A stretch of DNA of 64,000 nucleotides from a virus (Duplodnaviria; Heunggongvirae; Uroviricota; Caudoviricetes). Shown one piece after another: positions 1-64,000 of the stretch. How positions within the stretch are numbered: the stretch's first letter is position 1; every line of letters begins with the position of its first letter. Location of the stretch: IMG/VR virus record IMGVR_UViG_2778261375_000003. The stretch is one strand, 5' to 3'. Under the pieces are notes generated by a model that saw nothing but the letters and a program-made list of their open reading frames with translations, did not search any database and was not told the origin of the DNA. The position numbers and the translations under genes are program-made.

Positions 1-5
1 GGTTT

Positions 6-1388
6 ATGACCTCGCTGAAATCGCTCGGTGAAATGGCCGGGATGGCGCGGGACAAAATCGGATCGAATCTTGCGGACGGACTGGCGGGGCAGATTGATAA
101 CCTGCGCAAAAAGATAATTGAAAATTTTCCCAAAATTGAAGTCACCATCACAAAGGTCATAAAGGGGATCCTCTGGCTGGGTGAGATAGTCGGGCGGGTA
201 GCATTTCGGATAGTCGATGGTGTCGGAGATATCATCGAGTGGTGGGGGAAACTGGATGCCGAAACGAAAACCCTGATAGAGGTTATCGGCGGTCTGGTTG
301 TCGCCATGCGGATACTTAACTCTACTTTCTGGATGTCACCTATAGGGCTGATTACCGGTCTGATCGTGGCTCTCGGTCTCTTGTGGGAAGACTACAAAAC
401 ATGGAAAGAAGGCGGTAACAGTCTTATCGACTGGGAAAAATGGCAACCGGCAATAGATAAAGCGAAGGATGCGATCACCTGGCTTCGTGACCACCTTCTG
501 GAACTAAAAGATGGTGTTGGCGGCTGGCAAAATGCACTGGAAATCCTTGGTACATTCATCGCGGGTGTCTGGGTATCCAGGGTTCTGGGGGCTTTCGGGA
601 AAATATCAGGTTTGCCGGTCCCGCCGTGGTTAAAAGGCTGGATGGCTTATGCTGCGTATTTGTACTCTGATCGCGAAAATATTGGTGCCAGTGCGAAGTC
701 ATCCTGGGATTACACGAAACAAAATATTGGAGATTCATTGCGCTGGCTTGGCATTGATACCGATTTTGGTCGTAATCCTCATACCGTAAAAGGCGCAAAT
801 ATTCAGTCAGATATTCCAGGTGCTGAGCCGGAACAATATGCACAGGCTACGAAACGAGGAGAACGGAATAACAATCCGGGAAACCTTAATTTTGCTGGTC
901 AGGCAGGGGCTTCTCTTGAACGCCCGGGCGGGCGATTTGCCAGATTTGAAACTGCCTTTGATGGATTACGGGCTCTTGCTCGTCAGTTAATGCTGTACGC
1001 CGGACGGGGAATAAACAGTGTGGAGAAAATTATCTCTACCTGGGCACCTGCGTCTGATAATAACAACACAACAGCGTATATCAGGGCTGTATCGCAACGA
1101 CTGGGAGTGGATCCCCGGGCTGCCCTGAATATGAGCGATCCGCAAACCATGTCAGCATTGATGAGCAGCATTATCCAGCATGAGAATGGAAGAAATATCT
1201 ATTCTCGAGAGCTGATTAATAAGGCTGCCGTGGCGGGAATTAGTGGCAAAGTGACAGAGGTTAACCAGCAAAATACCTACCACATTTACGGTGGCGGAGA
1301 TCCGCACGCTGTCGGTAATGAGGTTGCACGTCGGCAACAGTCTGCAAATGCTCAGGTCATGCGAAGTAATCAGGTGAGGGTGGGTTAG
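6..1388 (+). CDS. phage tail protein (tape-measure or DNA-circulation-like), probably 5'-truncated at window edge
   Basis: Reading frame is open to the window start; hydrophobic segments then a soluble C-terminal region; stop overlaps next start (TAGTG); sits directly upstream of coupled baseplate genes. Confidence 0.45.
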   Translation: MTSLKSLGEMAGMARDKIGSNLADGLAGQIDNLRKKIIENFPKIEVTITKVIKGILWLGEIVGRVAFRIVDGVGDIIEWWGKLDAETKTLIEVIGGLVVAMRILNSTFWMSPIGLITGLIVALGLLWEDYKTWKEGGNSLIDWEKWQPAIDKAKDAITWLRDHLLELKDGVGGWQNALEILGTFIAGVWVSRVLGAFGKISGLPVPPWLKGWMAYAAYLYSDRENIGASAKSSWDYTKQNIGDSLRWLGIDTDFGRNPHTVKGANIQSDIPGAEPEQYAQATKRGERNNNPGNLNFAGQAGASLERPGGRFARFETAFDGLRALARQLMLYAGRGINSVEKIISTWAPASDNNNTTAYIRAVSQRLGVDPRAALNMSDPQTMSALMSSIIQHENGRNIYSRELINKAAVAGISGKVTEVNQQNTYHIYGGGDPHAVGNEVARRQQSANAQVMRSNQVRVG

Positions 1389-1975
1389 TGGATATTCTCT
1401 CTACACTTTTTCATCAGCAGAGCAGAAAAATAGGAATGATTGTTCCCAGTGTTGTTATTTCAGAGAAGCATACAGATATGCTTGAAATAACAGAGCATCC
1501 GGTAGAGGTCGGGGCCGCTGTCGCTGATCATGCCTATAAAAAACCGTCAGAAGTGGTGATGGAGGTTGGTTTCGCCGGTGGCGGCGCATTGCTGGATTTT
1601 GCCAGTAACCTGACGGCTACCAGCCTGCTCGGCCTGAGTCCTCAGCAGACGTATCAGGAGCTACTGGGTCTGCAGGAAAGCCGTATCCCCTTCGATGTGG
1701 TAACCGGTAAACGGCTGTACAGCAACATGTTGATCCGGGCGCTGGAAGTGACGACGGACAAGACAACCGAAAACGTCCTGTCCGCCGTCCTCACCCTGAG
1801 GGAGGTCATTATCTCCCGGACACAGCAGATTACCGTCGCGGATAAAACCAACATGAAGGAAGGGGCCAGCACGTCGGCGGTACAGAACAGCGGCAACAAA
1901 ACCACAAAGCCTCCAGATACTTCACTGCTGAAAAGCATCACGGGTAACGTGGCGTCATTACTGGGGGGCGGCTAA
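1388..1975 (+). CDS. tail-module protein, function unknown
   Basis: 195-aa ORF translationally coupled on both sides (TAGTG, TAATG) inside the tail operon. Confidence 0.4.
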   Translation: MDILSTLFHQQSRKIGMIVPSVVISEKHTDMLEITEHPVEVGAAVADHAYKKPSEVVMEVGFAGGGALLDFASNLTATSLLGLSPQQTYQELLGLQESRIPFDVVTGKRLYSNMLIRALEVTTDKTTENVLSAVLTLREVIISRTQQITVADKTNMKEGASTSAVQNSGNKTTKPPDTSLLKSITGNVASLLGGG

Positions 1976-2277
1976 TGACAATTCAGGAAATTCCGCTGAC
2001 AGCGGACAACCAGCAGTTCTGCATCGTCCTGGGTGGTGTCACCTGGCGGATTAGCATCATATGGCGCGATCTGTACTGGATTATGGACCTGCAGAACGAC
2101 AGAGGGGAGCCGGTAATCTCCGGTATTCCTCTCGTCACTGGTGCTGACCTGCTGGCGCAGTACGCCTGTATGGGGCTTGGTTTTAAGCTGGTGGTGGTCT
2201 GTGATGACAACACACAGGATTACCCCACAAAAACTGACCTGGGCGGTCGCAGCCATTTACTGGTATCAACGGAGTAA
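1975..2277 (+). CDS. hypothetical tail-module protein
   Basis: 100-aa ORF coupled to flanking tail genes; no recognisable motif. Confidence 0.35.
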   Translation: MTIQEIPLTADNQQFCIVLGGVTWRISIIWRDLYWIMDLQNDRGEPVISGIPLVTGADLLAQYACMGLGFKLVVVCDDNTQDYPTKTDLGGRSHLLVSTE

Positions 2278-2279
2278 GC

Positions 2280-3347
2280 ATGTCACAGAACTGGATGAGA
2301 CATTTCGAGCTGCAGCTTGTGGACGGGAACGGTCAGGGAATTGAGCTAAGTGATTTCAAAGTCACCTTTACGATCGACTGGTTCAACATCAGCAGCGCGT
2401 CCCGGGTAGGGACTATCAAAATTTATAACCTCTCGGCAGATACTGTGAACCGAATTACCGGGCAAGAGTTTTCGAAAGTGCGTCTGATTGCCGGTTACGA
2501 CGGTATCGCGCCGGAGGTGTCAGCAAGCGACGTCGGGACAGTGCGGGAAGTTGACGCGGCGGACGTGGGCCAGAGTGATGGTCGCAACTACGGACTGATT
2601 TTCAGCGGTGAAATTCGCTACTCGGTTACAGGAAAAGACAGTCCGGTTGATTCCTACGTCCTGATTCAGGCAGCAGATACTGATCTGGCTTTTGCCACCA
2701 GTATAACCTCACAGACGCTGGCTGCCGGTTACACGGTCGCTGATGTAAACCGTGCGCTGATGAAAGACTTCGAAGCCAAAGGCGCGACCGAAGGCCTGAC
2801 GCCTGAAATGCCTGCTACTGTATTCCCCCGGGGGCGGGTACTCTTTGGCATGACGCGGCATCTAATGGATAACGTAGCCGGGCAATGTGGCGCAACATGG
2901 CAATTCGTGGATGGTCAGCGCCAGATGGTGGCGAATAACGAATATGTTCATGAAGCGATTGTGCTCAACAGCGCTACCGGGCTTATTGGCATGCCGCAGC
3001 AGACTATCGGTAACGGCGTAAACGTCCGCGCGCTTATTAATCCGAACATCCGGGTTAACGGACTTATTCAGCTGGATCAGGCTTCCGTGTATCGTACCGC
3101 CTTGTCGAACAACGATATCGCGATGGCCGGTGGGCAGATCACTGACCAGAACACGGACGGAAATATTACGCTAAGCGGCACCACATCGCAGCCTGCCAGC
3201 ATCGCAACGGATGGCGTTTATATTGTGCGCGGGATTATGTACACTGGCGACACAAGGGGCCAGGCGTGGTACATGGATATGATGTGCGAAGCGCGCGGTG
3301 CGGCGGATCTTCGTTCGGCGTCGTCTTTACAGCGTGAGGTAGGATAG
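2280..3347 (+). CDS. baseplate hub-like protein (Mu P / P2 gpD position)
   Basis: 355-aa ORF at the position preceding the spike gene in Mu-like order N-P-V-W-J-I-fibre; assignment by synteny only. Confidence 0.45.
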   Translation: MSQNWMRHFELQLVDGNGQGIELSDFKVTFTIDWFNISSASRVGTIKIYNLSADTVNRITGQEFSKVRLIAGYDGIAPEVSASDVGTVREVDAADVGQSDGRNYGLIFSGEIRYSVTGKDSPVDSYVLIQAADTDLAFATSITSQTLAAGYTVADVNRALMKDFEAKGATEGLTPEMPATVFPRGRVLFGMTRHLMDNVAGQCGATWQFVDGQRQMVANNEYVHEAIVLNSATGLIGMPQQTIGNGVNVRALINPNIRVNGLIQLDQASVYRTALSNNDIAMAGGQITDQNTDGNITLSGTTSQPASIATDGVYIVRGIMYTGDTRGQAWYMDMMCEARGAADLRSASSLQREVG

Positions 3348-3700
3348 TGAAAAAGTGGATTGTTATTGGACTCTGTTTCCTTCCGGGGTTCGCATTTGCT
3401 GCGAATCCTGGCGGTGTCACGCTTCAGTGTGGTGGCTACAAATTAGAGTTGATTCCTGATTCATTGTTCAGGATTAATGGTGAGACAGTTACCTCCCAGA
3501 AAATCAAAACGCTCGGCAACGGTAATGGAATGAAGGCGGATATGGGGCTTATGCCAGCCAAAGACGGTAACAATTACGGTTTCGAGTTCATTCGCCGTCC
3601 GGGTACCGAAACGCGATTCCTGAATGTCCAGCTTCTGCAGAACAGCATGGATGCGCCGAAAATCATCGGATCTTTCCCTTGTAAAAAAGTGGCTGGGTGA
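3347..3700 (+). CDS. secreted/periplasmic protein with N-terminal signal peptide (moron-like)
   Basis: N-terminus MKKWIVIGLCFLPGFAFAANP looks like a cleavable signal peptide; start overlaps hub stop; not a standard baseplate component. Confidence 0.5.
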   Translation: MKKWIVIGLCFLPGFAFAANPGGVTLQCGGYKLELIPDSLFRINGETVTSQKIKTLGNGNGMKADMGLMPAKDGNNYGFEFIRRPGTETRFLNVQLLQNSMDAPKIIGSFPCKKVAG

Positions 3701-3849
3701 AGGTAACCTGAAATTCGTAACGCCTGAAAAACAACAAAATGTGCTCTAAAAACTGTTGTTTTTTGAGACGAGCGATTACACTGCACTGACTTTTTGATGG
3801 TGGATTGCCATCGATATGCTACTTCATTAAAGCCAGGAATAACTAAAAC

Positions 3850-4581
3850 ATGAGTTTAGCGCAGCCAAAATCAGGAGAACTGTTAGATCTTCTGACTCCT
3901 TCATTAACTAAGGGTGAAAACCTTCTGAGTGAGTTTGAAATCCATCGAATCATTCGTGAAGCGAAGAAACTACCTGAACGTTATCAGGGGCTATCAATTG
4001 AAGGCTTAGCTAAGCTTGTTCTTGGTGAAATAGATGAAGGATGTTCACTCTGTGAGCGGGGGTTGAGAATAGCGCCTAACGATCCAGTTTCTTTTTGTAA
4101 CTATACGATTGCGCTGCGTAACTTAGGTTTGCATGCTCGCCAGTATGTGATGATTCAGAAAGCATCTGATTCACTTAATCCAACGATATTGGCTGAGGTT
4201 GCTACAATTTCTGCATACTGGGTTGATATCGATTTGCTTGAAAAGGTGATGCCGATGCTAACTGCAATGGAAGTACCGCGCCCTGAAGATATGGGCAAAT
4301 GGTATGACACGCTCAATTATCTGCATACCCAAAAAGATCATGCTCAGGAGCTAAAAACTATTGGGCGGCTCATGATGAACGTTGCAGAAAAGTACCGCGC
4401 TCGTCTTGCTGGCGCTCATGCTTTTTATGTAATGTCAGAACTTGATACGCTGTTCGTTGAAGTCAAAACAGACGATCCAGTGCTTCTTTCGCAGATGAAT
4501 AATGCCTTGGCTGATGAGATTATTATTGCGGGGCTTGCGGATTCAGAATGCGTCGGATGCTTTGAAGCCGGGGAACTCTAA
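3850..4581 (+). CDS. hypothetical helical protein (cassette gene 1)
   Basis: 243-aa ORF after a 150-bp AT-rich intergenic region; stop overlaps next start (TAATG); no motif I can name. Confidence 0.55.
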   Translation: MSLAQPKSGELLDLLTPSLTKGENLLSEFEIHRIIREAKKLPERYQGLSIEGLAKLVLGEIDEGCSLCERGLRIAPNDPVSFCNYTIALRNLGLHARQYVMIQKASDSLNPTILAEVATISAYWVDIDLLEKVMPMLTAMEVPRPEDMGKWYDTLNYLHTQKDHAQELKTIGRLMMNVAEKYRARLAGAHAFYVMSELDTLFVEVKTDDPVLLSQMNNALADEIIIAGLADSECVGCFEAGEL

Positions 4582-5009
4582 TGTCGGTTGAGCATACCTG
4601 TTTTCTTGAATTGGCTAAGCATTCCCTGGCTCTAAACGGTGAGATGTGGACGAGAAATGCTATTAGCCGAGCATACTATGGTATGTACCATTCCGCCTTA
4701 CGGATCACCAACAATCTGGTACCGACCGCTACACAAGATGGTGAAAAACTAAAAGGTGGAGTTCACATGCGAGTCTATACGGCCTTTTGTAGTGGTGAGG
4801 CAGCTGCACTTAACGATGTTGATGTTAACGCAGTAAAGAAAATCGGCGTTAAACTGAAAATGACGCATGCCCAACGTGTTAATTCTGATTACAAGCTTGA
4901 GCGGAAAATCAACCGGATTACCGCGAGAAGTGTAATTCTGGATGCGGAAGAGGTCGATGCAATCGTTAATCAATTACTGAAGATTGGTGATGACTCGTTA
5001 ACTGCATAA
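4581..5009 (+). CDS. hypothetical protein with R-x6-H (RAYYGMYH) HEPN-like motif (cassette gene 2)
   Basis: 142-aa ORF coupled to gene 1; Arg-x6-His inside an aromatic-rich helix; followed by a strong intrinsic terminator. Confidence 0.55.
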   Translation: MSVEHTCFLELAKHSLALNGEMWTRNAISRAYYGMYHSALRITNNLVPTATQDGEKLKGGVHMRVYTAFCSGEAAALNDVDVNAVKKIGVKLKMTHAQRVNSDYKLERKINRITARSVILDAEEVDAIVNQLLKIGDDSLTA

Positions 5010-5029
5010 GCTGAAATTTCTCAAAATTC

Positions 5030-5056
5030 AAACCCGCCACTTGGCGGGTTTTTTGC
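5030..5056 (+). terminator. rho-independent terminator
   Basis: Perfect hairpin ACCCGCCA-CTT-TGGCGGGT followed by a T-run, 23 nt after the stop at 5009. Confidence 0.7.
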
Positions 5057-5073
5057 TTTCTGGAGCCTACTAA

Positions 5074-5826
5074 ATGGCAGTATCTGACCAGACCCGCAGC
5101 GGCGACCTTGCCGAAACATTTAAATCTGAACGGGAAACAACAAAGAACCAGATCCGTGTCGCCTTGCCTGGCATTGTTCAGTCATTCGCTCCTGATGCGG
5201 TGACGGCGGTTGTACAGCCTGCTATCCGTTACGTTGAAATTGATAACGACGGCAACCGCATTACCAAAAATTACCCATTGCTGGTGGATGTGCCAGTGGT
5301 ATTCCCGCGTGGCGGAGGCTGTACGCTAACGTTTCCAGTTAAAGCCGGTGATGAATGTTTGGTGATTTTTGCCGATCGTTGTATTGATTTCTGGTGGCAG
5401 AGTGGCGGGATACAGGAGCCGGTCGATGACAGAATGCATGATTTATCGGATGCGTTTTGTATTGTCGGTCCCCAGTCGCAGGCAAGGAAGATTAGCGGTA
5501 TTAATACCAGTGCCACACAGTTGCGTAGTGATGACGGCAGCACCTATTTTGAGCTTAATCCTGATACCAGGAAAATTAAAATTGTCGCTCCGGGGGGCCT
5601 TGATGTGGTTGCCCCTCTGGCTGATTTTTCTGAGAAAGTAACCATTCATGGCCTGTTAACCTGGATGGGAGGCATGGTGGGGTCTGTTGTTTCTGGTGTG
5701 GCTTCAAAAATCACTGGTGCTGTTGAGTTTTTGGGTAGCGTGAAGGCTAACGGCAAGCCAATCGATGATACGCACACTCATGGTGGTGTTCAGCGCGGTG
5801 GAAGCAATACCGACGGAGTAAAATGA
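5074..5826 (+). CDS. baseplate spike protein (gpV / Mu gp45-like)
   Basis: OB-fold-like N-terminal region and C-terminal HTHGG motif typical of V-type spikes; first gene of a coupled V-W-J-I block. Confidence 0.6.
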   Translation: MAVSDQTRSGDLAETFKSERETTKNQIRVALPGIVQSFAPDAVTAVVQPAIRYVEIDNDGNRITKNYPLLVDVPVVFPRGGGCTLTFPVKAGDECLVIFADRCIDFWWQSGGIQEPVDDRMHDLSDAFCIVGPQSQARKISGINTSATQLRSDDGSTYFELNPDTRKIKIVAPGGLDVVAPLADFSEKVTIHGLLTWMGGMVGSVVSGVASKITGAVEFLGSVKANGKPIDDTHTHGGVQRGGSNTDGVK

Positions 5827-6179
5827 TGCGATACAGACGTGAAGACGCCGATGGCGATTACACCTTTGGCAGCGGTGATGACACCTGGCTGATTAACTCA
5901 CCGGAGGCCGTGGCGCAGGCGGTAAAAACGCGATTCGAATTGTGGTATGGGCAATGGTTTCTCGACACCACCGAGGGGACTCCGTGGATCCAGTCCGTAC
6001 TCGGTAAGCAGAAGCCGGAAACCTACAACCTAGCGATCAGAAAACGCATTCTGGAAACGCAGGGCGTTAAATCAATCCTCTCTTTCAATACGACGGTGGA
6101 TACCACGACCCGACGTGTCATGTTTTCCGCTGAAATCGACACTCTCTATGGAATAACGACTGTTACATCGGAGGCGTAA
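5823..6179 (+). CDS. baseplate protein (W / gp25 position)
   Basis: 118-aa ORF overlapping V stop (ATGA) and J start (TAATG); assignment by position. Confidence 0.45.
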   Translation: MMRYRREDADGDYTFGSGDDTWLINSPEAVAQAVKTRFELWYGQWFLDTTEGTPWIQSVLGKQKPETYNLAIRKRILETQGVKSILSFNTTVDTTTRRVMFSAEIDTLYGITTVTSEA

Positions 6180-7378
6180 TGGCTCTGAACCTTGATTCTC
6201 TCGGTTTATCTGCAAAGGTAACCGCGGAGGGGATCAGTGCGCCTGATTATCAGACGATACTCAGCACCCTGATTAGCTATTTTCAGCAGATTTATGGCAG
6301 TGATGCCTACCTCGAACCGGACAGCAAAGACGGCCAGATGGTGGCTCTGATGGCGCTGGCGATTCATGATGCCAATAATATGGCGATAACTGTCTACAAC
6401 TGTTTTTCACCGGCAACCGGCTATGGGGCTGCACTGACCAGTAACGTGAAAATAAATGGTATTTCACGTAAAGGCGCGACGAATTCTACGGTTGATTTGC
6501 TTCTTACAGGAACTGCCGGGGCAACCATCATTAATGGCAGCGTGAAAGACAGTAATAATGTGATATGGCGTTTGCCTGCTTCAGTGGTGGTCGGCGTGGA
6601 TGGTACAGTGATGGTGACCGCAACATGTTCCGTCAGTGGTGCAGTGGCGGCGCTGGCTGGAACTATCACTGAAATTAATACGCCAACCCGTGGCTGGATT
6701 TCGGTAACCAATCCTGCTGCAGCTACTGTAGGCACTCCAGCAGAAACTGATGCTGAGTTACGTATCCGCCAGTCGCAAAGTGTTGCGTTGCCATCAATAA
6801 CCCCATTTGAAGCACTGGATGGTGCTGTTTCTAATGTTGCCGGTGTAACCCGCCACAAACTCTATGAAAACGATACTGGTTCGGAGGACGGTAACGGGTT
6901 ACCGCCACACTCTGTTGCTGTAATTGTGGATGGTGGTGATGTGACGGATATTGCTCAGGCTATCAGAGGGAATAAAGGCCAGGGGACAGCCACTCACGGT
7001 ACAACATCCGTTACGGTTCTGGATAAATACGGCAATCCCCATGTAATCAAATTCTCGCGTTCCAGTGATGTACCTGTTTATGCCCGGATTAAATTAAAAG
7101 TTTTTACGGGTTATACCTCACAGATAGGGCAGCAGATCCAGCAGGCTATTTCCGACTATATCAATAGTCTGATGATTGGTGATTCGGTCCTTTTAAGTCG
7201 CATTTACTCACCGGCGAATCTTGGCGTGGTGAGTGGCGGGAATGCACGCTATTACGATATTCAGGAACTGACGATTGGGAAATCCCCGGGGGCTTTGTCG
7301 TCATCAAACATTGATATCAGATACAACGAATCTGCGTCCTGTACCCCGGAAAATATCGTTATAACGGTGGAGTCATGA
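6179..7378 (+). CDS. baseplate J-like protein
   Basis: 399-aa ORF at the J position, coupled to W and I. Confidence 0.55.
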   Translation: MALNLDSLGLSAKVTAEGISAPDYQTILSTLISYFQQIYGSDAYLEPDSKDGQMVALMALAIHDANNMAITVYNCFSPATGYGAALTSNVKINGISRKGATNSTVDLLLTGTAGATIINGSVKDSNNVIWRLPASVVVGVDGTVMVTATCSVSGAVAALAGTITEINTPTRGWISVTNPAAATVGTPAETDAELRIRQSQSVALPSITPFEALDGAVSNVAGVTRHKLYENDTGSEDGNGLPPHSVAVIVDGGDVTDIAQAIRGNKGQGTATHGTTSVTVLDKYGNPHVIKFSRSSDVPVYARIKLKVFTGYTSQIGQQIQQAISDYINSLMIGDSVLLSRIYSPANLGVVSGGNARYYDIQELTIGKSPGALSSSNIDIRYNESASCTPENIVITVES

Positions 7379-8055
7379 GCAAATACACCGAACTAATCAC
7401 AAACTACCACGCCACCAAACCTAAATTTCTTGCACATGTTGATCTGATGACCCGGCCGCTTATTGATGTTGCGGCTGCCACCAGAGGGCTGATTACTGCA
7501 TTTGATATTGACTCTGCGGTTGGTGTGCAACTTGACATTCTGGGATTGTGGATCGGACGTAGCCGTGTTGTCAGCCAGCCTATCTCAGGTGTCTATTTCA
7601 GCTGGGATACCGACGGGCTTGGATATGATCAGGGGGTATGGCAGGGACCATACGATCCTGATTCCGGATACATGTACCTCAGCGATGAAACTTATCGTGT
7701 CATTCTTAAAGCGAAGATTGCGATTAATAACTGGGACGGACGGAATGATTCGCTTCCGGCAATTCTTGACGCTGCAACAGCAGGATCCGGGCTGCGAATG
7801 CAGATAGTCGATAACCAGGACATGACGATATCGGTCTGGGTCTTTCCTGATACTGATATTTCAGATGTATCGCGTGAGTTAATTGCGGCAATTAAACAGG
7901 GGTATCTCACAGTAAAAGTCGCCGGGGTATGGGCGGGTGGCATTGAAACACCTTCGGTGGAAACCCCATCGGAAGGCTCAAAATTTTTTGGTTTTGATAT
8001 GGATAACGAATTCATCAGTGGTTTTGATGTAGGAGCATGGGGAGTATTACTCTGA
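7375..8055 (+). CDS. tail protein I-like (baseplate wedge)
   Basis: 226-aa ORF at the I position; stop overlaps fibre start (TGATG). Confidence 0.5.
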
Positions 8056-8828
8056 TGGCGAAAAATGACTTTAAAGCGTTTGCAACGGATCGAAATGCCA
8101 ATGTTATATCGCAGGAGGAATGGGAAGCGTTGCCCGCGCTTTTATCCGGATTTACAGCAGGGAAAGCCTCCAGTGCGCAAGTCAATAAGGTTATTCGGCA
8201 GGCCAGCTTTATTGCTGCAGCTCTGGCCCAGTTTGTAAGTGATAAAACGCAACGGGATGTGCTTGATAATGGTGATCTGCCCGGTTTTGTTGAATTGCTG
8301 GGATCGGGGTTTGCTGTTGAATACCTGAGCCGCAAGAATCCGTTTGGTGATATCAAATCGGATGGCACGGTGAAAACGGCTCTCGAAAACCTTGGTTTGG
8401 GAGAAGGTTCGGCATTACCCGTTGGTGTGCCTGTCCCGTGGCCTTCCGCCACTCCGCCAACAGGCTGGCTAAAATGCAATGGTGCGGCTTTTTCTGCTGA
8501 AGAATACCCGGAACTGGCAAAGGTTTATCCGACAAATAAATTGCCTGATTTACGCGGTGAATTTATTCGTGGATGGGATGATGGGCGTGGGGTGGATTCC
8601 TCTCGTGGTTTGTTGACATCTCAAGACCATTTATTTGCTTCTCATGGGCACTGGTTTGACAAGTACTATGCGCTAACAGGTTTTGATACAACGGGAGGTC
8701 GGTTCGTAGTTACGGCTGATGCTTTCGGGGAACTTATTAAGGCAAATTCAATTTCTACGGTATCGGTTGGTGGTTCTGAAACCCGGCCGCGCAACGTCGC
8801 ATTTAACTATATCGTGAGGGCAGCCTGA
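8055..8828 (+). CDS. short tail fibre protein with tail-collar-like domain
   Basis: Start taken at ATG 8055 ([12 protein letters not shown]...); motif [22 protein letters not shown] resembles the phage tail collar domain. Confidence 0.6.
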
Positions 8829-9430
8829 TGAATAAAGCCGTATTAAATAACGAACTCATTGCCATAAAAGCGGGAGACATTACCATTTATAATTATGATG
8901 GTGAAACGCGGGAATATATTTCCACATCAACTGAATATCTTGCGGTTGGCGTCGGTATACCGGCATGCTCCTGTTTAGATGCTCCTGACTCATATAAAGC
9001 TGGTTATGCAATCTGCCGTTCTGCAGATTTTAACTCATGGGTATATGTGCCAGACCACCGTGGTGAAACGGTATATAGCACTGAAACAGGAGAATCAAAA
9101 GAAATCACAGCTCCGGGTGATTACCCTGAAAATACAACCACTATCGCCCCGTTAACGCCATTCGATAAATGGGATGGTGAGAAATGGGTGACCGATACTG
9201 AGGCACAGCATTGCGCCGCAGTAGACGCGGCAGAAGCACAGCGTCAGTCACTGATTGATACTGCAATGGCTTCCATCAGTCTGATTCAACTGAAATTGCA
9301 GGCCGGGCGGAAGCTGACGCAGGCAGAAACCACCCGACTTAACGCTGTGCTGGATTACATTGACGCGGTGACGGCAACAGATACCAGCACCGCGCCGGAT
9401 GTCATCTGGCCTGAACTGCCGGAGGCGTAG
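8828..9430 (+). CDS. tail fibre assembly chaperone
   Basis: 200-aa ORF coupled to the fibre gene (TGATG); C-terminus ...DYIDAVTATDTSTAPDVIWPELP shared with the convergent chaperone. Confidence 0.6.
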   Translation: MNKAVLNNELIAIKAGDITIYNYDGETREYISTSTEYLAVGVGIPACSCLDAPDSYKAGYAICRSADFNSWVYVPDHRGETVYSTETGESKEITAPGDYPENTTTIAPLTPFDKWDGEKWVTDTEAQHCAAVDAAEAQRQSLIDTAMASISLIQLKLQAGRKLTQAETTRLNAVLDYIDAVTATDTSTAPDVIWPELPEA

Positions 9431-9842
9431 GCCATTCAATATCTGGCGCACCGGAAGTATCGACCAGTTCCAGTGCGTCCAGGTAATCCAGCCACAAATT
9501 ATATTGCGCCAGTTCGTCACCTTTCAGACGACCAATAGCCGCTTTACCAGGCCATTGTTTACTGTTCATATAATCGTTGGCCTGATTAATCAATTGCTGC
9601 TTCTCCAATTCGGCTGCAGCAATTTGTTCCTCATGTGTTGGTGGTGGAATTTCGGACCATGCAGGAAAACCATTTTCTCCAGCGATACGGATTTTTCCTT
9701 TCGGCGGTAATCCGGAAAACTCAATATACACTTGCTCATCAACTTCAACAGCATCATCTGGCCATGAGTCAGCTTGAGTGTAATCCTCTTTCATCCCCAG
9801 CGGATAGAAAGAGTTTGTAGTCGCGGAATATATGTAATTCAT
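9402..9842 (-). CDS. tail fibre assembly chaperone (U-like)
   Basis: 146-aa ORF directly downstream of the long fibre gene; C-terminus ...DYLDALELVDTSGAPDIEWPTPP; 3' end overlaps the + strand chaperone by 29 bp. Confidence 0.6.
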   Translation of the reverse strand: MNYIYSATTNSFYPLGMKEDYTQADSWPDDAVEVDEQVYIEFSGLPPKGKIRIAGENGFPAWSEIPPPTHEEQIAAAELEKQQLINQANDYMNSKQWPGKAAIGRLKGDELAQYNLWLDYLDALELVDTSGAPDIEWPTPPAVQAR

Positions 9843-9863
9843 TTTTCACTCCATATAGCTAAA

Positions 9864-11798
9864 TTAACAGCCTAACGCTAAAAATGAAGCGCCGAGGCCA
9901 GGAGTACTGGCTCTGGATATAAATTTAACCGGGTCGGGACTAAAACCTGCACAGGCAATATAACCAACAGCCCCGCTATCTGGTGTGTAGTCTTGTGAGA
10001 CCAAAACACGCAGACATCTGTTTGGAAATGCAATCGGGAAATGGGTTACTACATCCTGTGCAATGCCTGGTGCGCCGATTGAGCCCCACTGAAGAATAAA
10101 ACCTGATGGTAATTTTTGATATCCAGTACCTGAAACAGAAAGCGTGAAGCTACCCATATCAGGTATCTGATTCGCCCCTGTCCCTACATTCCTTTTAGCC
10201 GCTTCTCCCAAACCAAGGTATTGGATAACGGCCAGTGTGCTTGTTTTAGCCAGAATATCGCGACCGACTGACGTTAAATCAGTCTGAGCTACCGTATCCT
10301 TACCAGTGAAATAAGGCAGTTTGTTTGCACCAGTCGCAAGGGCAGCGAGAGCGGTTAAAGTTGCATCCAGAGGCTGTTTGCCTGCCAGCGCATTTGTCAT
10401 TGTTGTCGCAAAGTTCGGGTCATTGCCAAGTGCTGCGGCAAGCTCATTCAGGGTATCAAGAGCTTCTGGTGATGAACCAACCAATGCGGATATGGCAGCT
10501 CTTACATAAGCGGTCGTAGCAATCTGCGTGTTATTCGTACCCTGTGCAGCGGTAGGCGCAGTAGGGACACCCGTTAATGCAGGGCTTGCCAAAGGCGCTT
10601 TGAGAGCCAAGGCATTGTTGATAGTTGTGCTGTAATTCGGGTCGTTATTGATCGCAGCAGCTATTTCTTTAAGCGTATCCAGTGTGCCAGGCGCACCGTT
10701 GATAAGTGCAGTTATAGCTGCCTTAACAAAGGCTGTATTTGCGATCTGCGTGTTATTCGTACCCTGTGCAGCGGTAGGCGCAGTAGGTATTCCCGTTAAT
10801 GCAGGACTTGCTAAAGGAGCTTTAAGAGCCAGAGCATTGTTGATAGTTGTGCTGAAATTCGGGTCGTTATTGATCGCAGCAGCTATTTCTTTAAGCGTAT
10901 CCAGTGTGCCAGGTGCACCGTTGATAAGTGCCGTTATAGCTGCCTTAACAAAGGCTGTATTTGCGATCTGCGTGCTATTTGTACCTTGCGCTGCCGTCGG
11001 CGCGGTTGGCGTTCCTGTCAGACTCGGGCTTTCTATTGGCGCTTTGGTATCAGCCAGATCTTTTATAGACTTAACAGCTTTAGGGGTAGCCGCCATTGTT
11101 TCGCTGTCGCTGTTAGTTGCGCTACTGAGCTGAACTAATCCCTTTTGCGTTGTGCTTGCATCCTGTGCCGTATACTTGCTTTTCGCCAGATCGTAGGCTT
11201 TTTTAACTGCCAGCGAACTTGCAGCAACATCACTTCTGGTACTGGTTACAGAGTCTGAAATATCAATGCCGATCGAGCGGTTGATACGCTCGGATGTATC
11301 AATCATCTCCTGGGTAATGGCAGATACACTAGCAGGGATATTCACCGTACAAACAAGCAGCTCCCCATCTCCTAACTGATATGAATCGGTATAGGTTCTG
11401 GCAACAAATTCAGCCGCATGAATATGTGACGCGGTATTCACCTGGTAGGTATCTTCTCCAAGGAGGTATCTTCCCTTCAGCACAATTGCATATTTCTTGC
11501 CTGCACTAAGTGCAAGAGAAATATCCTTACGTTGCTGAATAGTTACCTGGTAAAATTCACCAATATCCACCGACGCCGCGCCTGCGGTTTTATCACCATC
11601 CACTGAGGTAATTAACAGGTTCATCCCACCGCCAGGCTTAGGTAAGAAACCGGCATAAAATCCCGGGTCAACAATCCCCCTGAATTTTCGGTTTAGCGCG
11701 GCTGACAGATATGGTTCGTGGTATTGCACATCGGCCACCAGAGCCAACGACTCGGATGATGGGTAAGTAACCGATGTAACAACTGTAACGTCATTCAT
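9864..11798 (-). CDS. tail fibre protein (S-like, long fibre)
   Basis: Start taken at MNDVTVV (ATG about 11798, AAGGA upstream); conserved [21 protein letters not shown] fibre motif; three tandem copies of a roughly 74-aa repeat ([30 protein letters not shown]...). Confidence 0.75.
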
Positions 11799-11809
11799 CA
11801 AGCATATCC

Positions 11810-12244
11810 TTATGCTGTAGTCGTGTTTATGGCCATAACTGCGGTATATGTTTTGCCCACATACAGCGAGTCTTCCTGGACACAAATAATGGCGATTGGC
11901 TTGTTCTCGTTATCCAGAACAACCAGAGTGTTGAATGGGTAGTTTTTCCCTTCCTGCAACTGGCTTTGATCAAGGTCCATTCGGACAGTAATTATCCCGC
12001 CTGAGTAGGTTGGGACGAGGTTGATGGTGCAAAATTGACTGGTCAGTTCTGCCAGTTCGAAAGCCTTTGGCAGTTCTCCAATCTCATAAGTGCCATCTCC
12101 TTTCTTAGTAACCAGCGAACTGGTACCGAAAACGGCCTTGCTGATTAAAAATCGAGAGCCTTTGTTAATGGACGATTCAGCGCGCCGCTGATAGTAATAG
12201 TCCAACAACTGACTCTTATAGAGGTTTGTTGAGACGTCAGACAT
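11810..12244 (-). CDS. tail/baseplate-associated protein
   Basis: 144-aa ORF immediately upstream of the fibre gene on the same strand. Confidence 0.4.
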
Positions 12245-12322
12245 GATTTTCCCTAATCAATGTTGTGAAGCCTCATTGTAAGATAAGTAACTTGTCACCC
12301 CGCCCTGCGGACGGGGTGATTA

Positions 12323-13162
12323 TCAGGCATCACTATCCAGCAGCAAATCATCTGCGCGGGTGCGATCAAACGTAGGCGTTGCTTTCACAATAGTGCCGCC
12401 CGGCGTTGCAGTGATCGGAGCGCTAATCGACGTAACTCCAGTAAGCGAAGTTGTATCCGAAGTTTCAAACCAGCAGTACGCTTTTTCGGTATCAGAAATC
12501 TCGTTCAAAGTGATCATGTCGGCGTGTTCATTTACAACAACCGACAAATAGAGCGTAAGCCCATCAAACACTATATGCAGTGGCAGTAGAGGCTTTACGA
12601 ACTGATTAAACTTTCTGAGAATTTCTTCTGTAATTGCGGACTGATCTATCGTGCCAGTAATCCCCATTGTCCGGGCCAGGTCGTTTATGGGAATACTGAT
12701 CATCCCTCTGGAAGTCAGAAACATCTCGCCGAATGTGCCGCCGGTAGTCTCCAGTGTGCTTTCAGGTATTAGAACCGTGCCATAGGGATGACGCTCAAGG
12801 TCCACCGGTGCATATATCGGATCCCATAAAACAGAAATACCGTTAAATTCGCGGTAAATTGTCTGGTTTATAGGGCGTTCAGTCCCCTTAAAGTGAATCT
12901 CATCAAGACGCTGTTGTAACAACATCGGAACGGAAGATGAGTTCGACGTTCTGATAGTAAAGAACTGGCCAAGTTCATTTGTCCTGGTCTCCAGATCCTC
13001 CTTGCTCATGGAAAAAATAGACTTCCGGTTGGTAATTCGCTCCAACCATGGGTCAACAAAGGTATCCATCATTGACTGAACCAAATCAGCCAATGATTTA
13101 TAGAGCAATGACTTTTGCTTAGCTGATGTAAGCCGGTTATTAAACCAGGAACGCTGCATCAC
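12323..13162 (-). CDS. baseplate wedge protein
   Basis: 279-aa ORF whose start overlaps the upstream J-like gene; position only. Confidence 0.4.
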   Translation of the reverse strand: MMQRSWFNNRLTSAKQKSLLYKSLADLVQSMMDTFVDPWLERITNRKSIFSMSKEDLETRTNELGQFFTIRTSNSSSVPMLLQQRLDEIHFKGTERPINQTIYREFNGISVLWDPIYAPVDLERHPYGTVLIPESTLETTGGTFGEMFLTSRGMISIPINDLARTMGITGTIDQSAITEEILRKFNQFVKPLLPLHIVFDGLTLYLSVVVNEHADMITLNEISDTEKAYCWFETSDTTSLTGVTSISAPITATPGGTIVKATPTFDRTRADDLLLDSDA

Positions 13163-14592
13163 TCCTCCTCATACGAAATATTAAAGGTGGAGTTTTCTGT
13201 ATCCAGATAAACGAAATCGTAAAAGCCGTTGGACTCATTCCACTCGACAAATTCCAGATAAAAGTCGCGGAAATAACCCAGCGTTTCGATAAATGCCCAA
13301 ACGTCTTTTTTCTTGATTAGGATGTACTTGCCAACACGGTTCGGATCAAAGAAAGTTGAGTCACGCCCAAATTTTGTTTCCAGTGCCGACTTCAGCTCAT
13401 CAGTCACGTTCTCAATGGTCAGGCTTGCCGATATCCGCCCGGTGATGGTGATCTTAAAGGGTAGTTTTCTGACCTCTTTATACGAGAATTTCTTGTTCAA
13501 CTCATTCGGCACCTTCTTAAAGGCAGCCAGGATCATTTCTTCAAGCTCTGACTGGCTTTTGTTTGGATGCCATCCTGAAATAAATATCTTATTGATATTC
13601 CGAACATTATAAGCACCATCTAATTTCTCTTGCTGGCCTTCGCCCCATGCCTTTACCCAGGACAGTCCCGGGATGTTACGCACCAGAAAATACGTATAGT
13701 CCCCGCCCCATACGACCTGATCATCATAGGCAAGGTAATATTGTGCACGATTACGTGTGATCTCCGTTGTTTCGGCATCGGTACCTGCGGTTATGGGTGT
13801 CATTGTCTTAACTGAAATCAAATTAGCTAAATTAGCCGCAGAATCGACAGGCGTCAGATTTTGGCCAGCAACCAAGGTTATATCTCCGTTGGTGCACCAT
13901 ACCTTAAGTGTAATGGTCGAGCCTTCTGGCGGTATTTGCCCAATTAGCCCATCACCGAATCGAACCCCCAACTGCTCGGATGGTTTATAAAACTCAACGT
14001 AGACCTGGCTTTTACTACCAGCTAACCGGAACATAGTGCTGGAAGACCACTGCGTGGTCTTACCATCGGTCGTCACGAATACTTCCAGCTTATAGCAGAC
14101 AGCAGTGAGAGCCTTTGATAACACGACTTCCAGAAATTCTTTGGCTGCCGTAACGGTATATGTCACCTCCTGGATTTCCAACTGTGCCACTTCTACCGTA
14201 CCGGTGCCGTCAACCAACCTGCATACATCCATAGTTATGTAAGGGTACTGGTCGTCAGATATTAAAGGCATGTTTTTGGGGATTACCGCTGGAGCATCTT
14301 CACTTGTGGCGGTGATCTCAATCATCCCCGATGACGGTGTTGGCTTGGTACCAACGTAACTATTCGTTTCTGCCGCTGCCAGGATAGAGGAACGCCGCGT
14401 CGCGGTCGATATAAAGCCTTCAGCCAGCGCCGCATCGGCATACTGAAAGCACCTGTAGACAATCTGGGTAATAAACAATGTCAGCATCGAGACAAATTGA
14501 GAGCCGACAAACTTCGACCAGAATGAATCTTTCTCGACAAGCTCTTCAAACTCTGCACGAATACTGTCTTTAGTCGGTGTTGTTTTACTCAT
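13159..14592 (-). CDS. baseplate J-like protein
   Basis: 477-aa ORF between gp25-like and wedge genes, coupled on both sides. Confidence 0.45.
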   Translation of the reverse strand: MSKTTPTKDSIRAEFEELVEKDSFWSKFVGSQFVSMLTLFITQIVYRCFQYADAALAEGFISTATRRSSILAAAETNSYVGTKPTPSSGMIEITATSEDAPAVIPKNMPLISDDQYPYITMDVCRLVDGTGTVEVAQLEIQEVTYTVTAAKEFLEVVLSKALTAVCYKLEVFVTTDGKTTQWSSSTMFRLAGSKSQVYVEFYKPSEQLGVRFGDGLIGQIPPEGSTITLKVWCTNGDITLVAGQNLTPVDSAANLANLISVKTMTPITAGTDAETTEITRNRAQYYLAYDDQVVWGGDYTYFLVRNIPGLSWVKAWGEGQQEKLDGAYNVRNINKIFISGWHPNKSQSELEEMILAAFKKVPNELNKKFSYKEVRKLPFKITITGRISASLTIENVTDELKSALETKFGRDSTFFDPNRVGKYILIKKKDVWAFIETLGYFRDFYLEFVEWNESNGFYDFVYLDTENSTFNISYEEE

Positions 14593-14948
14593 AGCACCAC
14601 GTCCTGTGTGATAGTTATATCCCTGATACGAATGGATATTTTCAACTTATCAAAAGCATCTCCCTCGGCTACTGACAAGCCAGAAATCGGTATGTCAGGT
14701 AAATCTACCGTCAGTTTTTGCAACAGCATTGCCTCAACCGCAATTTGAACATGCGACAAGTTGGTCGGTTCGTGTTTAAACTGCGGTAAAACATTGCCCC
14801 ATGACGGATCCCCGTATACCTCACCCTGATAAGTGTTTAGCCACTCATATAAACGAGCGCCCCAGGCCTCCTCCTGGGACTCATACGTTTTTACGCCGGA
14901 TAACTCCAGCGTCAGCAAAGGATCAATTTCGTTATTGTTGGCCATCAA
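14589..14948 (-). CDS. baseplate wedge protein (gp25 / W-like)
   Basis: 119-aa ORF; GEVYGDPSWGNVLPQF resembles the gp25/GPW core; overlaps the tape-measure stop. Confidence 0.5.
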   Translation of the reverse strand: MMANNNEIDPLLTLELSGVKTYESQEEAWGARLYEWLNTYQGEVYGDPSWGNVLPQFKHEPTNLSHVQIAVEAMLLQKLTVDLPDIPISGLSVAEGDAFDKLKISIRIRDITITQDVVL

Positions 14949-17900
14949 TCAACTCTCGCGTAGTCATTCATCAACGGATCATCAATTGACAGTGGTACCG
15001 TGCGCATAACGCCCGGCTGAGGCGTGCTGACCTTTACGACAGTTCCCTGGCCTTTCGCCGAGTCTTTGGTGTGCTCTTCAATCCTGGCAAGCAATGAGGC
15101 CATCTGCGCAAACAGCCGCTTCGTTTCACCATCAAGTGAAACGGTATTATCAGCCAACTGCATTGTCGGCTTGGCACCGGAGCCGCCAAGGTCACTAATA
15201 ACCTGTCCGTCTATCTGCATACGACCGGTTGGTTGCTGCAAATCGTTGGCGGCAGTCGTCACCTTGGACGTGGAGGCTGGTTCAGGCGCATTATTTTTCC
15301 GCATCCCCGGCGAGTTGCGGAGTTTATCGAATAGTCCATCAATCTCCATTTGTGCGCCGAGTTGGTCAAAGTAACTTGAGTTGTTGGCCACCGGACGCGC
15401 CTCTTCAACTGGCATCGGAGTATCAACATACACATTGCCAGCTGCTGTTGCGGTCCCCTTCCCTCGTGCACGTTCTTCGAGCGTTCCCTGAACGACTTCC
15501 CGACGCATACCCCGGCCATTCATGAATTTGTTGACCAGATCGTTAACGCCAACAGCATTGCCGATTTTGTCTACCAGACCGCCTTTCTCAAACGGGCTAT
15601 CACCAGGGGTAAATGCCAGGCCAGTAGACTGATCGATAACAGCGTTATCAGGCAGTGGTCCCCTCACTCCATATTGCGCCCCACCCTGTGCTCCTGCTCC
15701 AGGTGTATAGATTTCACCACCTAAATAGCGAGCACGATGAGTATTGACCTTGATCGCGTACTCACGGTTTTCTTTGGATAAGTCACCTGTGCCTTTTTTC
15801 CACTTATTGATAGTGCCAAACCCAGCGTTATATGCAGTGATGGCCTCGTTTAAGTCTCCATTGGCTTGCTTCAGATACTTGCTCATGAGAAGAGCCGCAG
15901 CTTCTGCCGATTTCACAGGATCAAACGATTCACCTTCAGCTAAGCCAGTCTCTTCACGAGCAATCCCCGTGAACTGAAACATTCCCAGAGCACCGGTTTG
16001 GGATTTTGCATACGGATTACCACCAGATTCAGTTGCAGCAATCGCGTAAAGAGTGCCTTCTGGAAGACCGTATTTATTCTCTAGTTCGGCAAAATACGGA
16101 GCCAACTTATCGAGATTTGCCTTACCTTCAGCGCCAAGACTTCCGACTTTTACATCTAAGTTGCCATTGTTGTAAGTATCCGCAGCTTTCTGAATGTCAT
16201 TCCTGGTGCCAGTAGTATTAAGCGACGATGATGATGAGCTATTTTGACCAATAGCATTATCAATTTTCTGCAACGCGCTATTGCCCGTTTCTACGGCATT
16301 TGCATTGATAATCTGATTGGCAGTTTCTTTAACTGTTTTATTGCTATCTTTCGCCGTATCTAGGGATGCATTTACAACACGAGTGACAATATTAGCCTTT
16401 TTAGGGGTATATTCAGTCTTAGGAGCATTGTCCTCCTGACTTTCTTTAGCTGGTGTTTTTAATTCAGGTGTAACCTCTTTCGCATCCGCTTTGTTGACTA
16501 GCTTTGATGCAACCCAGGCCACAGGGGTGCTCTGAACAGCGGCATCTGCAACCTCACCTGAAAGCTCTTTTGCGGCACTCCATAGATTACTGCCAGCTTC
16601 TTTAATGTATTTCCCTGGGTTCTTAATGAAATCAATTGCACTATCAATTGCATCACTGAAAACCTGTTTCAGGTTATCGACAGTAAAGAAGTTTTTGATG
16701 GCGTCTAATTTTTCGTTCAGGTTCTTTGTTGTGTCACTGAACCATGCTGAAATAGCATCACCAATCTTTGCAGTATAATCACTAAATGTCGTGGATATAG
16801 TATCACCAAGGTTAGAAATATATGTTTCTAAATTGGTAATCCCACTATCAATGGCCTGGGCAATACTTTCCGTCGAAAATGATTGCAACATATTGCCGAT
16901 ATCCTCAAATCCAAGTGATTTGAGAACGCCGCCAATGGCACTGCTAATACCAGATACCAGTCCTCCCATATCGAGAACGTTAGCCAGTGTATAAGCCGCT
17001 TTTTGCTGAAAAGATGGATCTTCCCCATCCTTAAGCCCAAAGGTCCGACGTTGTGCTTCTGTATCATTCCAACCGGTTACCGCATCATAGATACCTCCAG
17101 CCACCGTGCCGACTAGCGGAATTGCGCGTAAAGCCCCCTTTGCAAGAGCCTTAACACCTAGTTTCCCCAATCCCTTAGTTGCAAGTTTTCCGGCACCGCG
17201 AGTAGCCAATTCGCCAGCTTCTTTGGCAGCAGCTTTTTTCCCACCAAAGCCCAATAAGCTTGCAACTTTTTTTATACCTAAAGCGCCTAGTGCCATCGAG
17301 CCAACTTTCTTTAGTACCCCACGGCCAAAAATAAGGGAAGCAATACCACCGGCCCCCTTCCCTAACAGGCTAAATAGTTTGGACAGCAAGCCGCCCTTCT
17401 TTTTCCCGGTGTTTTTGGCTATCTGATCAAGGGCGCTGAGAATCTTGTCATTGCCCTCTTTAATTTCGCTGGTCTGCTCCTGAAGTTCCTGAACCGTCCG
17501 TTTTTGGGTGTTAACCTGAACGACATCGGCACTATTTTGCGATTTACGCCTAAAAAAACCTTTTCTACGGCTGTTATCGTCATTGCCACGAATCACATCG
17601 GCAATAGACTTTCTGGCACCATTAAGCGATCCACCAACTTCTTTTGATATCCCGCCAAGCTCCTTCCCTGCTGCCCACAATGGACCAGCAACGGCATAAC
17701 CTAACGCATCGACGGCACGAGTCTCTGAAGGGTTACCTATGCCTTCAGCTACTTTTGACAGTTTTTTTAATAAACCTGATTCAGCATTTAGACGCTCATC
17801 ATCCTCTTTGCGCCTGGCCTTTTCAGCACGTTCAGCACGGGCATCTTCCGCTGCGGCCTTACTCCCTGACTTTCCAATAAAACGACCACGCGCATCGCGT

Positions 17901-18640
17901 TGGTTTTGGCTTTTTTGCGCACCGCCTTTTTGATCGAACATTTTGCGAGCGTGTTCGGCTGCTTCGGTCCGTTGTGCCTTTATATCCTCTGGTATAGCCT
18001 TCCTGCGTCGTTTTTTACCCTTTGGTGTAGTTGATTTGGCCTGCTGTTCCTGTTGAGCAATGCCCTCCTGAACTACACGAGAAACGTCCCCTAAATTAAG
18101 CCGTTTCATTGCATCAACAATAGGGTCTACTGATGGCGCATTGGCCACAAAGTCTGGCCGGGAATTTTCGATTGTTCGATTTAATGCCGACACACTGCGA
18201 GATACTGGGTCAACCGTTGCAACGCGTTCCCCTTTCAAATCACGATCGAGTTTGACCGTTTCTAACCGCTGTGCTTTAACATCCTCTGTTATTGCCTCTC
18301 TTCGTCTATTTGGGGGATTGTGCGCTGTTGGTGCAGCCTGCTGTTCACGGTTAGTGACTTTGTCCTCCCGTATACGAGAAACGTCCCCTAAATTAAGCCG
18401 TTTCATTGCGTCAACAATAGAGTCCACTGATGGCGCATTGGTCACAAAGTCAGGACGTGAATTTTCGATTGTGCGATTTAATGCCGACACACTGCGAGAG
18501 ACAGGATCAACAGTTGCAACTCGTTCCCCTTTCAAATCTTCAACAGCTTCCCGAATACCTGCAAGCTCTTCCAGCTCTTTCGCGCTGGCGGTTTCAACTG
18601 TCCTTATAACATCGTCAATATTGGCGTTTTTTCTTTCCAT
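14945..18640 (-). CDS. sit: tape-measure / injection protein with lytic transglycosylase domain (Sit-like)
   Basis: 1231 aa; SLT motif YAIAATESGGNPYAKSQTGALGMFQF; Gly/Lys-rich repeats; internal duplicated segment near the N-terminus. Confidence 0.7.
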   Translation of the reverse strand: MERKNANIDDVIRTVETASAKELEELAGIREAVEDLKGERVATVDPVSRSVSALNRTIENSRPDFVTNAPSVDSIVDAMKRLNLGDVSRIREDKVTNREQQAAPTAHNPPNRRREAITEDVKAQRLETVKLDRDLKGERVATVDPVSRSVSALNRTIENSRPDFVANAPSVDPIVDAMKRLNLGDVSRVVQEGIAQQEQQAKSTTPKGKKRRRKAIPEDIKAQRTEAAEHARKMFDQKGGAQKSQNQRDARGRFIGKSGSKAAAEDARAERAEKARRKEDDERLNAESGLLKKLSKVAEGIGNPSETRAVDALGYAVAGPLWAAGKELGGISKEVGGSLNGARKSIADVIRGNDDNSRRKGFFRRKSQNSADVVQVNTQKRTVQELQEQTSEIKEGNDKILSALDQIAKNTGKKKGGLLSKLFSLLGKGAGGIASLIFGRGVLKKVGSMALGALGIKKVASLLGFGGKKAAAKEAGELATRGAGKLATKGLGKLGVKALAKGALRAIPLVGTVAGGIYDAVTGWNDTEAQRRTFGLKDGEDPSFQQKAAYTLANVLDMGGLVSGISSAIGGVLKSLGFEDIGNMLQSFSTESIAQAIDSGITNLETYISNLGDTISTTFSDYTAKIGDAISAWFSDTTKNLNEKLDAIKNFFTVDNLKQVFSDAIDSAIDFIKNPGKYIKEAGSNLWSAAKELSGEVADAAVQSTPVAWVASKLVNKADAKEVTPELKTPAKESQEDNAPKTEYTPKKANIVTRVVNASLDTAKDSNKTVKETANQIINANAVETGNSALQKIDNAIGQNSSSSSSLNTTGTRNDIQKAADTYNNGNLDVKVGSLGAEGKANLDKLAPYFAELENKYGLPEGTLYAIAATESGGNPYAKSQTGALGMFQFTGIAREETGLAEGESFDPVKSAEAAALLMSKYLKQANGDLNEAITAYNAGFGTINKWKKGTGDLSKENREYAIKVNTHRARYLGGEIYTPGAGAQGGAQYGVRGPLPDNAVIDQSTGLAFTPGDSPFEKGGLVDKIGNAVGVNDLVNKFMNGRGMRREVVQGTLEERARGKGTATAAGNVYVDTPMPVEEARPVANNSSYFDQLGAQMEIDGLFDKLRNSPGMRKNNAPEPASTSKVTTAANDLQQPTGRMQIDGQVISDLGGSGAKPTMQLADNTVSLDGETKRLFAQMASLLARIEEHTKDSAKGQGTVVKVSTPQPGVMRTVPLSIDDPLMNDYARVD

Positions 18641-18721
18641 GATCTTATCGCCTACCGTTTCGGTTTAAGTTTTTCTTCCAGTTTCTCCAACAGGAAAAAC
18701 GCATAGGATTCAGTAAGCCTT

Positions 18722-19603
18722 TCAGCGTCCTGAATCGGTATACCCCCATACAAAACCAGGTTGGACACTAAGGTCTGATAGCTTTTCAATCCCCACCTGT
18801 GGAATGAAGTCGGTAGCCCGAAAGGGCACCCACAGACGGGTATATGCACCCTCTGTGGACTCCTTTTTATCCTGATTTGGGCATTTATGCGGCGGGAGAC
18901 GAAGACGCATTTCACCTTTATCGATGTAGCACGGTAAACCATGTTCGAGCTTTTCATGAGCCAGTCGGATGTGTGCCGCCAGCTTCATAAATTCAGTATC
19001 AATGGCCATCCGTTTAATCGTTTCATAACGACGCTCAGCCTGATCTTCACGAGTACCGCTAACATCGTTATAAAGCTCACACTGATAAGCGAATTCCCAA
19101 AAACGCAAATCAACGATCGCTTCTTTGAATTCCGCGTCGTCTTCAGGTGGCAATGCTGCACGGCGCATCTCCAGCATTTCCATTGCCCAACCATCAAGCG
19201 GCACGATACGCCATTGATAAGGTACTCCCTCTACAGACACCTCAATATCGTCAATGAAAGGTTCCACTTCCAGGACCTGGATATCTTCAGCCAGAGCATT
19301 CATATCGCAATCGTAATAATGCTCTTTACCGCAATGTTTACAGGTGTAGGTGAATGTCTCGACCGGTGTTTCACGGGAGCCGGTAAATATCCACCATAAC
19401 GCGGTAATCCGGTCCTGCGCCGTCCATGTCAGGGGATCATGTTTCGCGGGTTCAGCAAGCAAGGCTTTTAAATACGCCGTTGTCTGTTGTTCTTGTTCCT
19501 CCGGTGTTATCGAGTTGAAACGCATCGCATCAGCAATATTTGGCTGACGGAACTGGATCAATTCAGTTGGCCGCGATGGTAGCGGGAAAAGAGGTAAAAG
19601 CAT
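18722..19603 (-). CDS. hypothetical structural protein with Cys cluster
   Basis: 293-aa ORF upstream of sit on the same strand; CKHCGKEHYYDCD cluster. Confidence 0.4.
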   Translation of the reverse strand: MLLPLFPLPSRPTELIQFRQPNIADAMRFNSITPEEQEQQTTAYLKALLAEPAKHDPLTWTAQDRITALWWIFTGSRETPVETFTYTCKHCGKEHYYDCDMNALAEDIQVLEVEPFIDDIEVSVEGVPYQWRIVPLDGWAMEMLEMRRAALPPEDDAEFKEAIVDLRFWEFAYQCELYNDVSGTREDQAERRYETIKRMAIDTEFMKLAAHIRLAHEKLEHGLPCYIDKGEMRLRLPPHKCPNQDKKESTEGAYTRLWVPFRATDFIPQVGIEKLSDLSVQPGFVWGYTDSGR

Positions 19604-19617
19604 CCTTGCTCCTTAAT

Positions 19618-20229
19618 TCAAAGAGAAAAGCTAAAGCCCAGAAGGGAAGCCAAAGAACTTGAGGATTGGTTAAACGTGCTGTGCAATGCGAAGGTCATTG
19701 GGAATGACTTAAATTCAGTAACCTGATCTCGCGCATAGGTGACATCGCCGGTAGTGACCGGGAATACCGTCATCTCATTTTCCAGTTTGGTTAAGCCGGA
19801 AGACAGCAACCGATAAATACGCACATTGAGCAAATATTTAGACGGTATATTCCCGGTACCGTCCGGATTGATCACCCGACTTTTTGCCGTCTTAAACCAG
19901 TCCAAAACGAGGCCATCAACGGTATCCCTGACCATCATTGTTATCTGCCCAGGCGAACGCTCCGTTGGTTGAAGGATATTCCCTCCGCCGATTTTAATCG
20001 TTTCATATTCGATGCTGTAATCGTGGTAGGTAATGTCTTTGGCAAAGAAGTCTGCCCCCTCCAGTCCATCAACTTCGACAGAGAACTGCCATCCTTGCGC
20101 GAACAGCATTTTGTTCATGATGATTGACGTCAGCTTACCAACTTCCCGCTCACCAACGCCGGAGCCAAATAATGTCGTCGTTAATGCCGAAGATACATAA
20201 GACTTTACTGAAGCAACATTAAGCCCCAT
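19618..20229 (-). CDS. hypothetical structural protein (possible tail tube)
   Basis: 203-aa ORF in the tail operon; size and position only. Confidence 0.35.
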   Translation of the reverse strand: MGLNVASVKSYVSSALTTTLFGSGVGEREVGKLTSIIMNKMLFAQGWQFSVEVDGLEGADFFAKDITYHDYSIEYETIKIGGGNILQPTERSPGQITMMVRDTVDGLVLDWFKTAKSRVINPDGTGNIPSKYLLNVRIYRLLSSGLTKLENEMTVFPVTTGDVTYARDQVTEFKSFPMTFALHSTFNQSSSSLASLLGFSFSL

Positions 20230-20239
20230 ATCAGCCCCC

Positions 20240-20830
<591 letters not shown>

Positions 20831-20886
20831 TTAACAGATTCTACGAGTTGTCATTTGTGACAGTATGCTCGCAATCGTAGTGATTA

Positions 20887-21426
20887 CTACCACCAACTGC
20901 TAGCTTTCTTCTCTCTAGCTTTTCCTTCGCTTTGCAGTAAATCTTTACTTCCTGTAGAAATATTTCTATTTGCATCAGCCTCAGACTGAATTACATCTGT
21001 CTTAGCTGCTCTCTCCTTCAACTCCTGCTCTATAAAATCGTTTTCTCGCTGGACACGAGCCGCTTTTGCTTGCAGTTCGAGCTTCATGCTTTCGAGTTGC
21101 AGCTTGCGAAGCTCATCCTCATAAGCTTGATCTCGCTTCTTGTCATTTGCTAGCTCGGCTTCTCGTTTCGCTCTACGTTCATTTTCTGCAGCAACACGCT
21201 GTTTTTCGCGTGCAGCAGCGGCAGATGCTGCTTTTTCTCTTCTAATACGTTCAGCTTGTGCTTGTTGGCGAATAAGTTCTTTTCTGGCATCCTCAGCTTG
21301 CTGCTCTTTAGCTCGCCCTTCATTTTCCGCTTGAGCAATAGCAGCAATTTGACTTTGCAACGAGTTAGCCAAGGCAGTGCCTACACTAAACGTAGAAAAG
21401 ATTAGAAATAAAATAATTTTATTCAT
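20887..21426 (-). CDS. secreted coiled-coil protein, Ala/Glu/Arg/Gln-rich
   Basis: N-terminal signal-like segment MNKIILFLIFSTFSVGTALA; remainder is low-complexity charged helix. Confidence 0.5.
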   Translation of the reverse strand: MNKIILFLIFSTFSVGTALANSLQSQIAAIAQAENEGRAKEQQAEDARKELIRQQAQAERIRREKAASAAAAREKQRVAAENERRAKREAELANDKKRDQAYEDELRKLQLESMKLELQAKAARVQRENDFIEQELKERAAKTDVIQSEADANRNISTGSKDLLQSEGKAREKKASSWW

Positions 21427-21429
21427 AAA

Positions 21430-21951
21430 TTATTTCTTTTCTGGACAAGTAGCATTTGGCTGAATTCGAGTTTCATTATCTTTAGTTGAAATAAGCACAG
21501 CAAGCCCCGTTGTAAACTGGCATGCTTTACCAACTTGAGTTGAAGTGAACACCTTAGTTCCTTCTTTATAAGTCAGTGAAACACCTTCAACAATTGTTTT
21601 ATCACTAACCAAAGAACCAGCCGCTGCACCAAGAGCCGCACCACCAGTACCGCCAGCTACAGCACCCAGTGTCGATGTGCCTTTAACATTATAACCGGCA
21701 ACGCCCCCAGCAACAGCTCCCAGTACCGCACCAAATGTCTGTGCCGCTTCTTTATTAGCTTTATTATCAACTTTCACTTTAGCTGGAAGCACAGAGATAA
21801 TATTGACTGTCTTTGTTTCCTGCTTCGAATTCAATTGAGCGGTATCATAAACATCGGCAGCATAATCAGCACCGCTAGATTGACACCCAGAAAGAAGAAT
21901 TGCAGATACAACAAGAGCGCATAAAGTATACTTTTTAGACATAAGAATCAT
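21430..21951 (-). CDS. glycine-zipper lipoprotein
   Basis: Lipobox-like LLSGC near the N-terminus; GxxxG-rich segment GAVLGAVAGGVAGY...GAVAGGTGGAALGAAAG. Confidence 0.55.
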   Translation of the reverse strand: MILMSKKYTLCALVVSAILLSGCQSSGADYAADVYDTAQLNSKQETKTVNIISVLPAKVKVDNKANKEAAQTFGAVLGAVAGGVAGYNVKGTSTLGAVAGGTGGAALGAAAGSLVSDKTIVEGVSLTYKEGTKVFTSTQVGKACQFTTGLAVLISTKDNETRIQPNATCPEKK

Positions 21952-22232
21952 CCCAGAAAAACAAAAACCGGCGAGAAGTTACCACGAGAACGGAAAGTAA
22001 ACAAGAATACTCCCATTGACTTATATCAATTAATCAACTTTTTATAAGCTATCCCTAACTTATTGTGTATAGCTGAAAAGTCAGAGACAAGTTCACCATC
22101 TGCATTATTTCTTAAGTTAATAGTTTATTGCTAACTTAATTTATGTATCGACTATTGATATCCATCTTAAAGTTACAATATCCCTCTGCATTATTTTTCA
22201 TCACAAATAATATATCTATTGCACTACACTCA

Positions 22233-22249
22233 CCTGCTCTAATAAATTT
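22233..22249 (+). promoter_or_regulatory. C1-type repressor operator upstream of the icd-ant operon
   Basis: CCTGCTCTAATAAATTT, 15/17 match to the P1 C1 operator consensus ATTGCTCTAATAAATTT (consensus from memory). Confidence 0.5.
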
Positions 22250-22563
22250 GTATTTTTAAGTCACAAATGCTATCTTTTCGCATCATATTGACCTTTTAAT
22301 CGTTCAGGCTTATAGTTCCGCCGTCGTAGCAAATTCTGCGACCGGGTTTAGCAGCCTGAATGATTGTGCGGACAGCCGCAGATATCCGATATTGCGGTAT
22401 TTTTGTGTCCGTAAAACCGTGTTACGCCCAAATTATGGTGGGGCGTGATGGGGAGGCTTCGGCCTGCTGGTTTCACAATCGCCAGTCTGCTAACCCCGTC
22501 ACGTCCTGCCACCTGTTTAGCAGCGGGTAGCAGGTTGTTAAACCTGATTGTGAGGCCGTAACT

Positions 22564-22785
22564 ATGGTTAATGCCAATCCTTGCGCACGCCAAGAATTCA
22601 TCTGGCGTTTCTATTCCTGTAAAAAACACCACTATCACTTCGTCATCGCAGCAACAGAAGACGAAGCACGCTCTCAATTGCCTGATGGCCCCTGCATTTT
22701 TACTGCCCGTTTTTCAACTAACTCGCGCAATTCACTTAGTTACTGGAACCTCCCCTTCTCTGCCGACGTTCAGGGGGATTTATGA
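22564..22785 (+). CDS. icd: Icd-like small protein
   Basis: 73-aa ORF whose stop overlaps the antirepressor start (ATGA), as I recall for P1 icd-ant1. Confidence 0.4.
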   Translation: MVNANPCARQEFIWRFYSCKKHHYHFVIAATEDEARSQLPDGPCIFTARFSTNSRNSLSYWNLPFSADVQGDL

Positions 22786-23825
22786 AAAAACCTCTCGTCA
22801 CCCGTAATGAAATAGCCGAAGCGATCGCCCTGCATACAACCTGTATGCCGACACGGGAGATCCCCGGCGCAATTGCCAACTATTTCATGATAACCAGACG
22901 TTTTTATACCCGAACAGATAAGGCTGTGATCAACAAGCTACTGATAGCCGAGATCAGGGATTATTTGATTGAACAAGGACGTCTACGTTACGCAACAGTG
23001 GCAGCAGAAATGAGAAAGGAGGCGCGCAGAATGACCGGTAATAATTTGAATGTTGAAAAACCAGCACCTGTTGCTTCAGCTACGCCATCACCAGCTGTGA
23101 ATGTTATCTCCAACACTGGAGACACAATCGACAGCCAGACACTGTTAAAGATGGTCAATGAAGCTCGTAAGTTATGTGGGGAACCAGAGGTTCGGAACAA
23201 CAAATTCATCGAAAAAATACTCGACGAATTAGAAGGTGAGGACGGTTACACAAAAAGTGCAACCGTGCCGCCAGGTGGCGGTACGCCTATGGTTGTCATA
23301 ACCATGACCTACAAACAAGCCCTGCGAGTCGCCGCACGCGAATCAAAAGCCGTCCGCCGTTCGCTGATCGACAAACTGGAAGAATTGCAGCAGGCAAACT
23401 CCCCTGCCCCATCGATCCCCCAAACATTACCAGAAGCTCTACGCCTGGCTGCCGAGTTGGCAGAACAGAAAATGCAGCTGGAACAACAGCTGGTGGCCGC
23501 CGCTCCTAAAGTCGATTTTGCCGACCGGGTATCAGTGGCTAATGGAATCCTGATCGGGAACTTTGCAAAGGTCGTTGGACTTAAGCAAAACGCCCTTTTC
23601 TCATGGTTGCGCCAGAACGGCATTCTCATGGCTTTTGGTGCGCGCAAAAACGTACCGCGCCAACAGTACATCAACGCCGGGTATTTCACGGTGAAAGAAG
23701 TGGTGCTGGATGATGAAAATGGCTACCAGATACGGCTGACGCCCCAATTAACGGGTAAAGGCCAGCAGTGGTTAACTCGCAAGCTACTTGATGCTGGTTT
23801 GTTAAAACCAGTAGCAATAGGTTAA
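22782..23825 (+). CDS. ant1: antirepressor with KilA-C-like C-terminal domain
   Basis: C-terminal PEALRLAAELAEQK...YFT...TGKGQQWL block is repeated in the next gene; typical phage antirepressor architecture. Confidence 0.6.
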   Translation: MKKPLVTRNEIAEAIALHTTCMPTREIPGAIANYFMITRRFYTRTDKAVINKLLIAEIRDYLIEQGRLRYATVAAEMRKEARRMTGNNLNVEKPAPVASATPSPAVNVISNTGDTIDSQTLLKMVNEARKLCGEPEVRNNKFIEKILDELEGEDGYTKSATVPPGGGTPMVVITMTYKQALRVAARESKAVRRSLIDKLEELQQANSPAPSIPQTLPEALRLAAELAEQKMQLEQQLVAAAPKVDFADRVSVANGILIGNFAKVVGLKQNALFSWLRQNGILMAFGARKNVPRQQYINAGYFTVKEVVLDDENGYQIRLTPQLTGKGQQWLTRKLLDAGLLKPVAIG

Positions 23826-23903
23826 CAAAAGAAAAAAACCTGCCAGCAAACTGGCAGGTTTCTGAGCAGATCGACCAACCCGATCTGGATCGAGTTAGAA
23901 AAA

Positions 23904-23920
23904 TTTGCTCTAATAAATTT
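23904..23920 (+). promoter_or_regulatory. C1-type operator upstream of kilA-repL
   Basis: TTTGCTCTAATAAATTT, 16/17 match, 70 bp upstream of the kilA start. Confidence 0.55.
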
Positions 23921-23989
23921 CGTTTTCTAAGTGCAAAGAATCACCATTTCGAGCTGGTGATTGAAGGTTGATGCAAATTTGGAGAAAAA

Positions 23990-24790
23990 ATGCAACAAAC
24001 ATTCAATGCGGATATGAATATATCAAACCTTCATCAAAATGTCGATCCTTCAACCACTCTGCCTGTTATTTGTGGTGTTGAAATTACGACCGACCGCGCT
24101 GGCCGTTACAACCTTAATGCTCTACACAGAGCGAGCGGACTCGGTGCCCATAAAGCGCCAGCTCAATGGCTAAGAACGCTGTCAGCCAAACAGCTCATCG
24201 AAGAGCTTGAAAAAGAAACTATGCAGAATTGCATAGTTTCGTTCGAAGGCCGTGGCGGCGGCACTTTTGCCCATGAATTGCTCGCTGTGGAGTACGCAGG
24301 CTGGATTTCTCCCGCATTTCGGCTGAAGGTAAACCAGACATTTATCGACTATCGAGCCGGAAGATTACAACCAGCTATTCCGCAGAGTCTCCCTGAAGCT
24401 CTCCGTTTGGCTGCCGACCTGGCAGAGCAAAAGCAACGGCTGGAGCAAAAAATGCTTATGGATGCACCTAAAGTCGAATTCGCCGAACGCGTTGCTACCG
24501 CTAGCGGGGTTCTAATCGGCAACTATGCCAAAGTGCTCGGCCTGGGCCAAAACTATCTCTTCACCTGGTTGCGTGATAACGGAATTCTGATCGCAACCGG
24601 TGAACGCAGGAACGTCCCCAAACAAGAATACATATCTCGTGGGTATTTCACCCTTAAAGAAACCGTGATCGATACAAGCAATGGAAGCAGGATTTCTTTC
24701 ACGACTCGTATAACCGGCAAAGGTCAGCAGTGGCTGATGAAGCGATTGCTTGATGCTGGTGTGCTGGTACCTGTCGCGGCAACGCGCTAA
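23990..24790 (+). CDS. kilA: KilA protein (KilA-N plus KilA-C domains)
   Basis: 266 aa; N-terminal KilA-N/AntA-like region and C-terminal block shared with the upstream antirepressor; precedes repL. Confidence 0.6.
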   Translation: MQQTFNADMNISNLHQNVDPSTTLPVICGVEITTDRAGRYNLNALHRASGLGAHKAPAQWLRTLSAKQLIEELEKETMQNCIVSFEGRGGGTFAHELLAVEYAGWISPAFRLKVNQTFIDYRAGRLQPAIPQSLPEALRLAADLAEQKQRLEQKMLMDAPKVEFAERVATASGVLIGNYAKVLGLGQNYLFTWLRDNGILIATGERRNVPKQEYISRGYFTLKETVIDTSNGSRISFTTRITGKGQQWLMKRLLDAGVLVPVAATR

Positions 24791-24819
24791 CAGACGTAGT
24801 AAGAACCACCAGCATTGTA

Positions 24820-25665
24820 ATGCTGGCTAAAGTCACTTTCCTGAGCTGTATAACGATGAGCGATTTTACTTTTTCTGGCTATGAATTGGCCTGCTTTGTA
24901 ACACACTCCGGTCTATCCCGTAGCGCCGGGCATATCCTGTCGCAATGTGCAAATCTCGCGGCAACAACCAGTGAATACTTCATTCACAAGCCTCACCGCC
25001 TGATCGCGGCAGAAACTGGTTATAGCCAATCAACCGTCGTTCGTGCATTCCGTGAAGCTGTAAACAAAGGAATTCTGTCTGTAGAGATTGTTATCGGCGA
25101 TCACCGTGAACGTCGCGCTAACCTGTACCGGTTTACACCATCCTTTTTGGCCTTCGCACAACAAGCCAAAAATGCGCTGATAGAAAGCAAATTAAAGATC
25201 TCTTCAGCGGCAACCAAGGTTAAAGCTGTTCTCGCTAAGACATTGGCTTTATTTAATTTTTTATCCACACCCCCATGTCAAAATGATACCCCCTCCCCCT
25301 GTCAGGATGACGTGGCAATAAAGAATAAGAAGTCACAAGTTAAAAAAACAAAAAGATCAGTTTCCGGCGGTGCCGGAACGACCAGCCTCAAAAAATTGAC
25401 TTCATGGATCGCTAAGGCAAAAGCAAAGGCTGACAATCTGCGGTTATCCAAAAAACGCACTCAAAAACATGAGTTCAAGCAGAAAGTAGAGGCGGCTGCG
25501 CGGAAATATGCTTACCTGAAGAACAAGCGTTCGCCTGATATTGGCGGGATATCAAACTTCGATAACCTACCGCATTGCATGACGGTAAACGAAGCTCTTA
25601 ATGCGGTTTTAGCCAAAAATAAAGATAACGAACAATGGGGTATACCGGCAGGATTCAGAGGGTAA
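24820..25665 (+). CDS. repL: RepL-like lytic replication protein
   Basis: 281 aa with HTH-like segment AETGYSQSTVVRAFREAVNKGIL; position after kilA; true start may be an internal Met. Confidence 0.5.
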   Translation: MLAKVTFLSCITMSDFTFSGYELACFVTHSGLSRSAGHILSQCANLAATTSEYFIHKPHRLIAAETGYSQSTVVRAFREAVNKGILSVEIVIGDHRERRANLYRFTPSFLAFAQQAKNALIESKLKISSAATKVKAVLAKTLALFNFLSTPPCQNDTPSPCQDDVAIKNKKSQVKKTKRSVSGGAGTTSLKKLTSWIAKAKAKADNLRLSKKRTQKHEFKQKVEAAARKYAYLKNKRSPDIGGISNFDNLPHCMTVNEALNAVLAKNKDNEQWGIPAGFRG

Positions 25666-25833
25666 TGAATTGCTCTAATTATAACCATGCATACTTTCAA
25701 CACCTCTAGTTTGCCATGAGGCAAACTCATAGGTGTCCTGGTAAGAGGACACTGTTGCCAAAACTGGACGCCCCATTATTGCAATTAATAAACAACTAAC
25801 GGACAATTCTACCTAACAATAAGTGGAGTTAAC

Positions 25834-26538
25834 ATGTTGAACCGAAGAACATTTAATGTATTCTGCGATGAATCCTGTCACCTACTAAATGATCATAATA
25901 AAGTCATGGTATTGGGTGCGCTTTGGTGTCCCGGCACTATCACAAAAAAAATTGCTAGAGACATCAAGGAATTAAAATTAAAACACAATCTAAAACCTGA
26001 TTTCGAAATCAAGTGGACTAAAGTATCTGCGTCCAAAGTTGAATTTTACTTAGATGTCGTAGATTACTTCTTCAGCAACCCTGCATTGCGCTTTAGAGGT
26101 GTTGTTGTTCCTGATAAAGAGCAACTGGACCATGCTCGATTCCATCAAGATCATAATACTTTCTATTATAAGATGTTTTTTTATGTCTTAAAAAACATAA
26201 TAGAAAGTAACAACACATACAATATCTACCTAGATATAAAAGATACTTTAGGTATTGAAAAAATTGAGAAATTAAGAGGGGTTCTTCACAATGATCGCTA
26301 TGATTACAATCATGAGTCGATAAACAGAATTCAACATATACGATCTCATGAAGTGCAGCAATTGCAGCTAACGGATCTTTTCATTGGCGCGTTAGGCTAC
26401 GTTCATCGAGGAATGAATAGCAACGCGGGAAAAATCCAAGTCATAAACAGAATAAAATCACATACAAACAGGGAGTTACTAAAAAGTACTCTTCCAACAG
26501 AAAGTAAATTTAATATTTTCGTGTGGGAGGCTCGCTGA
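25834..26538 (+). CDS. DUF3800-like protein (N-terminal FCDES motif), AT-rich island gene 1
   Basis: 234-aa ORF with GGAG ribosome-binding site; markedly AT-rich; N-terminus FNVFCDESCH resembles the DUF3800 xDESG start (from memory). Confidence 0.55.
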   Translation: MLNRRTFNVFCDESCHLLNDHNKVMVLGALWCPGTITKKIARDIKELKLKHNLKPDFEIKWTKVSASKVEFYLDVVDYFFSNPALRFRGVVVPDKEQLDHARFHQDHNTFYYKMFFYVLKNIIESNNTYNIYLDIKDTLGIEKIEKLRGVLHNDRYDYNHESINRIQHIRSHEVQQLQLTDLFIGALGYVHRGMNSNAGKIQVINRIKSHTNRELLKSTLPTESKFNIFVWEAR

Positions 26539-27002
26539 TGCTTCAAATGCCAGATTTATTGTACTTCAATGGAAGTTGGCAAGAGTATATAGACGATGTA
26601 TATGATGTTGTTAGAGAAGATATTTTAATATCTAATATAACGTTTAAGGGTCTCCCTGTTCGATTACGTTATTCACCGGAATATAATGGGAAAGAATTCG
26701 GATTTTGGCATTTAGTATCAGAGGGAAAAATAGAAGAAGAACGTATACCCGATCTTGAACGGTGCAAGCGAATTCGCTGGATCGCGCACATGATAAGGAA
26801 TTATAACCATTGCGATATATCATGTTGGTCTGAAAGACGAGGACCAACTGAAGAGTGGGTAATCTGGAATGAGTGTGAAAACTACGTTGTTGTGCTATCC
26901 GCACGTAGAGACTATTGGCTTCTCAAAACAGCCTATGTTGTAACCTATGACAGTAAAATCAGAACACTCAAACAAAGCAGAAAAAGAGCACTTGGGACAT
27001 AA
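26538..27002 (+). CDS. hypothetical protein, AT-rich island gene 2
   Basis: Start taken at ATG 26538, overlapping the upstream stop as TGATG, with GGGAGG ribosome-binding site; Cys/His-containing; no motif I can name. Confidence 0.5.
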   Translation: MLQMPDLLYFNGSWQEYIDDVYDVVREDILISNITFKGLPVRLRYSPEYNGKEFGFWHLVSEGKIEEERIPDLERCKRIRWIAHMIRNYNHCDISCWSERRGPTEEWVIWNECENYVVVLSARRDYWLLKTAYVVTYDSKIRTLKQSRKRALGT

Positions 27003-27167
27003 AAAGCTGAACCCGACACATATTGCTATGTATCGGGTTCGATCGCTCTTTCTACACATGGTAGATGAGTAATGCAAATCTAACCGATCTACTTTAGCTT
27101 TTCAATAGCTAGCTATAACTTTCCGCACATATTCTTCTGATAATTCCGGGAGAGCGGTTGGGTTTTT

Positions 27168-27464
27168 TCATGCTTTTCTGCGCAGAGAAGCACACTTATT
27201 CAGCAATAATAAGTGCAATTCTTTGTTATCACTAAGTATTTCTACACACCAATATCGTAACGTGTTCACTTCAAGTGTAGCCAGCACCTTATGTCGAAAA
27301 GCCCCCTCCCCTACACATAACGATGGCTGACATTCTGCTAAGGCACATAACCATGTATTGGCATCATAGAGAATCCAATAATGCTCCTCGGAAATAGTTT
27401 TGCATCCAATTATTTCGAATCTTCGTTCTATCGTTTCAGGAGAGTATGAAAAATCAATTTCCAT
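27168..27464 (-). CDS. hypothetical small protein convergent on the island
   Basis: 98-aa AT-rich ORF on the opposite strand, between the island and the structural-operon terminator. Confidence 0.35.
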   Translation of the reverse strand: MEIDFSYSPETIERRFEIIGCKTISEEHYWILYDANTWLCALAECQPSLCVGEGAFRHKVLATLEVNTLRYWCVEILSDNKELHLLLLNKCASLRRKA

Positions 27465-27504
27465 AATATGCTCAAAATTTCGCTATATTGACATGATTTA
27501 AGCA

Positions 27505-27529
27505 CAAAAAAGCTCCCGAAGGAGCTTTA
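27505..27529 (-). terminator. rho-independent terminator of the structural operon
   Basis: Hairpin AGCTCC-CGAA-GGAGCT with a T-run on the minus strand, just downstream of the gene ending at 27548. Confidence 0.55.
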
Positions 27530-27547
27530 AAATACAAGGGATGACTC

Positions 27548-28057
27548 TTAATCCCACTCAATCCAGTTGTAGACGATACGAAGTGACGGGCGCACAGCGG
27601 CAGTCACATCTTCGGTACTAAAGTCGATTGCATCACTGTAGATTTTGCAGTCCAACATTTCAATTGTTGTAGCAGCTTTTGTCACAGCGTTAACCCCGGA
27701 AGATTTGGATTCAGGGGTCGCAGCCATCGTGATATCAACATAGTCCTTCGCCGCAATGCGATCTTTAATGAACTGAAGAATATCGCCTTCGATAGTCTCC
27801 ACGCACTGGACCTGGATTTCCCCAGAGTTTCGAATTGGACCGTGCTGGTTGAACTTCACACCATTCGGACCATAGTCCTCCACATCCTCGCGGGTCATTT
27901 CAGGAATTTGCGACGTGCGAACCAGTACGCTGATATCTTCATGGCCTGCAAAAGTGAGCTGGAATTCAGAAGATACCAGTCGTTCGCCTTTGGCCGCGTT
28001 GGCAGTATAGCGGCCCTTAATAAATTTACGGTTTCCCTTAGTGTTATTGTGCCCCAT
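27548..28057 (-). CDS. structural protein (tail tube-like size)
   Basis: 169-aa ORF ending the minus-strand structural operon. Confidence 0.4.
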   Translation of the reverse strand: MGHNNTKGNRKFIKGRYTANAAKGERLVSSEFQLTFAGHEDISVLVRTSQIPEMTREDVEDYGPNGVKFNQHGPIRNSGEIQVQCVETIEGDILQFIKDRIAAKDYVDITMAATPESKSSGVNAVTKAATTIEMLDCKIYSDAIDFSTEDVTAAVRPSLRIVYNWIEWD

Positions 28058-28068
28058 ATAAAATCCTT

Positions 28069-28650
28069 TTACTGGAACGCCCGAACAATATCGGAGCTGT
28101 TATATATCGAAGAACCGGTCAACTGGAGGTTGACGGTGTTTTTCAGGAAATGCCCATTGCTGTCCCTGGGCGCATCGAGATCGAAACTTATGTCCTGGAT
28201 AGCGACATCAATGATGTTGATCCGGCGACCAATGTTTAGCGTCACACGCTCCGGGATTCGACCACCAATGCTGGCATCTTTAAGTTCCGGGCTAATCATC
28301 GCTGACAATGCGGCGATAGCTCCTGAAACCTCAGTGAATGGGTCAAACAAAGCGATGAAAGTTACTGGCAGCGTGAAAGTCGGCGGTGTTCCCCCCTCCC
28401 AAACCATTAAGCTGTTCCAACGGGCCACCGACGTTGTTTCAGTACCAACCTGCGCAAAACCACTGAAAGCACCAGCAACAGACCCCATGGACATACCGGT
28501 AAACGGCGCTTCCCAATTCTGGGCCATGTTCATTGCTGCCCCCTGGCTGATATATCCGGTAACCTGGTACTGAGAGTTCGTTAAAGTAACTTTCAGAAAT
28601 GGCGATACACCGTCAGCCTGGCTGTAAACCCCATAAGGTATAGGTGCCAT
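28069..28650 (-). CDS. structural protein, function unknown
   Basis: 193-aa ORF in the structural operon. Confidence 0.4.
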   Translation of the reverse strand: MAPIPYGVYSQADGVSPFLKVTLTNSQYQVTGYISQGAAMNMAQNWEAPFTGMSMGSVAGAFSGFAQVGTETTSVARWNSLMVWEGGTPPTFTLPVTFIALFDPFTEVSGAIAALSAMISPELKDASIGGRIPERVTLNIGRRINIIDVAIQDISFDLDAPRDSNGHFLKNTVNLQLTGSSIYNSSDIVRAFQ

Positions 28651-28685
28651 TCAAGTTAAAGGCCGGAGTTCTCCGGCCTCCTCCT

Positions 28686-29501
28686 TTAGCCAAGGCGCTT
28701 ACGGCGCAGTTTCATTGACTTTTTGCGGGCAAGTTTTGCCGCGCCGGTCTGGGCTTTTCGACGCGCTTTTTTCAGCGCCGATTTTTGAGCCGCAGTCAGA
28801 CGTTTTTTACGCAGGCGTTTACGGATGAGTTTGATCTCACCGTTACGAACAACCTTCTTAAATGCTTCAGTCAGCATTTCATCAGAAGTGCCAGCAACAA
28901 CAAACGCCGCTTCCAGTTCGTCGCGGTCGTCGCTATCTAAACCAGCGATAGAGGCACCAACATCAGCAGCTGCGTCGTCGTCTTCATCGTCAGCCAGTGC
29001 TTCGATCAGGTCATCATCTACACCGCATGCTGCGAGGAAGTCAGCAACATTTGCCCATGCTTCGTTATAGGCATCGTCCTGTTCTTCTGTAACTTCGGAG
29101 TCGTCGTCATCAGAGATACCAGCGATAGCCTGAACGAAACCATCAAGGGAGTCGAAAGTCAGATCACCGCTATCAGCCCAGGAGAAAACGGCGTCGGCCG
29201 CATCACTCAACGCATTCTGCATAGCACTTCGATTTGCAGCTTCCAGAATCATCTGGTGCGCCTGTTCGACGGTCCATTCTTTACCGTCTTTCCCTTCCAG
29301 GATTTGCTCTGGAGCCGGGGCAGATGGAACGTTATCGTTAGTCTGTGCCGCCGGTTCCGGATTATTATTAATAACCGGATCTGTTGGCGGTTCGGCGCTT
29401 GCTCGGGCAGACTCCATCAGCTGCACAGGATCAGAGTTCAAAGCGAAACGGGACAGTCCATTCCCCAAAAATGCCCCGGATTGAAAAAAGTTTTTGCTCA
29501 T
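28686..29501 (-). CDS. hypothetical protein with acidic core and basic C-terminal tail
   Basis: 271 aa; Asp/Glu-rich centre and Lys/Arg-rich C-terminus. Confidence 0.4.
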   Translation of the reverse strand: MSKNFFQSGAFLGNGLSRFALNSDPVQLMESARASAEPPTDPVINNNPEPAAQTNDNVPSAPAPEQILEGKDGKEWTVEQAHQMILEAANRSAMQNALSDAADAVFSWADSGDLTFDSLDGFVQAIAGISDDDDSEVTEEQDDAYNEAWANVADFLAACGVDDDLIEALADDEDDDAAADVGASIAGLDSDDRDELEAAFVVAGTSDEMLTEAFKKVVRNGEIKLIRKRLRKKRLTAAQKSALKKARRKAQTGAAKLARKKSMKLRRKRLG

Positions 29502-29510
29502 TGTATTCCC

Positions 29511-31100
29511 TTACTTAATAAGCAGCGGTACGCCCTGGATACGACGGGCTACGCCAGTCGGGCAGCAGGCCCAGACTACTTCCCATTTATCGAATTCCGC
29601 CTGCGTAACTTTCAGCACATACGGTTCTGTACCGTCAGCATCGGGATCACGAGGAGCCACCAGAGCGCCGGAGGCGACAAAGCGATCTAAAAGTTTGGTC
29701 ATCCCTTTAGTCAGGCCAGCCGCAGTAATACCGTCCGGGCTATGCTTCATCTGTCGGGCTAACTGGACAAAGAAACGGCTGATTGCATTCATCAGGGATG
29801 GGACGTGCTGGAAGTGCAGATAGTTATCCTGCGTGCAGCAAGTTAAAGCATCGTCGATGATCATCTGGCCAGAGGTGCCAACAGATACTTTATTGAGACG
29901 GCCCTTGACCATTGCTTCTTCGTCCGGGGTATCTTCCGGATACAGCGGTTGAATTGACGCACGAGCAATGACGGCACGTTCTTCACCAGCCGGTGAGTAA
30001 TGCCAACCGCCGACATCAGAGTTTTTCTTGACGCCACGAGCTTTCGCCGCATACGCCGCGCCAGACAGACCGAAGACCACACGGGATTGGGTCCATTTGT
30101 CTTTGCAGGAGAACGGGTAGTGATAGACAGAACAGCTTACATAATCGGTACCAAGTAAACCGGTACCCTCAACAGCTGTTAGTGCTTCTGCGTACCTTAA
30201 TGTCGGTTTGACATCAAAGAAGCCATCAATCAGGCGATCTGCACAGATTTTACCTAATGCGGTGATAGCCGCATTGTCATAGCAGCCCAGGCCAAGAACA
30301 GCGGTGTACATGTACGGCGCATTGTTCAGCACTTTCACCGCACGCAGGTACGCAGCGGTTGAGATTTTCGACTGATCACCGTTGGTACCACCAGTGAACG
30401 CCAACGATTTTTTGTTTGTTACTTTCGCTGTAGAAATCAGATCTTCATTAACAACCGCGCGCAGATATTTAGAACGAGCTTCCAGAGCCGTAGGCAGATA
30501 ACACAAGCGGCCCATGTCATCTTTCGCTTCTTCCGCCAAAGACACAGTGTGTGTCTCCAGGGTCGTTACCACGCCGAGCGAAGTCGTCTGGGTCAGTTTT
30601 AAGAGGAAGCGTTCATTACCCGCGCTGTCCGCTGTTGCCGTTTCGATGGTTAACTCTCGGGTAGGTGAAATACACGGATCACCATCATCAACGTAGATAG
30701 CAAAGGCTTCGCCACTATCAAGTTCAATTTCAGAACCGTATGGCAACGCACTGTAAGCCGGTTCGCCTGATTCATCGAACATAATAATCGGGAACTTCGC
30801 ATCATCCGGAACAGCGCGAACAACATAACCAGATGTTTGCTGAATAGCTTCGTATACATGGCGAATTGGTTCGAACTGTGAGCCGGAAGACGGCTTCAGC
30901 GGTTCGCCGAGAACATCTTCGTAATTGGACTCAGTAACCGCAAGAACAGTAAACGGCTTGCCACGCGCAAATACGCCAATACCAGCCCACAAGCTGCTAT
31001 TTAATGCAACACCGGTAGATAACGTCGCATCGGCATTGATCGGGCTAACCGCGACGCCGGATGCATTACCTAATGACTGTTGAATTGAATATTGAGACAT
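29511..31100 (-). CDS. putative tail sheath protein
   Basis: 529-aa ORF directly downstream of the putative capsid gene; size and position match my recollection of P1 gene 22; no motif confirmation. Confidence 0.4.
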   Translation of the reverse strand: MSQYSIQQSLGNASGVAVSPINADATLSTGVALNSSLWAGIGVFARGKPFTVLAVTESNYEDVLGEPLKPSSGSQFEPIRHVYEAIQQTSGYVVRAVPDDAKFPIIMFDESGEPAYSALPYGSEIELDSGEAFAIYVDDGDPCISPTRELTIETATADSAGNERFLLKLTQTTSLGVVTTLETHTVSLAEEAKDDMGRLCYLPTALEARSKYLRAVVNEDLISTAKVTNKKSLAFTGGTNGDQSKISTAAYLRAVKVLNNAPYMYTAVLGLGCYDNAAITALGKICADRLIDGFFDVKPTLRYAEALTAVEGTGLLGTDYVSCSVYHYPFSCKDKWTQSRVVFGLSGAAYAAKARGVKKNSDVGGWHYSPAGEERAVIARASIQPLYPEDTPDEEAMVKGRLNKVSVGTSGQMIIDDALTCCTQDNYLHFQHVPSLMNAISRFFVQLARQMKHSPDGITAAGLTKGMTKLLDRFVASGALVAPRDPDADGTEPYVLKVTQAEFDKWEVVWACCPTGVARRIQGVPLLIK

Positions 31101-31160
31101 AACTTTCCCTGTTATGCGCCCCGCACGGGGGCGCTATGTTAAACGGAGAACTTCCCCTGA

Positions 31161-32867
31161 TTACTCAGAGTCACCGGCATCAATCGTGTCGCCGCTAATG
31201 AAGTTAAGCCCGCCTTTTTTGGCCATTGTCAGCGTTACACGAGTGAAGTAATCAGCGCCGTTGCGTGGGTGCATATCGTTGATAGCCGAACCCCACAGTG
31301 TGGTACGGTTGACCAGCGCCGGAGTGGTCGGATGCTGGAACGGGATAGCCGGGACAGCATCACCAGTCACGAAGCCTGCTTTACCCGGATTTTCATCACG
31401 GACGTAGCACAGCACATCCATCGAGCTGAACTGAATGTTCTCTGTCGTTAAGTTCTTACAAATACCAGCAGGTACTTCGTACACTTTCACGTTACCGAAC
31501 AGGGTACCGATGTAGTGAACATACGGAGTCTGGATATAGTCTTCGGCTGGCTGGAAGAAATCCTTCGGCAACTGTTTGAAGAAAGATGCTGCATCAGCAC
31601 CAGCAAACATCCCCATCGCACCAGAAGATTTAACGCGCTCAATAATGTCGCGATATACAGTCTGGAATTTGCCACGAATGATGGTTGCCCATACATCAAA
31701 GGACTGGTTAACCGGCAGAGCGATGTCAAAGGTGTCGGTCGCAAGAGTACGCCAGATCATGATGCGAAGACGCAGCATATCCTGTTCATGAGACAGGTAT
31801 TCCTTCAGGGTGCGGAACTGTAGGGAACCCAGGTCCAGACCAAATTCACGCTGTGCTTCATACGCCGCCTGTACCGTGTGCTCAGCCGCGATAACGAACT
31901 GGCTTGGGAACAGGGTGTATTTCTTCATTTCGTGGTTGATCAGCGGGATCAGCTCAGGAGCGGCTTCAATATTGATTTCCGTCTCAATTGCGATCTCAGT
32001 GCCTTTATCCGGCGCTTTGGAGAACGACAGGGCAATCTGACCAATGTTGTAGTTCAGAGAGCAGGTAACAGTGATTTGCTCACCAGCAGCATTAGTAAAC
32101 GAGTGAAGTAGGCTGCCGGAACCGTTATCAACAACAGACTTAATACGGTTAACGTAGATGTTAGTGCGACCTTTTCGGATTGGTACATTCTGGCCTTCGA
32201 AGTCTTCCATCTTGAAGGTTGCGGTTTTGCTGGTGCCATCGGAGCTTGCCACCAGCACATAGCGGCGACGTAACTGGCTGTACACACCGACGGATTGCAT
32301 GTCCAGAACATCACCAGCAGCATAAGAACCAAAAGATGAACCTGCCACGTTAAAGACTTCATAGATGTCGGACTGGTCACGCGTAACCGGAATGAAGGTA
32401 CACGCATCAGCGGTAGCTGCCCCCAACTGAACAGGCAGGATCATCGCGAGGAATAAAGGCAGACGCATAACACCGTCAGAAACGCTCATCATCTCTGCTG
32501 CGACGGATTCCAGCATCGCTTTATTAGTGGCATCCATGCTATTGCGGGTGGACTCAATCAGGCAGTTTTCCAGCGTCTGGTGGCAGGAGGCCAGAATTTC
32601 CGGACGCGGCATAGATTTATGTGCTGCGGCGTAGTCAGCCAGTGCACTTGCCCACGCTGTAGCGATTTGAGCGGTGGCATTATCAGAGATACCCGCAAAA
32701 ACCGGGTCTTTACGTGCAGCTTCAAGGATAGATGCGGCACGCGCGGCATCATCTTTAATGAATTGGTTATCAGTACCGAACTGCGCAGTGCTTGCCCAGC
32801 CAAGCACAGCTTTAGAGCGTTTTGCGATATCTGCAATACGATTCTGGTATTCGCGTAAGTTACTCAA
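31161..32867 (-). CDS. putative major head protein
   Basis: About 568 aa, start taken at TTG 32867 with AGGAAG ribosome-binding site; adjacent to parS/parB as I recall for P1 gene 23. Confidence 0.4.
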   Translation of the reverse strand: MSNLREYQNRIADIAKRSKAVLGWASTAQFGTDNQFIKDDAARAASILEAARKDPVFAGISDNATAQIATAWASALADYAAAHKSMPRPEILASCHQTLENCLIESTRNSMDATNKAMLESVAAEMMSVSDGVMRLPLFLAMILPVQLGAATADACTFIPVTRDQSDIYEVFNVAGSSFGSYAAGDVLDMQSVGVYSQLRRRYVLVASSDGTSKTATFKMEDFEGQNVPIRKGRTNIYVNRIKSVVDNGSGSLLHSFTNAAGEQITVTCSLNYNIGQIALSFSKAPDKGTEIAIETEINIEAAPELIPLINHEMKKYTLFPSQFVIAAEHTVQAAYEAQREFGLDLGSLQFRTLKEYLSHEQDMLRLRIMIWRTLATDTFDIALPVNQSFDVWATIIRGKFQTVYRDIIERVKSSGAMGMFAGADAASFFKQLPKDFFQPAEDYIQTPYVHYIGTLFGNVKVYEVPAGICKNLTTENIQFSSMDVLCYVRDENPGKAGFVTGDAVPAIPFQHPTTPALVNRTTLWGSAINDMHPRNGADYFTRVTLTMAKKGGLNFISGDTIDAGDSE

Positions 32868-33000
32868 TTTACTCTTCCTTAAACACAAGGCACTTGTGTG
32901 AATCCCTTTTCGGAAGAGATTTTATTGAAAGTCACTTGTTGACTTTCTCGTGACAAGCAATTTTTTTATTTTTTTCGGGAGTAGGGGAGGAAGGTAAAAT

Positions 33001-33030
33001 CCAAGGTGAAATCGTGGCGATTTCACCTTG
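33001..33030. promoter_or_regulatory. parS-like partition site
   Basis: Palindrome GGTGAAATCGTGGCGATTTCACC with heptamer ATTTCAC and hexamer TGGCGA boxes, just downstream of parB. Confidence 0.55.
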
Positions 33031-33092
33031 AAATTTTAGATAGATTTACTTTAAAAACAGTATGTTAATAGTGAAATTTGAATGGCGAAAGT

Positions 33093-34094
33093 TTAAGGCT
33101 TCGGCTTTTTATCGAGGCTCTTTCTAAGGATATGCCCAATCATCCTGTCGAGTTCTTCCTGTAACTCTTTTGAGAGTCGATTAAACTCATAAGAAAATGC
33201 ACGGCCTTTCACGCGCTTCCTTGCAAAGCGATCCTTGTCCTCAAATTTCCATAATTCAGTAACTACGGACTTATCTTTAGAACCTTTATCCGTGAGTAGT
33301 GAGGCTTCCTTTGTTATCAAGCGCAGGATTTTATTTTTAACTTCATCTTCGGCCATTTCTTCAATGGATAAGATGTCGTTTATTTCCGGGGATATGTTTT
33401 GAATAAGCTGATCAAACTCTAAATTCTTGTTCCCCATTTCGTCGCCAACAGCACAAAGCGTTTTGTAGTCCGAAAAGGTTAATTCCGACTGCACAGGGAA
33501 AAGGGCGACTAATTCTTCCGGAGCACTCGCTGCCTGGAGAGCACGCGTGACCTTCGCCTGAGACAGCCCTTCTTTGGCTGCAATATCCTTCTGACTCATC
33601 CCATCATTTTTCATTCGCATCAAACGCAGACCTATTTCTCGAATGCTGTGCTGCAATGCTGTCTGAACGTCTTTCGCTAAATTTTGCGCTTCCTGAACGC
33701 TGATCTCCTGGTCCGTGACTAAAACCCGCAACCCTACGTTCTCTAAGATGGCAGAAGCTCGACGCCGGGAACCATCCAAAATTTCAATTTTCCCTGTAGC
33801 CCGTCTAACACCTATTGCAGGGTAAAATTGCTGATGCTTAATAGTGCTTCGGATACTTTTTAATGATTTTGGCGTAAGAGATGCCTGGTCACGCCCGTTG
33901 TTATGCTGATCAACAAAGGTATCGCTTTCTACCTGGTTCGGAGGTATTACCTCTTCAATAAATGTGGCCTGGCGACCAGTTGATAACTTGAATACCTGCT
34001 CGACTCGATCGCCAGAGGCTGAAGAACTATCAAATCCGCTTAATATTGAAGGATTAAGGGTTCGCCCAATTGTTGGTCTGTTTTTCTTTGACAT
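33093..34094 (-). CDS. parB: partition protein ParB
   Basis: 333 aa, ParB-like; downstream of parA and upstream of parS; length matches my recollection of P1 ParB. Confidence 0.8.
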   Translation of the reverse strand: MSKKNRPTIGRTLNPSILSGFDSSSASGDRVEQVFKLSTGRQATFIEEVIPPNQVESDTFVDQHNNGRDQASLTPKSLKSIRSTIKHQQFYPAIGVRRATGKIEILDGSRRRASAILENVGLRVLVTDQEISVQEAQNLAKDVQTALQHSIREIGLRLMRMKNDGMSQKDIAAKEGLSQAKVTRALQAASAPEELVALFPVQSELTFSDYKTLCAVGDEMGNKNLEFDQLIQNISPEINDILSIEEMAEDEVKNKILRLITKEASLLTDKGSKDKSVVTELWKFEDKDRFARKRVKGRAFSYEFNRLSKELQEELDRMIGHILRKSLDKKPKP

Positions 34095-34110
34095 GGGGGT
34101 TTCTTACTCC

Positions 34111-35307
34111 TCAGTTAGATCTGATAAATTCAATACGGTCAAAAACTGCTTTAGCAAAATCTTCCGCAGCAATTCGCGCGTTCTTCAATGCATCAGCACT
34201 ACCAACATACGTTGCCGGGTTAGCTGAAATAACAGTGTCAAAAGACTCGCCGCAGCGTTCAAAACCGTCAAGGCGAGGGAGGACAACATCAAGCATATCC
34301 CCACCGAACACTTCTTTAGCCAGGCTATGGCAATACTTATGGTCTGCCTTGTTACTCAACTTGGACATAAAACCAATGTTAGTTGCAAGCTGACACTCGC
34401 AGCCTTCATCCGAAATGAGTTTCACCAACTCAGGAAGGCGGGCAACGTATTTAAGCGATGAGTGGAAATCAACCGTTGCAGGCGGCAGAGGTGTAAACAG
34501 TATATTGGCCGAGGCCAAAGCATTTTTCAGGAAGGCGTCAAGGTGAGGACCACTATCAACGAGGATAAAGTCATAATCGCTCTTCAGCTTATCAATCACA
34601 TTTTCTTTCAGGACTGCATGGATGTTCTGACCCGGTAGATGCTCATTGCACAGCTCTCTCCAATCGGATGCAATAAAGGCATCGTCAATCGACGCAGGCA
34701 TAACGTCAACCCCAGGTACAACAGAAGGAACAATAAACTCCTCTAACAGCTCTTCACGGCTTACATTCTGCAACATAGCCTGTGCAGATGTTGCGTTTAC
34801 GATACCAATAGAGTGTTTATGGCTTAAAAACATCGTTGCTGAAGATTGCGGATCAAGGTCAATAACCAGAATCCTTAAATCTTCCATCAGAAGATGAGGG
34901 TGGGCACGCATTGCATGCGCCAGAGAAACCGTCGATACAGTTTTTGACACACCGCCTTTAAGATTGGAGATGAAAATCACATACGCTTCGCTGTAGCGAT
35001 CCCGGTATTTTGGCACTCCGCGATGTTCATATATGTCAATGATGTTCTGAATTGACATCGCATATTTCATTGAAGAGCCAGCAGGGCGTTTATCGAAAAC
35101 ATAACCCTTTTCTTCCATTTCACTTACGGCATAGTCAACGTTCGCTCGAGTCAGTAGAGGCAATTTTGCCAGTGCCGCTTTCGCATAGACCTGGTAAAAC
35201 TCGTTCGCGTGTAGCTCATCCTTTTGCAACTGTACTTGTTCAGTCAGAACATTGAGCATTCTGTTTGCTCTTTGAGCAACCTTGTGAAGCTGGCTGGAAT
35301 CACTCAT
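34111..35307 (-). CDS. parA: partition ATPase ParA (type Ia, N-terminal HTH extension)
   Basis: 398 aa; deviant Walker A KGGVSKT; N-terminal extension; length matches my recollection of P1 ParA. Confidence 0.85.
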   Translation of the reverse strand: MSDSSQLHKVAQRANRMLNVLTEQVQLQKDELHANEFYQVYAKAALAKLPLLTRANVDYAVSEMEEKGYVFDKRPAGSSMKYAMSIQNIIDIYEHRGVPKYRDRYSEAYVIFISNLKGGVSKTVSTVSLAHAMRAHPHLLMEDLRILVIDLDPQSSATMFLSHKHSIGIVNATSAQAMLQNVSREELLEEFIVPSVVPGVDVMPASIDDAFIASDWRELCNEHLPGQNIHAVLKENVIDKLKSDYDFILVDSGPHLDAFLKNALASANILFTPLPPATVDFHSSLKYVARLPELVKLISDEGCECQLATNIGFMSKLSNKADHKYCHSLAKEVFGGDMLDVVLPRLDGFERCGESFDTVISANPATYVGSADALKNARIAAEDFAKAVFDRIEFIRSN

Positions 35308-35444
35308 CGAAAGTCATCCTTTATGCTGTATTTTTGAATTTAATTAAAAATGCTGCATAAAATAATAATGTATGCGTAGATGCTTGTACATAGCATTCTC
35401 TGCATGTTTGGTTCATTTTGCACGATTGAGAGTTACAAGAAAGG

Positions 35445-35470
35445 CACAAAAAAGCCCCGTTCAGGGGCAT
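35445..35470 (-). terminator. rho-independent terminator downstream of the GIY-YIG-like gene
   Basis: Hairpin GCCCC-GTTCA-GGGGC with a T-run on the minus strand, immediately after the stop at 35476. Confidence 0.5.
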
Positions 35471-35475
35471 CAGTG

Positions 35476-36285
35476 TTATTTGCTAAGAGCAGCGAATAAT
35501 CGTTCGAAATCGATAGTATCTATAGCACGCGTAAGCGCCGGAAGTTCAGCCTCAAAGTACCCGTGTCGATCGTAAAAGAAGGGACCGAAGAGCGAGGCAT
35601 GTTGGATTCTACTTCGCCCCAGCCCGGACACACAGTTAAGCCCATTACCGGCTAAAAGGCTAAAAAACTTCTCTGGATTATCGTGGTAAAGCTGGGAATC
35701 AATGGTGGCGGTTAACTCTTCCATAGGGAAGCACACCCGCCCTGTATCCCAGGGATATTTAGTCCGAAGCATAAACATTGCTTTCAGCAATTCACATTGA
35801 GCGCGGATCGCGTCCGGTTCATAGCCAGATATGGAGACATAAGCCACGTCCCTCATTCCTGCGTCATCTTTGAAAGTCACGATAGAAGTAACATCCAGCT
35901 CTTTTTCGAAAGAGCAAGCAGCATCTACTGGACGCTGAAGTAAATCATTCGACTTAATGCGCTCGAGAATCCCTCCCCACATATCATTTAGATATTCGAT
36001 ATGAGCCAAAACCTTATCAAGACACTCTCGTGTAAACCATTCAGTATGCCCGCCACCGACGCTTTTCTCCCACGGCGCATTCCAGGGGAAAAAGGTTGCG
36101 TGTAAAGCCCGCTCAAGATTAACCATTGCCAAACGTGTACCACGATAGACCCGTGAAAGCGCAAAATCGGGACTCACTTGTAGCCCTTTAAACCGTGCCA
36201 ATGGACCACATGAAATGCCGATTTTAAAAGTATCTCCGTTCTCTGGCACCAGAACGTAGAGGTAGTGTTGTTTCTCTTCTTGCAT
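35476..36285 (-). CDS. GIY-YIG / T5orf172-like domain protein
   Basis: N-terminus HYLYVLVPENGDTFKIGIS...GGHTEWF resembles the GIY-YIG/T5orf172 motif; 170-aa C-terminal extension of unknown function; sits between parA and the repA iterons. Confidence 0.5.
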   Translation of the reverse strand: MQEEKQHYLYVLVPENGDTFKIGISCGPLARFKGLQVSPDFALSRVYRGTRLAMVNLERALHATFFPWNAPWEKSVGGGHTEWFTRECLDKVLAHIEYLNDMWGGILERIKSNDLLQRPVDAACSFEKELDVTSIVTFKDDAGMRDVAYVSISGYEPDAIRAQCELLKAMFMLRTKYPWDTGRVCFPMEELTATIDSQLYHDNPEKFFSLLAGNGLNCVSGLGRSRIQHASLFGPFFYDRHGYFEAELPALTRAIDTIDFERLFAALSK

Positions 36286-36319
36286 ATCAATACCACTGCT
36301 TGATGAGAACCGCGCAAAT

Positions 36320-36577
36320 GTTGACTATGCGCGAAGGTTAATGTGAATAGTTGACTATGCGCGATGTGACTACAGTCAAAAGTTGACTGTAGTCGATTTA
36401 ACTCCACCAAAGATCGACTATGTAAGATATTGTCGGGAGAAACGTTGACTATACGCGATGAAATGACCCTAAAAACCATCTCAATAGCGACTTGAAGAAT
36501 ATTGACTCCAGCAAAAATCCACCAGCGTCAATGAATGTCGCCTATAGTCAACTTCTCGCTATCGCATATAGTCAATA
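36320..36577. repeat. incA-like iteron array downstream of repA
   Basis: At least eight copies of TTGACTATGCGCGA-type repeats in both orientations. Confidence 0.6.
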
Positions 36578-37462
36578 TTATGGATTGCGCTTATGGATCT
36601 GGAAGCCGATTTTCCTGCCGTTTTTTATCTCTGAAAATTTAAGATATTCAATAGCTTCTAAATCTTTCATGGCTTTTCTGATAACGCTATTTTGCACGCT
36701 AACGGATGATTTGAGATTAAGCCTTGCTCTAAGGCGCTCAATGCTGACAGGTGCAGGGTTGGCGGGTAGAGCCTCAAAGAATGTATACAGTACCTTGGCC
36801 GTCTCTTTGCGCCCGAGCTTATCCAGCATCTTCAGCTTCAGGATTCGCTTATAGTCAACATAGTAAAGTTCAGATAGCTGTTTCTGCGGCTGGATCTCGA
36901 TAACATCAAGCTCGGTATTCAGGCTGCTATATGCCAACAAGTTGACGTTAATGTTATTGAGATGACCTTTTGCCGCCGGGAAGCGGAATTTGACAACTGT
37001 CTGCTGAATGCGTGTCAGAGAATCATCAATACTTTTACGGAACGCCTTTGAAAGGCGCTTACGTGGATAGCCGCATCGATCGGCAAACTCGGAGAATGGC
37101 AGGGTGATTATACCGTCATCATCAGGTGCGTAGTCAAACAACGCGGAGGTTATGCCCACCCACACCTTAAAATCAGTATCCATATCCAGGCGTGGACCAT
37201 GAATTTCAATTCCCTCATAGCCTTCCTGCTCAACAATTTTGAGGCTTGATAGTTCTTCGGTTGCGTTCGTTGTGTTTGTAGTAACTGACGATCCGCGACG
37301 TAGTGCCACATTGGTAGATTTTAAGGTTGGCACAAACACACCTAAGCGCAACAAAGCGATGGGTTGTATAGTGCTATTGTTATTGGGTTTCAGGCTGTGG
37401 ATTTCTCCTGTATTTCCAGCAACTTCTTCAACGCTAAGGAAGCCTTTATTTTCTTCCGGCAT
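36578..37462 (-). CDS. repA: iteron-binding replication initiator RepA
   Basis: 294-aa ORF flanked by iterons on both sides; RepFIB/P1 RepA-like organisation. Confidence 0.75.
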   Translation of the reverse strand: MPEENKGFLSVEEVAGNTGEIHSLKPNNNSTIQPIALLRLGVFVPTLKSTNVALRRGSSVTTNTTNATEELSSLKIVEQEGYEGIEIHGPRLDMDTDFKVWVGITSALFDYAPDDDGIITLPFSEFADRCGYPRKRLSKAFRKSIDDSLTRIQQTVVKFRFPAAKGHLNNINVNLLAYSSLNTELDVIEIQPQKQLSELYYVDYKRILKLKMLDKLGRKETAKVLYTFFEALPANPAPVSIERLRARLNLKSSVSVQNSVIRKAMKDLEAIEYLKFSEIKNGRKIGFQIHKRNP

Positions 37463-37540
37463 CGTGGTTTCTCCATATGTGGCGCGGCCTGGCGTTAATT
37501 TAGATGACTGTTATCAACAGCTGTGAATATTCAGGCTCTA

Positions 37541-37644
37541 AAATCGCGTACAGTCAACGTTTCTGTCGCGTATAGTCAACAATAAATCGCGTGCAGTCAA
37601 CATAAAATCGCACACAGTCAACATAAAATCGCGTATAGTCAATG
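37541..37644. repeat. five direct iterons with 21-bp periodicity (incC / oriR-like)
   Basis: AAATCGCGTA(C/T)AGTCAAC(A/G) repeated five times with exact 21-bp spacing, immediately upstream of repA. Confidence 0.7.
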
Positions 37645-37683
37645 TTGATCCCGTTTCAGGCCATGAACGGCGCGGCTTACAGC

Positions 37684-37754
37684 GATCCGGGATCTTCTTT
37701 GGATCTTCCTAGGTTCTCTTTGGGATCTGTTTATTGGATCTATGCTGTGGATAA
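37684..37754. promoter_or_regulatory. origin region: GATC cluster plus DnaA box
   Basis: Five GATC sites within about 55 bp in GGATCT-type repeats, then TGTGGATAA (DnaA box) at 37746-37754. Confidence 0.55.
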
Positions 37755-37796
37755 GTTGAATAAACCGGCCAACATAGCCGGTTGGAAGGAAGGGTA

Positions 37797-38189
37797 TTAT
37801 TCTACGCTTTCGATAAGAAGACCATGTTCATAACATTTAAGCTCATCGCCTTCGTACAGGAATTGGTATCCAATACCACCATATTCAGGCACATTAGGGA
37901 ATAACTCATCACTTACCGAAGAACAAATCACACCAATGCAGCGATCAACGCCTTCTCGTTCTTCAGTGCTGAAAAAATCCTCTTCGGTAAGAACATGAGT
38001 ACATTGCTCATCAGCATAGGTCGGAAATACATGCTCGATGCAATCCGGGTGTTTTAAACCAAGCTGATCGGCAAGCTCGAAAGCATGACGGTATTGTTCA
38101 GATCCTGGCTTGCCAACAGTGATGTGCTCAATTTTGTAGATTGAAGTCGCTTTGTTGATAGTTTGCTTTACTGTTACTTTATCAGACAT
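37797..38189 (-). CDS. hypothetical protein
   Basis: 130-aa ORF followed by a hairpin at about 37765-37790. Confidence 0.4.
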   Translation of the reverse strand: MSDKVTVKQTINKATSIYKIEHITVGKPGSEQYRHAFELADQLGLKHPDCIEHVFPTYADEQCTHVLTEEDFFSTEEREGVDRCIGVICSSVSDELFPNVPEYGGIGYQFLYEGDELKCYEHGLLIESVE

Positions 38190-38200
38190 AAAAATCCCTT

Positions 38201-38455
38201 TTAGTTACCGCTGATAGCGCGGTTGTAATCATTAACGTTGCGATTCTTCCTGTTAATCCCCATCAGCATCGTTTCTGTATCGAGGATATACGCTGGCAGA
38301 TCATCAAAATATTCACTGCTAAACTCTGGCATCCTGCACATAAATGCACTTTTTGGGGCAGGGTGGTTAACCTTTGTCGGCGTCGGCGTTAAATTCGCTG
38401 ATCGACTCCCGGAGCAACCGCTGAGTGTCAGCAGGAATACGCTGGCGAACATTAC
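38201..38455 (-). CDS. small outer-membrane lipoprotein (o-spanin-like)
   Basis: Lipobox LTLSGC after internal Met; Pro/Thr-rich mature part; 5' region overlaps the upstream gene in another frame. Confidence 0.35.
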   Translation of the reverse strand, partial: VMFASVFLLTLSGCSGSRSANLTPTPTKVNHPAPKSAFMCRMPEFSSEYFDDLPAYILDTETMLMGINRKNRNVNDYNRAISGN

Positions 38456-38789
38456 CCGCCGCAACAAGTTGTTTCTGAACTTCAGCTTTTCGTTCCATTT
38501 GCCTGTCAGCATACTTGGCTTGTTCTGATTCATTTTTCACTTCCTGGCTGTGAAAATGTTGCTCTGCTTTGTTCATCGTCTCAATGGTCTGGTTAAGATC
38601 CATTATTGACTTATCACGTTCCTTAACAGCCTGATCAAGACTGCCAATTTTCTCCATGGCTTGCTTTAGCTGATGACGTTCCCACGCAAACCCAGCACCA
38701 ACAAGTGCGCAAATCAGAACAAGAACACCAGTAGCAGCAAGTTTCTCCTTCAAAGACAAAGCTGTTTTTAATGTAGAAAAGAATGACAT
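38367..38789 (-). CDS. membrane-anchored coiled-coil protein (i-spanin-like)
   Basis: Start taken at MSFFSTLK; one N-terminal transmembrane helix then charged coiled coil; 3' end overlaps the lipoprotein gene. Confidence 0.35.
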   Translation of the reverse strand: MSFFSTLKTALSLKEKLAATGVLVLICALVGAGFAWERHQLKQAMEKIGSLDQAVKERDKSIMDLNQTIETMNKAEQHFHSQEVKNESEQAKYADRQMERKAEVQKQLVAAGNVRQRIPADTQRLLRESISEFNADADKG

Positions 38790-38828
38790 GTCTTCCTCCT
38801 GAAGAAAAATTATCAATGAAGTCCTTTG

Positions 38829-62377: not shown

Positions 62378-63027
62378 CAATTGACTATCAGGTACTGCGT
62401 GAGGCGGCAGAAAAGGCAACACCAGACGAATGGGTCGCATTTATTTCGACGGATACTGGTACTTATGCGGTGCACACGCCCGGTGATGAACGATGTGAAG
62501 ACGTTATCAAATGGACCGGCTTTGATGGACAGAAAAATGCAGAGAACAACGCTCGTCATGTTGCCGCGTTCAACCCAAAGGTTGCACTGGAGCTGCTTGG
62601 TGAAATTAAGTGCTTGGAGGACACAAATATTGATGCCACGTGCCGAATTTCAGAGCTTGAGACTAATCTCGCTGCGCTGGTGGCAGAGAACGCTGGGCTG
62701 AAACACGCAATGGCCGTAACTCTTGAGCATGTGTCGGTCACGGATGCAGGGCAGGCCGGAGTTGCTGCAATGATTATCAACGATGCCCTGCACCACAGCG
62801 AAACTCCAGCTACCGATGCTTTCCTGTCTGAAGTGCGGGCGCAGGGGGTGGATGCTGCTATAGAAGCTGCAAAAAATCTGGTGGCCCAAGAATATGAGTA
62901 TAAGGATTTCAAAGCGGCGCAGAGTGATTGCTGTATGCACCCTGGTTCAGACCTGGTAGGGAAGGTTGAAATGACTGAGTGGTTAGTTGACTTTGCTGCC
63001 CAGCTTCGCAAAGGAGGCAACCAGTGA
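62374..63027 (+). CDS. hypothetical protein (N-terminal YQVLREAAEKA family), ends in AAQLRKGGNQ
   Basis: Start taken at ATG 62374; N-terminus paralogous to the next gene; C-terminus paralogous to 61497-61736. Confidence 0.4.
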   Translation: MTIDYQVLREAAEKATPDEWVAFISTDTGTYAVHTPGDERCEDVIKWTGFDGQKNAENNARHVAAFNPKVALELLGEIKCLEDTNIDATCRISELETNLAALVAENAGLKHAMAVTLEHVSVTDAGQAGVAAMIINDALHHSETPATDAFLSEVRAQGVDAAIEAAKNLVAQEYEYKDFKAAQSDCCMHPGSDLVGKVEMTEWLVDFAAQLRKGGNQ

Positions 63028-63776
63028 GCGAAATTAATTACCAGGCACTGCGTGAGGCGGCGGAACGTGCAATTCCAGCAATGGAACGCCTGTTAATGTT
63101 GCCAGCTGATGATGATTTGTTAAGTGAACAGGAACTTAAAGATTACGGTGTGGATATTGATGCGCTCAACGCCTTCAAATTTCTGACCGGACCAGAAACC
63201 GTGCTGGCGCTGCTGGATGAACGGGAAAGAAACCAGCAATACATAAAACGCCGCGATCAGGAGAACGAGGATATTGCGCTAACGGTAGGGAAGCTGAGAG
63301 TTGAGCTTGAGGAAGTAAAACAACACGCTGAAGAATTATCCGAAACCAAGGCTGTTCGTAACCAATGGCGGCCAGATATTTGCCCAATAACCGGACGTGC
63401 ATTTTTCATGTGGATTGAGCATCCAACATTGGGAAATGTGCCGACATATGGTGGCCCATTAGATAGTTACACCATTCCAACAAAGGACGGTGACGGTGAG
63501 TTTTCATGTGAGCGTTACGATCATGATTTTGGCGGTTGGGTAGAAAGCGAATGTCTTGGGTTATATCTGATTGATGATAGAGAACAATGCAGGGTCTACG
63601 AACTGGAGGAACGCGTTAAGGAACTGGATGCTCGGGAAATATCGCTCCCGGAACGTAGCAGCATGCTTCATCGAACAGATTTTCACGATGATTACCAAAC
63701 GGTAATGGCATACAAAGTTTCTGAAGTCATCGCTGCAATCCGCGCCGCAGGCATTCGCATCAAAGGAGGTGAGTAA
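63024..63776 (+). CDS. hypothetical protein (N-terminal YQALREAAERA family)
   Basis: GTG start inside the second copy of the conserved junction; N-terminal paralogy with the upstream gene. Confidence 0.4.
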   Translation: MSEINYQALREAAERAIPAMERLLMLPADDDLLSEQELKDYGVDIDALNAFKFLTGPETVLALLDERERNQQYIKRRDQENEDIALTVGKLRVELEEVKQHAEELSETKAVRNQWRPDICPITGRAFFMWIEHPTLGNVPTYGGPLDSYTIPTKDGDGEFSCERYDHDFGGWVESECLGLYLIDDREQCRVYELEERVKELDAREISLPERSSMLHRTDFHDDYQTVMAYKVSEVIAAIRAAGIRIKGGE

Positions 63777-63777
63777 T

Positions 63778-63954
63778 GCGTGTGGCATGTATCGGCTTGT
63801 TACCGTACCCGACTCGTTTTTGGGCTTCTGCGCTAATTGCAAAGCCGTATGTCCTGATGGCTGACAACATCATCCCGGCACCAAAGCGCCGCCATACCGG
63901 TATTGCAGCGGCACGACGAGCAGCAAAGAGACGCAGGAGAGCAAAGCGATGAAA
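63778..63954 (+). CDS. small basic protein (58 aa)
   Basis: ATG with strong AAAGGAGGTGAG ribosome-binding site; Arg/Lys-rich C-terminus; below the ORF-track cut-off. Confidence 0.3.
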
Positions 63955-64000
63955 AACCGTAAGGCAAAACGACTTTTTTTACAGCGACCTGTGCGTGTGG

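Follow-up and report, generated by a model that had tools for sequence, protein, structure and literature searches.

The window analyzed here, a 64,000-nucleotide stretch of a tailed-phage genome, carries a plasmid-type replicon centered on the initiator gene repA (36578-37462, minus strand). Because repA lies on the minus strand, "upstream" of the gene means higher coordinates. Its ATG is preceded by GGAG, and its 294-aa product is a Rep_3-class initiator with tandem winged-helix domains (WH1-WH2) that is predicted to bind iterons. RepA aligns with its P1 counterpart over the full length at 41% identity (BLASTP, E 2e-71) and is 44-49% identical to the RepA proteins of IncFIB plasmids. Pfam recognizes Rep3_C (27.3 bits; cut-off 21.1) and, marginally, Rep3_N, whose 22.0 bits fall just below the gathering score of 22.4; the protein is assigned to phrog_775, while neither NCBIfam nor a PDB sequence search yielded a match. 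An AlphaFold model (pLDDT 74) matched RctB, RepE, pi and pPS10 RepA in Foldseek (E 2.5e-6 to 1e-3), with the good match confined to the WH1 domain (TM 0.61-0.64, normalized to the target) and low whole-chain TM-scores of 0.3-0.4 against the solved initiators. RepA is thus homologous to the P1 and RepFIB initiators and has the tandem winged-helix fold of the Rep_3 class. It belongs to a cluster of 381 sequences at 100% identity, and a protein search for its relatives returned none between 85% and 53% identity.

Upstream of repA lies an array equivalent to the incC locus of P1, comprising five direct 21-bp iterons on the minus strand (37541-37646; starts at 37541, 37563, 37584, 37605 and 37626). 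The original prediction had described five direct iterons with an exact 21-bp periodicity. Their number and single orientation hold, but the starts are spaced 22/21/21/21 bp, a spacing that is identical in P1, in the relative CP042620 and in a metagenomic relative (L009). The iteron consensus is AATGTTGACTATACGCGATTT, and the TTGACTRTRNGCGA sites of the replicon are the predicted targets of RepA. Scored with a position matrix, the incC iterons reach 25-33 bits; the lowest of the twelve canonical iterons in the replicon scores 25 bits, compared with at most 11.7 bits in the remaining 62 kb of the window and a maximum of 13.2 bits in shuffled sequence. Every incC unit contains a TTGACT motif that matches five of the six positions of a -35 hexamer, though its best -10 partner at 17-19 bp matches only three of six. 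A scan of incC and its vicinity for a sigma-70 promoter of repA gave nothing convincing; the highest-scoring candidates match 8-9 of 12 positions with spacers of 17-19 bp. The P1 record places PrepA inside incC, within iterons 10-12 (NC_005856). Since the search found no convincing promoter here, autoregulation of repA by promoter occlusion is put forward by analogy only. Between incC and the repA start sit two inverted DnaA-like boxes, TTATCAACA (37511-37519, plus strand) and ATATTCACA (37522-37530, minus strand), each with one mismatch; CP042620 has a perfect TTATCCACA in the same interval.

Beyond incC lies the origin core (37684-37743, minus strand), which consists of four AGATCC[A/C] heptamers that contain GATC, one decayed heptamer slot (AGAACCT) and a GGATCG. 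Its GATC sites begin at 37684, 37691, 37702, 37724 and 37737, and a sixth at 37647 abuts the outermost incC iteron. The cluster of five that had been predicted is therefore real, but not all of it lies in GGATCT repeats as had been proposed: on the plus strand four of the sites do (AGATCC[A/C] on the repA strand), the fifth is CGATCC, and one repeat slot is a decayed GGTTCT. With six GATC, this 100 bp far exceeds the background density of 3.8 per kb (Poisson P of at least six, 3e-6 per 100-bp window), and no other 100-bp stretch of the window holds more than three. A DnaA box had also been predicted beyond the iterons, and it is present at 37746-37754, where TGTGGATAA in plus-strand letters reads on the minus strand as a perfect TTATCCACA, one of only three perfect boxes in the 64 kb. 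A degenerate tandem copy, TTATTCAAC (37755-37763, minus strand), adjoins it. The outer bound of the origin is formed by a terminator-like hairpin at the end of upfA, detected by a terminator scan (37769-37785, minus strand; CCAACCGGCTATGTTGG followed by a T-rich tail) and conserved in P1 by alignment.

The origin core can be aligned with those of P1, IncFIB(K) and the IncFIB replicon of pO157, with the GATCC heptamers and the DnaA box invariant, which indicates that the layout is shared across the family. The outer DnaA box is kept in all three. Moreover, IncY, p0111 and IncFIB(K) all retain the four heptamer GATCs together with GGATCG, and the AGATCC heptamers in first and last position do not vary among the six aligned sequences, pO157 IncFIB included. 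In the P1 record, five Dam sites and a site for DnaA binding are annotated at the aligned positions, and iterons bound by RepA at the corresponding places (NC_005856). By homology to P1, the core GATCs would be target sites for Dam methylation and SeqA, and the core is the likely site of strand opening.

The other side of repA carries a second set of iterons, equivalent to the incA locus of P1 (36317-36579, mixed orientation). Six canonical sites (36317+, 36347+, 36379+, 36441+, 36535- and 36559-) score 25-29 bits, and two divergent sites stand in register with them, 36410+ (5.6 bits) and 36515- (TTGACGCTGGTGGAT, 4.3 bits), giving eight sites in mixed orientation and bearing out the prediction of at least eight downstream iterons. 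Five of them (36317, 36347, 36379, 36410 and 36441) oppose incC. The remaining three (36515, 36535 and 36559) share its orientation, and 36559 overlaps the repA stop codon. In CP042620, which is 77% identical, the incA iterons form conserved islands among diverged or unalignable spacers; a canonical iteron occupies the position of 36410+ there and 36515- is conserved as sequence, while 36317, the outermost site, has no counterpart. A ninth site at about 36489-36509 (ATATTGACTCCAGC...) was rejected, being below threshold and not conserved in CP042620. The locus also contains a 12-bp perfect inverted repeat (36368-36379/36383-36394).

One further iteron lies within repA itself. This site, TATGTTGACTATAAGCGAATC (36842-36862, minus strand), spans codons 201-207, has the orientation of incC and scores 25 bits. 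It is retained in CP042620 and in L009, and the repA genes of P1 and IncFIB(K) have no counterpart. In the relative used for the codon comparison, which keeps the site, 52% of the repA codons that specify an unchanged amino acid are different; within the iteron, the five core codons show no synonymous change, whereas the flanking codons 198-201 and 207-208 have all changed (local probability, ~0.03). It is possible, if doubtful, that the intragenic iteron is a working RepA site particular to the p0111 lineage that contributes additional negative control. Were this so, it could act as a roadblock to repA transcription at high RepA concentrations, or as a handcuffing or titration partner for incC. 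A Providencia plasmid (L003), a relative at 53% identity, also has an iteron-like sequence inside its own repA, but it was rejected as support because it differs in position and lies in the opposite orientation.

The surroundings of these elements show that the replicon is a discrete replacement cassette in a P1-like backbone. A cassette from ~35404 to ~37790 takes the place of the IncY cassette of P1 between the par promoter and upfA, with an edge that is sharp at ~35404 and graded at ~37745-37800; identity to P1 in the flanks is 99.1% towards par and 97.7% towards upfA. By blastn, nothing in P1 matched the segment 35410-37668, and megablast of the replicon likewise found no match in the reference P1 genome (NC_005856). 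Outside the cassette, the parA-parB partition operon (33093-35307, minus strand) is 99% identical to that of P1. Inside it, between incA and the par promoter, lies a gene for a 269-aa T5orf172/GIY-YIG-like protein (35476-36285, minus strand) assigned to phrog_2876, with an additional weak match to an endonuclease family and no match in PADLOC. Being located in the segment that replaces P1 sequence and absent from P1, this gene is a passenger of the replicon cassette, and a 99% identical copy adjoins the L009 replicon. On the opposite side of the replicon, the plus-strand dmt gene (41259-43682) encodes a bifunctional methyltransferase with a C5 methylase domain and a Dam-type D12 N6-adenine domain (E 5e-57). 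Ahead of uhr-hrdC-dmt stands the C1 repressor operator Odmt, ATTGCTCTAATAAATAT (39992-40008, plus strand), base-for-base identical to that of P1.

The replicon can be placed with some precision among known types. Over 1551 bp, the replicon region matches phages RCS47, SJ46 and JL22, as well as plasmids, at 97.3-98.8% identity and full length; for oriR-repA-incA the nucleotide identity is 97.8% over 1551 bp to JL22 (ON018986.2) and 98.6% to RCS47. Near-identical copies occur in hundreds of sequenced E. coli plasmids, and ~395 plasmids in PLSDB are at least 95% identical, while a related-locus search of genome contigs returned one identical locus only. The plasmid pHum4b (NZ_OR724977, 89% identity) was dropped as a comparison, its repA being split into small ORFs, most likely through assembly errors. 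JL22 has been described as having its IncY repA replaced by a p0111-type repA', with one additional unknown gene (PMC9603915), and our assignment to p0111, a PlasmidFinder category, rests on near-identity to this typed phage. IncY, the type of P1's own replicon, was considered and rejected, as the iteron consensus is unrelated and RepA is just 41% identical to that of P1; the original prediction had not drawn this distinction. By its sequence, then, the replicon is a standard module for low-copy plasmid replication from a P1-like phage-plasmid (Punavirus), already known and catalogued as "p0111". The same two differences imply that it should be compatible with IncY, such that elements bearing p0111 would be expected to coexist with IncY P1-like elements.

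In its architecture the replicon is nonetheless of the P1 type, as originally predicted, given the homology of RepA, the same order of elements and the alignable origin core. This makes handcuffing and Dam-dependent origin function reasonable expectations. From P1 we infer RepA-iteron binding, dependence on Dam and SeqA, handcuffing and repA autoregulation, drawing on the NC_005856 annotation, on work cited in PMC2865523 and on general background on P1. Under this model, RepA monomers would bind the five incC iterons and host DnaA would bind its boxes at either end of the origin. The duplex would then open in the adjacent heptamer core, a step needing GATC methylation by host Dam, and after firing the hemimethylated core would be sequestered by SeqA. 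RepA bound to incC would cover the -35-like TTGACT motifs and so repress its own gene. Lastly, the eight incA iterons, perhaps with the intragenic one, would limit copy number both by titrating RepA and by RepA-bridged pairing with incC ("handcuffing"). Taken as a whole, we consider it very probable that the locus is a self-contained p0111-type plasmid-prophage replicon cassette, its mechanism being modeled on that of P1.

Several other readings of the same elements must be weighed against this one. The origin heptamers might have been kept only as a DNA-unwinding element or for timing by SeqA, with p0111 initiating without any need for methylation. In keeping with this, the heptamer slot that lacks GATC is slot 2 in P1 (AGGTCC) and slot 3 in the window (AGAACC), which indicates that no single GATC is indispensable; moreover, at 41% RepA identity, the replicon could depart from P1 in details such as chaperone activation or the need for Dam. 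Against it stand the conservation of the four heptamer GATCs and GGATCG in IncY, p0111 and IncFIB(K), the invariance of the end heptamers in six of six sequences, and work cited in PMC2865523 on adenine methylation as a control of P1 oriR and also of REPI, a replicon of pColV-K30. We regard a methylation-independent origin as unlikely. The downstream iterons, for their part, could be a degenerating copy of the origin iterons, or else an additional origin, with no regulatory role. Two of the eight (36410 and 36515) are degenerate or divergent here, and the outermost is unmatched in CP042620. Yet the six canonical sites match the incC sites in strength, conserved iterons amid unalignable spacers in a 77%-identical relative are a signature of selection, and P1 and IncFIB(K) keep the two-cluster layout as well; a second origin is also improbable since the downstream side has neither a GATC core nor a perfect DnaA box. 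This explanation is scarcely credible, and a regulatory, incA-like role is preferred.

A last alternative concerns the source of methylation. The original prediction had tied the replicon to a methyltransferase 4 kb away, and an ORF with a Dam-type D12 domain does exist, albeit at ~3.5 kb. If the GATC cluster were functionally coupled to the element's own dmt, this gene would supply the methylation that the origin needs. Such coupling would fit the proximity of dmt, its adenine methylase domain and the statement in the P1 record that Dmt methylates GATC. In addition, DNA packaged in the lytic cycle would, we infer, arrive premethylated, which could aid the first plasmid replication in a new host. 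However, the exact retention of the C1-controlled Odmt argues that the dmt operon is repressed in the plasmid-prophage state, which is where the origin works. The Klebsiella and pO157 IncFIB origins possess the same GATC-heptamer core with no dmt beside the origin in the loci examined, and the gene order from upfA to dmt is simply that of the P1 backbone, 97.7% identical and outside the swapped cassette. On these grounds the proposed tie is unsupported. Abeles and Austin reportedly found in 1987 that P1 replicons could not be established in dam hosts. Their experiments reportedly used mini-P1 plasmids, which lack dmt, in which case the result would bear on the origin's need for Dam and not on what a prophage dmt can supply. 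Coupling to dmt is thus held to be very unlikely, and the evidence from sequence argues that host Dam, and not dmt, methylates the origin.

The practical value of these results lies in correct annotation, as the element is a P1-like phage-plasmid with a p0111 replicon and not an IncY one. P1-like phage-plasmids are of interest as carriers of resistance genes (PMC9603915, PMC6906374). In the searchable literature on p0111 and RCS47, the replicon figures as a typing marker (repA'), with its iterons, GATC core and intragenic iteron undescribed; queries combining p0111 or RCS47 with iterons yielded nothing relevant and no experiment on this replicon type. An element-by-element map of the iterons, GATC core, DnaA boxes and cassette boundaries is absent from searchable papers, and the one given here should be an aid in building mini-replicons or incompatibility probes.

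Comparison with other systems sets these features in context. The most distant is ori2 of Vibrio cholerae with its initiator RctB, an iteron origin that has a DnaA box and relies on methylation by Dam and on sequestration by SeqA (PMC2865523, PMC6090056). Structurally, the RepA model fits RctB domains 2-3 best, but there is no detectable sequence homology, and ori2 places GATC inside the RctB iterons and employs 39-mers and crtS for negative control; it serves as an analogy only.

The RepFIB replicons are closer. IncFIB(K) has five upstream iterons spaced at 21/22 bp and a downstream cluster, as in the window, and its iteron, TGTCTACTGTATGCGA, resembles that described here. Its downstream iterons all point one way and none lies inside repA, whereas those of the window are mixed and one is intragenic. 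The RepA proteins of this group (F/P307/pColV-K30 REPI, pO157 and IncFIB(K)) are longer, at ~300-340 aa compared with 294 aa. We take REPI of pColV-K30 to be a RepFIB-type replicon. RepFIB replicons reside on conjugative plasmids, in contrast to the phage-plasmid backbone of the window.

P1 (IncY) has the same elements in the same order and orientation, from DnaA boxes through GATC heptamers, five incC iterons and repA to the incA iterons. They sit at the equivalent genomic position, with the par operon on one side and upfA on the other, and the origin core is 70-80% identical. The P1 incA is likewise built of a distal block opposing incC plus three proximal sites that run in the direction of incC, the final one overlapping the repA stop, although it has nine sites (six opposite, three same) to the eight of the window. 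The iteron consensus is GATGTGTGCTGGAGGGAAA in P1 and AATGTTGACTATACGCGATTT in the window; P1 has two tandem outer DnaA boxes where the window has one perfect and one degenerate; and the intragenic iteron and the T5orf172 gene belong to the window, neither being found in P1. The change is one of specificity, in which initiator and iterons were swapped as a unit while the host-facing part of the origin (the DnaA box and the Dam/SeqA heptamers) was retained. The p0111 phages RCS47, SJ46 and JL22 have essentially the same replicon sequence as the window, with nothing of substance different, and p0111 phage-plasmids share with it the extra gene between incA and parA.

Within the interval 36320-37754, originally predicted to hold a P1-type replicon, the sole long open reading frame is repA (36578-37462; 294 aa). 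As repA is encoded on the minus strand, "upstream of repA" corresponds to higher window coordinates. Iterons were sought with a position matrix made from the five upstream repeats and run over the window. Twelve sites scored 25-32 bits, every one within 36317-37646, while the maximum was 11.7 bits in the remaining 62 kb and 13.2 bits in a shuffled-sequence control; in their consensus, AATGTTGACTATACGCGATTT, the core TTGACT...CGA is invariant. Five form a head-to-tail array upstream of repA, the equivalent of P1 incC (starts 37541, 37563, 37584, 37605 and 37626). The anticipated five repeats in one direction are therefore present, though their spacing of 22, 21, 21 and 21 bp is nearly, rather than exactly, 21 bp. 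Past the 3' end of repA, at the position of P1 incA, we found the expected cluster of at least eight iterons in mixed orientation, comprising six canonical sites (36317, 36347, 36379 and 36441 on the plus strand; 36535 and 36559 on the minus strand, the latter overlapping the repA stop codon) and two weaker ones in register (36410, plus; 36515, minus). Five of the eight lie opposite to incC and three the same way. The two weaker sites are probably real; in CP042620, a relative whose RepA is 85% identical (nucleotide identity 77%), a canonical iteron occupies the position of 36410 and the sequence of 36515 is kept, whereas the spacers flanking the iterons are unalignable. A perfect 12-bp inverted repeat in incA (GACTACAGTCAA at 36368-36379, TTGACTGTAGTC at 36383-36394) is built from iteron 36379 and an adjoining half-iteron, and is similar to the inverted half-iteron operators bound by Rep dimers in other iteron plasmids; its conservation in CP042620 is only partial.

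Beyond the upstream array, six GATC sites (37647, 37684, 37691, 37702, 37724 and 37737) fall within 100 bp, set against a window average of 3.8 per kb; all other 100-bp stretches of the window hold at most three, and the Poisson probability of the cluster is 3e-6 per 100-bp window. The predicted cluster thus stands with its count corrected, from five sites to six, of which four sit in AGATCC[A/C] heptamers (GGATCT in plus-strand reading). The DnaA box foreseen beyond it is a perfect copy, TTATCCACA (37746-37754); two more perfect boxes occur elsewhere in the window. The origin box is adjoined by a degenerate tandem box, and two one-mismatch boxes lie between the upstream array and the repA start. 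The initial observation is confirmed, with these minor corrections.

The 1551-bp replicon region shows 97.3-98.8% full-length identity to RCS47, SJ46, JL22, phi456, several "P1" isolates and plasmids, and some 395 plasmids in PLSDB, most with E. coli as their source, are at least 95% identical to it. Megablast of the same region gave no match to the reference P1 genome (NC_005856). Both flanks are P1 backbone, with gp22, gp23, parB and parA on the par side and upfA, mlp, ppfA, upfB, upfC, uhr, hrdC and dmt on the other; by blastn, identity to P1 is 99.1% up to 35409 and 97.7% from 37669 on, with no match between these positions. RepA is 41% identical to P1 RepA, and the iteron is unrelated to the P1 iteron GATGTGTGCTGGAGGGAAA. 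JL22 is just such a case: there, a repA' of type p0111 and one unknown gene take the place of the IncY repA, p0111 having been found in 24 of 55 P1-like phage-plasmids (PMC9603915). Taken together, the divergent RepA, the unrelated iterons and the match to JL22 identify the replicon, at the level of sequence, as p0111. Both the type, which is abundant and already catalogued, and its textbook P1 architecture were known before. Elsewhere in the window, a C4 antisense RNA with its a1/b1 target (P1 immI region; 22310-22516, plus strand) and genes for tRNA-Asn, tRNA-Thr and tRNA-Met (44358-44511 and 46139-46214, plus strand) occur as in P1, confirming a Punavirus backbone.

Set against P1, the swapped region has a sharp left edge (~35404, immediately upstream of the par promoter, Ppar) and a graded right edge (~37745-37800, through the DnaA-box/GATC core), with identity of 100% past 37857, 70-80% over the GATC/DnaA core and random level in the iterons. 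These edges delimit a cassette, ~35404 to ~37790, that by alignment stands in for the IncY cassette of P1 and contains a T5orf172/GIY-YIG-like gene, incA, repA, incC and the origin core. Initiator and iterons have been exchanged as a unit, with the host-facing origin core kept at 70-80% identity, a cassette shape for which we found no description in the searchable literature. The T5orf172 gene (35476-36285, minus strand; 269 aa), between incA and the par promoter, encodes a protein with a phrog_2876 match and a weak match to an endonuclease family, and PADLOC returned no match for it. A 99% identical copy lies beside the replicon of a metagenomic relative, L009 (RepA 90%), and the gene travels with the replicon cassette.

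The original prediction also tied the replicon to a methyltransferase encoded 4 kb away. This gene is P1's dmt (41259-43682, plus strand), whose product combines Dam-type D12 and C5 methylase domains, and it lies within the conserved backbone, outside the swapped cassette. Moreover, the C1 operator of its operon, Odmt (39992-40008), is identical to that of P1, which argues for repression of the operon during lysogeny, when the p0111 origin is at work. IncFIB plasmids share the GATC core, and dmt is absent from those of their origin-flanking loci that were read. The proposed tie is therefore unsupported: the proximity of dmt to the origin is P1 gene order rather than a functional coupling, and the methylase of the origin is likely host Dam. 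The dmt frame itself spans 807 aa from a GTG start (754 aa in P1; longer still in RCS47), and ~590 bp in its middle (41980-42567) have no blastn match to P1, suggesting a replaced segment in a linker or domain region.

RepA carries a Rep3_C and a marginal Rep3_N Pfam domain, and the top structural matches of its AlphaFold model (pLDDT 74) are all iteron initiators: RctB, RepE, pi, pPS10 RepA and TrfA. By homology to P1, RepA monomers would bind incC and DnaA the flanking boxes, the Dam-methylated heptamer core would then open, and after firing the hemimethylated core would be sequestered by SeqA. RepA sitting on incC would repress repA, the weakest of these steps because promoter scans found no convincing candidate for a repA promoter, and incA would lower copy number through titration and RepA-mediated pairing with incC. 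The N-terminal motif IQPIALLRLGVFVP, which we take to be the counterpart of the segment of P1 RepA to which DnaK binding was mapped, has residues Q33, R39, L40 and F43-P45 invariant across the family; this suggests, as a lead only, chaperone activation as in P1.

A further canonical iteron, TATGTTGACTATAAGCGAATC (36842-36862, minus strand, incC orientation; 25 bits), lies inside repA itself, at codons 201-207. It is kept in CP042620 and present in L009. Between the window and CP042620 its five core codons show zero synonymous changes, and 52% of the same-amino-acid codons of repA differ. No such iteron was found in repA of P1 or of the Klebsiella IncFIB(K) replicon, nor any description of one in the searchable literature.

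The window and P1 replicons agree in layout element for element, bearing out the predicted P1-type architecture. The P1 record annotates incC as RepA-binding iterons 10-14 (spacing 22/21/21/21 bp), along with five Dam sites, a DnaA site, PrepA within incC and nine incA iterons, of which six distal ones lie opposite to incC and three proximal ones the same way, where the window has five and three. Several of these incA iterons are weak against a P1 matrix (15-18 bits, one below 10), and degenerate members are therefore normal at incA. A markedly enlarged version of the layout occurs in a locus of the Providencia plasmid pPROV083-1 (2267-3108 and 747-1167; 53% RepA identity), where ~14 tandem copies of a 43-bp repeat lie downstream of repA and an origin-like segment of ~350 bp is duplicated, each copy having iterons and GATC sites as well as a DnaA box. 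The origin core is alignable among P1 (IncY), the window, CP042620, L009, IncFIB(K) and pO157 IncFIB, with the first and last AGATCC heptamers invariant in all six and the DnaA box kept in most. As in the window, five iterons lie upstream of repA in IncFIB(K), at a spacing of 21/22 bp, and a further cluster lies downstream. As judged from these alignments, the architecture is a common trait of the P1/RepFIB RepA family, to which thousands of enterobacterial plasmids (RepA identity 44-49%) belong.
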